This document shows, piece by piece, positions 1-64,000 of a stretch of 64,000 nt of DNA (the first letter of the stretch is position 1; each line of letters opens with the position of its first letter). The stretch comes from Candidatus Aenigmatarchaeota archaeon (GTDB lineage: Archaea; Aenigmatarchaeota; Aenigmatarchaeia; CG10238-14): positions 16,999 through 80,998 of the forward strand of contig JAGVVZ010000002.1 in the NCBI GenBank assembly GCA_018304545.1, given 5' to 3'. Made by a program: the position numbers and the translations under genes. Below the pieces are notes generated by a model. That model saw only the letters and a program-made list of their open reading frames with translations, ran no database searches and was not told the DNA's origin.

Positions 1-827
1 ATATCAATAGGAAGTTGATGGAACACACCAGTACTGTTGTAAATTAAATATATTATTCCTAGAAAGATGAATATTGAACCGCTTATTATATTGGTAAGTC
101 CTGTATTAACTTCCTTACCAAGTAACCTAAATTTTATTGATTTTTGAAATATCGGCTTTTCGAATATGTGTATTTTATCAAAAAAGAATGAAAATATGAT
201 CAAAGGTATAGATATGCCTAAAGAGTAGACAAACATAAGCAAGACGGCAATCAGAATAGGCAGTGTAGAAGCTAGTGTAAGTATGCTAAATACTATTGGT
301 CCTGCGCATCCAGCATATCCAAATGAAAATAAAGCACCAAATATAATATTTTCAACGAAACTATTTCCAAGTTTATTTTTTATGTTAAACATATTAAATG
401 AAATGCCGAGTATAGACGCTAATCCAAATGCAAGAATCAACAATCCCGATAATAAAACCATTTTAGGTTGGTGTATTAACAACCAATTACCAATTACAGA
501 AGCACCAAGACCTAAAAAAGCATTGAATGAAGCAAATCCAATAAAGAATGCTGTAGTCATCAAAACTAGTTTCGTCTTGTTTTTGAATGAAAATGCGAAA
601 TAAGCAGGTAATATTCCAATACTACATGGTGCAAAGAATAATAATATGCCGCCTATAAAAGCAGATAGCAAAGTTAATTTTTGAACTTCAGATAAACTAG
701 TTGCTTTCACTATTTGCAAATTTTCTGGTATGTTTTCCTCATGAGGATAATCTGCAGAATGTCCTAAAACTATAACTGGAAATAATAAAACAAATATTAA
801 TAACAAAGTGTGCTTCAAGTTCAACAT
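1..827 (-). CDS. CcdA/DsbD-like thiol:disulfide transmembrane electron transporter (5' complete, 3' end beyond window start)
   Basis: Minus-strand ATG at 827-825 (MLNLKHTLLLIFVLLFPVIV...). Multi-pass hydrophobic protein with two membrane Cys motifs (..FAPCSIG.. and ..GYAGCAGP..) typical of CcdA. No stop before position 1. The plus-strand ORF 283..603 is its antisense shadow. Confidence 0.5.
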   Translation of the reverse strand, partial: MLNLKHTLLLIFVLLFPVIVLGHSADYPHEENIPENLQIVKATSLSEVQKLTLLSAFIGGILLFFAPCSIGILPAYFAFSFKNKTKLVLMTTAFFIGFASFNAFLGLGASVIGNWLLIHQPKMVLLSGLLILAFGLASILGISFNMFNIKNKLGNSFVENIIFGALFSFGYAGCAGPIVFSILTLASTLPILIAVLLMFVYSLGISIPLIIFSFFFDKIHIFEKPIFQKSIKFRLLGKEVNTGLTNIISGSIFIFLGIIYLIYNSTGVFHQLPID

Positions 828-868
828 AATTTATCCTTTACAAATCTTGAAAAAGTGATTATTTAAAT

Positions 869-2053
869 TTACTGTTGTTCTTCTGATGGTCTAACTATCT
901 CATTAGAAGAAAGGTTTTTGTATATACCCATAACTTCAGTTCTTCTAAAAACAAAATATCCGTCTGATTCCTTAGTTCCAACTGAATCCCAAACTTGAAT
1001 AAAATTTGGATATTCTTTAGATTCAGATGATAGAATTATTGTTGGTATCTTTGTTATATTATATTTGTTAACTATTCTTTTACCATCACTTGACGATACA
1101 TCATAAGAAAATTCTTTAGTAACAACGACACCAAAATTAGGTATTATTGATTTATGTAATGATACATTATAACATTCAGTACATGATGAATCTGATAGAA
1201 GTGTTAGTGTTGCCAAACCAACAATTTTCTTTGTGTTCAAATCTAGATAAGGCGCCGTATTAGTATGTAAAGCGTAATTGCCGTCGACTTCTGTAGCATT
1301 TAATCTAGGCAAAACAGAAGCTATATTTTCATATTCTTTTATTTCTGCAGAAATAACCAAAGCTGGTATTCTTCTTATGTTATATTTACTTCTAAATTCT
1401 TTTCCTTCCTCAGAATCATATTCAACAGATTTAGCTGATGTTATCTCAACATTAGATGCTCTAAAAGCAGATAAAACATCATTCATTGATGAACATTCTT
1501 TACATTCAGAATCTATAATACTGATCACTGAAACTAGACCGGCAACCTTCTTTTTATTTAGATCAAAGTATGGGGGTTCTATATTTGTAATTAAAACTGT
1601 TTCGTTATTATCAGCATAAGTACCCTTTTCCAACCAATATTGTTGTAATTCGCTCGATTTATCTAACTCGCCTGTTATTATCATGGTAGGTATTTTCTGT
1701 ATACTATATTTTATTATGAAATTTCTTCCCTCTTCTGAATTGAATTCTACTGTTTTTTCATTTAGTATTTTAACATTGTTTTGTTTTATTTCAGCTACTA
1801 TATCATTTATTTCAAAACATTGTTTGCAAGAACTATCCACGATTTTTAACAATTTTAACTCTGCAGATCTTACTACTTCATTTTGTTTAGAAATTTCTGA
1901 TTTTATTTTATTTGTCATATTAAAAAGGATAAACATATTGAATGTGTTGACTATAACAAGAACAAGAAACAAAATTAAAAATAAAGAATTCTGACTAGCT
2001 AAAGTTTTTTTCTTTTTCTTTGCTGTTTTCTGTGATTTATTTTTTTCGTCCAT
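869..2053 (-). CDS. Membrane-anchored protein with three tandem thioredoxin-fold repeats, each with a CxxC motif
   Basis: N-terminal TM helix, then three ~110-aa repeats with CKQC / CKEC / CTEC and a conserved ..SEEG..F..KY.I.(K/R)IP.. core. Directly downstream of the CcdA-like gene on the same strand. Confidence 0.6.
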   Translation of the reverse strand: MDEKNKSQKTAKKKKKTLASQNSLFLILFLVLVIVNTFNMFILFNMTNKIKSEISKQNEVVRSAELKLLKIVDSSCKQCFEINDIVAEIKQNNVKILNEKTVEFNSEEGRNFIIKYSIQKIPTMIITGELDKSSELQQYWLEKGTYADNNETVLITNIEPPYFDLNKKKVAGLVSVISIIDSECKECSSMNDVLSAFRASNVEITSAKSVEYDSEEGKEFRSKYNIRRIPALVISAEIKEYENIASVLPRLNATEVDGNYALHTNTAPYLDLNTKKIVGLATLTLLSDSSCTECYNVSLHKSIIPNFGVVVTKEFSYDVSSSDGKRIVNKYNITKIPTIILSSESKEYPNFIQVWDSVGTKESDGYFVFRRTEVMGIYKNLSSNEIVRPSEEQQ

Positions 2054-2075
2054 TAAAAATCAACTAAATAAAAAA

Positions 2076-2291
2076 TCAGCAGCCACCAACCATCGACGGT
2101 AAGTTTTCTAAATTAGATGGTAATTGAGCTGATCCACTGTTTCCAGCAGGAGATGAACTCACTGATTTACTGCCACCAACAGAAACGCCACTAACCAAAG
2201 TCGATTGAAGACTAAATAGTTGTATAGCTTGCAAAACTGAAACTAGTACCATTGCTCCAATCAAAATAGTTAATAACAAATTCGTATTCAT
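2076..2291 (-). CDS. Small membrane protein (one TM helix plus G/S-rich tail), hypothetical
   Basis: 71-aa ORF, hydrophobic N-terminus, same strand and tightly spaced within the thiol-disulfide operon. Confidence 0.3.
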   Translation of the reverse strand: MNTNLLLTILIGAMVLVSVLQAIQLFSLQSTLVSGVSVGGSKSVSSSPAGNSGSAQLPSNLENLPSMVGGC

Positions 2292-2332
2292 TCATTAACC
2301 TCCTTTTAATTCTATTAATAAAAACATAAATA

Positions 2333-3031
2333 TTAAGCTCCCACAATATTTTGTGATTCTACTGATATTCTTTGAATTGTTGGCCCGGGGTAGAAAAGTG
2401 TTTTCCATCTAGTCATCTCACCAAATATTTCGGCATCCGAATATTCTGGGTGATACTTAATAAACCATTTTGCTATGCCTCTCCAACTTGCAGCATGTGC
2501 ACAACCGCATCTAGTTATAATCGTTGGATTTGATGGGGAACCACAACAATAATCACAAGTAAAAGAATTAACTATTTTATTCCATCTTTGTTGTTCTTCA
2601 TCAGTTAATTTTATAGATCTTTCATGATTACTCCAAGTTTGTAGAGATTCTAAAGGATCATCAAAACTCACCTTAGCTTCTTCGCCATAGAAAGGCGTTC
2701 CTGTTGGTATTAGATTATTTATCATATCTTGAACCGAATCTCCTGTAGACGGTTTAAGTTGTAATTCACTTATGGACGGCATAGATTTTATCCTAGTTCT
2801 ATAACCAGATATAACTGGTTTTTCTCCTTCAGATAACAGAACGGGACCAACAGCCGTTTTTCCATCTATTTTTATATTCAAGTTTTTAAGATCTACTGTC
2901 TGGACATTTCTAGGTATTAAAGTTGAATATACTTTCAATGTAATAATTTGATTAACTAAAACTAAAGCCACAATCAGAATCAAAAAATGATAAAAATATT
3001 TGTGTGAAAGTATAGCATCTTGTTTTGGCAT
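2333..3031 (-). CDS. Membrane-anchored Cys-rich protein, hypothetical (CDYCCG...CGCAHAASW motif)
   Basis: 232 aa, N-terminal TM helix, C-terminal cluster of 6 Cys. First gene of the minus-strand operon, divergent from the blaI-like gene. Confidence 0.4.
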   Translation of the reverse strand: MPKQDAILSHKYFYHFLILIVALVLVNQIITLKVYSTLIPRNVQTVDLKNLNIKIDGKTAVGPVLLSEGEKPVISGYRTRIKSMPSISELQLKPSTGDSVQDMINNLIPTGTPFYGEEAKVSFDDPLESLQTWSNHERSIKLTDEEQQRWNKIVNSFTCDYCCGSPSNPTIITRCGCAHAASWRGIAKWFIKYHPEYSDAEIFGEMTRWKTLFYPGPTIQRISVESQNIVGA

Positions 3032-3050
3032 TTGATCACTTTATTAGCTT

Positions 3051-3135
3051 TACAATAGTTGTAAATATTACCTGTAAAATATTTAAAGTTTCTTAAAGTA
3101 TTACTTTACATATTTTGTAAATATTTACATATTTA
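3051..3135. promoter_or_regulatory. Divergent intergenic region with BlaI/MecI-type TACA/TGTA dyad operators
   Basis: TACAatagtTGTA at 3051-3063. TACAtatttTGTA at 3107-3120, overlapping the perfect 14-bp palindrome TGTAAATATTTACA at 3117-3130. Lies immediately upstream of the BlaI-family repressor gene (3150). Confidence 0.35.
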
Positions 3136-3149
3136 AATGTATTAATAAA

Positions 3150-3542
3150 GTGAGGTTAATGGTCAATATAAACAAAATAAGGTTAAATAAAATAGGACTT
3201 GAACTCTTTCTTAGTCCTCTAGAATCGGATGTCATTGGTATATTGTTCGGGAAAAAGGAAGCAAAAGTCAGAGAAATACATAACATACTAAAAAGAAAAA
3301 AGAAAGTTGCTTTGACAAGTGTTGCAGTAATATTAGATAGATTGTATAAAAAAGATCTAGTGAAAAGAAAGGTAGAAAATGGAAGAGGCGGCATACATTA
3401 CATATATTCGACGTCTGAGAGTAAAATAAATATAGAAAAATCCATAATCGAAAGTTCCATAAATAAACTAATAGATGTTTTCGGGTCTTCTGCCGTTAAT
3501 TATTTTGATGAAAGATTTTCTAAAAGAGGGGACAAAAAATGA
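3150..3542 (+). CDS. BlaI/MecI/CopY-family winged-helix transcriptional repressor
   Basis: 130 aa; ..LTSVAVILDRLYKKDLVKRKVENGRGGIHYIYSTS.. matches the BlaI family wHTH. TGA stop overlaps the next gene start (ATGA). Confidence 0.6.
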   Translation: MRLMVNINKIRLNKIGLELFLSPLESDVIGILFGKKEAKVREIHNILKRKKKVALTSVAVILDRLYKKDLVKRKVENGRGGIHYIYSTSESKINIEKSIIESSINKLIDVFGSSAVNYFDERFSKRGDKK

Positions 3543-4294
3543 TAGAGAAAATAGGCTGTTATATAGGACTTATTCTTGACCCACAAAAAATAATTTTATC
3601 TTTAATTTCATTATCAATATCTTTTTTTACATTATTACTCTTGAAAAAAACCGGCGTTTCAACTAAACTAAAAATATCGCTTATATACGCACATTTAACA
3701 TCTCTAGTATTTCCTTTCGTATTATTTGGAACGCATGTTGGATGCGGCATAGCATGTATGCCCTGCTACAATAATGTATTATCTCTAGTATCGTATGCGT
3801 TACCTACCACTCTATTTATTTCTACTATATCGAGTTTTTTTGTTGTACCATCTTTGTATATAATAACAAACAAGAAGAGAATTATCAAATCTGGTCATTT
3901 ATATAGATTTATAAAAAAATATTCAGAAAAAATGAAAATATCTGAACCAAAAATCTACGTTATAGATAAGGCTGAACCAATAGCATTCTCATTCAGAACA
4001 TTTAAATCCGCTATATTTTTATCCGTAGGTGTTTTAGATATACTTAAAGATAGAGAGATAGAATGCGTTGCTTTACATGAATTATCGCATCTAAAAGAAA
4101 AATCATCTATCACAAAAATTTCTTTGTCTATGTTAAAACTGTTTTCGCCTTTTTCTTTAATTTCTGGATTTAATATAGATTCTACAGACGAAGAAAAAAA
4201 AGCAGATAATTTTGTTCTAAAAGAGCAGAAAACAAAAAAATATCTGATATTAACTAAAAAAAGGTTTCAACAGTTCAAATGTTATAAAAAATAA
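3539..4294 (+). CDS. BlaR1-like M56-family membrane metalloprotease/sensor (HEXXH), truncated type without penicillin-binding domain
   Basis: Multi-TM protein with ALHELSHLK (HExxH) in the expected position. Translationally coupled to the BlaI-like repressor. Extra Cys cluster HVGCGIACMPC in TM2. Confidence 0.5.
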   Translation: MIEKIGCYIGLILDPQKIILSLISLSISFFTLLLLKKTGVSTKLKISLIYAHLTSLVFPFVLFGTHVGCGIACMPCYNNVLSLVSYALPTTLFISTISSFFVVPSLYIITNKKRIIKSGHLYRFIKKYSEKMKISEPKIYVIDKAEPIAFSFRTFKSAIFLSVGVLDILKDREIECVALHELSHLKEKSSITKISLSMLKLFSPFSLISGFNIDSTDEEKKADNFVLKEQKTKKYLILTKKRFQQFKCYKK

Positions 4295-4489
4295 CTATTT
4301 CTTTGCTAAATAAGCGTATACATGAGCCAATAATGACAGTACTACCATTAAAATTCCTAAATAAAACACATTATAACTCTCCACGTATTTGTAAATTAGC
4401 AGACCCAGACCTAAACCACCTATCACATGCGCAATGTTAGCAAAGTATACGTGCTTACTCCAATATTTTTGCATTTTTTCTAAACACAT
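4295..4489 (-). CDS. Small two-TM membrane protein, hypothetical
   Basis: 64-aa hydrophobic ORF; weak. Confidence 0.2.
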   Translation of the reverse strand: MCLEKMQKYWSKHVYFANIAHVIGGLGLGLLIYKYVESYNVFYLGILMVVLSLLAHVYAYLAKK

Positions 4490-4574
4490 AAAATCATTAA
4501 ATACTTATCACCGTGTAATAAATAGTTATTCAATTTGAGTAATGTTTAAAAATACAGTAATATAACAGTGTAAT

Positions 4575-4907
4575 ATGAAAATTATTATGCCGTGTGAAAC
4601 TGTAACGAGATATATTCTTCCAGCTTTAAGAGTGTCCATATCCAAGAAACTTTTCGAGAAATTCAAGTTTAACCAGTCCAATATAGCCAACATACTGGGG
4701 GTGACTCAACCTGTTATCAGTAAATACCTGTCTGAGAATTATGATGAAAAAATAAAGTTAATTCTAAAAAATGAAAGACTGGACAGAATTGCTCTTGAAA
4801 TAACAGAATCAATAATAAATAAAAATATAAATAATGAAGAAATTACTGGAATTCTACTGAAAACTTCATCGGAATTTGTTGATGGATATGAGTATCTGAT
4901 TGACTAG
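4575..4907 (+). CDS. Small HTH-containing putative transcriptional regulator
   Basis: 110 aa; ..QSNIANILGVTQPVISKYL.. helix-turn-helix signature. Confidence 0.35.
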   Translation: MKIIMPCETVTRYILPALRVSISKKLFEKFKFNQSNIANILGVTQPVISKYLSENYDEKIKLILKNERLDRIALEITESIINKNINNEEITGILLKTSSEFVDGYEYLID

Positions 4908-5119
4908 TAGATATATATGAATAGTGAAAAGATTTTGTTTTCTTGTGATATTTGTAAATCCTATATGTTAAGTTTACATTGCAAACTTATTTGTAAAAAT
5001 TGCGGATTTATGAGAGATTGTTCCGATCCATGATACATTGGTTATATGTTTGATATTTGAGAAATTATGTTTGTAATATTTGTATAAAAGTTGTTCTCGT
5101 TTCATTTATCGAAAAAGGT

Positions 5120-6355
5120 TTAATCAACATACATTAACAAGGTGTCAGGATCCTCTAATCTTCTTATTATAGAATTAACGAATTCGGCCACTTCTGCTCC
5201 ATCAACAACTCTGTGATCAAAGGAGAGCGAAAGTGGTAATATTTTTCTAACGACTATTTTTTTATTTTTAATAACTGGTTTTTCTTGGATTTTACCTATT
5301 CCTAATATAGCAACTTCTGGATAATTTATTATAGGTGTTCCAAAGATACCACCAACAGATCCGTAGTTAGTTATTGTAAATGTACCGCCTTTCAAATCTT
5401 CCATATCTATTCTCCTTGCTTTGGACTTTTCTGCTAAATCTTGTATTTCCTTTGCTAGTTCCATTATACTCTTATCATCAACTCTCTTTACTACAGGAAC
5501 CATTAAACCATCAGATGTTTGAACTGCTACTCCTATATTATAATATTTTTTGATTATAATTTCTTGATTCTCATCATCTAAACTGGAATTAAGATAAGGG
5601 TGTTCTTTCAAACCAGCTAAAACCGCTTTTATTATAAAGGGTAGAAAAGTTAAATGGATGCCATAATTTTCTGCTAATTTTTTTTCTTTCTCTCTTACTC
5701 TAACTAAATCTGTAATATCTACTTCATCAATGTGAGTAACGTGGGTTGCTGTAAATTTAGATTTAATCATATTTTCTGAAATTGTTTTTCTCATACCTTT
5801 TAATGGTATTTTTAAAATTTCACCATATTTTTCAAAGGCCAATCTTGGCAAAGTTGTTTTTTCTGTTTCTTTTTGTTTTGATACAATACTAGACCTATTA
5901 GCATAATCTTTAACATCTTGATTTGTTATTCTACCATTGTAACCAGTACCTTTTACATTTAATAAATTAATCTCCAATTGCTTAGCTAAATTTTTTGTTG
6001 CAGGTGTCGCTAATATTGTAGGTTTTAGAACTACTTGTGGGTTTTCTAATTTTTCTTGTATTTTTTCTAACGATTTCATTTCTTGTTTTTCTATTTGAAC
6101 TTCTGATAATTTTTCTCCTTCCTCACCCAAAACAAGCAGATTCTCGCCTACTTCGATAGTATCACCTGGTTTCCAATTTAATTTTAGTACAACACCTGCT
6201 TTAGGAGAGGGTATCTCAACTACAGCTTTATCAGTTTCGATTTCGGCAATAGTTTGATCTATTTTTATTTTATCTCCTTCTTTTACTAACCATTTTATTA
6301 GTTCGCCTTCATGAATTCCTTCACCAACGTCTGGAAATTTAAACTCAAACGGCAT
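5120..6355 (-). CDS. 2-oxoacid dehydrogenase E2 (dihydrolipoamide acyltransferase)
   Basis: Lipoyl domain motif IAEIETDKAVVEIPSP, peripheral subunit-binding domain, catalytic DHRVVDG motif. Confidence 0.85.
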   Translation of the reverse strand: MPFEFKFPDVGEGIHEGELIKWLVKEGDKIKIDQTIAEIETDKAVVEIPSPKAGVVLKLNWKPGDTIEVGENLLVLGEEGEKLSEVQIEKQEMKSLEKIQEKLENPQVVLKPTILATPATKNLAKQLEINLLNVKGTGYNGRITNQDVKDYANRSSIVSKQKETEKTTLPRLAFEKYGEILKIPLKGMRKTISENMIKSKFTATHVTHIDEVDITDLVRVREKEKKLAENYGIHLTFLPFIIKAVLAGLKEHPYLNSSLDDENQEIIIKKYYNIGVAVQTSDGLMVPVVKRVDDKSIMELAKEIQDLAEKSKARRIDMEDLKGGTFTITNYGSVGGIFGTPIINYPEVAILGIGKIQEKPVIKNKKIVVRKILPLSLSFDHRVVDGAEVAEFVNSIIRRLEDPDTLLMYVD

Positions 6356-6364
6356 TAAATCATC

Positions 6365-7345
6365 CTAAAATTTCATTAAATTTTTTGTTTCAGTAACTAT
6401 TCTTCTTACGTCTGGAATATAATTATTTTCTAACTTAGCTAAAGGGACCACTGTGTCAAAACCAGTAATTCTAATAACAGGCGCTTCTAAATTCAGCAAT
6501 GCTTTTTCGTTTATAATTGCCGATATTTCTGCACCTAATCCACATGTTAAAGGTGCTTCATGAACAACAACACATTTGCCTGTTTTCTTAACAGATTTTA
6601 AAATAGTGTCTTTATCTAATGGTGATAATGTTCTTAAATTTATTACTTCGGAATTAATATTATTGCCTTTCAAAATTTCATCTGCCTCTAAAACTGACGA
6701 CATCATAGCTCCATATGAAATTAATGTTATATCTGTGCCTTCTTTGACTACATTCGCTTCGCCTATTGGTATGGTATAAATTTCATCAGGAACTTCTTGT
6801 TTGAATGCTCTATATAATCTTAAAGGTTCAAAAAAAATTACTGGATCAGGGTCTCTAATTGATGATATTAAAAGTCCTTTAGCATCATAAGGATTTGAAG
6901 GCATAACTACCTTTAATCCAGGTGTATGAATAAAAAGAGCTTCTGTACTTTCTTCATGATGTTCCAGTCCCCTGCTGACCCAACTACAAGGTGTTCTTAC
7001 AACTAAAGGACATGTGAATCTTCCTCTGGATCTATTTCTTATTCTTGAAGCATGAGATATTAATTGCTCAAATGCTGAATAAATAAAACCACTAAATTGA
7101 ATTTCAACTACAGGTTTCAAGCCATAAACCGCCATTCCTATTGATGTACCAACTATACCAGATTCACTTAAAGGTGTATCTATTACCCTTTCTTCGCCAA
7201 ATTTCTGCAATAGACCTTCTGTTACTCTGAATACACCTCCATCAACACCAACATCTTCACCTAACACTAAAACATTCTGATCTCTTTCCATCTCTTGAGC
7301 CAAAGCCTGGTTAATTGATTGAACCATATTCATTTGTGACATCAA
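6365..7345 (-). CDS. Pyruvate/2-oxoacid dehydrogenase E1 beta subunit
   Basis: 326-aa transketolase-like C-terminal/pyrimidine-binding domains. Gene order E1alpha-E1beta-E2. Confidence 0.85.
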   Translation of the reverse strand: MMSQMNMVQSINQALAQEMERDQNVLVLGEDVGVDGGVFRVTEGLLQKFGEERVIDTPLSESGIVGTSIGMAVYGLKPVVEIQFSGFIYSAFEQLISHASRIRNRSRGRFTCPLVVRTPCSWVSRGLEHHEESTEALFIHTPGLKVVMPSNPYDAKGLLISSIRDPDPVIFFEPLRLYRAFKQEVPDEIYTIPIGEANVVKEGTDITLISYGAMMSSVLEADEILKGNNINSEVINLRTLSPLDKDTILKSVKKTGKCVVVHEAPLTCGLGAEISAIINEKALLNLEAPVIRITGFDTVVPLAKLENNYIPDVRRIVTETKNLMKF

Positions 7346-7354
7346 AACACCTTT

Positions 7355-8371
7355 TTAAGGAAATCTTATCTCTTTTTCTTTTTCGTCTAAATATTTCAAT
7401 AAATATTCTCTTTGCATTTTGATACTATTTGTTTGATTAGCGAATACATAATCAAAAAATTCATCTGGTTTTGGTTTTGATAATGACTCCATGGCAACAA
7501 TGGCCTTCTCCATATTTTCTTCAGCCTCTTTAAATGTTTTATCGCCAAATTCTTTAGTCCAAAGTTTTTTGTTTTCCATAAATCTCCTTAATCTTTCAAT
7601 CGGATCTTTTTGAGACCAAAGTTGAACTTCCTCTTCTGTTCTGTATATGTTATAATCATCAGCTGTAGTATGATGACCCAATCTATAAGTTACACACTCT
7701 ACTAAACTGGGACCATTATTTTGCTTGGATTTTTCAATTGCGTCTTTTGTCGCTTTGATAACAGCAAAAATATCATTACCGTCAACCTGTATACCATTGA
7801 ATCCGTATGCTATGGCCTTTTGCGCTATAGTTTCGGATTTTGTTTGCTTTGATCTGGGAACAGAAATTGCATATTGATTATTCTCAACTACAAATATAAC
7901 AGGTAAATTAAATACACCAGCAAAATTCATAGCTTCATGAAAATCACCTGTACTTGTAGCCGCCTCTCCCATATATGTTAATACTACAACGTCTTTTTTT
8001 TGTTTCTTCGCGGCCCAGGCTAATCCGACTGCGTGTAAAGGTTGAGTACCAACTGGAATTGCCAGAGTAAAGATGTTAAGATTTTCTGGTATTTTTTGGC
8101 CTCTTTCATCCCCACTCCAATATTGTAAAAGTTTCTCCAGCGGCATTCCCCTGGTTATATATGCGCCCATATTTCTATAAGTTGGGAATATCCAATCATT
8201 TTTAGATAAAACAAATGACGTGCCTATATCACTTGCTTCCTGTCCTTTAATTGGAGCATAAGTACCTATTCTACCTTGTCTCTGCAATTTCCAAGCTTTT
8301 TCATCAAATACTCTTGTTTGAACCATCAACCTATATAGTTCTTTAATCTCTTCGTCAGAAAGCTTGGGCAT
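7355..8371 (-). CDS. Pyruvate/2-oxoacid dehydrogenase E1 alpha subunit (TPP-binding)
   Basis: 338 aa, TPP-binding region (..GDFHEAMNFAGVF...VVENNQYAIS..). Confidence 0.85.
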   Translation of the reverse strand: MPKLSDEEIKELYRLMVQTRVFDEKAWKLQRQGRIGTYAPIKGQEASDIGTSFVLSKNDWIFPTYRNMGAYITRGMPLEKLLQYWSGDERGQKIPENLNIFTLAIPVGTQPLHAVGLAWAAKKQKKDVVVLTYMGEAATSTGDFHEAMNFAGVFNLPVIFVVENNQYAISVPRSKQTKSETIAQKAIAYGFNGIQVDGNDIFAVIKATKDAIEKSKQNNGPSLVECVTYRLGHHTTADDYNIYRTEEEVQLWSQKDPIERLRRFMENKKLWTKEFGDKTFKEAEENMEKAIVAMESLSKPKPDEFFDYVFANQTNSIKMQREYLLKYLDEKEKEIRFP

Positions 8372-8572
8372 TAGTCTTTCATCTACATTTGCGTTTTCAT
8401 CTAATATTCCAATGGATTCAATGGAGAAATCTACAACTTTATTTATTGGTATAAAACCACCTTCATATTATATATTAATTTATTTCTATGAATAGATTAT
8501 ATTTCTTATTTTAAATTTTATACAGATTAGAATAAATGACAAAAATATATAAAGTTTGATTAAAATAATTAG

Positions 8573-8839
8573 ATGAGATATTATATGGGTAAGTATAAAA
8601 TTGTATATGATAGAGATGCCTGTATAGGAGCAGCATCTTGCGTTGCAGTAGAACCTAATTTTTGGTCACTAGATAAAGAAAATAAAGCTATATTAGCTGA
8701 TAGTAAAAAAGAAAGCAGCAATATTTTTACAAGAGAAATAGAAGAAAAGGACCTTAATTCAAACTTAGATGCAGCAAAATCATGTCCGGTAAATTGTATA
8801 CATATAATAGAAAAGGATGCAAAAAAACAAATTGTTTGA
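8573..8839 (+). CDS. Small ferredoxin ([3Fe-4S]/[4Fe-4S] single-cluster type)
   Basis: 88 aa; CIGAASCVAVEP ... AAKSCPVNCIHI spacing matches Pyrococcus-type ferredoxins. Confidence 0.55.
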   Translation: MRYYMGKYKIVYDRDACIGAASCVAVEPNFWSLDKENKAILADSKKESSNIFTREIEEKDLNSNLDAAKSCPVNCIHIIEKDAKKQIV

Positions 8840-8841
8840 TT

Positions 8842-10377
8842 CTATTTTCTGAAAAATCTAGCAAAAAAATTAATTATATTTTTTATTGCTTTTGATAACA
8901 GGCTCTGTTTTGTTTCAGAAGTTATAACTGTTTTAGAACTGTCGTTTAATATATGAGTAGAAATGTTTTCTTCTGTTGTCGATATATTTTCTTCTAATCG
9001 TAAATCATCAGTAAAATTTTTTTCAGTTTTAATTAATTTTGTAGAATTAAAATTGGGTATAAAAATTTCTAATTTGTTTACATCATTCAAACATGTTTCA
9101 AATTTACTTCGATCATTTGGATAACACGGTCTTAAATCATAATTCATTGCTTTAAGCAATATATAGTTAAATTCTTCTGAATTATTAACAACGTGATCTA
9201 CATCCAAAATGTATTTATATGCCAATCTTAAACCTTCAATTCCTCTCTTTTTAACAAAATCACGAATAATAAGTTCGCTAAATGCGTAACCAAAGTCTCT
9301 ATTATTGTCCTGATTCAGATTCCAAGTTTCTATAAAATTTTCATTATTTTTGTAGTAATTCCACAATTTCTCTCTATCGCCTTTTGATTTCAAAATAAAT
9401 TTATCGCCTTTGGTAGAATATATTATGCCACCACCAAAAATTTCTGGTTCTATATTGCCCAGTTGTTTATCTGCTAAATGTTCAACAAATTTACCCATAC
9501 CCTCATCAAACCATGAAATATTAGCTTCTTGCCAAGAAAAGACTTTAGAATTATAACCATGAATTGTCTCATGTATGATAATACTAGCATTATTTTCTGT
9601 TTTCATAGTTGATTCTTTAATAAGTATTAATCCTCCTGTTAAATGCGTGCCTGAACTCCAGGACTTTGCTATTTCGTTATATTTTTCATCTGATAATATC
9701 TTCACTGGAAAACGTTTGAATGGTAAATCTATGCCTGTAACAGATTGTATAATAGGATATAATTCATCTGCAGCTGATAAACTAAAATTATCAAAACCAA
9801 TATAATTGTTATAAAATTTTCCTTCAGAACTAAAAAACATTCTTAAATTTATTGGACCATAACCAATAAGCTCGGCATAACTATTTTCGTATTTTTCACT
9901 AAAGTTAAAACTAGCATGACCTGAAATTAAGCCATTTGTTTTAAAATTAACTATGGTAATTTCATTGCTTATACCGGGGAGCGACAAATCTACACTATAT
10001 ACAGGCTTAAATTTATCATCGACGACATTTTCAATCAAAAAATTAATAAAAACTTTTTTTGTGTTGGATCTGTCAGTATTAGTCAAAAAACGCAAATTAT
10101 TGCCATCTATAGAATAATCTTCTATTTCTCCTTTATCATCTTTTATATCCAATATTTTAGAATTATCTGGCAAGATCCAAAACACATCCCATCTAGTAAT
10201 CTTCTCTTCACTTGTCAATATTATTGTTGTATTGATTATAGAATCTCTACCAGAGAGAGAAATGTTATATACAGTAGTAGCGCTAACTAACCCAATAAAA
10301 AAATTAAAAATTAGTAGAGTTAGAATGTAGAATTTTGTCATATTTATCTCGAATTTTTTATTCCGATTTTCGGACAA
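8842..10377 (-). CDS. Secreted/membrane-anchored zinc metallopeptidase (HExxH), hypothetical
   Basis: 511 aa, N-terminal signal/TM, IIHETIHGY zinc-binding motif, C-terminal short repeat LEENISTTEENIST and hydrophobic tail. Confidence 0.4.
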   Translation of the reverse strand: MSENRNKKFEINMTKFYILTLLIFNFFIGLVSATTVYNISLSGRDSIINTTIILTSEEKITRWDVFWILPDNSKILDIKDDKGEIEDYSIDGNNLRFLTNTDRSNTKKVFINFLIENVVDDKFKPVYSVDLSLPGISNEITIVNFKTNGLISGHASFNFSEKYENSYAELIGYGPINLRMFFSSEGKFYNNYIGFDNFSLSAADELYPIIQSVTGIDLPFKRFPVKILSDEKYNEIAKSWSSGTHLTGGLILIKESTMKTENNASIIIHETIHGYNSKVFSWQEANISWFDEGMGKFVEHLADKQLGNIEPEIFGGGIIYSTKGDKFILKSKGDREKLWNYYKNNENFIETWNLNQDNNRDFGYAFSELIIRDFVKKRGIEGLRLAYKYILDVDHVVNNSEEFNYILLKAMNYDLRPCYPNDRSKFETCLNDVNKLEIFIPNFNSTKLIKTEKNFTDDLRLEENISTTEENISTHILNDSSKTVITSETKQSLLSKAIKNIINFFARFFRK

Positions 10378-11006
10378 TAATTATTAATTGGACATTTAGA
10401 ACAAAAAGGTGATACTGTTGTACAAATATTTTGACCCAAACGAACAAAAAGATCATTTAAATCAAGTCTGTTTTTTTTTGATATTATTTTCATCAATTCG
10501 TCCATTGTTTGGTCAGCATTTTTAGTTTTGACCCAACCTAATCTGTTCGTAATTACGTGAACATGTGAGTCTACAGGAATATAATGCGATTTATTATAGC
10601 CGTACACCATTACAATAGAGGCTGTTTTTTTGCCCACACCTTTAAGACTCATTAACTCTTCAAATTTATCTGGAACTTTCCCGTTATATTTCTCTAATAA
10701 AATCTTTGATATATCCTTTATTCTCCTTGCTTTGGTTTTATAATAATTAACTGATTTTATAATTTTTTCTAGTTTTTCTAATGATATATCCGCAATTTCT
10801 TCAGGTGTTTTGGCTATTTCGAATAATTTTTCCGATATGGGTCCTGTTATTTTATCCATGGTTCTGAGACTAAGAAGACAAGAAACTAATACCATAAACG
10901 GATCTCGTGTTTTTTCACTTATCTCTGTTGCTACAGGAGTTTCAAATTTTTTTAGTTTTTTTCCTAAAATAAACATAATTTTAGATATGTTTTCTGTATA
11001 ATTCAT
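10344..11006 (-). CDS. nth: Endonuclease III (HhH-GPD DNA glycosylase with [4Fe-4S])
   Basis: LKGVGKKTASIVMVY HhH-GPD motif and C-terminal C-x6-C-x2-C-x5-C cluster. Confidence 0.8.
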   Translation of the reverse strand: MNYTENISKIMFILGKKLKKFETPVATEISEKTRDPFMVLVSCLLSLRTMDKITGPISEKLFEIAKTPEEIADISLEKLEKIIKSVNYYKTKARRIKDISKILLEKYNGKVPDKFEELMSLKGVGKKTASIVMVYGYNKSHYIPVDSHVHVITNRLGWVKTKNADQTMDELMKIISKKNRLDLNDLFVRLGQNICTTVSPFCSKCPINNYCPKIGIKNSR

Positions 11007-11200
11007 ATTAAGAATTGAATGTGAACTAATTAAAAATTATTTTTAACCTATCAGCATACAAATAATGATCAAGAATTTCTAAAACCTATAATAACCTGTG
11101 TAAATGTATATTTCGTCAGTTAGAAGTAGAAAAGATAGCAGCATTAACATACTGAAAGATTATACAAAATCTTTTCTATTAAATAGTAAAATAATATATT

Positions 11201-12217
11201 ATGCAATTATTAAAAAGGTTGAGTGAAGCATTAGGCCCAAGCGGCTGTGAAACACAAGTCAGACAAATAATAAACCAAGAAATAAAACACTATGTTGATG
11301 AAATTTATGTAGATAAATTTGGGAATTTAATAGCACACAAAAAAGGTAATTCTCCAAAAGTGATGATAGTAGCTCATATGGATGAAATAGGCTTTATGAT
11401 AAAAAATATAGAAGATAATGGATTAATAAAATGTTCTAACATAGGAGAATCTGACCCATCTATATTTGTTGGAGAAAAGGTAAACATCAAAACAAAAGAA
11501 GGTTGGATAAAAGGTGTTATAACAACTAAAAAAGTCTGTGATGGAGAGAGACAAAAAAACAAAGTTGAGTTGACAGACATAGTAGTTGATACCGGATTAA
11601 ACAAAGAAGAATTAATAAAATTGGATGTAGAGATAGGATCATACACGTTCATAGAGAGGGAGTTCGGCTTTCTTGGATCTGAAGATTATATAACCGGTAA
11701 AGCTCTAGATGATAGGATAGGTTGTTATATAATATGTGAATTAGTTAAAAAGATAAAATACTTAAACGGAGACATATTTTTTGTTTTCACCGCTCAAGAA
11801 GAGGTTGGGTTATATGGAGCTACCACATCCACCTATAACATAAGACCTGATTGGTCCATAGTTATTGATGTAACTAATACAAACGAATTTTCCGAAAATC
11901 CGTCTATATACGTCGGCAAAGGACCCTGCATAACAATAAAGGATGCTTCTATGATAGGAAATAGATGTATAAATAATTGGATAACTGAAATAGCAAAAAA
12001 GAACAAAATACCAATACAATACGATGTGGGCGAATTAGGTACAACAGACGCATTGAACATATCGATTTCAAGAGGTGGTGTCCCTTCTGCTGTTTTGGGA
12101 GTTGCTATAAGAAATATACATACAACAATAGGTATAGCTAACAGGAAGGATATAGAAAATACGATAAAAATATTAGAATTACTGTTAAAAGACCCGCCTA
12201 AAGTTTGCCTTGTTTAG
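11201..12217 (+). CDS. M42-family (TET/FrvX) aminopeptidase
   Basis: 338 aa; MIVAHMDEIGFMIKNIEDNG and overall M42 architecture. Confidence 0.75.
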   Translation: MQLLKRLSEALGPSGCETQVRQIINQEIKHYVDEIYVDKFGNLIAHKKGNSPKVMIVAHMDEIGFMIKNIEDNGLIKCSNIGESDPSIFVGEKVNIKTKEGWIKGVITTKKVCDGERQKNKVELTDIVVDTGLNKEELIKLDVEIGSYTFIEREFGFLGSEDYITGKALDDRIGCYIICELVKKIKYLNGDIFFVFTAQEEVGLYGATTSTYNIRPDWSIVIDVTNTNEFSENPSIYVGKGPCITIKDASMIGNRCINNWITEIAKKNKIPIQYDVGELGTTDALNISISRGGVPSAVLGVAIRNIHTTIGIANRKDIENTIKILELLLKDPPKVCLV

Positions 12218-12293
12218 CTAGATATTTTATCATTTATTAAACATAATACAATACTTAATTAAACAATGTTCAAATATACTTAAGGTGAAATAA

Positions 12294-12530
12294 ATGGAAG
12301 TTATAATTTACTCTGCACCGTGGTGTGTATGGTGCAATAAAACAAAAGAATTTTTGAAACAAAACAAGATTGAATATAGAGATATAAATATAGAGGAGGA
12401 CAGGAAAGCCGCAGAAGAAATGATAAGAAAATCTGGACAAATGAGTATTCCTGTTATTGAAGTTGATGGAAAAATGATAATAGGTTTTGATAAAGAAGCT
12501 CTTAAAAGAGCGCTTAATTTAAAAGATTAA
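12294..12530 (+). CDS. Glutaredoxin-like small redox protein (CVWC active site)
   Basis: 78 aa, ..YSAPWCVWCNKTKEFL.. thioredoxin-fold N-terminus. Confidence 0.65.
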   Translation: MEVIIYSAPWCVWCNKTKEFLKQNKIEYRDINIEEDRKAAEEMIRKSGQMSIPVIEVDGKMIIGFDKEALKRALNLKD

Positions 12531-12645
12531 ACTAACAATAAAACTAATTTTACATGTATTTAACTTATTTAAACCAAAGTTAAAATATCAAAAATTTTAT
12601 CGTATACATGATAGTAAACTATATTACATAAACTCTTCGAAACTA

Positions 12646-13749
12646 TTGATTTATAATAGAGGTGAAAAAATGATTGGATTTGATGAATTTGGACCTGAAA
12701 AAATGATTGAGGTATATGATCCAAAAGTTAAAATGAATGGATTTTTAGTCATAGACAATACAGTTAATGGCCCAGGTAAAGGTGGGATAAGAATGACGCC
12801 ATCTGTTACAATGGAAGAAGTTCATAGACTGGCTAGAGCTATGACATGGAAAAACGCTTTAGCCGAATTGCCTTTTGGTGGAGCTAAATCTGGAATAATT
12901 TATAATAACAGTGCTAATAAACATATTCTAATAAAATCTTTTGCAAAATCAATTAAACAGTTCATACCTGATTCATATATAGCTGGACCTGATGTTAACA
13001 CTGGAGAAAATGAAATGGCTTTAATTGTGGAAGAATTAAAAAACAAAAAAGCATGCACAGGCAAACCAAAAAAAATGGGCGGGTTGCCACATGAATTGGG
13101 ATCAACGGGTTTTGGAGTAGCACATTCCACAATAGTAGCGATAGAACATCTTAATATGAACATAAACGACACGACAGTCGCCATAGAAGGTTTTGGTAAT
13201 GTCGGAACATTTACAATGAAATTTTTATCAGAATGGGGAGCAAAAATAATTGCTGTAAGTGACAGTAAAGGTGTTATATATAATGAAAATGGTTTAAGTT
13301 ACGAAGAACTAATAAAAATCAAGAATCAGACAAGCAGTGTTATAAATTATAAACCTGGCAGACTTTTATCAAACAAAGATATATTTGAATTAGATTTGGA
13401 TGTTTTGATACCATCTGCATTACCAGATGTAATCGACAAAAATAACGTAGGCAAAATTAAAGCAAAGATTATTGTAGAAGCGGCAAATATACCTATGACG
13501 GAAGAAATGGAAACGTTACTTTATAAAAAAAACGTGTTAATTGTACCAGATTTTGCTGCTAATGCTGGTGGTGTAATATCATCTTATGCAGAATATTCAG
13601 ATAAAGGAGAAGAAGAAATGTTCAGAATGATCGAAACTAAAATAACTAAGAATGTTAGGCTAGTTTTAGAAAATTCTAAGAATAAAAAAATAAAACCAAG
13701 AGATGCAGCATTAGAAATTGCGAAGGAAAGAGTCAAGAAAAATTATTAA
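12646..13749 (+). CDS. Glu/Leu/Phe/Val dehydrogenase-family amino-acid dehydrogenase (short form)
   Basis: ..PFGGAKSGIIY.. catalytic Lys region and GFGNVG NAD(P)-binding glycine motif; ~360 aa. Confidence 0.75.
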   Translation: MIYNRGEKMIGFDEFGPEKMIEVYDPKVKMNGFLVIDNTVNGPGKGGIRMTPSVTMEEVHRLARAMTWKNALAELPFGGAKSGIIYNNSANKHILIKSFAKSIKQFIPDSYIAGPDVNTGENEMALIVEELKNKKACTGKPKKMGGLPHELGSTGFGVAHSTIVAIEHLNMNINDTTVAIEGFGNVGTFTMKFLSEWGAKIIAVSDSKGVIYNENGLSYEELIKIKNQTSSVINYKPGRLLSNKDIFELDLDVLIPSALPDVIDKNNVGKIKAKIIVEAANIPMTEEMETLLYKKNVLIVPDFAANAGGVISSYAEYSDKGEEEMFRMIETKITKNVRLVLENSKNKKIKPRDAALEIAKERVKKNY

Positions 13750-13863
13750 TTGTTGATCAAGAAATACTATTTCATTAGGCTATACGCATAGTACTCCAAG
13801 TTATTATAAACAAAGGATTGTCTAATTTAATATTTAATGTCGTACTAATTATAGGTAGATTAC

Positions 13864-14547
13864 ATGAATGTTGCAATAGTAGGTAAAACAAATAAAAAAT
13901 GGATAATAAAAATTTTGAAGAGGCATAAATTTAATATAGTACAAAAAAAACCAGAAATAGTTATATCCAACGGAGGAGACGGAACAATACTTTATAGTGA
14001 AAGATTATATCCGGGTATACCTAAACTAACTATTAAAACAAGTAAGATATGCAGAAAGTGTGATTATACTCCGAAATATTTAGAAATTCTATTGGACAAA
14101 ATTAAAGAAGGTAAATATAAAATAAAAGAGATGATAAAACTAAAGGCCACAACAAAACAAAAAAAAATTGTGGCTCTGAATGAGATTAATATACATCATA
14201 AATTACCTACAAAAGCAATAAGATTTTATATAAAATTCGGAAAAAATAAAATCATAAACTTAATAGGCGATGGTGTTATAATAGCAACGCCTTTTGGCTC
14301 TACCGGTTATTACAAATCTGTTGGTGGAAAATTTTTCTCGGATGGAATAGGAATAGCTTTTAACAACCTGCATAATAAAAAAGAGATGTGTCATATTATT
14401 AATGAAAAAAATAAAATTGAGGTTGGCATAGATAGAGAAAACGCTTACATTATAAGCGACAATTATGAAAATTATATACAATTGAAACCAAAAGAAAAAG
14501 TTGTTATATGTGTAAATAGAACAAAAGCTAAATTTATTGAATTTTAA
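13864..14547 (+). CDS. ppnK: NAD(+) kinase
   Basis: GGDGTIL and GDGVIIATPFGSTGYYKSVGG motifs. Confidence 0.7.
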   Translation: MNVAIVGKTNKKWIIKILKRHKFNIVQKKPEIVISNGGDGTILYSERLYPGIPKLTIKTSKICRKCDYTPKYLEILLDKIKEGKYKIKEMIKLKATTKQKKIVALNEINIHHKLPTKAIRFYIKFGKNKIINLIGDGVIIATPFGSTGYYKSVGGKFFSDGIGIAFNNLHNKKEMCHIINEKNKIEVGIDRENAYIISDNYENYIQLKPKEKVVICVNRTKAKFIEF

Positions 14548-14555
14548 CTAATTAT

Positions 14556-14819
14556 ATGAGACAACACGTTCATTTATTTATTTCTGGCAAAGTTCAAGGA
14601 GTGAATTTTAGAAACTATACAAAAAATATCGCTTCTGATCTAAAATTTGTCGGATGAGTTAGAAACCTTAGCGATGGCAAAGTTGAAGTCGTAGCATATG
14701 GAGAAAAAGAAAAAATACAAACTCTATTAAAATTCTTAAAAATCGGCACTAGGTTTTCAAAAGTTAAAAAAATTGAAAGTCATAGAGAGGAATTTGGAAA
14801 TTTTAAGATAATATATTAA
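14556..14819 (+). pseudogene. Acylphosphatase reading frame interrupted by an in-frame TGA at the conserved Trp codon (pseudogene, error, or recoding)
   Basis: MRQHVHLFISGKVQGVNFRNYT...DLKFVG*VRNLSDGKVEVVAYG... The family motifs are GxVQGVxFR and G(W)VRN. The TGA at 14655-14657 replaces the Trp of GWVRN. The frame continues to TAA at 14817-14819. Confidence 0.6.
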
Positions 14820-15706
14820 TTTTTAGTTGTAATTATTGGTTTATCTTTCACAATTAATGTTTCTTCTGTCTGGGCAACATCTCCGTGCGCCTTTTCTCTT
14901 AAAGGTGGATACTCAACAATGATACCTTTAGTAACTAATTCTTTTAGTGCCATATGAAGACTAACCGGATTACAGGTATCTCTCAACCATCTTTTAGCAA
15001 ATGGCAAAGTTTTATAGTTTTCTACCACTTTCTTTAAAACAAATTTAGATTCTTTTAATCTTATTGCACCTAACTTCACAAACATATAAATTAAAGTTGG
15101 AGATGATTCAACAACCCATCCTTCGCCGTTAGTTGTGAAAACTTCCATAGCAATTACATCATCTTCTTTAAATTTGTATTGTAATGTTGACTTGTTATTA
15201 GGAATTGACAAATGACCATGTTGTGTATATTGATCTAATGAATGCCCTGCCAGATTTCTAACTGGATTAAATCCGTGACTAACAACGATTTCATCAACTA
15301 ACGTTGATAATTCTCCTATTGTTTTACCTGGCGATAATTCTTTAATAAAGGAATCTAATGCGTCTTGACTGGCCTTAATAAGTGGGTCTGAACTTTCACC
15401 TATCCTTACACATACAGAAGTATCTGCAATATAACCATCAACTTGAGTTCCCAAATCTAGTTTAACCAAATCACCAGTTTTTAACACAGTTTGGTCATCG
15501 AAATCTGGTGTACAATGAGCTGCCATATCATTTATTGATAAATTAACGGGGAATGCTAGATCAGCTTCTTTTTTTATAAAATTTTCAATATTTTCTACTA
15601 AATCAAGGGCCTTAGTATTGTCTTTAATTTCTTTTTTTGCTAAAATTTTAGCCCTAGCTGCAACGTCTCCTGATTTTTTGTATTTTTCTAACACTTCCTT
15701 TTCCAT
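14816..15706 (-). CDS. map: Methionine aminopeptidase, type 2 (archaeal)
   Basis: 296 aa; pita-bread fold motifs (..DLGTQVDGYIADT.., ..GHSL..) with the MetAP2-type insert. Confidence 0.85.
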   Translation of the reverse strand: MEKEVLEKYKKSGDVAARAKILAKKEIKDNTKALDLVENIENFIKKEADLAFPVNLSINDMAAHCTPDFDDQTVLKTGDLVKLDLGTQVDGYIADTSVCVRIGESSDPLIKASQDALDSFIKELSPGKTIGELSTLVDEIVVSHGFNPVRNLAGHSLDQYTQHGHLSIPNNKSTLQYKFKEDDVIAMEVFTTNGEGWVVESSPTLIYMFVKLGAIRLKESKFVLKKVVENYKTLPFAKRWLRDTCNPVSLHMALKELVTKGIIVEYPPLREKAHGDVAQTEETLIVKDKPIITTKN

Positions 15707-15944
15707 TTAATTCACTTTTTATTTTCTTAGAACTTCAAATATTTCAACATATTCTTTTGCAAATTTATTTCTATCAATTTCAAATTATTTGATATATTCT
15801 GTTTCCATATTCTATCGTTTGTATATTCATCCAACAAAATTCAATGTTATTATATATCACTTGAGTCAAAACTTGATAATTTTTCGTTGGTTACTAAGAT
15901 GTCTGTTCTAAAACTTTAAATATTCAAAGTAATCAATCTCATTC

Positions 15945-16394
15945 ATGATAGATAACAGAGATAAAATGTTAATAAGAGAGTTAGAAAAAAATTCAAAATT
16001 ATCAAGCAGAAAACTTGCAATGAAATCGGGTTTACCTATATCAACAACGCATAGAAGAGTAAAGATTTTAGAGAAAGAAGGTGTCATAAAGGGGTATAAG
16101 GCTATAGTTGATTATGAAAAAATTGGGAAACCTGTGGGTTTAATTTTATTAATAAATATAGCTGAAGATACACCAAAAGAAAGTTATGTTCCATTAAACA
16201 ACTTAAAAGAAGAATTGAAAAAATTTGATGAGATACATGAAATATTGGAAGTAAAAAGTGAAAAATGGGATTTGTTCATTAAAGCCAGATTAAACAATCT
16301 AAAGGATACGAATCCATTTCTAGAAAAAATGAGGAAAATAAAAGGTGTGGAAGAAGTTAATTCTATAATCATAACAGACGAGATAATAATTTAA
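15945..16394 (+). CDS. Lrp/AsnC-family transcriptional regulator
   Basis: N-terminal HTH (..KLSSRKLAMKSGLPISTTHRRVKILEKEGVIKGY..) plus RAM domain; 149 aa. Confidence 0.75.
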   Translation: MIDNRDKMLIRELEKNSKLSSRKLAMKSGLPISTTHRRVKILEKEGVIKGYKAIVDYEKIGKPVGLILLINIAEDTPKESYVPLNNLKEELKKFDEIHEILEVKSEKWDLFIKARLNNLKDTNPFLEKMRKIKGVEEVNSIIITDEIII

Positions 16395-18841
16395 CTATTT
16401 TTAAACCAACTGTCTAGTTTCGGTTGTGCTAAGCCTTTTAAAATAACATCTTCTGTTAATTCAAGAGCTCGAAGTACTCTCATAGCAGCTGGTAAAACTT
16501 GATTATTGATATAATACTCTGGATCATATTCATTATCCTTAACATCTTCAATATATTTTGCTCTATCAGAAATACTACCTTTACCTTTTGTAATTATATA
16601 TTGAATTATCATTCCTTCACTAATTAAATGACCTTTTTTTTTCATAGATAAGGCAACTTTAACATGCGGACCCATTTGTTTATATGAAGAAAGTGGCATA
16701 GTTAATTGAGTATATATTATAATATCATTTTTGTCAATTTTTCCTGATTTTATTTTGCTTATAGTTTCTCTCACTAAATCTATAGCTTTGTTTGAATTTT
16801 TTTCTTGAAGTATTATTCTCAAAACTTCATGTTGTATATTTTTAGCCAGATCACACCAATCCCTCCTAACAGTTTCAAATCCTCTAATCTCCATATTACC
16901 TTTGTAATCAATTAACGCATATCTTTTTTTGGCTCCTCTTTCTTCTCCGCTTTTAGAAACAAAAATACCACCCGCATAAATATCTCTAAATTCCAATTCT
17001 ATAATACCGGGCAACGACTTATTGATTTTGTCAAGCCATTTAATAAAAATGTCCTTTATATTATCCGTTTTTATTTCAGGTAAATTAATAAAACATGAAT
17101 CCGTATCTGAATAAATCACATTAAACCCGTTGGATTTTGCATCATTAATAACTTTGGTTATATAATATCTGCCATACGAGGCAACTGACTCGGCACATTC
17201 TCTGCAAAACCATCTCGCACCTGCATAACCAAGATATCCATAAGCCGCATTGCTAATTATTTTCAGCGAATATTGATAATTATCTATTTTTTTGTATTCA
17301 ACGCTATTTTTTTGAAACTTTTTCATTTTTTCTTTTATTTCAAATCTTTTTTTTATTATATTATTCAAAAATAAAGGTATGAAACCCTTTTTCTTTGAAC
17401 AGAAATTATAGTTTAGATTTGGCACTTTATTATCTTTACAACATTCACAACTCAAGGTTTCTGGAGAAATATTATGAGTAACTATGATGGTTGGATACAA
17501 AGATTTGAAATCAAAAACTATTATATTAGAATGTATACCTCTTTGTGGTTCAGTTACAATTCCGCCGATATATGGCAGTGATTCTTTTCTTTCTTCAATT
17601 TCTTCATACTTGGGTCTATTTGGAAGTAGTATTCCATTTTGAACAGCTTTTTGCGAAAAGAAATTTTCAACTAATTGTGAGTAATAATATCTACTAACGT
17701 CAAAAGGTAAAGAAAATATTAATCTTGACAAAGAAAATATTTGAGGTAATAGGTATTCTCCTAACATCAAAGTTAGTTCAGAATCTTTGAAAGAATATTC
17801 AATTAATTCGTTTAAATTTTCTTTATATTTCCATGCACTGTATATATCTTTCCATTTTAATTCTTTTTTTCCAACACCCAATAATTCTTTAGAAACGGCA
17901 TCAAGTGTTAATACTTCCGTTTTCATCGATGATGATAAAATGTGATCAACAAAATTATATAAATCTATATGAACTCTTCCATTGATAGATGCTGCGGACA
18001 ATCTACCTTTTCTAATAAATTTTAATGGTTCTTTGTCTTTTCCCAAAGTTAATTTTATTTTTAGTTTTTCAGATTTTTCTTTTAATTTTTTAAAATCGAA
18101 TCTATCTCCGTTATAAGTCAATATAAAATCGGGATCTTCTTTTTTTATTATTTCTATAAACTTCTCTATTATTTCTTTTTCGTTATTAACATATATTACA
18201 TTGTTTAATTTTTTATTTGAATTATGAGTTGTTATAACCGTTTTAAAATTATTATTACTGACTAAAGATATCATAATAATTTGTTCCATATTTTTTTCTT
18301 CTACAATTTCAATGTCAAAAGCAAGTATTTTAGGATTTACATCGAACGACTGATTTATTTTTTTTATTAATTCACTCTTAATACAATAATCCACTTGCAA
18401 ATTTGTCTTTATTTTTTTTCCTTTAATCTCTATCCAAGACATTGGTTCTATTTGTTTATCTAGTACAAAACGATAAGGAAATGATATGGAATATTCGTAC
18501 TCGTCTTCAACTCCATCCCAATTCTTTAAAACGTCTCTTATATTATCAACATCTCTTGGGTTCTCAATAGTTACTTTTATTGGTTTTATTTTCTTTCCAT
18601 AAAATTCTTTGTCGACTATTTCTATTTTTTTTATCCCAAATTGTTTTTTTACATCCCTATTTATTTTATCAATAATATGTTTGTTCTCGTCCTTTTTAGG
18701 AAGCACATAAAAATAAGGAAGAAAGGTGTGGTCTAAAACTAAAACGGATTTTCCTTTTTCATTCTTACAAAATAGTCTTATAACTCCTGAGTCGTTGTCT
18801 AAAAAATAGTCTATATCTAATATTACAAGTTTTTCTATCAC
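16391..18841 (-). CDS. polB: Family B DNA polymerase
   Basis: 816 aa; exonuclease motifs (FDIE, YNGDRFDF), polymerase motifs DFKSLYPTII and YSDTDS, C-terminal Cys cluster. Confidence 0.9.
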   Translation of the reverse strand: MIEKLVILDIDYFLDNDSGVIRLFCKNEKGKSVLVLDHTFLPYFYVLPKKDENKHIIDKINRDVKKQFGIKKIEIVDKEFYGKKIKPIKVTIENPRDVDNIRDVLKNWDGVEDEYEYSISFPYRFVLDKQIEPMSWIEIKGKKIKTNLQVDYCIKSELIKKINQSFDVNPKILAFDIEIVEEKNMEQIIMISLVSNNNFKTVITTHNSNKKLNNVIYVNNEKEIIEKFIEIIKKEDPDFILTYNGDRFDFKKLKEKSEKLKIKLTLGKDKEPLKFIRKGRLSAASINGRVHIDLYNFVDHILSSSMKTEVLTLDAVSKELLGVGKKELKWKDIYSAWKYKENLNELIEYSFKDSELTLMLGEYLLPQIFSLSRLIFSLPFDVSRYYYSQLVENFFSQKAVQNGILLPNRPKYEEIEERKESLPYIGGIVTEPQRGIHSNIIVFDFKSLYPTIIVTHNISPETLSCECCKDNKVPNLNYNFCSKKKGFIPLFLNNIIKKRFEIKEKMKKFQKNSVEYKKIDNYQYSLKIISNAAYGYLGYAGARWFCRECAESVASYGRYYITKVINDAKSNGFNVIYSDTDSCFINLPEIKTDNIKDIFIKWLDKINKSLPGIIELEFRDIYAGGIFVSKSGEERGAKKRYALIDYKGNMEIRGFETVRRDWCDLAKNIQHEVLRIILQEKNSNKAIDLVRETISKIKSGKIDKNDIIIYTQLTMPLSSYKQMGPHVKVALSMKKKGHLISEGMIIQYIITKGKGSISDRAKYIEDVKDNEYDPEYYINNQVLPAAMRVLRALELTEDVILKGLAQPKLDSWFKNS

Positions 18842-19347
18842 AATTTTAATTTACTTTTAACCGATTTAATAATATCAGAAACTTTTTTTCTGAATTTACT
18901 ATTACATTGGTAGACATAAAAAAGAAGGAATAAGCCAATTAGATCAATCGAAAACCAAATAAAACTATATTTAACACTAAACGGCTGGTGGGGAAAAGTA
19001 TAACCAATAAAGGGATAAAACCAAGGAATGAAATACGGTATATCTTCAAAAAGGTGCATTACAGATCCAAAAGCTAAAGAAAATGAAATGTCTTTTTTCT
19101 TTGTTATCACATAAGATGAAATAAAAATAAGACCTGACATAAACAAAGTGTGGCCTATATTTCTAGAATTTGGCAATACACCAATAATATTAAGTGGTTT
19201 ATCTATTATGTCGGGAATTTGTGATCCTATAACTGCAAAAATTATATTTAAGGACAGCAAATTTGCAAAAAACGCAGTAAATCCCACGTGTCCAAATGGA
19301 AACATACTAAAGCAATCACATTTGCAGTTATTAAAGATTGTATTCAT
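18838..19347 (-). CDS. Integral membrane protein, possibly a YdjM/DUF457-like membrane-bound metal-dependent hydrolase
   Basis: 169 aa, 4-5 TM helices. Translationally coupled (ATGA overlaps) between S10 and polB. Confidence 0.3.
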   Translation of the reverse strand: MNTIFNNCKCDCFSMFPFGHVGFTAFFANLLSLNIIFAVIGSQIPDIIDKPLNIIGVLPNSRNIGHTLFMSGLIFISSYVITKKKDISFSLAFGSVMHLFEDIPYFIPWFYPFIGYTFPHQPFSVKYSFIWFSIDLIGLFLLFYVYQCNSKFRKKVSDIIKSVKSKLKL

Positions 19348-19664
19348 TCTTGTAATTTCAAAGAAATGTGAATGTTTTGAGGTATCTGAACTCTTAAAAC
19401 TTGCCTTAGTGCTCTATCGTCAGCTTGCATGTCTATAACTCTTTTATGAATTCTCATTTCCCACCTATCAAAAGTCGCGTTACCGTGTCCCGTTCCATCA
19501 CCACAAGGAGTTTTCATTGTTGTCACTTTCAATTTTTTTGTAGGCAAAGGTATGGGACCTCTCCAGTCTACTCCAAATTTCTTTGCAATTCCTATTATTT
19601 CTATACAAATATCGTCTAACTCTTTTGAATTTCTGCCAGAGAGTTTTATTCTAGCCATTTGCAT
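19344..19664 (-). CDS. rps10: 30S ribosomal protein S10
   Basis: MQMARIKLSGRNSKELDDICIEIIGIAKKFGVDWRGPIPLPTKKLKVTT...RWEMRIHKRVIDM typical of S10. Confidence 0.85.
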   Translation of the reverse strand: MQMARIKLSGRNSKELDDICIEIIGIAKKFGVDWRGPIPLPTKKLKVTTMKTPCGDGTGHGNATFDRWEMRIHKRVIDMQADDRALRQVLRVQIPQNIHISLKLQE

Positions 19665-19741
19665 GTAACCACTTCATAATATGTGAAAAATGTATATTTA
19701 AATAGTTTTCTTGCTATCTTCGTGTGGAGAAAGAATCGAAA

Positions 19742-20407
19742 TTATTCTAGTTTAGAGTATATAAGATCCCTTAACATGTCTTTATTTACAAATCCCTGAA
19801 GTGTTTGATTACCAACAACCAATGACGGGGTTTCTGTTATTAAATAAGTACTTTTTAATGTTTTGACAATTGGTTCATCGACACCGATATCCAATACAAA
19901 AACTCTTAATTTAGAATCGAAAACAGTGGATTTTAATTCATCTAGAATATTTCCTTGTTCCAAACATCTTTCACATGGAACAGAATAAAAATAAAGAACT
20001 ACAACCACGCTTTCATCACATTTTTCTTTAGTTACAGAATTTAATATCCATGCTCTTGTGGAGACTAAAGAATATTCTCTTTTTAATTCTTGATAATTAT
20101 AAGAGTTTTCGTTTTTTGGATTACTCTCCAATTTCACTAATTCGTCTCTTATTAACCACATATCCTTAGAAGTGTCATCCAATAGAGCAGATAAAAATTT
20201 GCAGTTAAATTTATCATTAGAAGTGCTTAGATAAATATATTCCAGTTGAAGATTTTCAACTCTTCTTTGGAGAGAAGCAACCTTTTTCTCTGTATATTTT
20301 AGAGTTGAATTCTGTACAACAAAACCTGTAAAAATGCCAGCTAAATATAAAACTAATGACAATACTGCTGCAAAAATATAAGCTTTTTTAATGTGTTTTT
20401 TATTCAT
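19742..20407 (-). CDS. Membrane-anchored thioredoxin-fold protein (CERC active site) with coiled-coil linker
   Basis: 221 aa: N-terminal TM helix, coiled-coil segment, C-terminal ..VLYFYSVPCERCLEQ.. thioredoxin-like domain. Confidence 0.5.
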   Translation of the reverse strand: MNKKHIKKAYIFAAVLSLVLYLAGIFTGFVVQNSTLKYTEKKVASLQRRVENLQLEYIYLSTSNDKFNCKFLSALLDDTSKDMWLIRDELVKLESNPKNENSYNYQELKREYSLVSTRAWILNSVTKEKCDESVVVVLYFYSVPCERCLEQGNILDELKSTVFDSKLRVFVLDIGVDEPIVKTLKSTYLITETPSLVVGNQTLQGFVNKDMLRDLIYSKLE

Positions 20408-20474
20408 TTCAGCACGTTTTAATATTAGTATACTAACTTTAATTAAATTATAGACATTAATTTATAGTGATAAA

Positions 20475-21818
20475 ATGAGCCAATTAACACCATTTATTTA
20501 CAAAGTTATATCAATAGGACAAACAATGCAAGTTTTCATTTCAAATACCATTCAAACAAAACAAATTATGCTGTTCGTCCATGAAACAACTTTATCTATG
20601 TATAATATATTTATCTTTCCTGTGCTTTTTTTTTCACTATTTTTCTTATTTCTTTGTATAAAAACAATATTAACTCACTCCAAAAAAACAAGTATTATAG
20701 ATAAAATAAATATAAATGAATGGCCAAATGTAACTATACAAATACCTACTTTTAATGAAATCGTGGCTTTAAGGTGTGCCAAACAATGTCTAGAATTCGA
20801 TTATCCTAGAAACAAATTTGAAGTGATAATTGGGGATGATAGCAATGACCCGGCAGTTTCAAAAAAAATAGATAATTTTATCGAGAAACATAAAAATTTT
20901 ATCAAAGTAACCAGAAGAGGCTCTAATAGCGGATTTAAAGCCGGCAACTTAAATCATATGCTGAAATACTCCAAAGGTGATATAATAGTAATATTTGATT
21001 CGGATTTTATACCAAACAAATATTTTTTAAAAAGTATAGTAAAACCATTCCTGACAAACAAAAATATTGGTTGTGTACAATCTAAATGGAGTTTTGTTAA
21101 CGATAGCCAAAACTTAATAACAATTTTTGCTTCGTCCATAATTCTTGTTTACCAAAAACTAATAGCGCCTATTAATAATAAACTCAAAGTGCCTCTTCTT
21201 TTTGGATCTGGCCAAGCTATAAGAAAAGATCTTATTAAAAAATTAGGTGGGTGGCAAGAGGGGAGTTTAACCGAGGATGTAGAATTCGCAGTAAGAATTT
21301 TAAAAAATGGATATGAAATAGTCTATTTGGATGAATTAAAAGTAAGGGGAGAAGTCCCATATACACTAAAAGATCTGAGCAAACAACAAAAAAAATGGGC
21401 TTACGGAAATGTCAATGCGTTTCTCTGTCATTGGAAATCTATTATTTTTGGAAATTTTACTATTTCACAAAAAATAATGTTAATGTTTACGTTATTGGGA
21501 TATGCTTCTTCTATATTTTTAGCAATTTTTATTATATTGGGTGTTGTATCATTTTCCACAGGTGAACCAGCCCCGATTAATATAGGAAAATTTTTAATTG
21601 AAACAGTGAAATCTATATCAGTAAGTTCCGGATTTTTGATATCGGCTATTCTTGTTCTTCAAAGAGAAAAAAAGACTCATATGATATCAAAGGTGCTGTT
21701 ATCTGCGTTTACCATTGGGTTTATTATTACTTTAAACGTTTCCATCGGTATATTCAATGCTATTAGCGGTAAGAGAATGAATTGGGATTTAATACAAAAA
21801 AGAGGAAATAAAAACTAA
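20475..21818 (+). CDS. Processive family-2 glycosyltransferase (synthase-like, multi-TM); true start probably at an internal Met
   Basis: ..IQIPTFNE.. , ..IGDDSND.. , ..DSDF.. and a Q-x-x-K-W (QQKKWAYG) motif, followed by C-terminal TM helices. Confidence 0.7.
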   Translation: MSQLTPFIYKVISIGQTMQVFISNTIQTKQIMLFVHETTLSMYNIFIFPVLFFSLFFLFLCIKTILTHSKKTSIIDKININEWPNVTIQIPTFNEIVALRCAKQCLEFDYPRNKFEVIIGDDSNDPAVSKKIDNFIEKHKNFIKVTRRGSNSGFKAGNLNHMLKYSKGDIIVIFDSDFIPNKYFLKSIVKPFLTNKNIGCVQSKWSFVNDSQNLITIFASSIILVYQKLIAPINNKLKVPLLFGSGQAIRKDLIKKLGGWQEGSLTEDVEFAVRILKNGYEIVYLDELKVRGEVPYTLKDLSKQQKKWAYGNVNAFLCHWKSIIFGNFTISQKIMLMFTLLGYASSIFLAIFIILGVVSFSTGEPAPINIGKFLIETVKSISVSSGFLISAILVLQREKKTHMISKVLLSAFTIGFIITLNVSIGIFNAISGKRMNWDLIQKRGNKN

Positions 21819-21896
21819 GTTGCGTTAATTGCCATGGTTCAGATTTATCATTGAAATAAAGGAATAAATGGTGATATTATAATCTACAGTGTAATT

Positions 21897-23156
21897 TTGA
21901 TTATATTATTCGCCTCATTAACTGTCCTATATGTCTCATGGATATTTATCCTTTTGACGAAAAAGGAAAAAAATATATCAAAATTTTTCTTTCCTGATTT
22001 ATCAGTTATATTGCCCGCGCACAACGAAGAGGATGCCATAAAAGAGACAGTAAAAAGCATATTGGATAGCGAATATCCGAGTAATATAGAAATAGTAGTA
22101 ATTAATGACGGTTCTAGTGATAACACAGCTAAGATTGTCAAAAATTTACAAAAGGAAAACAATATAATAAAATTATACACAACAAATCATATCGGTAAAT
22201 CCAGAGCGTTAAATTTTGGTGTTACAAAGGCGTCGTTTAATTATTTTCTATTTTTAGATGCCGATTCTTCAATAGAAAAAGACACTTTAAAAGAAATAGT
22301 AAAACCTTTAAGCGAAGGCGACATCGGAGCGTCATCTGGTATTGTCAGAGCCAAAATAAAATTAAACCCGTTAACATGGTTTCAGGATTTTGAATATATT
22401 TTATCGTCTGGTTGGAGATATCTCTGTTTTCTTATAGGCTCGGTATCTGTATTACCAGGTTTTTTAGTAATAAAAAAGGATGTTTTTAAAAAAATAGGTG
22501 GATTCAGCCAAGATACTTTAACTGAAGATTTCGATATAACACTAAGCTTAAAGAAGGCAGGATATAATGCTGCTGTTACAACAAAAGCAGTAATGTATAC
22601 GAGCACACCTGCCAGCATAAAAACGTTGTTTAAACAAAGAATTAGGTGGGGACGGGGGAACTTTCAGGTTATAAAAAAGCATTCAGATATGTTATTTTCA
22701 AAAAAATTCGGTCCTATTGGTTATTTTACAATTCCTACACAATTATATTGGTATTTGTTTTCTATACTCTATCTACCTTCTGTTCTTTATTGGTTTTTTA
22801 GTGATTATTACAGATATTTTTTTGTTCAGGGGGTTTTTATATCAAAAGACGTTATTCTTTATCTATTCAAATGGATCAGCTCATACGGTATGCTCGATCT
22901 TATATTTAAAGTGTTTACAGGAGTATACAGCATAAATCCACTAATTTTAGCGACAATAATCAATTATATAGTGACGATATTCTATAACATATTAATATTT
23001 TTTAATGTCGGTAAAATAAAATTCGTAAATTTTATTGCGTATCTCTTCATTTTTCCTTATTATTTATTCATAATATTTATACAGTTTACAGCAACTATTT
23101 ACGAAATATATAACTCAATTGTTCGCAAGAAAACAACAAATGTATGGTCAAAATAA
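21897..23156 (+). CDS. Processive family-2 glycosyltransferase (NodC/PgaC/cellulose-synthase-like) with C-terminal multi-TM domain
   Basis: ..LSVILPAHNEE.. , ..VVINDGSSDNT.. , ..LDADSS.. , TED and canonical QRIRWGRG (QxxRW) motifs; 5-6 C-terminal TM helices. Confidence 0.75.
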   Translation: MIILFASLTVLYVSWIFILLTKKEKNISKFFFPDLSVILPAHNEEDAIKETVKSILDSEYPSNIEIVVINDGSSDNTAKIVKNLQKENNIIKLYTTNHIGKSRALNFGVTKASFNYFLFLDADSSIEKDTLKEIVKPLSEGDIGASSGIVRAKIKLNPLTWFQDFEYILSSGWRYLCFLIGSVSVLPGFLVIKKDVFKKIGGFSQDTLTEDFDITLSLKKAGYNAAVTTKAVMYTSTPASIKTLFKQRIRWGRGNFQVIKKHSDMLFSKKFGPIGYFTIPTQLYWYLFSILYLPSVLYWFFSDYYRYFFVQGVFISKDVILYLFKWISSYGMLDLIFKVFTGVYSINPLILATIINYIVTIFYNILIFFNVGKIKFVNFIAYLFIFPYYLFIIFIQFTATIYEIYNSIVRKKTTNVWSK

Positions 23157-23193
23157 TCATACTACTACATTTATGATAGATAAAGGCAAGAAA

Positions 23194-24474
23194 TTACTTA
23201 GTAGCTTTAACTACATCCAAAACAATTCCTGCCGCAACTGTTTGTCCCATATCTCTAATAGCAAATCTTGCTAATTGTGGTATGTCGGACTGCTTCTCTA
23301 CGACTATTGGTTTAGTTGGAACCACTCTAATTCTTGCAGCATCTCCTGTTTTAATAAAATCGGGGTGTTCTTGTACAACAGCACCTGTTTTAGGATCAAT
23401 CTTTGCAATTATCTCTTCTACTTTACAGGCTACTGAAGCTGTACCGCAATGAAATACTGGCGTATAACCAACAGTAACAACAGTTGGGTGATTCAAAACA
23501 ATAATTTGAGCTGTAAATTCTTTAGCAACTGTTGGGGGGTTAGAAGTATGACCTGCTACGTCTCCTCTTTTTACATCACCTTTACCTATACCTCTTACAT
23601 TGAAACCAATATTATCACCTGGTCTCGCCTCGGGTTGTTGTTTATGGAACATTTCAATTGTTTTAACTTCACCTAAAGCCCCACTAGGCATAAATACTAA
23701 TTTATCACCAACTTTCAAAATTCCTGTATCTACTCTACCTACAGGAACTGTACCCACACCTGTGATTGTATAGGCATCCTGAATGGGTATTCTTAAGGGT
23801 TTATCTGTTGGTTGTTCTGGTGGAGAAATGGACCCGTCCATAGCGTCCACTAATGTTGGACCTTTGTACCATGGCATGTTAGAAGATTTGTTAAAAACGT
23901 TGTCTCCAGCAAATGCTGATACCGGAACAAAATGCATATTATCAACTTTATAACCGACTGACTGCAGTAATTTCTTTATATCGGCGATTAAAGAATTAAA
24001 TTTGCCTTCATCATATTTAGCTGCGTCCATTTTATTAACAGCGACAATTAATTGACTTATACCCAAAACTTTCAATAAGAACGTGTGTTCTTTAGTTTGA
24101 TCTTGAATACCTTCACCATCTTTAGCAGAAACAACTAAAATAGCAGCATCAGCTTGACTAGCACCAGTAATCATATTTTTAACAAAATCTCTGTGCCCTG
24201 GAGCATCGATAACGGTATAGTAATATTTCTTAGATTGAAATGGCGTATGCATAATGTCAATAGTAACTCCTCTTTCTCTTTCTTCTTTTAATTTATCCAT
24301 CAAGAAAGCGAATTCAAAAGTTTCTTTTTTTAGTTCCTTGGCTAACTCTCTCATTTTCCTCATTTGATCTTCTCTGACAGCGCCAGAATCAAATAATAGT
24401 CTTCCGATTAACGTAGATTTTCCTGCATCTACATGACCTGCTGTCATTATGTTAATTTTTGGTGATTCAGCCAT
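23194..24474 (-). CDS. tuf: Translation elongation factor 1-alpha
   Basis: [21 protein letters not shown] motifs; 426 aa. Confidence 0.95.
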
Positions 24475-24516
24475 TTCTATACCTCCAATATGATTATAAT
24501 CTTAATGATTTAAATA

Positions 24517-26715
24517 TTATTCAGGTTTAGGTATCTGTTCACTTAAACCTTTCCTTTTTCTGATTTTGATTACCGTCTGATCTTGTAGTTCTTTCGGTAA
24601 TCTTTCAAATATGACGTCTATTAAACTATAAAAACCTTTTCCTCCAGTAGCAGATTTCAAAGATGAGTTAAAACCAAACATTTCAGAAACGGGTAATTTA
24701 CATTTGATCATAGTCACTCCTCTTTCTTCTTCCATCTCTAAAATTTGGCCTCTTCTATTTTGTATTTCTTTAATCGAACCGCCCATTTCTTCTGTAGGAG
24801 AGTCTATTCTGATAATTTGTTTGGGCTCTAATAACGATGGTGTTGCTTGCAGCATTCCGTTCCAAATACCGCTTCTAACTGCTGGCAAGACTTGCCCTGG
24901 GCCTCTATGAACTGGATCTTCGTGCAATTCTGCATTAACTAAAGTTATTTTTGCCCCTATACATGGTTCTTTACATAAGGGTCCTTCATCCATAACGCTT
25001 CTGAAACCTTCTTTGAGCATCTCTTCTATCTCATTCAAATATTGAATACCTTTTGTGGCTTCCATTATCATGTTTTTATTATATATTTGCCATATTTTTT
25101 TTACTTCCTGAGATCCCATGCCTAAATCAATGAGTTTTTTCATAATTTCTGTTTGTTTCTTTTTAAAATCAACGCCACTAGGTATCTCGCCTTTTGACAT
25201 CGCTTCCATTATTTTTTCATTTAGTGGCTCAATAATCATATAAAATTTATTATGTTTATTTGGTGATTTGGCCTCTATTTCTGGTGATTTTCCACCGATT
25301 GTCTCTCTATACACAACTATTGGAGGTGATGTTTCAATTTCTAGTCCTTGTTCCTTCAATTTTCTTTCAACTTTGGCATCCAAATGTAATTCACCTAGTC
25401 CAGAAACCAGGTATTCGCCTGTCTCTTCGTTTATTTTAACTTTTATGGTAGTATCTTCTCTCTCTAATTTCTTCAAAATGGTAATGAGTTTGTTAAGATC
25501 TTGTGGTTTTTTAGGTTCTATGGCTTTAGTAACGACCGGTTCAAAAATATGAGTTATTTGCTCGAACGGTTCGATCATAAAGTCCGGGTTGCATAATGTT
25601 TCTCCTGAAAATGCTTCTCCTATACCAACTATTCCGACAATGTTACCAGCAACAACTTCATCTACTTGAACTCTATGTGGTCCTTTATACACGTTAACCT
25701 GCTGAATTCTTTGTATCTTATGCTGACCTATTAAGTAAACTTCATCGCCCTTTGACATTTTACCAGAAAATATTCTAGCTGTAGCAACGTAACCTGCATG
25801 CGGATCAGGCATCAGCTTAGTAACAACGGCCGCTAATTTACCGTTAGGGTTGACCATAAGCATGTCTTTAGCTATGTCGCTTTCCATATCTCCATGCCAT
25901 ATCTTAGCTACTCTATACTTTTGAGCTTTGATAGGCGAAGGTAAATGGGTAATAATCATATCTAAAACAACTTTATGTAAGGGTGATCTTTTTGCTAATT
26001 CATCTTGCCTTTCTTGATTAGTCAGATCAATAATTTCTTTAAATGTTATGCCTATTTTCTTCATATAAGGAATTGAAATGCCCCATTTTCTTAATGCTGA
26101 ACCAAAAGCAACAGATCCGTTTTCAACATTAACTAACCACTTATCTTTGTATTCATCCTCGGAATATTTTTGTATCAAATAGTTAACTTCGCTTATTATT
26201 TTCAAAAATCTTTGTTGCATTTGTTCTGGGGTGAGTTTTAGTTCTTTGATCAACCTATCAACTTTGTTTATAAACAAAACTGGTTTTACTCTTTCTCTCA
26301 GTGCTTGTCTTAATACAGTTTCTGTTTGGGGCATTATTGTTTCAACTGCATCTACTAATACTATTGCGCCATCTACAGCTCTCATTGCTCTAGTGACATC
26401 ACCACCAAAATCTACATGACCCGGTGTATCTATCAAATTAACCAAATAATCTTTATCATTGAATGTATGTATCATGCTAGCATTAGCTGACCAAATAGTA
26501 ATACCTCTCTCTTGTTCTTGCGGATCAAAATCCATGAACAGTTGCTTACCAGCTAATTCATCAGAAATCATACCTGCTCCAGAGAGTAAGTTATCAGAGA
26601 ATGTGGTTTTACCATGATCTATGTGAGCCACAGTTCCTATATTTCTTATTTGATCAGGATCGTGCATCAATTCCTGAACTCTGATTGTCAAATCCTTCTC
26701 TGCCATTTGTTTCAC
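24517..26715 (-). CDS. fusA: Translation elongation factor 2
   Basis: AHIDHGKTT, DTPGHVDF, NKVDR motifs; 732 aa with a diphthamide-region His. Confidence 0.95.
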   Translation of the reverse strand: MKQMAEKDLTIRVQELMHDPDQIRNIGTVAHIDHGKTTFSDNLLSGAGMISDELAGKQLFMDFDPQEQERGITIWSANASMIHTFNDKDYLVNLIDTPGHVDFGGDVTRAMRAVDGAIVLVDAVETIMPQTETVLRQALRERVKPVLFINKVDRLIKELKLTPEQMQQRFLKIISEVNYLIQKYSEDEYKDKWLVNVENGSVAFGSALRKWGISIPYMKKIGITFKEIIDLTNQERQDELAKRSPLHKVVLDMIITHLPSPIKAQKYRVAKIWHGDMESDIAKDMLMVNPNGKLAAVVTKLMPDPHAGYVATARIFSGKMSKGDEVYLIGQHKIQRIQQVNVYKGPHRVQVDEVVAGNIVGIVGIGEAFSGETLCNPDFMIEPFEQITHIFEPVVTKAIEPKKPQDLNKLITILKKLEREDTTIKVKINEETGEYLVSGLGELHLDAKVERKLKEQGLEIETSPPIVVYRETIGGKSPEIEAKSPNKHNKFYMIIEPLNEKIMEAMSKGEIPSGVDFKKKQTEIMKKLIDLGMGSQEVKKIWQIYNKNMIMEATKGIQYLNEIEEMLKEGFRSVMDEGPLCKEPCIGAKITLVNAELHEDPVHRGPGQVLPAVRSGIWNGMLQATPSLLEPKQIIRIDSPTEEMGGSIKEIQNRRGQILEMEEERGVTMIKCKLPVSEMFGFNSSLKSATGGKGFYSLIDVIFERLPKELQDQTVIKIRKRKGLSEQIPKPE

Positions 26716-26784
26716 CCAAAAATTAACAGTTTGTAATTATGTTAGCAAGCAATTTAAAAGTTGTGTTTTTCTAAAATAATAAGC

Positions 26785-27381
26785 TTATCTAGCACCATCA
26801 GCCTCTCTTTCAATTCTTTCCTTTTCCTTTATAGCTTCAGATTTTGCAGCATCATTTTTATAAGCAGCGTGTATTTCTTCAACCAATTCATTAACAACTG
26901 ATTTCTTGCCAAAGGCTTTTCTATAAGCTGATTGCGTCATTATTGCCAAGGCTTGATCAATTCTCCTCTGTGGTGATGTCACAACGGCTTTCCTAACCAT
27001 AACTCCACCCATTTGATAAGATGTAACCTCCTCTCTCAAAGCTGCATTTTCAATAGCACCAATGAAAACTTTTAATGGATTATCATTCGTTCTTTTTGAC
27101 AATTTTTCGAAGACTTCTTCTATTATGTTAAATATAGTTTGTGTTTTCCCTGCATTTCTCCCAGATGTTAATAAATGTTTTTTGCCTTTGTGGCCACAAA
27201 CCATTAATTTGTTAACAAATCTTTCTACAATATTCATGTTAGACTTATGAAATTGTTGTCTGAACTTTCCTCCAGATTTAGGAACTAAAACGGGATTCAA
27301 GTTAATATATGGTTTTAAACCTAGATCTCTCACTTCTATGCCATCGAAATCCCATTTATTAAAAAGTTTGATATTCGACAC
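26785..27381 (-). CDS. rps7: 30S ribosomal protein S7
   Basis: 198 aa with typical S7 signature and position between S12 and EF-2. Confidence 0.9.
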   Translation of the reverse strand: MSNIKLFNKWDFDGIEVRDLGLKPYINLNPVLVPKSGGKFRQQFHKSNMNIVERFVNKLMVCGHKGKKHLLTSGRNAGKTQTIFNIIEEVFEKLSKRTNDNPLKVFIGAIENAALREEVTSYQMGGVMVRKAVVTSPQRRIDQALAIMTQSAYRKAFGKKSVVNELVEEIHAAYKNDAAKSEAIKEKERIEREADGAR

Positions 27382-27385
27382 GATA

Positions 27386-27814
27386 TTACCTCATTGGTTT
27401 CTGTTTTTTTCCTTTTAAAATTTCAGAAAGTGATATCCCATTTACAGCAACAACTTTATATTTTAATCCCCATTGGCTACCTACAGGACCTCCTTGTGAT
27501 CCACCTATCCCTTCCAGCAATACCTCGTCATGTTCATTAATATGATCTATAGCATGATTACCAGGAACAAAGGCTGTAACTTGAATATTGTTTTTTATCA
27601 ATTGAACTCTTACAGCTTTAATAAGACCTGAAGAAGGTTGTTTTTGTTCAACTGTTCTTTTAGCTATAACTATACCTTTACCTTGAGGAGCTACGCCTAA
27701 AGGCTCTCTCTTTTTCATTTGTAATTTTCTTCTCATATAATGAACGTCTTTCCATCTAAATCTTTGCCTAGATTTACTCAATTTTCTAGCTGAAAACTCC
27801 CCTCTTGCCATCAT
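27386..27814 (-). CDS. rps12: 30S ribosomal protein S12
   Basis: 142 aa, ..KLSKSRQRFRWKD..PQGKGIVIAKRTVEQKQPSSGLIKAVRVQL.. S12 signature. Confidence 0.9.
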   Translation of the reverse strand: MMARGEFSARKLSKSRQRFRWKDVHYMRRKLQMKKREPLGVAPQGKGIVIAKRTVEQKQPSSGLIKAVRVQLIKNNIQVTAFVPGNHAIDHINEHDEVLLEGIGGSQGGPVGSQWGLKYKVVAVNGISLSEILKGKKQKPMR

Positions 27815-28227
27815 TTCACCTTTAAATCTGATATGTTATGCACTCTCTTTAATATCTCCTTATATATTTTAATCTTTTCCCCCCCTCTTCCTATGACATA
27901 ACCTCTATCTTGTTTATTAACTTTAATCTCGATCATATCTTTTCCGTCTTCTTCTAATAATTTTACTTCTTTGACATTGGGTATTAAATTTTTAACAAAA
28001 TCTGGTACATTTGACGAATATTCAAAAACTTTTACTTTTTTTCCTAGAACCTTTTCAACTTGTTTTATCGAATTTCCTCCTTTCCCTATAGCTAAACCTA
28101 TTTTTCCTTCTTCAACAATATAATAAACTGTATCATGATTTTCAAAACAATCTTTTACAGAAACATTAGTTAAATTTTCAAATAATGTTAATAATCTGAT
28201 TGTTTCGGTCGTAAATGTTATCGTCAC
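27811..28227 (-). CDS. nusA: Archaeal NusA-like KH-domain transcription termination factor
   Basis: Two KH domains (..IGKGGNSIKQVEKVLGKKVKV.., ..IGRGGEKIKIYKEIL..); conserved position between L30e and S12. Confidence 0.8.
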   Translation of the reverse strand: MTITFTTETIRLLTLFENLTNVSVKDCFENHDTVYYIVEEGKIGLAIGKGGNSIKQVEKVLGKKVKVFEYSSNVPDFVKNLIPNVKEVKLLEEDGKDMIEIKVNKQDRGYVIGRGGEKIKIYKEILKRVHNISDLKVK

Positions 28228-28499
28228 TTTTGACTACCCTCTATTGCTAATATGCTGACATTGAAAGGTTTACCACAAATAACACCCAAATCAACGTTGC
28301 TCCCTAGAAAGTTTTTAACTTCAATTTTAGCTAATTTAGCATTGTGTTCCACTATATTTCTTCGTTCTTTTGGAATATTATTAGCCATGACTATCATAGA
28401 TGGATGTTCGGTTTTGATCGATTTTATCACTTTCTCATAACCTAAAACAACTTCTTTCTTTTTAATCTTGTCCTGTATTATTTTTGCTAAATCCATCAT
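28224..28499 (-). CDS. rpl30e: 50S ribosomal protein L30e
   Basis: 91 aa, L7Ae/L30e-fold; canonical position after rpoA''. Confidence 0.8.
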   Translation of the reverse strand: MMDLAKIIQDKIKKKEVVLGYEKVIKSIKTEHPSMIVMANNIPKERRNIVEHNAKLAKIEVKNFLGSNVDLGVICGKPFNVSILAIEGSQK

Positions 28500-29641
28500 T
28501 CTTCACCAATTTTAGCTACTAATTCAAACATTCCTGTACCTACTGGTATTTGTTTATTTATCATAACATTATCAAATATACCTTCAAATGTGTCGATTTC
28601 TCCTCTAACTGATGCCTTTACTAAATGTTTTACGGTTTCTTCAAAACCCGCACGAGTTAAAACTGACGTGTGAGTTCCAGCAATTCCATATCTACCAACA
28701 GCTCTAATTTCACCTGTTAATGTCATTATATCAGCAACAAGCATAATGTGTCTTTGATCTATATCAAGACCTTGTTGTTCTAGTGTATCTCTAATTTCTC
28801 TCATCAAAGCTGTTCTTGCGGCCTCAATGCCAAGAAATTTAGCTATTTCATGAATATTATTCGTATAACATTTTCTGATATCAAATTCTTCCATTAGCAA
28901 TATTTTTTCAAAATTCGAGCCTAATGTTTTTATTATCCAATCTTTCCCTTCTTTTACAAGAACCGAATTTTTAATACCCTGTAAACCTGAAACATGAAGT
29001 GCCAAGATTTTCTTTTTCAATTTCTCTAATTCTTTTATTGTTATTTCTCCTTCTTTTGGTTCTATATCTATTCTTTCTCCATTTAATTTTATTGTGTAAT
29101 TTTTGAATGTTTTTTCCAATTTTTCCATCGTTTCTTTTTTTTCTGATTGTTTTATCTTCTTCAACTCAATTTTTATTTTTTTATTTGTCAAATCAACAGA
29201 AATCGTATTGGAAAAATTTCTCATTTTCTTTTCTCTTAATTGCTTTGCGATTTCTTCACCGTCTTCCTTTGTATTAAATTTAGATTTTAGATACAAAGTC
29301 ATCATGGGTGTAGTTGGTTCCTTTCTAGCATCAAAAATTTCAATTAATCTCGGTAAACCCAAAGTAATCTGTAAACCTGCAGATCCAGCAAAGTGATATG
29401 TTCTCATTGTCATTTGAGTCGCTGGTTCAGAAATAGACTGAGCGGAAATTATACCTAAAGCTTCGCCCGGCTCAAAACTGCTTTTCATATATTCTTTTTT
29501 AACAGAATTAATTAATTTTTCTTTTTGTTGTTCGTTAAGTTTTCTATCTTTACTAACCTTGTCTATCTCTTCCCATATCAACTGAGGCAAATCAACATTA
29601 TCTAAATAACTCATTTGCAATTCTTTCGACATTGATTCCAC
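28496..29641 (-). CDS. rpoA2: DNA-directed RNA polymerase subunit A''
   Basis: 381 aa, C-terminal portion of the largest subunit (..FEPGEALGIISAQSISEPATQMTMRTYHFAG..). Start overlaps the end of the upstream ORF; the true start may be one of the downstream ATGs. Confidence 0.9.
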   Translation of the reverse strand: MESMSKELQMSYLDNVDLPQLIWEEIDKVSKDRKLNEQQKEKLINSVKKEYMKSSFEPGEALGIISAQSISEPATQMTMRTYHFAGSAGLQITLGLPRLIEIFDARKEPTTPMMTLYLKSKFNTKEDGEEIAKQLREKKMRNFSNTISVDLTNKKIKIELKKIKQSEKKETMEKLEKTFKNYTIKLNGERIDIEPKEGEITIKELEKLKKKILALHVSGLQGIKNSVLVKEGKDWIIKTLGSNFEKILLMEEFDIRKCYTNNIHEIAKFLGIEAARTALMREIRDTLEQQGLDIDQRHIMLVADIMTLTGEIRAVGRYGIAGTHTSVLTRAGFEETVKHLVKASVRGEIDTFEGIFDNVMINKQIPVGTGMFELVAKIGEE

Positions 29642-32600
29642 CTCTTTGCATTTTTGATGGGTCTAACCCATCTTCACCTGGTATGAATTGAATTATTTTC
29701 TTTGTACAATCTCTAACAGTACCATCATATTCAACCTTTAAATCTTTTAGTGCACCTATGAGCCTTCTTTCCAAATAACCACTATGTCTAGTTTTCAATG
29801 ACTTATCCATTAAACCTTCTCTACTATTCATTGCATCAAAGAAAAATTCAAATGGTGATAGACCGTTTTTATATCCGTGCCTTACGAACCCTTTCGATTC
29901 TAAGCTTAAATCACCTTTTCTGAAATGAGAAAATGTTCTTTTATAATATCCTATTTTAATTCTTTCACCTTTAACAGTTTCTTGACCAATACAAGCAGCA
30001 CACTGAACTAAATTAATAATACTGCCTTTTGATCCACTTTTAGCCATTATTATAGTAGAATTTTCAGGAACTGATTTTCCGACAACTTCACTAATTTCGT
30101 TCAACAATTCAGCCGTTCTTTTCTTGATTGAAATTTCTAAGCTCTCTCTCGGCGTTCTTCCTATAACATCTAGTATTTTATTCTTTTTAAAATCTTGGAT
30201 TGTTTTATCAACCTCTTTTTGAACATCTTCAATCATTTGATTAATTTTCTCTCTTATTTTAGGATTTAAATCATGATCCGCGATAGATACGGTAAACCCA
30301 TATTTCATTAAAACCTCGAGAGATAATCTAGTTATATCGAATAAAAATTTCCTTGTAACTTCATATCCGTATCTTCTTTCTAATTCGTCTAATATTTTAC
30401 CCTTAAACGCACCTATCCCATTTTCATCAATAATACCAGACAAAAGTTTACCATTTTTTATAACAACATCCATATCCGCAACTTTGTATTCTAAATTGAA
30501 GTTTTTCGGCAAAAATAAACTGAAAATTTCTTTCCCAGTTAATTCTTTTTTATCTGGTATTTCAACATCTAAATCATATGCTCTAATTAAATTAACAGCA
30601 TCTTCCCTGTTCAACACGAACTTGTTTGTTAGGATAAAAATACCTGTTATGTGATCGTTTATTGCGCCTATAATAGGACCACTAAATCTTGGACTTCTAA
30701 TTTGTGTTATTGAATTAGTTAATAATTTAGTTTCTGTTTGTGCTTCTTTTGTTTGCGGCACATGCAAATTCATTTCATCTCCATCAAAATCAGCATTATA
30801 TGACGGAGCTACGACCAAATTAAATCTAAACGTATTATAGGGCATCACTCTCATTTTATGACCCATCATACTCATTCTATGCAATGATGGTTGTCTATTA
30901 AATACTGACCAATCTCCATCTTCGATTTGCTTTTCCACAATAAAACCTGATGCCAATTCATCAGCTATATCTTTCTTATTTAACTCTGTCACCTTTTTCC
31001 TTCTACCATCAGGCCTATTAACATAATTTATTGTGGGCCACTCCGGACATCTCGTTATCAATTCTTTTATTTTTTTGATGTTCCTTTCATTTACTACAAC
31101 AGGCAACGTTAATTCCTCTGCCACAAATCTCGGTATGCCAACTTCATTAATATCAAGCATCGGATCAGGACTTATGACGGTTCTTGCTGAATAATTAACC
31201 CTTTTACCAATTAAATTGCTTCTGAATCTTCCTTCCTTTGTTTTTAATCTCTGTGCCAAAGTTTTTAATATTCTACCAGATCTGTGTCTCGCTGGAGGAA
31301 CTCCAGAAATCTCATTATTCATGTATGTTGCTATATGATATTGTAATAACTCCCAAAGATCTTGAATAATAAAATCTGGTGCGCCTAAATCACTGTTTTC
31401 TCTTAATCTTTTGTTTATTCTAACTATATCGACCAATTTGTGTGTTAGATCATCTTCAGACCTTTCACCTGTTTCTAAAGTAATAGAAGATCTAACAGTT
31501 ACAGGAGGCACAGGCAGCAATGATATTATCAAATATTCGGGCCTTGTTCCCCTTATACCTAAATATAATAAATCCTCGTTTGGTATTCTTTCTAACCATT
31601 CTCTCGTTTCAACAGGGGTTAATAATGTGCTATCCTCTTGGAAGCTTGTTGGTTTGACAAATTTAATTTTCTTTTGTTTTTCTTTACAATGGGGACACGT
31701 GCTTTTGACTAAATGTTTAAGTTTTTTAACTGATATTCTTCCTGTTGCTTTGTTTTTCTCCGTATCTTCCTTTGTTATAAGTATTTTTCCACATTTTCTA
31801 CATGTAGATTTTAATATATTGTAAATAAGTTTCGAATAATTTACATGAACAATAGGCTTAGTCAATTCCAAATAACCGAAGTGGCCCTTGCAATCACCGA
31901 CAGTTCCACCGCAAGATCTACATCTTAATCCTGGATCAATAACACCTAATCTGGGATCCATAAGTCCTCCTTCTACAGGATATCCTTCCTGATCATATAA
32001 TTCTGTTTTGCTAATTTTACATTGAGAAATTTTCTTCACTAAATCTGGGTTTAAAACGCTAAATAAAATTTTATCTATTGTGTTCATTTCTTCATTCACA
32101 GTTATTTTAGGATATATTAGCATACTTCTTAATTCGTCCAAAAGAAGTTTGAAGGCATAAGACATTTCGACATCGATGATTTTGGTTCCTCCGCAAACAG
32201 AGCAATACTTTTTGTTTTTTATTCTATCATAAATTGCGTCCATACCACAGTCTTTGCATATCGGTATATAGGTTTTATCGGAATCAAATCTCTCTTTTAA
32301 TAATAACGATGCACCATGCGCTATTAAACAATCTTTTTCCATTTCGCCTAACCTAAGACCGCCCATTTTTGATTTTCCTTCTGTAGGTTGTTTTGTTAGC
32401 AAAGTAACAGGACCTTTCGATCTTGCGTAAATTTTATTTGAAACTAGGTGATCGAGTTTCTGATAATAAATATTCCCGATATAGATTTTGTTGTCAAACT
32501 GTTTTCCTGTTCTTCCGTCAAACATCACTTCTGTGCCATCATTATTGAAGTTATACGATTCCAATTTTTTCCTTAGTTCAGATTCAGGAATTGAATGGAA

Positions 32601-33881
32601 TGCGGGACTGCTAATTCTTTCTCCTTGTAAAGAAGCGACTTTCCCACTTAAAATTTCCAAAAGTTGTCCTATTGTCATTCTAGATGGTATACCATGAGGA
32701 TTAAAAATAATATCAGGAACAACGCCATCTTCAGTAAACGGTAAATCTTCTTGCGGAACAGTTAAGCCTATTACACCTTTTTGACCATGTCTACTGGCAA
32801 ATTTATCTCCTAGTTCAGGTTTTTTCAAATCTCTAATTAATGACTTAACTAATTTATTTCCTTCTCCGCTTTCTGTTATGAATACTCTATCTACTATACC
32901 TTCTTCTCCGTGTCTTATTTTGATAGAGGTTTCTCGAATATTTTCAAGTCCAGTAATAAATTGATCTAATCCTCCCAGAAATCTTAAAGGCGAAACTTTA
33001 GAAATAATTATATCTTCAGATTTCAAAGAAGTTTCTGGATTGGCGATGCCGTCTTCAGATAAGTGTTTATATGAATCCTCGCCTATATATCCCCTAACTC
33101 CTGGTTCAGGTATACCTATCACGTCTTCTTGACCGCCAAGATATCGTTTTTCTTCTGCTTCGTAGGCTCTAAACAAATATGACCAGAACATTCCCCTTTC
33201 TATAGACGATTTATTAATTACTATCGAATCCTCCATATTATATCCCATAAATGGCATAACAGCTAAAGTAACATTTTGACCACCGGGATGATTTTCATCA
33301 CTGACAATTTCATTCATATGAGTTTTAACCAGAGGAACCTGTGGATAAACAAGAATATTTGATTTAGTATCAGTTCTAATCGGAAAATTCAAAGAGTATA
33401 AACCTATGGATTGCCCTATCATTTTTCCTCCAAAATTTACTCTATCACCTCGATCGAACTCAGCAAAAGGAACTAAAGACGTGGCTAAACCCAAAATTAT
33501 TGTAGGATCCAATTCTAGATGAGTATGTTCTGGTGTCAAATCTTCCGGTCTTAAAGCAACATATGCGTTTTCTTCTTCTTCTGTATCAAGATATTCAATT
33601 ACACCACTGTTTATCAAATCTGACCATTTCATTTTTCCTTTTTGAACATTTTCCACGTGTTCTTTAGTTAATTTGGGCTTGCCGTCTTCGACTACTATGA
33701 CAGGCCTTCTTGCACGACCAGCATCAGTAAGAACAGTTACAACATCTAAATGATCCAAATAAACAACATTTACTTGATTCGATAATTGACCTTTTCTTCT
33801 CATTTCTCTTATTGAATTCACTAATTTTTCAGGTGATTTCAAGTTGCCGATGTATCTCCCATCTACAAATAAATCTGTCAT
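29598..33881 (-). CDS. rpoB1-rpoA1: Single 1427-aa ORF encoding RNA polymerase subunit B' (residues ~1-597) fused in frame to subunit A' (from Met ~599)
   Basis: B' C-terminus ..CSVCGGTKIIDVEMSYAFKLLLDELRSMLIYPKITVNEE runs directly into the A' N-terminus MNTIDKILFSVLNPDLVKK...LMDPRLGVIDPGLRCRSCGG. The Met codon is at 32087-32085 (minus strand). There is no stop codon between the two. Confidence 0.8.
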   Translation of the reverse strand: MTDLFVDGRYIGNLKSPEKLVNSIREMRRKGQLSNQVNVVYLDHLDVVTVLTDAGRARRPVIVVEDGKPKLTKEHVENVQKGKMKWSDLINSGVIEYLDTEEEENAYVALRPEDLTPEHTHLELDPTIILGLATSLVPFAEFDRGDRVNFGGKMIGQSIGLYSLNFPIRTDTKSNILVYPQVPLVKTHMNEIVSDENHPGGQNVTLAVMPFMGYNMEDSIVINKSSIERGMFWSYLFRAYEAEEKRYLGGQEDVIGIPEPGVRGYIGEDSYKHLSEDGIANPETSLKSEDIIISKVSPLRFLGGLDQFITGLENIRETSIKIRHGEEGIVDRVFITESGEGNKLVKSLIRDLKKPELGDKFASRHGQKGVIGLTVPQEDLPFTEDGVVPDIIFNPHGIPSRMTIGQLLEILSGKVASLQGERISSPAFHSIPESELRKKLESYNFNNDGTEVMFDGRTGKQFDNKIYIGNIYYQKLDHLVSNKIYARSKGPVTLLTKQPTEGKSKMGGLRLGEMEKDCLIAHGASLLLKERFDSDKTYIPICKDCGMDAIYDRIKNKKYCSVCGGTKIIDVEMSYAFKLLLDELRSMLIYPKITVNEEMNTIDKILFSVLNPDLVKKISQCKISKTELYDQEGYPVEGGLMDPRLGVIDPGLRCRSCGGTVGDCKGHFGYLELTKPIVHVNYSKLIYNILKSTCRKCGKILITKEDTEKNKATGRISVKKLKHLVKSTCPHCKEKQKKIKFVKPTSFQEDSTLLTPVETREWLERIPNEDLLYLGIRGTRPEYLIISLLPVPPVTVRSSITLETGERSEDDLTHKLVDIVRINKRLRENSDLGAPDFIIQDLWELLQYHIATYMNNEISGVPPARHRSGRILKTLAQRLKTKEGRFRSNLIGKRVNYSARTVISPDPMLDINEVGIPRFVAEELTLPVVVNERNIKKIKELITRCPEWPTINYVNRPDGRRKKVTELNKKDIADELASGFIVEKQIEDGDWSVFNRQPSLHRMSMMGHKMRVMPYNTFRFNLVVAPSYNADFDGDEMNLHVPQTKEAQTETKLLTNSITQIRSPRFSGPIIGAINDHITGIFILTNKFVLNREDAVNLIRAYDLDVEIPDKKELTGKEIFSLFLPKNFNLEYKVADMDVVIKNGKLLSGIIDENGIGAFKGKILDELERRYGYEVTRKFLFDITRLSLEVLMKYGFTVSIADHDLNPKIREKINQMIEDVQKEVDKTIQDFKKNKILDVIGRTPRESLEISIKKRTAELLNEISEVVGKSVPENSTIIMAKSGSKGSIINLVQCAACIGQETVKGERIKIGYYKRTFSHFRKGDLSLESKGFVRHGYKNGLSPFEFFFDAMNSREGLMDKSLKTRHSGYLERRLIGALKDLKVEYDGTVRDCTKKIIQFIPGEDGLDPSKMQRGGINVERIANELFR

Positions 33882-35368
33882 ATTGAATTACCCATATTTT
33901 TTTCGATGATATTTTGTAAAATTTTTTGATCTTTTTCAGGTATACCTGTCGTGATTTGAGCCGCAACTGCTAAATATTTTCTTAATCCGATTGTTGCACC
34001 TTCTGGTGTTTGTGATGGATCAATTTTTCCCCAGTGTGATGGATAAAGTTCTCTGGCCTCGAAATGTTCTTGTGTCGATGTCAAAGGTGATAGGACATTT
34101 CTTGCATGCGACAGTGATTTTATAAAACTACTTCTTTCTAATCTTTGAGAAACGCCTGTTCTTCCTCCGACCCAAGATCCAATTGCTATGGCAGAAACTA
34201 TCTGATTGGTCAATACATTGGATTCAACTATAGAAGGTAATGGTGGGAATCTTCCTCTTTTGGTTAGTTTTTGGTAGTTATAAGTTATTCTCGTGATTAA
34301 ACCCCACTTACCAAGTAATATAGATCTGAAAAGAACTTCAAGTAAATCGCCTGATAATCTTAATCTTTTATTTGAGTAATGATCCAAATCGTCTTTAGGT
34401 ATTTTCTTCAAATGAAAACGTAAGATTTTTTCTATGGCTTTTGATAAAAATATTGCTTTATCAATTCTGTCTTTTTTTTCTTGACCTAAATGTGGGAGTA
34501 AGTACTTATCAAGTAATTTATTAACTCTATCTTGTCTATATTCTTTTTGCATTATTTTTAAGAAATCCGCAATTTCTTCTATCGCTTCTTTTGATGTCGC
34601 TGCTTCAGTTTCAAAAAGATTAGGGTAAAATTCTTGTTCGATTTCTGGATCTGCGGATACAGAAGTAATAATATCTCTGTCTGGTTCTAAACCGAGCGCC
34701 CTTAATAAGACTACTACTGATAATTTATTAACATTAGCAAAATTAATTTTTATTATACCATCTGTTTTTCTTTCGATTATATGTCTTTGTATATATCCAT
34801 CTTTTTCGGAATGAATTCTTGCAACTTCAGAAATATTGGGTGTTTTCGTTTTTTCCACCAAAATTCTGTTAGGTGCAATCTCTTCAATTAGAACTAAAAC
34901 TCTTTCTGTTCCATTTATAATAAAATAACCGCCCGGATCATCGGGATCTTCACCTGCCTGTATCAATTCTTGTTTATTCAATGTAGATAAGGGACAAATT
35001 TTAGATTTTAGCATAACAGGCAAATCGCCAAAATTGACTAGTATAGTTTCACTTTCGATGCCATTTAAAACCGGTGTCATCTCTACAAACATCGGAGCAG
35101 CATAAGTAAGATTTCTAACTCTGGCTTCAAGAGGATATGTGTTTCTAACCGATCCATCTGCCTCTTTTACAGATGGTGTGCCCAATTTAAATTTGCCTAG
35201 TTTAATCTTAAATTCGCCTAGATCTGGTACTTCTGGCTTAATTTCTTTTATTTGTCTTATGATGTTTGGAATTCTGTTTGTGATAAAATCATCATAGGAA
35301 TCAATTTGAAATTTAACAAAACCTTGTTCGTCTGAAAATGCCTTCAATAAATCAATATATTCTTTCAT
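33878..35368 (-). CDS. rpoB2: DNA-directed RNA polymerase subunit B''
   Basis: 496 aa N-terminal half of the B subunit; ATGA overlap with the downstream B' start. Confidence 0.9.
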   Translation of the reverse strand: MKEYIDLLKAFSDEQGFVKFQIDSYDDFITNRIPNIIRQIKEIKPEVPDLGEFKIKLGKFKLGTPSVKEADGSVRNTYPLEARVRNLTYAAPMFVEMTPVLNGIESETILVNFGDLPVMLKSKICPLSTLNKQELIQAGEDPDDPGGYFIINGTERVLVLIEEIAPNRILVEKTKTPNISEVARIHSEKDGYIQRHIIERKTDGIIKINFANVNKLSVVVLLRALGLEPDRDIITSVSADPEIEQEFYPNLFETEAATSKEAIEEIADFLKIMQKEYRQDRVNKLLDKYLLPHLGQEKKDRIDKAIFLSKAIEKILRFHLKKIPKDDLDHYSNKRLRLSGDLLEVLFRSILLGKWGLITRITYNYQKLTKRGRFPPLPSIVESNVLTNQIVSAIAIGSWVGGRTGVSQRLERSSFIKSLSHARNVLSPLTSTQEHFEARELYPSHWGKIDPSQTPEGATIGLRKYLAVAAQITTGIPEKDQKILQNIIEKNMGNSI

Positions 35369-35369
35369 T

Positions 35370-35615
35370 TCATCGCTCCACTACTAGTCTATAATAAGGT
35401 GTTTCTTTAGCAGTTACACTCTTTCTTGTTATTTTTATTAAATCTCCAGGCTTAGCATCTATCAATTGTATAGCGGGATCTGTGTGTGAGATGGTTGGAA
35501 ATTGGCTCAATTTTTTTATTTTGTATTTTTCAATCACTTCTTGTTTTTCCACATCAGATAAAATAATATGCTGTGGTACAAGTTCGTGATCCAGTATATT
35601 CACTTTTGGTTTCAA
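35370..35615 (-). CDS. rpoH: DNA-directed RNA polymerase subunit H
   Basis: 81 aa Rpb5-like; apparent TTG start (minus-strand TTG AAA CCA AAA GTG...). Confidence 0.8.
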   Translation of the reverse strand: MKPKVNILDHELVPQHIILSDVEKQEVIEKYKIKKLSQFPTISHTDPAIQLIDAKPGDLIKITRKSVTAKETPYYRLVVER

Positions 35616-35630
35616 TACACCACCTTAACA

Positions 35631-35734
35631 CGCCCTGGTCGGGATTTGAACCCGAGTCCTAGGAGTGACAGTCCTAGATTCTACAACATCATGAAATAAT
35701 AATGTTTTGATAGGCCAGGCTACACCACCAGGGC
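35631..35734 (-). tRNA. tRNA-Asp(GTC) with a ~30-nt insertion between D-arm and anticodon stem (non-canonical intron; exact boundaries unresolved)
   Basis: Minus-strand read: GCCCTGG-TG-GTGTAGCCTGGCCTATCA-[aaaacattattatttcatgatgttgtagaatc]-TAGGA-CTGTCAC-TCCTA-GGAC-TCGGG-TTCAAAT-CCCGA-CCAGGGC-G. Good acceptor, anticodon arm (GUC) and T-arm. Confidence 0.6.
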
Positions 35735-35820
35735 TCACTAAGTAAGTAAATAGAAAATTAGAATGTGAAGGAACTGAGTTGGGGGTAGCTTTAATCAATA
35801 AATGGTCACCATTATGATAT

Positions 35821-35938
35821 GAGTTGGCAACGTCCTGAACTTCCCACCCAAAGGCAGTACAACTCAGATCACCGAAAAACTTAACTTCCGTGTTCGAAAT
35901 GGGAACGGGTGTTTCCTTTTCGTTTTGGTCGCCAACTC
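35821..35938 (-). rRNA. rrf: 5S ribosomal RNA (standalone, not linked to 16S/23S in this window)
   Basis: Minus-strand sequence GAGTTGGCGACC...CACCCGTTCCCATTTCGAACACGGAAGTTAAG...GTTGCCAACTC. It carries the universally conserved 5S loop-C/helix-III block and complementary termini (helix I). Confidence 0.85.
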
Positions 35939-36057
35939 AATAAATATATTTCTATCTCTATTTATGTGTTCAAATATTCACAGAAATAGCTCTCAAGATT
36001 TAAATAGTTTACTGTTTTATGGCTCTGTAAATCCCTGTTTTTAAAACAGATATTAAA

Positions 36058-36173
36058 TCCCCCCGGCCGGAGTTGAACCAGCAACATCACGGTATCTATT
36101 GAGCCCATGCTGGTGACAAACACATAATGTGCTCGTCTACAGCCGTGCGCTCTGCCAGTTGAGCTACAGGGGG
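36058..36173 (-). tRNA. tRNA-Tyr(GTA) with a ~43-nt canonical (37/38) intron
   Basis: CCCCCTG-TA-GCTC-AACTGGCA-GAGC-G-CACGG-CTGTAG[intron acgagcac...caatagat]A-CCGTG-ATGTT-GCTGG-TTCAACT-CCGGC-CGGGGGG-A; acceptor has one G-U pair. Confidence 0.8.
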
Positions 36174-36208
36174 TCAATATAGAAATATTAGGATGGTTAT
36201 ACTTTAAA

Positions 36209-37627
36209 TTAGTTCTTATTTTTATTAACTGGAACGATTCTAGAAGCAATTTTCCCTATTATACCGCCCTTACCTTCGTAAGTCATATGAACTTTTGGCA
36301 GTTTAAATCCACCTAAAATTTCCATTAATGGAATTATATTATAAGTTAAAACGACTTCTTCATAGGGTTTTATTTTATCTATATGCCATGTCAGTCTCGT
36401 CCCTTTTGTTGTCATCTTTATATCAGGTGTTAAAGTATCGAATCTTTTAACGACTTTAGCAACAGATGGAACTAAATCTCTTATAACAATATCTCTTATT
36501 TCTAAAGGAGATTTATTTTTGACGTGTAAAGATATCGTAACCTCCTTTCCGTGAGACAGTGGTGTTATATGTTTTTTATGGACTGTTGGTCTAAAGAATA
36601 TATGATATAAAATAAACATGAAAAACACAAGAATCAATGTGCCTATTATCGCATTTTGAAATCTAAGCTGGTATATAATTACTCTAGACTGATTTGGATC
36701 TAAATTTGAAATTCTCCATTCATAGATTACTCTATTATCTTTTATAGTTTCTGAACTTGGTTCTAATTCTGGATAAAAGAAATATTTCATAATAACTGGT
36801 ATGGATTCTGTAATAGTGTATTCCGAATCTGGTATATTCCCGTTGTTAGTCAACGTTATTGATACTACAATAAAAGTTATATTATAATCGATTTTTTTAG
36901 ATTTCACAAAATTTGTTTTTTCGTTCACTCTAAAGGTTGTCTCTTTATCATCTAAAACATTATTAAGTATGTCTTTGAGTTCAACTAGAATTTTAAACTC
37001 GCCATAACCATAGGGATTTAGTATTTGCAAATCATTTGTTATTGTTTTTGTACTATCTGGATCTATCCTAACTTGATCCTCAAATTTGTCAATTAATAAA
37101 TTGTTTTTAAAAATTTTTGTCGTAACTAAAACGTCTTTATATTTAACTTCATTAAGGTTTGTTATTACTGGTTGTATTATTAAAGTTTCTTCTGTATTCA
37201 AAACTTGCGAATTTGTTTTCAACTCTGATAAATATACTTCATATTCCCTCTTAAAGTTGAAGAGAAAATCCTTTGAATTAGATTTAGAAGTAGCGACAGA
37301 AGTGGCAGAAAACGTATAAAGAAACACTCCTTTTTGTGTATTTCTGGGGGGGTCCAATACGACTAAAAATTCTCCTATTTCGCCTGGCCCAAGCGTTACC
37401 GAATATTTATCAATTGACGTCCACTGATTTGGCCAAACCGAAACATAAAACGTATCTAAATTTTCCGCAGTATTCTTAATGGTCAGTTTAACGTTATTTT
37501 TCTGTCCCATATATATAGTGTAGATACTTTCGGGGCCACCTATTTCTATATCAGCATATACAAAATTTAGGATAAACATATAAGCAAACAAAATTCCTAA
37601 GAAATATTTTGTATTCAATATTACCAC
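36209..37627 (-). CDS. Signal-peptide-bearing surface protein with C-terminal TM anchor, hypothetical
   Basis: 472 aa: N-terminal signal peptide, long beta-rich extracellular region, TM helix (..IGTLILVFFMFILYHIFF..), ~120-aa cytoplasmic tail. Confidence 0.35.
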   Translation of the reverse strand: MVILNTKYFLGILFAYMFILNFVYADIEIGGPESIYTIYMGQKNNVKLTIKNTAENLDTFYVSVWPNQWTSIDKYSVTLGPGEIGEFLVVLDPPRNTQKGVFLYTFSATSVATSKSNSKDFLFNFKREYEVYLSELKTNSQVLNTEETLIIQPVITNLNEVKYKDVLVTTKIFKNNLLIDKFEDQVRIDPDSTKTITNDLQILNPYGYGEFKILVELKDILNNVLDDKETTFRVNEKTNFVKSKKIDYNITFIVVSITLTNNGNIPDSEYTITESIPVIMKYFFYPELEPSSETIKDNRVIYEWRISNLDPNQSRVIIYQLRFQNAIIGTLILVFFMFILYHIFFRPTVHKKHITPLSHGKEVTISLHVKNKSPLEIRDIVIRDLVPSVAKVVKRFDTLTPDIKMTTKGTRLTWHIDKIKPYEEVVLTYNIIPLMEILGGFKLPKVHMTYEGKGGIIGKIASRIVPVNKNKN

Positions 37628-37658
37628 TATAAATATTTGGTTTTTATATATTAAATTT

Positions 37659-38375
37659 CTATTTTGCTAAATTCTTGATAAATTTCACGACTTTTTTTGA
37701 AATTGGTTCAGGCGTTGTTTCTTTTTTTTGAGGTTTTTGTTCTATTTTATTTTTTATACTTTGTTCAGTATCTTTTACATACTCATATAAAGATTTGAAA
37801 TTAAACCTACTTTGTTTCCCATATTTTTTGAACCAAGACCATTCTCTTCTACAAAGTTCTTCCCAAGTTATATTCTCTAAAGGTATTATATTGGGTCTTT
37901 GGACATTCTCTGAAGGATATGGAAAGCCGAGTGTTATTATGCCGACTGGTGTGAGAGACGGTGGTATATCTAAAAGTGTCTTAATTTTGTCATCCTCAAA
38001 AGCATGAACCCATGATGCACCTAAACCCAAAGCATGAACTGTTAATAACATGTTCTGAATACAGGCTGCCGTATCTTGTATTGCATATAAAATCTTGCCC
38101 CTTTCTCCAAATTTTGTTGTGATTCTATCTATATTGGCGCAAACCACAATTAACACAGGCGCTTCTTCAACATGTCTTTGTTTCAGGGAAGCTTCTGAAA
38201 TTTCTTTTTTCATTTTTTTATCTCTAACTATAATAAATTCCCATGGCTGAATATCACCAGTTGAACATGCATAAGTACCGCCCATTATAATATGCGCAAT
38301 CAATTCTTCAGGAACGTCTTTTTTATCATAATTTTTAATCGTAGTTCTAGATTCTATTATCTCAAAAACATCCAT
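37659..38375 (-). CDS. Nitroreductase-family FMN-dependent oxidoreductase
   Basis: ..IESRTTIKNY.., ..PWEFIIV.., ..LLTVHALGLGASWV.. nitroreductase fold signatures; Lys-rich C-terminal tail. Confidence 0.65.
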   Translation of the reverse strand: MDVFEIIESRTTIKNYDKKDVPEELIAHIIMGGTYACSTGDIQPWEFIIVRDKKMKKEISEASLKQRHVEEAPVLIVVCANIDRITTKFGERGKILYAIQDTAACIQNMLLTVHALGLGASWVHAFEDDKIKTLLDIPPSLTPVGIITLGFPYPSENVQRPNIIPLENITWEELCRREWSWFKKYGKQSRFNFKSLYEYVKDTEQSIKNKIEQKPQKKETTPEPISKKVVKFIKNLAK

Positions 38376-38429
38376 ATTATCTCTATTCTTTTTAGTAATT
38401 TAATCTATTAAAAGACTAAGTAAAAAATA

Positions 38430-40157
38430 TTGAATATGAAATACTCTATTCTCTGTGACAGTTACGAAGTTCTAGAATCAATACCATCAAAATTATCAAA
38501 GGCTGATATATTAGCAAAACTTTTTTCAGAGACACATTCAAATGAGTTGCCAAAAATAGTATTGCTAGCACAGGGAATGGTTTTTCCTAAATTTTCAGGA
38601 AACGAACCGGGTGTGGCAATTCAGATTATGATGAAAGCTATTTCTAAAACAACTGGATTTACACAACAAGAAGTAGAAAACAAATTTAAAAAAACAGGTG
38701 ATCTTGGACTTACTGTTGAACAATTTATAAAGAATAGAAAACAATCTACCCTCTCGAAAAAGATGTTGACAATAGACAACATATTCAATAATATACAACA
38801 ATTGTCGTTCATGAGTGGTCATGGATCTCAAGACAGGAAATTAAATCTAATAGCTGAACTTTTAGTTTCTGCGTCTCCCAAAGAAGCAAAATATATTGTA
38901 AGAACTATACTAGAAGAGTTGAGAGTGGGCGTCGGTGAAGGAATAATAAGGGATGCTATAGTAAAGGCGTTTTTAGTTTCTGAAAATACGACAAAAGAAG
39001 AAAAAAATGAAATAACAAAGATCGTGGAGAATGCTTGGTGTATATTTTCCGATTTCGGACAAGTTGCTAAGATAGCAAAGGAGGATGGTATTCAAGGATT
39101 AAAACGGGTTAAAATACAAATAGGGAACCCTGTACAGGTTATGCTAGGTGAAAAGGCAGAATCGATAAAAGAGGTTTTTGATAAATTCGAAAAATTAACA
39201 GTTGAATTTAAGTATGATGGGATGAGAGCGCAAATTCATAAGAAAAATAAAGACATATGGATTTTTACAAGAAGATTAGAAAACGTTACTAAACAATTTC
39301 CAGATCTTGTTGAATTATGCAAAAGGAGTTTGATGGTTGATGAATGTATAATTGAAGGAGAGGTGTTAGGTATCGACCCTAAAACCAAACTTCCTTTAAC
39401 CTTTCAAAAATTATCGCAAAGAATACATAGAAAATATTATATCGAACAAATTTCAGAAAAAATCCCCATACAAATGAATGTTTTTGATGTATTATACGTG
39501 GATGGAAAGATGATATTAGACAAAGAATTCAAAGAAAGAAGAAATATCCTGAAAGGCATAATTAAAGAAATTCCTGACAAATTTAAAATTGCTTCCCAGA
39601 TAATTACAAACGACATAAAAGAAGCAGAAATTTTTTATAAAAAGTCTCTAAAAGAAGGCCAAGAAGGCGTGTTTTTGAAAGTTCCTAGTTCAAAATACGT
39701 TTTTGGAAGACGTGTAGATGGTTGGTATAAAATAAAACCAAATGTAGAAACACTCGATCTCGTGATAATTGGAGCGACTTGGGGGACAGGAAAAAGAGTC
39801 GGTGTTATAGGATCATATATTCTTGGATGTAGGGATGAAGAAACAGGTGATTTTTTAGAATGCGGGATGTTGGGTAGTGGGGTAAAAGAGAAGGAAAATG
39901 AAAAGGAACATACTACATTAAAAGACCTAACAAAATTATTAAAACCTTATATAGTGTCTGATAGAGGTGTTGAAATTAAAATAAAACCAAAAATAATAAT
40001 TTCAGTTGACTATCAAGAAATACAAAAATCATCTAACTATAAATCTGGATTTGCCCTAAGATTTCCTAGATTTGTATCATTGAGAAATGACAAAGGATTA
40101 AATGATGTAGATACATTAGACAGAATAAATAAACTTTACCGGGTTCAAAAAAAATAA
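38430..40157 (+). CDS. lig: ATP-dependent DNA ligase
   Basis: 575 aa; adenylation motif EFKYDGMRAQIH (KxDGxR), plus motifs III-VI and an OB domain. Confidence 0.9.
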   Translation: MNMKYSILCDSYEVLESIPSKLSKADILAKLFSETHSNELPKIVLLAQGMVFPKFSGNEPGVAIQIMMKAISKTTGFTQQEVENKFKKTGDLGLTVEQFIKNRKQSTLSKKMLTIDNIFNNIQQLSFMSGHGSQDRKLNLIAELLVSASPKEAKYIVRTILEELRVGVGEGIIRDAIVKAFLVSENTTKEEKNEITKIVENAWCIFSDFGQVAKIAKEDGIQGLKRVKIQIGNPVQVMLGEKAESIKEVFDKFEKLTVEFKYDGMRAQIHKKNKDIWIFTRRLENVTKQFPDLVELCKRSLMVDECIIEGEVLGIDPKTKLPLTFQKLSQRIHRKYYIEQISEKIPIQMNVFDVLYVDGKMILDKEFKERRNILKGIIKEIPDKFKIASQIITNDIKEAEIFYKKSLKEGQEGVFLKVPSSKYVFGRRVDGWYKIKPNVETLDLVIIGATWGTGKRVGVIGSYILGCRDEETGDFLECGMLGSGVKEKENEKEHTTLKDLTKLLKPYIVSDRGVEIKIKPKIIISVDYQEIQKSSNYKSGFALRFPRFVSLRNDKGLNDVDTLDRINKLYRVQKK

Positions 40158-40278
40158 ATAACAGATTAAAGATAAAAAATGTGGTTATAGAATAGAAATA
40201 ATTTTTTCTAAAAATGTATAACTAAAAATATTAATACTCAACTTCACTATAAAGTAATACAAGGGGGGGTTATTTTAA

Positions 40279-41106
40279 ATGGTAGGATCTGCTCAATTAA
40301 TGGACTCTTTACGTGGTATTGGATTAAATTTGTATGAAAGAAAATTATGGGTAAGTTTACTAGCCAAAGGTGTGGCAACAGCGGGAGAATTATCATCTAT
40401 TGCACATGTTCCAAGATCCAGAACCTATGATGTTCTTCAAACATTAGCTGATAAAGGTTTTGCAATTGTACAAACATCCAAGCCGTTGAAATACGTAGCC
40501 GTTCCACCTTCTGAAGCTTTAGAAAAAGCCAAACAAAGGCTGAAAGAAGATTTGGAAACAAAGGCTGAAAGAATTGAAAGGTTAAAAGGTTCCAAACTTT
40601 TAGATGAATTAGACAGTATCCATAAGCAGGGAATGGAAATGGTATCACCTGAAGATATGACAGGATCATTAAAAGGCAGATATTCCGCAATTCAACAATT
40701 AGATTTTATGTTTAAAGGTGCAGAAAATTCCGTAAATATAATAACCACTGCATCTGGGCTCAACGAATTATTTGAAAATCATTTAAGTGTTATAAAAGGA
40801 CTGAAACAAAGGGGTGTAAAAATAAGAATAGCGACAAAAATAAATGATGGTTGCGCTGATGCTGTAAAAGCTCTTTCTTCCCTAGCAGATATTAGAAAAA
40901 TATCTGAAAAGGATTTACCGATACATGGAAAATTTGCGGTTGTCGATGGACAACAAATGATTTTTGGTTTATCTGATCCGGACGATATGCAATCACAACA
41001 TATGATGTTTTGGACAAAATCTCAACATGCATCTAAAAATCTTGCAAATCCTTTGTTTGATTTAGTATGGGAGAAATCTGCTTCTGTAAACTCGAATAAA
41101 AAATAA
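40279..41106 (+). CDS. TrmB-family transcriptional regulator
   Basis: N-terminal wHTH ..YERKLWVSLLAKGVATAGELSSIAHVPRSRTYDVLQTLADKGF.. and a C-terminal sensing domain; 275 aa. Confidence 0.6.
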   Translation: MVGSAQLMDSLRGIGLNLYERKLWVSLLAKGVATAGELSSIAHVPRSRTYDVLQTLADKGFAIVQTSKPLKYVAVPPSEALEKAKQRLKEDLETKAERIERLKGSKLLDELDSIHKQGMEMVSPEDMTGSLKGRYSAIQQLDFMFKGAENSVNIITTASGLNELFENHLSVIKGLKQRGVKIRIATKINDGCADAVKALSSLADIRKISEKDLPIHGKFAVVDGQQMIFGLSDPDDMQSQHMMFWTKSQHASKNLANPLFDLVWEKSASVNSNKK

Positions 41107-41111
41107 TATTT

Positions 41112-42977
41112 TCATATAAATATTGGTCTCTGAGATAATTTTTTTGGTAAAGATAAAGATTTTAATGGTTTGTCCTTCATTTCGTTTTTAATCAACTTTA
41201 CCAAATCGTCCATCTTCATTTTAGTTTCTTTGCTTTTTTCTTTTCTTATTCTAACATTAAATTCTTTACTTTCTTTTTCTCTCTTTCCAATTACTAAAAT
41301 AAATGGAATCCACTCCATTTCAGAATTTCTAATTTTTTTATCTATACTTTCAACTCTGTCATCAATATCAACTCTAATATTATTCAATTCTAACTCCTTA
41401 GCGATTTCCTCACAATATCCAATAAAGTCGCTATTTATTGGGCATAATCTTACCTGTATAGGAGACAACCAAACGGGTAATTCTGGGTTATTACCTTTTT
41501 TAGATTCCAAATATGCTTTCTCCAAAATAGCGTAGAACACTCTTTCTAAACTCCCTGATGGAGAACAGTGTAAAACCAAAGGGTATTTTGATTTACCATC
41601 TTCATCAGTATATTTCATATTAAATCTTTCTCCGTTTTCATGATCTATTTGAACCGTTGAAAGAGCTGAAGCTTTGTCCATAGAATCCACAAAATTAAAT
41701 TCAAATTTGGGATCAAAATATGCATATCTAAAGTTCCACATTTCAATTAATACAGGTTTATTAACAAGTTCGACTAGATTGATAACAAAGTTTTTGTTTT
41801 CTTTCCAAAAATCTTTAGTGAATCTAATAGCAACTTCAAAATCATCCACGCTCAAACCAAGATCATTCAAGGCCTCTATAGATAATTTATATTGATTTGT
41901 ATATTCTTTCTTTGCTTGTTCCAAATCTTTACATAGGGTATGCATATCAGGCATCGTAAATGCCCTCAATCTTCTTAATCCGACTAACTCTCCTGCCTTT
42001 TCTAATCTGAATGAATATCTAGTTAATTCATAAATTTTCATTGGTAGGTCTTTGTATGATATCTGAGATGCCGCTGCAGTTAAAAATTGACCAAAACAAG
42101 CGCTGAATCTAAGGAAGAATTTTTTCTTTGCTGATTCTACTGTATATTGTCTTGCGGGGAATCTATTCAAATAACTTTTTAGTGCTGGATGATCATAATC
42201 ATACATTATAGGTGTTTCTACTTCCATCCCGCCATAATTGATTATTTTTTGTGTTACCCACATTTCCAACAAACTTTTCATTAATCTGCCTTTAGGTAAA
42301 AATCTAAAATTACCAGGATCACTGCCTGGTTCATAATCTACTAATTGTAAAGCTTTCATCAATTTTACATGTGCGGGAACTTCAGAAACAGCTCTTACTT
42401 TGGCATATTCGTAATTGAAAAATTTCTCAAGATTTTTGTGTTTCTTAAAATCAAATTTCTTCGCATCTACCAAACTACCGTCCGGCTTTAATATAAACCA
42501 TTCTGAAATGACTTTTTCTTCTTGTTTTAATGCCTGCGAAACTTCTCCGTCATCCTCTCTAACACTGTCAGAAGAAAATACTTTAAACTGTTCTGCCATG
42601 GGGTGTGCTTTAATTTTAATTGAAAATTGTTTATTCCAACCAAATGGTGATCTATATGTCTCGATACCGATTTCTTTCATGAAAATTTCCATTTTTTTGA
42701 GTAAATCCAAAGCATCGGAAGGCTTAGCCAAATTACTACTTAAATGAGCATAAGGATGAATCAAAACTTTATTAACTTTTAGATTATCCAAACTTGATTT
42801 TATTTCTTTTATTGCAGATTTAATAATTTTTTCATTATCATCTTTTTCTATAGAAACGAACAACACAGCTAAATCATCAAATTTTACTTTCTTTTTTTCC
42901 GCATTCTCGGCTATTGAGATTTCCTTTTCTATCGGTTCATACTCAAAATAATCTGCGTGGTGTTGTATTACTCTCAT
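41112..42977 (-). CDS. thrS: Threonyl-tRNA synthetase (archaeal type with N-terminal editing domain)
   Basis: Class II motif 2 FRLEKAGELVGLRRLRAFTMPDMHTLC (R-x-E...GL-R-R-FT..D-H), 621 aa, C-terminal anticodon-binding domain. Confidence 0.75.
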   Translation of the reverse strand: MRVIQHHADYFEYEPIEKEISIAENAEKKKVKFDDLAVLFVSIEKDDNEKIIKSAIKEIKSSLDNLKVNKVLIHPYAHLSSNLAKPSDALDLLKKMEIFMKEIGIETYRSPFGWNKQFSIKIKAHPMAEQFKVFSSDSVREDDGEVSQALKQEEKVISEWFILKPDGSLVDAKKFDFKKHKNLEKFFNYEYAKVRAVSEVPAHVKLMKALQLVDYEPGSDPGNFRFLPKGRLMKSLLEMWVTQKIINYGGMEVETPIMYDYDHPALKSYLNRFPARQYTVESAKKKFFLRFSACFGQFLTAAASQISYKDLPMKIYELTRYSFRLEKAGELVGLRRLRAFTMPDMHTLCKDLEQAKKEYTNQYKLSIEALNDLGLSVDDFEVAIRFTKDFWKENKNFVINLVELVNKPVLIEMWNFRYAYFDPKFEFNFVDSMDKASALSTVQIDHENGERFNMKYTDEDGKSKYPLVLHCSPSGSLERVFYAILEKAYLESKKGNNPELPVWLSPIQVRLCPINSDFIGYCEEIAKELELNNIRVDIDDRVESIDKKIRNSEMEWIPFILVIGKREKESKEFNVRIRKEKSKETKMKMDDLVKLIKNEMKDKPLKSLSLPKKLSQRPIFI

Positions 42978-43033
42978 ATAATTACCTCATTAATCTTTGA
43001 CCTATATATTTAAATTTCATACTAAATGTCGTA

Positions 43034-43246
43034 TCAATATCTTATGGGTTCAGCTTCTTCTAATCCATATCCATAACTTTCTCTAAACTGACGTTTTACC
43101 GCCATATCTGGATGTATGGGATGATATTTAGCAATAGCTCTTTTGGCCAGTTTTTTAGCTTCTATCAATCCTAGTACATAAACAAGTTTACTCGTGATTT
43201 CCAAACTTGGCACTGGATCTGGCCAACCACAATCTGTTTCTGTCAA
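43034..43246 (-). CDS. Hypothetical 70-aa protein (TTG start); see 43243..43515
   Basis: MTETDCGWPDPVPSLEITSKLVYVLGLIEAKKLAKRAIAKYHP...; no recognisable family. Confidence 0.25.
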   Translation of the reverse strand: MTETDCGWPDPVPSLEITSKLVYVLGLIEAKKLAKRAIAKYHPIHPDMAVKRQFRESYGYGLEEAEPIRY

Positions 43247-43515
43247 AATATCATCTTTTCAAGTAAGTTTGGTCTACCTCTATCTTTTTCAGAAACAGAT
43301 AATTGAATGTTACTAAATTCTAAAAAACCAAATCCACCAGAATTTCTCCTAAAGGCAGATTTAGAGCATGAAATTTTTTTAATGTTGGGACATTTCAACA
43401 AAACTTTTTCTATTAATTTTTTATTTAAGAATTTTCTAAAATGAACTATTTTTATATTAGGTGAAAGTTTTTCTAAATCTGAATAACTAGAAATAGAGAC
43501 TTGTTTGGCGTTCAC
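43243..43515 (-). CDS. Hypothetical 90-aa protein; possibly the upstream half of a frameshifted/split gene together with 43034..43246
   Basis: Ends ..LLEKMIF-TGA. The next ORF begins with TTG one nucleotide into that stop codon (TTT TGA CAG vs T TTG ACA G), i.e. in the -1 frame. Confidence 0.25.
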   Translation of the reverse strand: MNAKQVSISSYSDLEKLSPNIKIVHFRKFLNKKLIEKVLLKCPNIKKISCSKSAFRRNSGGFGFLEFSNIQLSVSEKDRGRPNLLEKMIF

Positions 43516-43600
43516 CCTGTCCGATTTTCACCAGTCATCACAACCACTTACCTGAGTAATTATAGGTTTAACCTTATAAAATTTTCTAAATGTCACGAAT

Positions 43601-44098
43601 TTAGAATATATACCCGAACCAGAACCATGAAATGGCTGCTATGCTACCAAAAGCTATAACTAGCGTATTCATTAAATCTGACAAATCTTCCTTCTTTGAA
43701 GAAATGTGCAAACCTACGCCATATAATGAAAGCCAAACCCATTGATATATAAAAAACGATACTATACCATTTTGCAAATTGTATTTAGAAGAAAAAGTAA
43801 CCGCTTCAATGACTGAGATAAAAAATCCTGTTAAAGCAACCAGAATATGAACATGTTTATTATCTATACGAGTGAATTTACCTATTATTACCGCAAATTC
43901 TAAAAAAATCATAAAAAAGGCAAAGGCTATGTTATCTGGGTTCCACGCATAAATAAGCGTCGCCATGACTATCGGCAGAAGTAAAAAAAGTGCCGTTATT
44001 ATGTGAATAAAGTTATTCTCCAAATCAAATATTTGCATATAATACACTTTTAAACAATATTCATCAAACAATATTATAAAAATTTGAATAAAAAACAA
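43601..44098 (-). CDS. Integral membrane protein (4-5 TM), hypothetical
   Basis: 165-aa hydrophobic ORF. Confidence 0.3.
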   Translation of the reverse strand: MFFIQIFIILFDEYCLKVYYMQIFDLENNFIHIITALFLLLPIVMATLIYAWNPDNIAFAFFMIFLEFAVIIGKFTRIDNKHVHILVALTGFFISVIEAVTFSSKYNLQNGIVSFFIYQWVWLSLYGVGLHISSKKEDLSDLMNTLVIAFGSIAAISWFWFGYIF

Positions 44099-44440
44099 AC
44101 TATAATATTATTTAGTGATTTAATGAAAAATATACAAATAGTTGGTTTTGAAGAGATAGATCTACATACAATAAGCATAATAAAACAAAAGATTTGGGAT
44201 TTAGTTAATAGACATGAGAAAATTTTCGGTGAAAATAGGATTACCGATTTTAAGCTTGTTGCAAACAAGATAAGAAAAAGAGAGCACCCAGATTATGAAA
44301 TAAGTGCACATCTTGATACTCCATTAGGTCATTTTAGAACCTCTAAGTCTGGATGGAAAGTTTTAGATGTAACTGAAAACGTACTAGAAGAATTAGAAAG
44401 ATTAGTAATTGAAAAAAAAGATAAAATTAAGCAATTTTAA
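44084..44440 (+). CDS. Hypothetical soluble protein
   Basis: 118-aa charged ORF with no recognised motif. Confidence 0.25.
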   Translation: MNKKQTIILFSDLMKNIQIVGFEEIDLHTISIIKQKIWDLVNRHEKIFGENRITDFKLVANKIRKREHPDYEISAHLDTPLGHFRTSKSGWKVLDVTENVLEELERLVIEKKDKIKQF

Positions 44441-44495
44441 TAGATGCATAGTCCATGAATGTATAATAAATAAATTAAACTACAGCTAAATATAA

Positions 44496-44585
44496 AGCCC
44501 GGTAGTGTAGCGGTCAAGCACACTCTTTTGAGGCTTAAAGTGGGCTTTGGACCCATTAACTCAGGTTCGAATCCTGACCGGGCTA
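44496..44585 (+). tRNA. tRNA-Gln(TTG) with a ~17-nt insertion between position 26 and the anticodon stem (non-canonical intron)
   Basis: AGCCCGG-TA-GTGT-AGCGGTCAA-GCAC-A-[ctcttttgaggcttaaa]-GTGGG-CTTTGGA-CCCAT-TAAC-TCAGG-TTCGAAT-CCTGA-CCGGGCT-A. Confidence 0.65.
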
Positions 44586-44596
44586 TTGGTGATTTT

Positions 44597-45274
44597 TTGG
44601 AGCCAATTCTTGAAAAGAAAAAATTACAAGATATATATAATATCATTGCAGATTCATGGACAAATCTCAGATCAAAACCAAAAGATTTTATTGTGGAAAT
44701 TAGCAAAAAAATTAACGGCAATAATATACTAGATCTTGGTTGCGGTAACTGTAGTGGTATGATACCATTTTTAGAAAGAAAAATGATGTGTGTTGGATTA
44801 GATTATTCTAAAAGTATGATAAGAGAAGCAAAAAAATTATTAGACAGAAAAAAAGTGAGAGGTTACTTAACCATAGGTGACGTGATAAATCTTCCATTTA
44901 AGAATTCAACGTTTGATGTTGTTTTGTACATAGCCGCATTTCATCATATACCAACAAGAAAGCTGCGCCTGATTTCTTTAGAAGAAATAAAAAGAACCAC
45001 TCCAATCAAATGCAACGTTTATATCGCGGTTTGGAACAGAATGCAATTTAAATTTGTGCTAAAGCTTTTCATTTCGCTATTTAAGAAAAAATATGAATTT
45101 GGTGATATATTTCAACCATGGAATTATCACGGGAAAACCTTTAAGAGATTTTATCACTTATATACAAAACACGAGTTAGAAACGGATATAGAAACAGCTG
45201 GATTCAAAATAAATAAAATCGATGTTGGAAAAGGCTATAATAGGAGAAATATATTCATGGAAGTGTCAAAATGA
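44597..45274 (+). CDS. Class I SAM-dependent methyltransferase (start inferred as TTG just after the tRNA)
   Basis: Motif I ..ILDLGCGNCSG.. and post-I acidic motif ..CVGLDYS... The tracked ORF start (44528) lies inside tRNA-Gln. Confidence 0.6.
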   Translation: MEPILEKKKLQDIYNIIADSWTNLRSKPKDFIVEISKKINGNNILDLGCGNCSGMIPFLERKMMCVGLDYSKSMIREAKKLLDRKKVRGYLTIGDVINLPFKNSTFDVVLYIAAFHHIPTRKLRLISLEEIKRTTPIKCNVYIAVWNRMQFKFVLKLFISLFKKKYEFGDIFQPWNYHGKTFKRFYHLYTKHELETDIETAGFKINKIDVGKGYNRRNIFMEVSK

Positions 45275-46209
45275 GTAAATGCTCGAGTTGTAAGAACGAA
45301 TCTGTGTATTTTAGAACCAACGAAGGTAGGCATTATTGTAAAGTATGTTTCAGTAAAAATATAGAAAAAAAAGTGAGACTTACAATATCTAAAAACAATC
45401 TTATTAAAAATGGGGATAAAATAGTTGTTGCGTTTTCTGGAGGTAAAGATTCTGGAAATTTACTATATTTACTTCATAAAATCTTCAAAGATAATCCTAA
45501 TGTTAAGATTGTAGGAATGACAATAGATGAGGGTATTAAAGGATATAGGAATATCACTATAGACAAATGCGCTGATTTCTGTAAGAAATTGGACGTGGAA
45601 CATCATATTTTTACTTATAAAGAGTATTTCCATACAACCATCGATAACCTTGCCAAAGACAATGATGATAGTATGTGTGGTTTTTGTGGAATTTTTAGGA
45701 GATATTTGCTTAATGAGGGAGCAAGGAGATTAGATGCAACTAAATTAGCTACAGGACACAATTTAGATGACGAAACTCAAAGCATATTAATGAATGTTTT
45801 AAAGGGGGATCTTATGAGATTCGCCAGAATAGGTCCGATACCAAAAATAAAGAGGCACATAAAATTTGTTCAAAGAATCAAACCTTTGATAAGTATTCCT
45901 GAAAGAGAGTCTGCTTTGTATGCTATGCTTAATAGCATTCCTGCCTATTTTACTGAATGCCCATATGCACAAAGAAATGCACTCAGGATGGAAACAAGAG
46001 ATTTTCTTAATAAAATGGAGGAAAGATCACCCGGTATAAAATATAGTATAATATCCAGTGCCCAAAGAGTTGCTCCTTTTATAGAAGCAAGTTTTAAAAA
46101 ATCAAATATTAAGGAGTGTGAAACTTGTGGCGAACCAACTTCCGGAAATATATGCATAGTATGTCAAACTATGAAAAAAGTAAACATAAAGCTCTCAAAA
46201 TCTTCCTAA
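45271..46209 (+). CDS. PP-loop ATPase of the TtuA/Ncs6 family (tRNA thiolation) with N- and C-terminal CxxC zinc fingers
   Basis: N-terminal C-x2-C...C-x2-C, PP-loop ..VVAFSGGKDSGNLLYLL.., C-terminal ..CETCGEPTSGNICIVCQ..; 312 aa. Confidence 0.7.
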   Translation: MSKCSSCKNESVYFRTNEGRHYCKVCFSKNIEKKVRLTISKNNLIKNGDKIVVAFSGGKDSGNLLYLLHKIFKDNPNVKIVGMTIDEGIKGYRNITIDKCADFCKKLDVEHHIFTYKEYFHTTIDNLAKDNDDSMCGFCGIFRRYLLNEGARRLDATKLATGHNLDDETQSILMNVLKGDLMRFARIGPIPKIKRHIKFVQRIKPLISIPERESALYAMLNSIPAYFTECPYAQRNALRMETRDFLNKMEERSPGIKYSIISSAQRVAPFIEASFKKSNIKECETCGEPTSGNICIVCQTMKKVNIKLSKSS

Positions 46210-46550
46210 AGATTTTCCATTTTCTAATTCGTCTATTCTTGTTTGAAGAAAATTGATTCTATCTTGAAGAAATCTTACTTGTTTAATGCTTTTAGCCCCA
46301 AAAAGTCTTTTTTTCGTTAAAAATAACTCTTCTTGATAGAATCTTAATCTATGCATGTTTCTTCTATCCATTTGATCACTTAATATTACTTATTGGTGGT
46401 ACTAGTATATAAATGTTACTACTATTAGATAGAAATTATCAGATGTGGTTATTTGCTGTTCAAAGGTTGTAAATAGAGGTATGCAAGCAAAAGTCAGCAT
46501 ATTATAAAAGAAACAATTTAAGATAATACGTAGAAATCCTTTTTGATAGT

Positions 46551-48137
46551 ATGCTAGTTGAAGAAAAAATAAGCAAAGAAATTATTCAGAATATAGATAA
46601 AGGCAATGTAAAAACAAAAAAAGATCTTGAGAAATTCAAGAAGCAACTAAGTATGAAATATAAACTAAAGCACATGATAACAAGTCCTGATATAACAAAA
46701 TATATGTCAGATGAAAAGATAACAAAATTTTCTGAAATTATGCATATTAAGCCCACAAGAACCATTTCTGGTGTTGCTACAATAACTATTTCTTGCAAAC
46801 CAGGACCGTGTGGTGGCGCGTGTACTTATTGCTTACCGGCAACAAAAATAACTCCTAAGAGTTATAGTCCTTTAGAGCCTGCTATACAAAGAGCGATAAG
46901 AAATGAATTTGATCCTACAAGACAAATAAGAGATAGACTTAATCAGTATAAAATAATGGGTCATCCAAATGACAAAATAGAAATTATAATAATAGGTGGT
47001 ACTTTTCTAGCTCTAGAAAAGGACTATAAAGAATGGTTTATCAAAGACATTTATGATGGATTGAATGGCTTTGAATCTGGAGATCTACAACAGGCAATAA
47101 AAAAAAATGAATCTGCTAATCACAGATGTATAGGACTAACAATAGAAACCAGACCCGACTATTGTTTTGAGCCACATGTCGATGAAATGCTTAACTATGG
47201 GGCCACAAGAATAGAACTCGGCGTCCAATCAATATATAATGATGTTCTCTTGAAAATAAACAGAGGACATGGTGTCGAAGAAAATATAAAAGCAATAAGA
47301 ATAGCTAAAGACGCGGGATACAAAATTGTTGCTCATATAATGCCGTTCCTCCCGGGTTCTGATTTTAAACGGGAATTAAAAATGTTTAATATCTTATTTA
47401 CTAACCCAAATTTTATGCCTGACGATTATAAAATATATCCAACAATGGTTATGCCAAACACCATATTATATGAAGAATGGATGAATGGGAATTATACTCC
47501 ACCAACAGATGAAGATGTCAAAAATCTATTTGTCGAGATAAAAAAAATGGTTCCACCGTTTGTAAGATTTAGAAGAATGTTGAGAGATATGCCAGCAACT
47601 GAAATAGCAAGTGGCCCAAAAAAAAGTAATATAAGAGAAATTGCGTTACAAGAATTAAAAAATCAAGGATTAAAATGTAGGTGCACAAGATGCAGAGAAC
47701 CAGGACATGCCAAAAGGCTGCATAATATAGAACCAAATATAGAAAATATAGAACTTATAAGGAGAGATTACGATGCATCAGAAGGTAAAGAAATATTTTT
47801 ATCTTTTGAAGATACAAAAAATGATATTTTGATTGCATTAGCTAGATTAAGGGTCCCATCTGAAAAGACTCATAGAAAGGAAATAAAAAAAGTTGCAAGT
47901 GTTATAAGAGAACTACATACTTATGGTCCTTTAGTCCCGATAGACAAACAACCTAAAAATGAATGGCAGCATAGAGGATATGGAAAAGAGTTGATATCAG
48001 AAGCAGAAAAAATAAGCAAAGAAGAGTTTGATAGAAAAAAATTAGTTATAATAAGTGGCGTTGGCGTGAAAAAATATTTCACAAAACTGGGCTATTCTTA
48101 TGACGGGCCCTATATGTCTAAATTTTTAAATAAATGA
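46551..48137 (+). CDS. elp3: Elp3-family radical-SAM/GNAT tRNA-modification enzyme (elongator protein 3 homolog)
   Basis: 528 aa; N-terminal Cys cluster ..CKPGPCGGACTYC.., radical-SAM TIM-barrel region, C-terminal GNAT ..IRELHTYGPLVPIDK...WQHRGYGKELISEAE... Confidence 0.8.
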   Translation: MLVEEKISKEIIQNIDKGNVKTKKDLEKFKKQLSMKYKLKHMITSPDITKYMSDEKITKFSEIMHIKPTRTISGVATITISCKPGPCGGACTYCLPATKITPKSYSPLEPAIQRAIRNEFDPTRQIRDRLNQYKIMGHPNDKIEIIIIGGTFLALEKDYKEWFIKDIYDGLNGFESGDLQQAIKKNESANHRCIGLTIETRPDYCFEPHVDEMLNYGATRIELGVQSIYNDVLLKINRGHGVEENIKAIRIAKDAGYKIVAHIMPFLPGSDFKRELKMFNILFTNPNFMPDDYKIYPTMVMPNTILYEEWMNGNYTPPTDEDVKNLFVEIKKMVPPFVRFRRMLRDMPATEIASGPKKSNIREIALQELKNQGLKCRCTRCREPGHAKRLHNIEPNIENIELIRRDYDASEGKEIFLSFEDTKNDILIALARLRVPSEKTHRKEIKKVASVIRELHTYGPLVPIDKQPKNEWQHRGYGKELISEAEKISKEEFDRKKLVIISGVGVKKYFTKLGYSYDGPYMSKFLNK

Positions 48138-48173
48138 ATTATTTTTTATACACTAAAAAAGAAATAGTAATGA

Positions 48174-49601
48174 ATGTCAAATAACACACATATTAAAATA
48201 TTAAGAACTGTTCTAAAAAAAATTAAACCGAAAATTAACCAAGAAAAAAAAATAAAGACGCTAAGTGAAAAAATATTAAACATAGCAAACGAAGAAGCAA
48301 AAAAATATGATTCCAAGGCTATAATTGCTGGTTCTTTGCCTAGAAATACTTGGCTTGTTGAAAAAAACGAATTTGATATATTTATTATTTTTCCTAAAAA
48401 TACAGACACGATAAAATTAGAAAGAATAGGATTACAAACAGGGAAGAAAATTATTCAAAAAGCTAATGGGAAATGGAAGATTAGTTATGCCCAACATCCA
48501 TATATAATTGGAGAATTTAATGGCGTAGAAGTTGATATAGTCCCTTGTTGCGAAATAAAAATCGGCGAAAAAATAATTTCTGCTGTGGACAGAACACCTT
48601 TGCACGTAGAATACTTAAATAAAAACTTACCCAAAAATCTGAATGAAGATGTAAGACTATTAAAGCAATTTTTAAAGGCCAATGATATATATGGAGCAGA
48701 CGCAAAAACACAGGGGTTTTCTGGCTATTTATGCGAATTATTAATAATTATACATGGATCTTTTCTAAATTTATTAAAATCGATAATAAAGTGGACGCCA
48801 AAACAAATACTCGACAAAGAGAATTACTGGGATAAAAATGAGTTCAAAGCCTTGAAAAGAAGATTTAAAGAGGATATTTTAATAGTAATAGACCCTGTCG
48901 ATAAAGAAAGAAATGTTGCATCACCAGTATCTGCAAAAACGTTTTATAAATTAAAAAAAATCTCAAAGGAATTCATAAACAAACCGGATGAAAAATATTT
49001 TTTTAAGATGGAATTAAAACCATTAAGAAAAACGGATTTTAAGAAATATTTGAAATCAAGAAAAACGGATTTTTTATGTATAATTTTCAAAACACCTATA
49101 GTTGTGCCTGATATTTTATGGCCGCAATTGAGAAAAACTCAAAAAAGAATTGAGAATATATTAAAGGAAAGTGAATTTTTCATTCTTAGGAGCGAATGTT
49201 GGAGTGATGAAGTAAAAACTTCTGTGATTTTAATTGAAATGCAGGTAAGTAGATTACCTGTTGTAGACAAAAAAATCGGTCCCTGGGTTTTTGACGAAAA
49301 GAATACAAAAAGCTTTATTAATAAACATGAAACGTTAGCTATCACTGGACCTTTCATAGAGGATAACACATGGGTCGTAGAAGTTAATAGAAAATTTGTG
49401 ACAGCAAAGGATAAATTAATTGATTTTTTGAAACAAAAAAAATCTATTTTAGAATCAAATGGTATCCCAAACTTTATAGCAGAGAGTATTAGTAGAGAAT
49501 TTGGGATTTTAGAAAATGAACAAATCAATAAATTAATTAGAAAGAGAAATTTTGGAATATTTTTGAGAAATTATTTCGAAAAAGAGAAATTATTCGTATG
49601 A
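48174..49601 (+). CDS. cca: Archaeal class I CCA-adding tRNA nucleotidyltransferase
   Basis: ..AIIAGSLPRNTWLVEKNEFDIFIIF.. nucleotidyltransferase motif; ~450-aa archaeal CCA architecture. Confidence 0.75.
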   Translation: MSNNTHIKILRTVLKKIKPKINQEKKIKTLSEKILNIANEEAKKYDSKAIIAGSLPRNTWLVEKNEFDIFIIFPKNTDTIKLERIGLQTGKKIIQKANGKWKISYAQHPYIIGEFNGVEVDIVPCCEIKIGEKIISAVDRTPLHVEYLNKNLPKNLNEDVRLLKQFLKANDIYGADAKTQGFSGYLCELLIIIHGSFLNLLKSIIKWTPKQILDKENYWDKNEFKALKRRFKEDILIVIDPVDKERNVASPVSAKTFYKLKKISKEFINKPDEKYFFKMELKPLRKTDFKKYLKSRKTDFLCIIFKTPIVVPDILWPQLRKTQKRIENILKESEFFILRSECWSDEVKTSVILIEMQVSRLPVVDKKIGPWVFDEKNTKSFINKHETLAITGPFIEDNTWVVEVNRKFVTAKDKLIDFLKQKKSILESNGIPNFIAESISREFGILENEQINKLIRKRNFGIFLRNYFEKEKLFV

Positions 49602-50360
49602 GTGATTACCGTAATATTCTGCACTAGCAATTTTTTGATTTTCATTTAGTTGGTCTATAGCTGGATTAAGTGCACTCTCTAGTTCTGGATAATTTTTGAT
49701 TAAATTATAAATTACAACTTGATGTTTCGGATATTCTTCAATTATATCTTGCGAAATTCTCGAAATATTAATGTTTCTGTCTTTAGCTCTTTTCATTAAT
49801 TCGTTAGTGATTATCATCTCTCTCCTGTAATCTCCAATCAAATTTAATGTTTCTAATGTTCTCCCTTGGTTAATCATTATTTTAGTTTCTTGTAATCTTT
49901 TGCTGGTTAATGAAAAATGTATTTCAACTTTTTCTATATCTCCACGAACAAAAAATATTTCTATATTCTCTCTAGTTCTTTTTAGAGAATAGAAAGGATT
50001 CCCTGGATTCAAATCTAAAGATGAAACATAAAAACTACTCATAATTAAGAATAATATCGTAGTAAAAACGAACACTAATTTATAAGACTCGGGATGTAGA
50101 ATTTTTCTACCATCTTTACTAAGTTTATAATAAATCCATTTTCTGCCCGGTCTTTCTATTTTTTCTATTAATTTAGTAGTAGATAAAACTCCTAAATGTT
50201 CATGAACGGTCGTGACATGTTTATTCAAATATCTAGATAACTCTGAAGCTGTCATCTGTCTTTTATCCAAAGCTTTCAATATATCAGATCTCGTATCTGC
50301 GCTAATGGTTTTTATTAAATCTCTGGAAAGTCTAAATTCATCATTTTCCATGTTAAACAA
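49590..50360 (-). CDS. ArsR-type HTH regulator fused to a TM helix and C-terminal domain
   Basis: N-terminal wHTH ..TRSDILKALDKRQMTASELSRYLNKHVTTVHEHLGVL.., a central hydrophobic helix, ~120-aa C-terminal domain. Confidence 0.45.
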   Translation of the reverse strand: MFNMENDEFRLSRDLIKTISADTRSDILKALDKRQMTASELSRYLNKHVTTVHEHLGVLSTTKLIEKIERPGRKWIYYKLSKDGRKILHPESYKLVFVFTTILFLIMSSFYVSSLDLNPGNPFYSLKRTRENIEIFFVRGDIEKVEIHFSLTSKRLQETKIMINQGRTLETLNLIGDYRREMIITNELMKRAKDRNINISRISQDIIEEYPKHQVVIYNLIKNYPELESALNPAIDQLNENQKIASAEYYGNHSYE

Positions 50361-50682
50361 TAAAAAACCAAGAGATTTAAATATGACAAAGATTTAGGGT
50401 GAAATCCAAAAAAATTCTAATCACTTAAAAACGTTCGATTATATTAATTTCTTAGATAAAAAATATGGACAATAATTATGCAAACTTTCAGCAATCAAGT
50501 ATTTCAAGAATTTGGGAGGTTCTTTAATGATTTTTGAGCCAATATATGATCAAATCTCTCCCCAGACATATTGGAATGTTGAAAAAATCCGAAATGTAAG
50601 GAGCATTGAAAATCAAACTAGTATAGATATAATAGCAAAACATGCCAAATCCATAAAAGTTTAGTTGAAATAGCACCTCCAA

Positions 50683-52386
50683 TTGTGTTTTTATTTTTCT
50701 TTTTTTATATTTTCTAGCATGAAAGATGTTATATTAAAACATTGTTTATTGAACGCCGTTCAACATGAAGGTAAAGCAAACTTTCAAGCTGTATTAAGTA
50801 AAATATTAGGAGAAAGCCCAAAATTAAAATCAGATATAAAGATGCTTGCGATTGAAATTCAAAAAGTTTTAGACGAGATAAATTCTTGGAGTTTAGAAAA
50901 ACAAAAAAACGAGGTAGAAAAATTAAATATAATTATAGAAAACAAACCACATCATAAAGAAGAAAGAGTGCTACCAGATTTATCGAACGTGGAAAAAAAT
51001 ATCATAATGAGGATGGCTCCTTTCCCATCAGGCCCACTACATATAGGAAATGCAAGAATGGCTATATTGAATGACGAATATGTAAAAAAATACCATGGGA
51101 AATTATTCTTAGTTATAGATGATACCATAGGATCAGAAGAAAAAATACCGATCTCTGAAGCATATGGTATGATAAAAAATGGCTTAAAATGGCTCGGGAT
51201 TAAATGGAATAAGGTATTTTACAAATCAGACAGATTAGAAATATTTTACAAATACGCAAAAAAAATGCTAGAAATAAATGTTGCTTATGTTTGCGAATGT
51301 CCTACAGATAAATTAAGAAAAAATAGAAGAGATGGAACAGAATGTTATTGTAGGTCCAATGACGCAAAAACAAATATAGAAAAATGGGAGATGATGCTAA
51401 AGGGAGGATATAAAGAAGGAGAAGCCATAGTCAGATTAAAAACCGATATGAACCACGAAAATCCTGCATTCAGAGATAGAGTATTATTGAGGATATCGAA
51501 CAGAGAACATCCTCGTGTTGGAAACAAATACAAAGTGTGGCCTATGTTGGAATTTTCTTGGGCGATAGATGATCATTTTCTCGGTATCACTCATATTATA
51601 CGAGGTAAAGATTTGATTATTGAAGATATGATGGAAATTTTTATTTGGAACCTAATGGGATGGGAAATGCCAGAATTATTACATTATGGCCTTCTTTCAC
51701 TGGAAGGAGCTAAACTGAGTAAATCTAAGTCGCAAAAATCAATTTCTGAAGGGCAGTTCAGTGGGTGGGAAGATCCAAGAACATGGAGTTTACAGTCTCT
51801 AAGAAAAAGAGGTATTAAACCAGAGGCTATTAGAAATTTCATATTAAATTTTGGTATGAGCATGAATGATATAACTGCACCAGATAATGCTTTATATAAT
51901 GAAAATAGAAAACTGATTGAATCTGAAGCTAACAGGTATTTCTTTGTACAAGATCCTATTCAAATAAAAATTAAAAACTCGCCTAAAATTAAAATAGCTG
52001 AAGAATCGTTTCATCCGGATTTCCCTGAAAGAGGAAAAAGGAAAATACACGTGAATTTAAATAAAATTTTTGTTTCCAAAAATGATTTTGAAAAATTAAA
52101 AACCACGCAAGTAAGATTGATTGGATTATTCAATGTATTATTAGATAAAAACTCCAATTTTACTGGAAACGAAATAGAACAAGATATACCGAAAATTCAA
52201 TGGGTATCGGACAAAAATATAAACGTAAAAGTAACCATGGTGGACGGAAGTATTATCAATGGTGTAGGAGAACTAGATATGAAAAGATTAAAAGTGGGTG
52301 AGATTGTTCAATTAACTAGAATGTTCTATGCAAGAGTTGATAAAAAAAATAAAAACTATATGCAACTTTTTTATACGCATAAATAA
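50683..52386 (+). CDS. gltX: Glutamyl-tRNA synthetase (archaeal Glu/Gln-type class I)
   Basis: HIGH motif ..PSGPLHIGNAR.. and KMSKS variant ..LSKSKSQ..; 567 aa (true start likely the Met at MKDVILKH). Confidence 0.85.
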   Translation: MCFYFSFFIFSSMKDVILKHCLLNAVQHEGKANFQAVLSKILGESPKLKSDIKMLAIEIQKVLDEINSWSLEKQKNEVEKLNIIIENKPHHKEERVLPDLSNVEKNIIMRMAPFPSGPLHIGNARMAILNDEYVKKYHGKLFLVIDDTIGSEEKIPISEAYGMIKNGLKWLGIKWNKVFYKSDRLEIFYKYAKKMLEINVAYVCECPTDKLRKNRRDGTECYCRSNDAKTNIEKWEMMLKGGYKEGEAIVRLKTDMNHENPAFRDRVLLRISNREHPRVGNKYKVWPMLEFSWAIDDHFLGITHIIRGKDLIIEDMMEIFIWNLMGWEMPELLHYGLLSLEGAKLSKSKSQKSISEGQFSGWEDPRTWSLQSLRKRGIKPEAIRNFILNFGMSMNDITAPDNALYNENRKLIESEANRYFFVQDPIQIKIKNSPKIKIAEESFHPDFPERGKRKIHVNLNKIFVSKNDFEKLKTTQVRLIGLFNVLLDKNSNFTGNEIEQDIPKIQWVSDKNINVKVTMVDGSIINGVGELDMKRLKVGEIVQLTRMFYARVDKKNKNYMQLFYTHK

Positions 52387-53946
52387 TTAGCGTGAACCGA
52401 ATTTTTGATAAAAAATTTCCCACTGTCTATAAGCAGAAGATAAATCCCTATCCATTTGTTGGTTCATCTGCCGAATTGCTTGTTCTCTGGTCGTAAACTC
52501 CCCTCTAGCAAAATCTTCCATTGCTTGTTGGAAACCTAACTCAACAGCTGATTGTCTACCTTCATGTTTAGCTACTAGATAATCTACGGCAGCATCAAAA
52601 TAAAATGGGTCCACATACACATTCGTACCTGGAACTAAAGCGCCTTTTTTAGGATCTATCTCACCACCTGCGTTATAATAAACTGTCTCACCTGTATAAG
52701 TCAATACAACAGCAAGAGCTTCTTTTACTTCAGGTGATACGTCAGCTGAGCTATATCCAGAAAGTTCAACACTTCTTTCCACAATAAGTGTTGCTAAAGG
52801 GTGAGCTTGTTTGGCAAACATCACTGGCAGGGGCATTAATTCGTATGTATCATTATCATAAACCCAAACGTCATTTCTGTATGCTGCGCTTTGCACCGCA
52901 TAGGATAAAACATCGGAATTGTGTATATCCAATTCCTGTTCTATAATACCAATACTTTCATCTAATGGTCGATCAGGTGTTTGCAATATCTGATCAACTC
53001 TACTCTGTTGTGAATAAATTCTGTCAACATAGTTTATAGCTTCATCAACTATGTCTTGACCCAGCTTTGCTCTAAATATACCCAATACTCTATCCACATC
53101 TCTGGGATCAAATGGGCCATATCTTATATCTTTCAATACGGAAAATACGTAAGCAAATTTTACGTCTCTCGGAACTTCCTTGTACATGAAAGCGCCTGGA
53201 CCCAAAATTTCAAAATTTTCAAATGTTACGTCTTGTATGCAAATTGGGTTATCAAGTATCTCATCACATCTATTATCAGTGTTTTGAATTACTATATTTG
53301 TTCTACCATCGTAATCTAAATCAATCAGAAATAGTACACCATAAAATGTTTTGGCGAATAAAAGATCTCTGGGTTCATCGCTATCGCCTTTGTATATTTG
53401 GACAAAAGCACTATGTGGTGTTATATTTTGACCTGATTCGTCCTGTCCCTTTACAACTAGTTCATATTTCCTATCACCTTCTAAATCAACCACTTCAATC
53501 ACAGAATATTTTTCAGGTAAACTTATCGATCTACTAGGTTTTTGTGGATATGTCTCCCCCCAAATACTATTCGAACCGAGATATACATGGACATTGGAAT
53601 CACCAACCCCAACTTCAGCCCATCCTAACAATTCGTAATATTGTTCATAGGCAGTTCTTGTAGAAACGATCATGTCCTGAAGACCATCACCGTTTATATC
53701 TGCGATAGCGCCTTTAACCACTAAAATCCTCTGATGCGGCACGCCTGTTTCAAATTCAGGATCCTCAAGTTCTGATAATTGTGGGTACAGGGATAATAGA
53801 GTGCTTCTGTCTTCAATATAAATAGGTGGTTTTGGTGCATAATTTTGATAATATTCGGGTGATGGATTTGACCCACTGGCAGAAAACAATAATAATAGTG
53901 TTGCTATTAGGTTTTTTAGGCCTTTAAACATAACGTGTTCTAACAA
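52387..53946 (-). CDS. Secreted FG-GAP/beta-propeller repeat protein, hypothetical
   Basis: N-terminal signal peptide; repeated ..D(I/L)(N/D/E)GDG..D(L/I)(V/I).. calcium-binding FG-GAP-like motifs (DINGDGLQDMIV, DLEGDRKYELVV, DLDYDGRTNIVI). The coding sequence looks noticeably more GC-rich than its neighbours. Confidence 0.45.
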   Translation of the reverse strand: MLEHVMFKGLKNLIATLLLLFSASGSNPSPEYYQNYAPKPPIYIEDRSTLLSLYPQLSELEDPEFETGVPHQRILVVKGAIADINGDGLQDMIVSTRTAYEQYYELLGWAEVGVGDSNVHVYLGSNSIWGETYPQKPSRSISLPEKYSVIEVVDLEGDRKYELVVKGQDESGQNITPHSAFVQIYKGDSDEPRDLLFAKTFYGVLFLIDLDYDGRTNIVIQNTDNRCDEILDNPICIQDVTFENFEILGPGAFMYKEVPRDVKFAYVFSVLKDIRYGPFDPRDVDRVLGIFRAKLGQDIVDEAINYVDRIYSQQSRVDQILQTPDRPLDESIGIIEQELDIHNSDVLSYAVQSAAYRNDVWVYDNDTYELMPLPVMFAKQAHPLATLIVERSVELSGYSSADVSPEVKEALAVVLTYTGETVYYNAGGEIDPKKGALVPGTNVYVDPFYFDAAVDYLVAKHEGRQSAVELGFQQAMEDFARGEFTTREQAIRQMNQQMDRDLSSAYRQWEIFYQKFGSR

Positions 53947-54061
53947 AAATATAGTCTTCTATAAAGATTAAATTAACGAAAAAGCTAAGTTTTATAAATT
54001 TTCAATAGCTATGTTGATTAGCAAATATGTAGGAAATTGATCCAATTGGAGGTGAAATTGA

Positions 54062-54421
54062 ATGACTAAATTTAATGTACCTAAAGAAATATCAGATAAA
54101 GCCATACAAGCTTTAGAAATCGCCAGAAATACTGGCAAAATTAGAAAGGGAACAAACGAAACTACTAAAACAGTAGAAAAAGGTGCAGCTAAACTAGTTT
54201 TATTGGCTGAAGACGTACAACCACAGGAAATAGTAATGCATATACCTGTTTTATGCGATGAGAAAAGGTCTGCTTATGTTTTTGTTCATTCCAAAGAGGA
54301 ACTCGGAAGGGCCACAGGAATTGGCGTTCCGACAGCAGCCGCATGTATAGTTGAACCAGGAGAAGCAAAGGATCTCGTAAATGAAGTAATAGAAAAAGTA
54401 AGAGTTTTAAGAAAGAGTTGA
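54062..54421 (+). CDS. rpl7ae: 50S ribosomal protein L7Ae (K-turn binding)
   Basis: 119 aa, ..GTNETTKTVEKGAAKLVLLAEDVQPQEIVMHIPVLCDEKRSAYVFV.. L7Ae signature. Confidence 0.9.
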   Translation: MTKFNVPKEISDKAIQALEIARNTGKIRKGTNETTKTVEKGAAKLVLLAEDVQPQEIVMHIPVLCDEKRSAYVFVHSKEELGRATGIGVPTAAACIVEPGEAKDLVNEVIEKVRVLRKS

Positions 54422-54425
54422 TTGA

Positions 54426-54638
54426 ATGGCCGAAAACGAAGCTGTACCAGCAGAAGTGTTAGAATTACTTGGAAGAACAGGTGTAAGGGGTGTAATGCAG
54501 GTCAGGTGCAGGGTACTTGACGGTAGAGATAGAGGTAAAATACTAACGAGAAACGTTTTTGGACCTATCAGAGTTAAAGATATACTAATGCTTAGAGAAA
54601 CAGAAATGGAAAACGCTGGCAGAATGGAGAGGAAATAA
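54426..54638 (+). CDS. rps28e: 30S ribosomal protein S28e
   Basis: 70 aa, ..[34 protein letters not shown].. S28e signature. Confidence 0.9.
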
Positions 54639-54812
54639 ATGAGTAAATGCTCTTTTTGCGGGGAAAAATTAATCCTAGGAAAGGGTAAAATGCATGTTTT
54701 AAAATCAAATATTATTAAGTATTTCTGCGGTAGTAAATGTGAAAAAAATTGGCACATGGGCAGAGATCCTAAAAAAATTAAATGGACTAAAACTTTCAGA
54801 GAAGATAAATAA
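54639..54812 (+). CDS. rpl24e: 50S ribosomal protein L24e
   Basis: MSKCSFCGEKLILGKGKMHVLKSNIIKYFCGSKCEKNWHMGRDPKKIKWTKTFREDK. C4 zinc ribbon, start overlaps the S28e stop (TAAATG). Not in the supplied ORF track (57 aa). Confidence 0.8.
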   Translation: MSKCSFCGEKLILGKGKMHVLKSNIIKYFCGSKCEKNWHMGRDPKKIKWTKTFREDK

Positions 54813-54872
54813 AGTGTTATAATTATTTTGTTTAAAAAATAAGAATTTCGTATATTTATATTATTATAACAC

Positions 54873-54955
54873 GGGCTAGTAGATCAACGGTAGATCGCTT
54901 CCTCGGCATTATAACGAATTGGAAGAGGCTTGGGGTTCAAATCCCCACTGGTCCA
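54873..54955 (+). tRNA. tRNA, probably Ala (G3:U70, A73; candidate anticodon GGC) with an ~11-nt insertion in the anticodon arm; encoded CCA follows (54956-54958)
   Basis: GGGCTAG-TA-GATC-AACGGTA-GATC-G-CTTCC-[tcggcattataacgaatt]-GGAAG-AGGCT-TGGGG-TTCAAAT-CCCCA-CTGGTCC-A-CCA. No splice position yields the usual U33, so isotype and intron placement are uncertain. Confidence 0.55.
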
Positions 54956-55033
54956 CCAAACATTTAAATTATCTGCTATTTGTCTCTAAAAATAATGTAA
55001 ATTAAAAAAATGACATCTATAATGTTTTTATTT

Positions 55034-55282
55034 CTACATACATCCATGCGCCGAGCAGTTACAATAGGATAGGCGTTTTACGAATTTTCCTACCACAAGT
55101 AATAATAGCCCGAAGAAATACAACGGTAATACAGATGTGTATCTAGACCAACCACCGCTGAATTGCACTCCTACACCGCCTAAAACAAGAAATAAACCCA
55201 ACGACATCAATAATAAAGCTATTAATAGATGCAAAAAACTGCACGTGCATTTTCCTTTTTTATCTTCAGATTTTTTTAACAT
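55034..55282 (-). CDS. Small two-TM membrane protein with Cys-rich C-terminus, hypothetical
   Basis: 82-aa ORF; weak. Confidence 0.2.
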   Translation of the reverse strand: MLKKSEDKKGKCTCSFLHLLIALLLMSLGLFLVLGGVGVQFSGGWSRYTSVLPLYFFGLLLLVVGKFVKRLSYCNCSAHGCM

Positions 55283-55385
55283 ATAGATATATTAGTTTAA
55301 TATAAGATAAAATTATTCTCGAAACGGCTAAATTATAAAATCTAAATCTTTAAAAACATTAGGCTCAAATTAAATGTGAGATTAA

Positions 55386-55874
55386 ATGGCTAAACAGGAA
55401 CAAAAACAAGAAAATTTAAGAGGTATAGTCAGAATAGCGGGCACTGATATAAAGGGTGAAAAAAAATTATTTGTATCTTTGCAAAAAATAAAGGGCGTCA
55501 GTTCATTCATAGCTAATTTCGTATGTAGAATACATAATTTTGATAGAAGCAAAAAGATTGGATCTCTAACTATCGAAGAAACGAAACTAATAGAAGAAAC
55601 TATAAATAATCCTATTAAATATGGGTTGCCCGTGTGGGCTGTCAACAGAAAATCTGATCCCGAAACAGGTGTCAATCATCATCTTATTGGATCTAATCTA
55701 GTATTCACACATAAACAAGATCTTAGAAAAATGATGGATTTAAGAAATTACAAGGGTGTTAGGCATGGTCTTGGCCTACCGGTAAGAGGACAAAGAACTA
55801 GAAGTTCATTCAGAAAAGGTAAAAGTGTCGGCGTAGTAAGAAAAAAACAGATGCCTGCTAAAACTAAAAAGTGA
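55386..55874 (+). CDS. rps13: 30S ribosomal protein S13
   Basis: ..RIAGTDIKGEKKLFVSLQKIKGV.. and C-terminal ..GLPVRGQRTRSSFRKG.. S13 signatures. Confidence 0.9.
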   Translation: MAKQEQKQENLRGIVRIAGTDIKGEKKLFVSLQKIKGVSSFIANFVCRIHNFDRSKKIGSLTIEETKLIEETINNPIKYGLPVWAVNRKSDPETGVNHHLIGSNLVFTHKQDLRKMMDLRNYKGVRHGLGLPVRGQRTRSSFRKGKSVGVVRKKQMPAKTKK

Positions 55875-55878
55875 TTAA

Positions 55879-56367
55879 ATGAGAAAATTAAAAAATCAGT
55901 TAAGAAAACCGAGAAGACCTTGGGATAAAGAGAGAATAGAACAGGAAAAAAAGATATTAAAATCTTATGGACTTCGAAGAAAAAAGGAAATTTGGAAAAC
56001 AGAATCCATTTTAAGAGCATTTAGAAGAAGAGCAAGAAATCTGGCGGCCAAAAAAAATGAAATGGAGGAAAAAAAATTGCTAGATAGATTACAAAAATTG
56101 GGTGTTTTCGAAAAAAGAGCTACACTCACTGACGTTCTTGGTTTAACGGCAGAAAATTTACTAGAAAGAAGATTGCAAACGATTGTGTTTAGAAAGGGTT
56201 TTGCTAATACATTAAAACACTCCAGACAACTGATAACACATGGCCATATTCTTATAAATGATAAGAAAATTATTTATCCTGGGTTTTTAGTTTCTAAAGA
56301 ATTGGAAAGTAACATCTCAACAAAAATAACTATTCAAAAAGGAAAAGAGGCATTAGAGAGTGGCTGA
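55879..56367 (+). CDS. rps4: 30S ribosomal protein S4
   Basis: ..[31 protein letters not shown].. S4 N-terminus and S4 RNA-binding domain. Confidence 0.9.
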
Positions 56368-56809
56368 AAAAAAACAACCCGTAAAGAAAGAGAGAGCAAA
56401 AAAATTTGAGATAAAAACTATCAAAGAAGGTGCTTGGGGAGTCGCTAATATTTATTCAACCGTAAATAATACTATCATTCATATCACAGACATCACCGGA
56501 TCAGAAACAGTATCAAAATGTACAGGTGGTATGATAACTAACAAAGATAGAGATCAGGGTGGTCCGTTTCCAGCAATGCAAGCAGCAACTAGAGCTGCGC
56601 AAGAAGCGATTGAAAAGGGTATAATAGGAGTTAATATCAGGGTACGAGGAAAAGGCGGACATCATAAAAAGGCACCAGGTGCAGGAGCTCAACCATCAAT
56701 TAGGGCACTCGCAAGAAGTGGATTAAGAATTGGACTAATTGAAGACGTAACACCAATACCAAGTGATGTTACAAAAAGACCTGGTGGTAGAAGAGGTAGA
56801 AGAGTTTAA
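56360..56809 (+). CDS. rps11: 30S ribosomal protein S11
   Basis: ..[32 protein letters not shown].. S11 signature. Confidence 0.9.
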
Positions 56810-56839
56810 TTAAACCAAAAAGGTACTTAATAAGGTGAT

Positions 56840-57460
56840 ATGTTGAAAGTAAAAATATTTGAAAAAAACGATGAAAAAATGAAATTTATGGTTTCAGACT
56901 TATCCTTGGGTATGGCTGGCGAATTAAGAAGAATAATGACATCTGAAATTTCAACTATGGCAATAGAATGGGTCAATTTCATAAAAAATGATTCTCTACT
57001 CTGGGACGAAATTGTTGCTCATAGACTTGGGTTAATACCATTAACTTTCGATGTACAATTTTATTCATTGAAAAAGGAGTGTAAATGCAAAGACAAAGGT
57101 TGCGCACATTGTGAGGTTACTTTAGTTCTGAAAAAAAAAGGGCCTTGTATTGTTTATTCCGGGGATTTAAAATCAACTGATAAAAAGGTTAGACCTGTTT
57201 ATGATAAGATACCTATTGTAGAATTAAATGAAGAACAAGAAATAGAATTAGAAGCAACTGCACAACTAGGCACAGGAAGAGAGCATGCAAAATGGCAGGC
57301 GTCCGTAGTCGGATACAAAACAGATGAAAAGAAAAAAGATTTCACATTCAACTTGGAAACGGCAAGTGGATTAAAACCAGAAGAAATTTTAACTAAATCT
57401 ATAGAAACTCTAGAAAACAAATTAAATGAACTATCAAAAAGATTATCAGATTCGAAGTAA
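56840..57460 (+). CDS. rpoD: DNA-directed RNA polymerase subunit D
   Basis: 206 aa; conserved S13-S4-S11-rpoD order; ..MAGELRRIMTSEISTMAIEWVNFIKNDSLLWDEIVAHRLGLIPL.. Rpb3-like dimerisation domain; C-x-C-x4-C-x2-C insert. Confidence 0.85.
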   Translation: MLKVKIFEKNDEKMKFMVSDLSLGMAGELRRIMTSEISTMAIEWVNFIKNDSLLWDEIVAHRLGLIPLTFDVQFYSLKKECKCKDKGCAHCEVTLVLKKKGPCIVYSGDLKSTDKKVRPVYDKIPIVELNEEQEIELEATAQLGTGREHAKWQASVVGYKTDEKKKDFTFNLETASGLKPEEILTKSIETLENKLNELSKRLSDSK

Positions 57461-57494
57461 CATTTTAAAGTCTAATACTCTTATTATTTCTCAT

Positions 57495-57613
57495 GCGGGA
57501 GTTGCCAAGCCTGGTCAACGGCGCAGGACTGATTAACTCAGTGTGAGACTTAAGTTGACTATAGGATATCCTGTCCCTTAGTGGGTTCGCAGGTTCGAAT
57601 CCTGCCTCCCGCA
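57495..57613 (+). tRNA. Type II (long variable arm) tRNA, Leu-like D-arm, with a ~33-nt insertion in the anticodon arm; anticodon not resolved
   Basis: GCGGGAG-TT-GCC-AAGCCTGGTCAAC-GGC-G-CAGGA-[ctgattaact...ataggata]-TCCTG-TCCCTTAGTGGGTTC-GCAGG-TTCGAAT-CCTGC-CTCCCGC-A. Simple exon joins give GAT/GAA/GGA loops with U37, so splice sites are probably non-canonical. Confidence 0.55.
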
Positions 57614-57658
57614 TCAGACAACTATTTCTAATGAAACATTAGTTAATAAATATTGATT

Positions 57659-57757
57659 GCAGGGGTACCTGAGTTTGGTTAAAAGGGTAGGGTTCAGGAC
57701 AACGGTGGAAGGCCCTATGGTTTAGTACCTTCGAGAGTTCGAATCTCTCCTCCTGCA
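57659..57757 (+). tRNA. tRNA-Leu(CAG), type II, with a 13-nt intron at or next to position 37/38-38/39
   Basis: GCAGGGG-TA-CCT-GAGTTTGGTTAAA-AGG-G-TAGGG-TTCAGGA[caacggtggaagg]-CCCTA-TGGTTTAGTACCTTC-GAGAG-TTCGAAT-CTCTC-CTCCTGC-A. Mature loop TTCAGGA = U33, CAG, G37, A38. Confidence 0.65.
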
Positions 57758-57816
57758 CAACTAGTCCTATGGAGTAAAACCATAAGAAAACCTTAAAAAT
57801 ACTAATAGATAGTTAC

Positions 57817-59055
57817 TTGAATATAATAGCCGATATTATTGAATCAATTGTAGGCAATAACATGAATTTTGAGATCGTTTCCGTTATTGGTTTTTTAATT
57901 TTTCTAGTTTTAATTATATATAAGGATAGAAAAAATATTGAAATCAAATCATTACTTTTCATAAAAAGAAGTCAGAGTGGAAAAAAATTTATTTATGATT
58001 TCTCAAAAAAACATGAAAAAATATTAAGATTAATCGGAACAATAGCTGTCATAGTTGGTTTTATTGCATCTATATATGCCATATGGTTACTTTCAGAATC
58101 TACTATCAATTTATTTTTAAAATTATTTTACAAAAAAGAAGTCGCTATAAAACCATTCAAGTTAATATTGCCAACAGTAAGTGGTGTGAGACTTCCTGGT
58201 TTTATTCTCGGTGTTCCTTTTTGGTATTGGATAATAGGTGTTTTTGTTGTAATGTTTGCACATGAGCCGATGCATGCATTTCTTGCAAGAGTCGAAAAAG
58301 TTAGAATAAAATCGTTTGGTGTTCTATTATTATTAATATTACCTGGAGCTTTTGTAGAACCTGATGACAACCAATTGAAAAAATTATCTAGAATGAAAAA
58401 ATTAAGAATATACGCTGCTGGAAGTTTTGGCAATTTTATCATTGGATCTTTGTTTATATTATTATTTCTAAGTTACAATTTTTCCTTAAATCAAATAATG
58501 AAACCCGAAGGTGTGGTATTTACAAAAACTGTTGATAAAAGTCCTGCACAAGAAGTGGGGTTAAATGGTGTGATAATAGAAGTCAACTCAAAGAGTATAA
58601 AAAGTATTTCAGATTTTGAAAATGTGATGAAAAATGTCAAACCTAATGATGTAATAACTATCAAAACGACATCTGGCGCTTTTGACATAAAAACATCCAC
58701 AAATCCGGATGTACCAGAATTACCATTTATAGGGATAGAATATCCAAGAACATATCTTGTTTATAGCGGAATACTGAACGGCAAAGGACCTGTATCTATC
58801 AATGCAATGAATATAATATTCTGGTTTTTAGATTTATTCGGGTGGCTAATATTACTAAATTTAGGTATAGGTGTTTTTAATTTGCTACCAGCAAAACCCT
58901 TAGATGGTGGTTTAATGTTTGAAGAGGTAATTGGGATATTCTACAAGGGTGAAAATAAAGAAAAAATAGTGCAAATTGTCTCTGTTACCATTCTAATATT
59001 AATATTGATAAATCTTTTTGGAGAAAACATAATAAATTTATTCAAATTTGGTTAG
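57817..59055 (+). CDS. Site-2 protease (M50 family) with PDZ domain
   Basis: HEPMHAF (HExxH) in a TM helix, downstream ..NLLPAKPLDGG.. LDG motif, central PDZ-like segment; 412 aa. Confidence 0.8.
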   Translation: MNIIADIIESIVGNNMNFEIVSVIGFLIFLVLIIYKDRKNIEIKSLLFIKRSQSGKKFIYDFSKKHEKILRLIGTIAVIVGFIASIYAIWLLSESTINLFLKLFYKKEVAIKPFKLILPTVSGVRLPGFILGVPFWYWIIGVFVVMFAHEPMHAFLARVEKVRIKSFGVLLLLILPGAFVEPDDNQLKKLSRMKKLRIYAAGSFGNFIIGSLFILLFLSYNFSLNQIMKPEGVVFTKTVDKSPAQEVGLNGVIIEVNSKSIKSISDFENVMKNVKPNDVITIKTTSGAFDIKTSTNPDVPELPFIGIEYPRTYLVYSGILNGKGPVSINAMNIIFWFLDLFGWLILLNLGIGVFNLLPAKPLDGGLMFEEVIGIFYKGENKEKIVQIVSVTILILILINLFGENIINLFKFG

Positions 59056-59614
59056 TTGGAACTTCAATTTTTCTAAACTCAAAATTTCTTATAGGATAAA
59101 TTTTCGATCCTTCTTTCATTACTTGTCTTTTCACAGAATCGTCTATAACTTTTGTTAAAAACAAATCAAGTTTATTGCTTTCAACTATTTTCTTTATATT
59201 ATTTTTAACAAAGTCATTAATAGACTTTTCTGTTCCTCTTTTTACTTTTCTGTTAGTTACTAGAACTGATTTGACTATAATTTTTTTATCGTCTTTAGTT
59301 GTTAATTTCTGAACTGTATCTATTCTATCTATGCCATGTCTTATCATTCTTGATACATAATCACGTAAACATTCTAAACCAGAGAACTCTGTGTTTGCAT
59401 TTTTATCTTTTATATTTATTATCCTGAAATTAACTTTAAAATAATATTTATTCATATCATTAGTCAAGTTTATTAACGGTGTTTCAACTTTTCTCCAAAT
59501 AAGTTTTTTCTGATCATCTACTGGTGTTTGACCTAGAACTTTATTTGAAAATAATTCCGGTGCGACAATAGAATACCATTCTTTTCCTTTAATTTTTTTA
59601 GACATTAATATCAC
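59042..59614 (-). CDS. rps3ae: 30S ribosomal protein S3Ae
   Basis: ..KKIKGKEWYSIVAPELF...LIWRKVETPLINLTND...YFKVNFRI.. S3Ae signature. Confidence 0.85.
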   Translation of the reverse strand: MILMSKKIKGKEWYSIVAPELFSNKVLGQTPVDDQKKLIWRKVETPLINLTNDMNKYYFKVNFRIINIKDKNANTEFSGLECLRDYVSRMIRHGIDRIDTVQKLTTKDDKKIIVKSVLVTNRKVKRGTEKSINDFVKNNIKKIVESNKLDLFLTKVIDDSVKRQVMKEGSKIYPIRNFEFRKIEVPTNQI

Positions 59615-60072
59615 TTTTGTTGTACTAATAATTTGGCTAGTGCCGGATCATAAGACCAACTAGGATCAATGATTTTTCTTCTGGAATAATATTTACCCAG
59701 TCTTCTTACTTTAGATTCTAATAATTCTAAATTTCTTTTAGAAGTGTAGTCTTTTTTATTTTTTTCTAAGTGATACCGTAAAACAACAGCTCGTTTAAGC
59801 AAATTCAACAAATCTTCAGGGAATTTAGAATATAAGTTATTTTCTTTCATGATAGAACTTATGGTTTTACCTGTCATACTTCTAACAGATGGTATACCAA
59901 ACTGGTCCCTTAGAATCAGACCGATTTTAGAAGATTGGTTGCCTTCTTTAGCTGTATTTAAAACTAGTTTCTCTACTTCATTTTTTTTATATCTAATCCA
60001 TTTGGGAGGTGTTTTAATTGACGGTTTCTTGGATCCAGACTTTCCTCTTACTCTTGCGTGGATTCTTGCCAT
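59611..60072 (-). CDS. rps15: 30S ribosomal protein S15 (S15P/S13e)
   Basis: MARIHARVRGKSGSKKP...; 153 aa with S13e N-domain and S15 C-domain. Confidence 0.9.
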   Translation of the reverse strand: MARIHARVRGKSGSKKPSIKTPPKWIRYKKNEVEKLVLNTAKEGNQSSKIGLILRDQFGIPSVRSMTGKTISSIMKENNLYSKFPEDLLNLLKRAVVLRYHLEKNKKDYTSKRNLELLESKVRRLGKYYSRRKIIDPSWSYDPALAKLLVQQK

Positions 60073-60315
60073 TTATTCACCCTTTATTTCTTCTAACAGC
60101 CAAACAATAACCAATGCTATGGTCGATAAAAAAGATATTAAGCTTCCATACATAGCCAAAATTGCTGATATACCCTTTGTCCCGAAAATATTTAAAGCGA
60201 TACCTAAAGATAACATGAAAGCTCCACCCAAAAGCCCATAAATACAATAGGCCTCAATTTTGCTGTATTTGTCTTTTTCTTTCGATAAATTTAGCAAATC
60301 TCTAAACACGTTCAT
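60073..60315 (-). CDS. Small two-TM membrane protein, hypothetical
   Basis: 80 aa hydrophobic ORF, coupled to the S15 gene start. Confidence 0.25.
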   Translation of the reverse strand: MNVFRDLLNLSKEKDKYSKIEAYCIYGLLGGAFMLSLGIALNIFGTKGISAILAMYGSLISFLSTIALVIVWLLEEIKGE

Positions 60316-60672
60316 CTCCTTTATTACAAGAGTGTATCTTTATATTCTTTTTTATATACTTTTAAAAATTCTATTTATGAGATAATTTTAAGAATATAGC
60401 GGATATAAATTGGATATAAATTGGAGGTTAAGTTTTTTAATGTGTGATGTTCGAGAAGGCCGTTCATGTAATAATTTCAGTACATGTCCTGTTTTATTAG
60501 CGAATTTACAAAGGAATTATATGAATAGAACTTTAGACGCTATTTTTAAAACTTTATACAATATAGAAAAACATCTTGAAACAACAAATGGGCTTGCTAA
60601 AACAAAGAAAGAGGAAAGGAACTCTTGAAATAGATATTAGTTTATTATATCAATTCTTTATTAGTGCGATAA

Positions 60673-61413
60673 ATGGTAACTGTAGTTTTGATACCTGCAT
60701 ATAACGAAGAAGCAACAATAAGGGATATTATAATAAGACTTAAAAAAATAGATTATTTAGTTCCACTAGTAATAGATGATTATTCGTCTGATAAAACTGT
60801 AGAAATATCCAAAAAAGAAGGTAGTATCGTAATAAAGCATAAAAAAAACAAAGGGAAGGGTGAGGCATTAATAACAGGTTTCAACTTTATTTTAAAAAAA
60901 CTTAAAAAAGCAGAATATGTAGCTATTTTGGATGCTGATTTGCAATATATGCCTGAAGATATCCCTAAACTAATAAAACCTCTAAAAAATAAAAATGCCG
61001 ATTATGTAACGGGTTATAGAAACTGGATGAAAATACCTTTTAGACACACTCTTGGTAATTTCATATGGAGAACTTGTTTTAATCTGCTTTTTGGAACAAA
61101 TTTCAAAGACACCAACTGCGGATTTATAGCAATGAATAGAAACTCCATGAAAATTCTAATAAAAGGGGGTTATGGTGGTTACATAATAGAAAATGTAATG
61201 TTAGTAGAAGCCTTAAATAATAATTTAAAAATAAAACAAATACCCGTTGATGTATATTACTACGAAAAAAGGGATATCATCACAGGTTCTAGGTATGTTC
61301 TAGGAAATTTGATTTTTATTATAGAATCTGGTATAAGACATAGATTTGGAATAGAATTAAAATTATATGAAAAAATCGAGAAAACAAAACTGATTTTCAC
61401 TAAAGGTAACTGA
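60673..61413 (+). CDS. Family-2 glycosyltransferase, dolichol-phosphate sugar transferase-like (soluble GT-A domain, no TM region)
   Basis: ..VVLIPAYNEEATI.. , ..LVIDDYSSDKT.. , ..LDADLQ.. DxD motif; 246 aa. Confidence 0.65.
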   Translation: MVTVVLIPAYNEEATIRDIIIRLKKIDYLVPLVIDDYSSDKTVEISKKEGSIVIKHKKNKGKGEALITGFNFILKKLKKAEYVAILDADLQYMPEDIPKLIKPLKNKNADYVTGYRNWMKIPFRHTLGNFIWRTCFNLLFGTNFKDTNCGFIAMNRNSMKILIKGGYGGYIIENVMLVEALNNNLKIKQIPVDVYYYEKRDIITGSRYVLGNLIFIIESGIRHRFGIELKLYEKIEKTKLIFTKGN

Positions 61414-61510
61414 ATAAAAAATAGCTATAGCTCGCCTAGAACCTCTTCTATTGAGTTTTTTCTAACAACCGTTGGATGAAAGAAAAACATAGAACGAGAA
61501 TTATGCTTGC

Positions 61511-61828
61511 CTACCACATAAATTTAGGTTTGCCGAACAAAATTTGAGATAATACAGCAACACCTAGCTCGACAAACATGCCACTTCCCCCCTCATCGCT
61601 CAACAAAATCATCACATCACAACTTTTGACGCCATTTATATCTTCAATCGAATAATTACTAGAAGTTTTATGGTTTTTTTCGTATGGTTTAATTGGCTCA
61701 TGCGAAGTCCAATCCACAGAAATTTTATGACCTATTTTGATCAATTTTTCGTATAGCTTTCGAACTATATCCTTTTTTTCAAATCTCGCAGCAACATAAA
61801 TTTTCATAATATAGTTTATATTGGACAA
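61511..61828 (-). CDS. Small Rossmann-like protein, possibly nucleoside 2-deoxyribosyltransferase-like; hypothetical
   Basis: MKIYVAARFEKKDIVRKL...CDVMILLSDEGGSGMFVELGVAV pattern; weak assignment. Confidence 0.3.
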   Translation of the reverse strand: MSNINYIMKIYVAARFEKKDIVRKLYEKLIKIGHKISVDWTSHEPIKPYEKNHKTSSNYSIEDINGVKSCDVMILLSDEGGSGMFVELGVAVLSQILFGKPKFMW

Positions 61829-61870
61829 AATATAAGATTAAAGAAGTTTACTGTAGATATTTAGTTAAAT

Positions 61871-61993
61871 GGGACTGTAGCTCAGACTGGGAGAGCACAT
61901 ACATAAAGTAGCTCAAACGGCTGAAGCCCGTGGTGTCGCTGGAAGATAACGAGTGTATCTCTTATCTGGCGAATTCAAATCCGGCCAGTCCCA
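61871..61993 (+). tRNA. tRNA-Phe(GAA) with two non-canonical introns: 18 nt at 27/28 and 31 nt at 53/54
   Basis: GGGACTG-TA-GCTC-AGACTGGGA-GAGC-A-C[atacataaagtagctcaa]ACGG-CTGAAGC-CCGTG-GTGTC-GCTGG[aagataacgagtgtatctcttatctggcgaa]TTCAAAT-CCGGC-CAGTCCC-A. Removing both insertions gives a 74-nt cloverleaf with perfect stems, U33, GAA, G37. Confidence 0.65.
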
Positions 61994-62150
61994 TTATTTT
62001 AATCTTTCATGTTTTTTTATTGATGATAAACCAACACGATTTAAGAATTTGTATGAACGAAATGATAATATATTATATATTTATTAACCAATATATTCAG
62101 GTGATATTATCAAATTAAACATAGTTCCTCTGGGCAATATTGATCAAGTA

Positions 62151-62618
62151 TTGTTAGATAATATCAAAAGAGAGTTAAGAAAAAAATTCAAATGGTCTGT
62201 TGATATCACAAATCCCTTAGAAATACCGCAGAATATTTTTAACAAATTTAGGAACCAATATGAATCATCGCTTACCTTAGAATTTTTAACAAAACAATTT
62301 CCAGATGATCATGTAGTAGCTATAACTAATTCTGATTTATATACTACGGGATTAAATTTCATTTTTGGACAGGCAAAAATAGGAAAGGCTATGATAGTGT
62401 CAACTCACAGATTGGCTCCGACATTCTACAAAGACCGAGGCAATGAAAAATTACATCAAGATAGAGTATTAAAGGAATGTGTGCACGAAATAGGTCATAT
62501 GTTTGGACTGCAGCACTGCAAAGAAAGAGGTTGTATAATGTCACCTTCTGGAACAATTAAAGATATAGATAACAAATCAATAGAATTCTGTCATATGTGC
62601 GAACTTCAATTAAAATAA
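62151..62618 (+). CDS. amzA: Archaemetzincin (zinc metallopeptidase)
   Basis: HEIGHMFGLQHC ... C-x2-C signature (HExxHxxGxxHC plus Cys4 zinc site); 155 aa. Confidence 0.85.
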   Translation: MLDNIKRELRKKFKWSVDITNPLEIPQNIFNKFRNQYESSLTLEFLTKQFPDDHVVAITNSDLYTTGLNFIFGQAKIGKAMIVSTHRLAPTFYKDRGNEKLHQDRVLKECVHEIGHMFGLQHCKERGCIMSPSGTIKDIDNKSIEFCHMCELQLK

Positions 62619-62680
62619 AGACCTTGAATCCATATCATATGGTCTTATAATAATACTTAAATATTTTAATTATTAGTTGA

Positions 62681-63229
62681 TTGCTTATGTTAGAAGGAGA
62701 GTTAATTGAAAACAGAGTAAACATAAATGACAAAGAAGGACTGGATTTATATGATGAAAATGGGTATGGTAAGCCATTAGAAAATGAATTGGAATTGGCT
62801 CTTGTAGAAGCAGTTTTTTTGTTGAAAAAAGACAAACTAAAAGTTTTCAGCACAAAAAATAATAAAAGAAATTTTTGGAAATATGATGACTTCTATAGAT
62901 ATGCTTCTGAAAAAGAACCTGAGTTCCATCAAAAATTTGTTGTGTATTCAGATTTGAGAGAAAGGGGTTATTTAGTTAAAACTGGTTTTAAATTCGGTGC
63001 CCATTTTCGTGTATATGAAAGAGGTGTTAAATTAAAAAGGGGGCCAAAAGCACCGCATGAACACACAAAATTTGTAGTTCATTCTATTAAAGAAGAGGAT
63101 AGATTCTCTTATCCAGAATTGTCTCGAGCTGCTAGATTAGCACAAAATATAAGAGCGAAAATGGTATGGGCTGTTGTGGATTCTGAAAATGATGTAACAT
63201 ACTATACAATAAATAGATTCACACCATAA
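62681..63229 (+). CDS. endA: tRNA-splicing endonuclease, catalytic (alpha-type) subunit
   Basis: 182 aa; ..YSDLRERGYLVKTGFKFGAHFRVYERG.. and C-terminal ..HTKFVVHSI......SRAARLAQNIRAKMVWAVV.. with catalytic Tyr/His/Lys positions. Confidence 0.85.
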   Translation: MLMLEGELIENRVNINDKEGLDLYDENGYGKPLENELELALVEAVFLLKKDKLKVFSTKNNKRNFWKYDDFYRYASEKEPEFHQKFVVYSDLRERGYLVKTGFKFGAHFRVYERGVKLKRGPKAPHEHTKFVVHSIKEEDRFSYPELSRAARLAQNIRAKMVWAVVDSENDVTYYTINRFTP

Positions 63230-63234
63230 AGATT

Positions 63235-64000
63235 TTAATAAAATAACTTGTATCTTAAAACTGCTCCTATACCGCCAAAACTGGTAAATTGCTGTCCTAT
63301 TTCGTGTGATATAGATATAATAAAAACTTCTCCATTTTTGTTTTCAACATTCCTAGCTATATTATCTATTTTTTGGTCGCGTATTTTTTCTTCTGATACA
63401 AGCAGAAACAGGATTGCGCCAGAAACTTCTGCTTGTTCTATTTCGTCCATCTTGTAAACTACAAGACCATCATCTTTTTTTAAATGTAAGAAAAATTCTT
63501 CAATTAATTTAGTTTCTTTAATTACTTCACTATCTTTAATTATTTTCTCTAGCATACCTCTTTTTAAAATCTCTATCACTCCAGATTTTGTAGCAGATGA
63601 AGTAGAGTCTATTTTTATTTTTTTATACAGAGATTCGTCTCTATCTTTAATTATGTTTGAAACGTGTTCTTTGACAAACCCGGGACCTGCAATTATAATA
63701 TTCTGTACGTTTTCTGATAATTTCTCAATTTCGGTTGCTATTTTTTTATAATATTCTATCAATCTATCTTCTTCCTGTATGGAATGTGGATTAGAAAATT
63801 CCGATATAATATCTGCTGTGCCTTTTTTCAACATAGCGATAGTAATTTGATCGTAATCCATAACTGCGATGAGTATATTGGGAACTTTAGTTTCGGCTTT
63901 TTTAAGTTTTTGAAACTGATATCTACTCCATTGTTTTTTGGTTATAGACAAGATGCTTCCTGGTTTAACTTCAATTGTATGATATGAACTAAGTTCTGTT
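63235..64000 (-). CDS. Pelota/Dom34-like mRNA surveillance factor (N-terminus beyond window end)
   Basis: Central-domain ..IIAGPGFVKE.. and C-terminal ..FGGIGAVLRYKL.. eRF1/Pelota signatures. Frame stays open from 63951 to position 64000 (…TIEVKPGSIL…). Confidence 0.65.
   Translation of the reverse strand, partial: TELSSYHTIEVKPGSILSITKKQWSRYQFQKLKKAETKVPNILIAVMDYDQITIAMLKKGTADIISEFSNPHSIQEEDRLIEYYKKIATEIEKLSENVQNIIIAGPGFVKEHVSNIIKDRDESLYKKIKIDSTSSATKSGVIEILKRGMLEKIIKDSEVIKETKLIEEFFLHLKKDDGLVVYKMDEIEQAEVSGAILFLLVSEEKIRDQKIDNIARNVENKNGEVFIISISHEIGQQFTSFGGIGAVLRYKLFY

Follow-up and report, generated by a model that had tools for sequence, protein, structure and literature searches.

We found that the splicing endonuclease gene (endA) in a 64-kb stretch of aenigmatarchaeal DNA (hereafter the window) encodes a single alpha-type subunit with a lysine-rich insertion, the L3 loop, in its catalytic domain, and we put a probability of about 0.7 on this EndA being a homotetramer with loop-broadened specificity. 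The earlier note on this DNA had expected a specificity mismatch between such an enzyme and irregular tRNA introns, on the rule that alpha4 enzymes cleave only strict bulge-helix-bulge (BHB) motifs. Kaneta et al. 2018 (PMC5829648) have since revised that rule and rate the subunit type as the least contributor to substrate recognition. Since the L3 loop, which published work already connects with the cleavage of irregular introns, is present, the mismatch is largely explained. We propose that the protein acts as the sole tRNA/rRNA splicing endonuclease subunit, with one polypeptide holding both of the functions that heteromers split between two. In an alpha4 assembly, cleavage at the two bulges of the bulge-helix-bulge would fall to one pair of subunits, with the remaining pair keeping the dimers joined, and the relaxed and misplaced introns would most likely be removed via L3.

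The open reading frame at 62681..63229 (+) is real and, as called mechanically, starts with TTG and has 182 codons for amino acids. The true start is likely the ATG at 62687, which gives a protein of 180 residues (62687..63229, +); this assignment draws on the ORF list, the Pfam EndA N- and C-terminal domains, the sequence of the start region and the start of the closest relatives, which begin MLEGEL. A TATA-like A/T-rich stretch lies about 25 nt 5′ of this ATG, in a window with a G+C content of about 30%. Residues are numbered throughout from TTG 62681. The protein matched PF01974 at 1.4e-26 (92.8 bits) and PF02778 at 5.2e-13. The N-terminal domain (aa 5-56; 62693..62848, +) is defined by PF02778, and the C-terminal catalytic domain (aa 82-174; 62924..63202, +) by PF01974 and by comparison of an AF2 model with the M. 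jannaschii EndA structure 1a79. This model (pLDDT 89, pTM 0.87) had 1a79 as its top PDB match (TM 0.82/0.87), with further matches to 2cv8, 3ajv and 5x89. The full-length sequence alignment to M. jannaschii EndA was likewise the best among solved structures (1.7e-29), and the protein could also be aligned with the M. kandleri, ARMAN-2, N. equitans, A. fulgidus and A. pernix enzymes. The nearest homologues are proteins of 175-190 aa from Aenigmatarchaeota MAGs; the best genome match was 95% identical among the matches listed, with one genome per species. By itself, a length of 182 aa would fit either an alpha4 subunit or the alpha of an (alpha-beta)2 enzyme. The top protein match (P0001, 180 aa) is identical to the window EndA over about the first 130 residues and then follows the sequence type of another subgroup, which suggests that it may be a chimeric or recombinant entry.

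An alignment to characterised EndAs, proposed earlier as a way to look for the specificity loop, revealed L3 and no CSL/ASL insertion. The gap between the catalytic Tyr and His is 15 residues in the window EndA versus 9 in M. jannaschii. The stretch from Tyr112 to His128 (63014..63064, +), ERGVKLKRGPKAPHE, encloses the lysine-rich loop and aligns without gaps to the N. equitans alpha subunit, in which GVIPKKGKRSEREH is the counterpart of the window's L3 segment GVKLKRGPKAPHEH. The loop contains four Lys and one Arg. Across 54 aenigmatarchaeal alphas, G121, P122 and K123 were invariant and K119 was nearly so, and this invariance argues for a selected function of L3. As for the CSL/ASL (L1/L2) insertion, it is absent from the window protein, which aligned to the loop-less M. 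jannaschii enzyme without gaps over aa 6-56. The N-terminal domain of many other aenigmatarchaeal alphas bears an acidic insertion of four residues (KPLPEExP), at about the place taken by the CSL/ASL loops in EndAs of other lineages; the carriers are P0028, P0033, P0065, P0067, P0070 and other alphas of 187-190 aa (alignment A1, columns 37-40).

Fujishima et al. 2011 had drawn attention to a lysine-rich insertion in the C-terminal domain, for which Kaneta et al. 2018 introduced the name L3 in a survey of EndA types, loops and tRNA disruption in 46 archaea (PMC5829648). The latter study reports that L3-bearing alpha4-type EndAs are found in several DPANN lineages and accompany a greater disruption of tRNA genes. 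In the literature, the link between L3 and specificity is correlative, and mutational proof is limited to the CSL and ASL loops. By its sequence, the window EndA belongs to this L3-bearing DPANN alpha4 class, with which it has in common that the alpha is encoded by one gene, that the C-terminal domain bears L3 and that the host has many disrupted tRNA genes; the class was described there bioinformatically, without biochemistry (PMC5829648). The closest likeness of the loop itself is to N. equitans NEQ205 (PDB 3IEY), the alpha of an (alpha-beta)2 enzyme, which has its insertion at this very site, equally long and with matching basic residues. N. equitans EndA cleaves non-canonical BHB motifs (cited in PMC5829648). 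Unlike the window EndA, NEQ205 is without most of the N-terminal domain and without L10, needs the beta subunit NEQ261, and keeps the canonical catalytic Lys (STRKK). In the published description of the N. equitans and ARMAN-2 enzymes, insertions at the L3 site are placed near the RNA bulge, and L3 of the window protein would by analogy lie close to it as well.

A T-arm scan identified six tRNA genes in the window, all of them interrupted, with seven introns between them (one gene has two), and all six spliced products formed cloverleafs after BHB threading and in-silico splicing. The introns of Asp (24/25), Gln (25/26) and Leu(UAA) (30/31) are at non-canonical sites. Thus, the earlier statement that non-canonical tRNA introns lie nearby was borne out and was even an understatement, with six of six genes interrupted and three such sites. 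The genes are 5-27 kb away from endA, not next to it as had been written. By manual threading, on which the BHB classes are based, most of the motifs were relaxed, and at least five of the seven introns depart from the strict rule in motif or in position.

On the minus strand, tRNA-Asp(GUC) (35631..35734) has a 29-nt intron (35679-35707) at 24/25, as established by threading, by ARAGORN on the spliced product and by an MFE fold. Its motif is HBh′, with a 4-bp H helix (CUAU/GUAG), two 3-nt bulges, an 8-bp h′ and no contiguous h; in the MFE fold of the pre-tRNA, an alternative 5-bp outer helix lies beside H with a 1-nt offset, and the motif is then less relaxed. The neighboring tRNA-Tyr(GUA) (36058..36173, -; Rfam 49.1 bits, BHB scan and splicing) has a 43-nt intron (36094-36136) at 37/38 with a near-canonical hBHBh′ motif. 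A 5S rRNA gene (35822-35936) stands alone between these two tRNA genes; it is unlinked from the rRNA operon, since no 16S or 23S gene is found in the 64-kb window. On the plus strand, tRNA-Gln(UUG) (44496..44585; Rfam 44.4 bits, manual threading and splicing) has a 17-nt intron (44522-44538) at 25/26, with an HBh′-like motif of H AAGC/GCUU, a 3-bp h′ and a 1-bp h. The gene at 54873..54955 (+), which the earlier note had taken for a Phe tRNA, is tRNA-Ala(GGC) with G3:U70 and A73, as assigned from a weak tmRNA-clan match, splicing and ARAGORN. Its 11-nt intron (54909-54919) is at the canonical 37/38 position but is relaxed and bulge-helix-loop (BHL)-like, and its MFE fold has a 5-bp h, a 3-nt bulge, a 3-bp H and a 9-nt loop. 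The anticodon loop of the spliced tRNA-Ala reads UCGGCAU, with C33 in place of the near-universal U33, and no alternative splice register restored U33. tRNA-Leu(UAA) (57495..57613, +; Rfam 40.8 bits, BHB scan and splicing) has two introns, one of 20 nt (57528-57547) at 30/31 in a well-formed BHB and one of 13 nt (57555-57567) at 37/38 with an h′ of 1 bp. tRNA-Leu(CAG) (57659..57757, +; Rfam 43.6 bits, BHB scan and splicing) has a 13-nt intron (57699-57711) at 37/38, also with a 1-bp h′ and BHL-like.

Standard tools performed poorly on these genes. With Rfam, four tRNAs passed the gathering threshold, which Asp and Ala did not reach, and two weak matches to the tRNA clan were obtained. The default mode of ARAGORN found one tRNA and typed it as Lys, where it is actually Gln, and in intron mode it misidentified genes with non-canonical introns (as Ile or Leu). 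The D-arm introns of Asp and Gln escaped the automatic BHB scanner, whose minimum for the outer helix was 2 bp, and were threaded by hand. Since standard finders recover one of the six tRNA genes, and mistype it, the tRNA sets of such genomes will look incomplete.

The spread of intron motifs bears on whether the enzyme could be an ordinary strict alpha4, with introns that either fold in vivo into acceptable BHBs (through alternative outer helices, modification or chaperones) or are cleaved slowly but sufficiently. The alternative 5-bp outer helix of pre-tRNA-Asp is consistent with this, and so are the Tyr and Leu(UAA) 30/31 introns, which form near-strict BHBs, BHB recognition being position-independent; according to PMC5829648, even the loop-less M. 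kandleri EndA cuts an HBh′ D-arm intron weakly. However, an h′ helix cannot be accommodated in the 11-nt intron of Ala or in either of the 13-nt Leu introns, which puts the 5′ site in a loop, and loop-less enzymes are reported not to cut BHL substrates. The invariance of the three L3 residues also speaks against it. We therefore regard a strict enzyme as unlikely and favor a homotetramer whose specificity is broadened by L3.

Next to the substrates, the subunit composition has to be considered. The EndA tetramer is built by two contacts, one of which is the insertion of loop L10 into a basic pocket of the opposite subunit. In the window EndA, the acidic L10 loop (D167-S-E-N-D171; 63179..63193, +) is followed by a VTYY strand and aligns with IVDADGDIVYY of M. 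jannaschii; L10 and the terminal strand, AVVDSENDVTYY, are intact, and the AF2 model places strands at 160-166 and 172-177 on either side. In single-gene alphas, D167 is invariant, D171 is nearly invariant and position 169 is mostly E. The catalytic Tyr and His, the acidic L10 and the C-terminal strand are thus all found in one 180-aa polypeptide, and on this combination the window EndA most likely assembles as an alpha4 homotetramer like that of M. jannaschii.

The window was scanned in six frames with HMMs, and no second EndA-like ORF was found in its 64 kb, which confirms that endA is its only splicing endonuclease gene, as the earlier note had stated. We also scanned genomes, with one genome per species, for the loci of the best 80 of more than 590 confirmed matches. 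Among these and L005, the closest relative of the window locus, 79 were single-gene loci with no second EndA-like ORF within 4 kb of the alpha; L3 was present in nearly all of the 79, and L10 was intact in nearly all of them.

Single-unit relatives with the Tyr but without the His surfaced in a profile-free search of 1.8 billion representatives. A query with one of these His-less relatives returned a family of beta-like proteins of 161-176 aa, several of them annotated as Aenigmatarchaeota, which are without the His, without the second half of L3 and without the triad Lys, and in which L10 is strongly conserved (AVVDNDxDVTYYI). In all eight beta lineages inspected, the beta gene is immediately upstream of an alpha gene (in one of them with a single intervening gene), and the usual tandem order is M54 peptidase-beta-alpha-CBS. 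Tandem beta-alpha loci were located at L002:10001-11061, L085:1774-2816, L086:6001-7061, L088:6001-7013, L090:3001-4079, L091:3001-4566 and L092:386-1448. L10 was degenerate in all five of the tandem alphas checked (AIVNEECRVGYYQ, AVVDENKEVKYFE, AVVSGGKVGYYQ and AVVDGNEVRYYS). To judge from these motifs, the tandem pair is a case of reciprocal subfunctionalisation, in which the beta loses the His and half of L3 but retains L10, and the alpha retains catalysis but loses L10.

The M54 peptidase (archaemetzincin) gene served as a synteny marker (62151..62618, +; PF07998, and gene order in L002, L005, L088, L090 and L091). In the window, it is directly upstream of endA with a spacer of 62-68 nt, so that the slot for a beta is empty, and L005 likewise has M54-endA and no beta. 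An NJ tree grouped the window's alpha and its relatives as monophyletic (100/100); the betas and the tandem alphas, with a further set of single alphas, formed a separate clade (85/100), within which the betas (98) and the tandem alphas (93) were each monophyletic. This topology places the endA duplication in the sister lineage, after its split from the window's clade. A heteromeric EndA would seem to have arisen independently within the phylum, in a sister aenigmatarchaeal lineage. The tandem systems share with the window locus the phylum, often the M54-endA synteny, and an alpha with L3 and the motif NIRA; unlike them, the window gene is single and undivided.

The existence of this His-less, Lys-less paralog family in Aenigmatarchaeota MAGs is what makes an (alpha-beta)2 heterotetramer worth weighing, in which a non-catalytic beta encoded elsewhere in the genome would supply the L10 contact and relax the specificity, as in Crenarchaeota and N. 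equitans; the sequence covered here was 64 kb, and the scan took in the best 80 of more than 590 confirmed matches. Against it, the betas sit just upstream of the alpha in eight of eight lineages (once with a single intervening gene), a place that M54 occupies in the window; the five examined tandem alphas have lost the acidic L10, which the window alpha keeps; the tree puts the duplication in the sister clade after the split; and the window holds no paralog. We consider such a heterotetramer quite unlikely in this organism. From the empty upstream slot, the intact L10, the tree and the lack of a paralog in the window, the source genome very probably has a single endA. The earlier note had left a choice between a beta subunit elsewhere and an alpha with broadened specificity: the second is favored by L3, and the first is true of the sister lineage and very probably not of this genome.

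The active site of the window EndA is conserved at two of the three triad positions. Tyr112 and His128 align with Y115 and H125 of M. jannaschii, and both are invariant in 54 relatives. R152, which is also invariant in 54 relatives, aligns with the bulge-stacking Arg (R327 of M. kandleri, R275 of ARMAN-2), and R179 is a candidate for the second bulge-stacking residue (Arg or Trp). At the position of the canonical catalytic Lys, gapless alignments to five solved EndAs place Ala159 (63155..63157, +), whose counterparts are K156 in M. jannaschii, K334 in M. kandleri, K287 in A. fulgidus and K282 in ARMAN-2; the anchored gapless stretch around it reads RLAxNIR-A versus RVAHSVR-K (NIRA versus SVRK). 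The triad-Lys site is Ala, Ser or Thr across the aenigmatarchaeal alphas and betas (P0001-P0120, L006-L084), and also in Nanohaloarchaeota and related DPANN sequences. In M. kandleri, the K334A mutation abolished activity (PMC5829648). With Ala at this position in the window EndA, its active site cannot work exactly as in M. jannaschii. That the enzyme is catalytically impaired without this Lys, as the inactive M. kandleri Ala mutant would have it, and that another nuclease does the splicing is very improbable, given that the substitution is common to hundreds of relatives keeping the Tyr, the His, the bulge-binding Arg152 and L3, that these loci have a sole EndA-like gene in genomes full of BHB introns, and that the truly non-catalytic paralogs differ in having lost the His and half of L3.

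Across the family, no consistent replacement for the triad Lys was identified. K160 as a catalytic Lys shifted by one residue was rejected, the site being variable in the family (K, T, N, H, R, E). The candidate substitutes are the invariant K123 on L3, followed by K119, K130 and R158. One tentative proposal, which we hold as possible but doubtful, is that the EndA active site has been rewired in a DPANN clade comprising Aenigmatarchaeota, Nanohaloarchaeota and relatives, such that the role of the lost Lys at the scissile phosphate has passed to Lys123 of the GPK motif, or to K119, K130 or R158. In that case, L3 would belong to the catalytic center and not be just a specificity add-on, and a mobile catalytic Lys might let a plain homotetramer cut distorted bulges and loops. 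A strict coupling between loss of the Lys and gain of L3 was weakened as an idea: Thr occurs at the site in some loop-less single-unit relatives, and some L3 bearers keep the Lys. The loss of the triad Lys in the EndAs of this clade was not mentioned in the portions of the literature searched, and the available text of Kaneta et al. 2018 (PMC5829648) mentions neither this loss nor an aenigmatarchaeal beta paralog. The search of representatives also returned a fused EndA of two units (P0122, 360 aa), 42% identical to the window protein, with NIRSK in both units, L3 in the second only and L10 in the first only; it would be an alpha′2-like fusion born inside the same Lys-less clade.

Compared with M. 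jannaschii EndA (alpha4, PDB 1A79), the window protein has the same architecture, with a single N-terminal and a single C-terminal domain in a subunit of about 180 aa, and the same catalytic Tyr and His, bulge-binding Arg and acidic L10 plus terminal strand. It differs in the 6-residue lysine-rich insertion between Tyr and His and in the Ala at the position of Lys156, and its host has relaxed and non-canonical introns which are reportedly not cut by the M. jannaschii type. With the epsilon2 EndA of ARMAN-2 (Ca. Micrarchaeum; PDB 4FZ2, 9W2K), an enzyme of broad specificity, it shares the DPANN affiliation and an insertion at the L3 site, which in ARMAN-2 is between Tyr236 and His251. Unlike the window EndA, the ARMAN-2 enzyme consists of three fused units and keeps Lys282, and its specificity has been mapped to the ASL (Y160/K161), which has no counterpart in the window protein.

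Taken together, these results remove a false alarm, as from what is now understood of DPANN archaea a single alpha-type EndA is to be expected alongside irregular tRNA introns. Published work already accounts for the mismatch itself, and the noteworthy parts are the missing triad Lys and the tandem system of the sister lineage. The locus offers a compact pair of enzyme and substrates, a 180-aa EndA with six natural substrates that span strict BHB, HBh′ and BHL motifs. For specialists, the interest lies in an "essential" triad Lys that is naturally absent across a clade, and in a tandem beta-alpha arrangement that looks like a within-phylum origin of heteromeric EndA.
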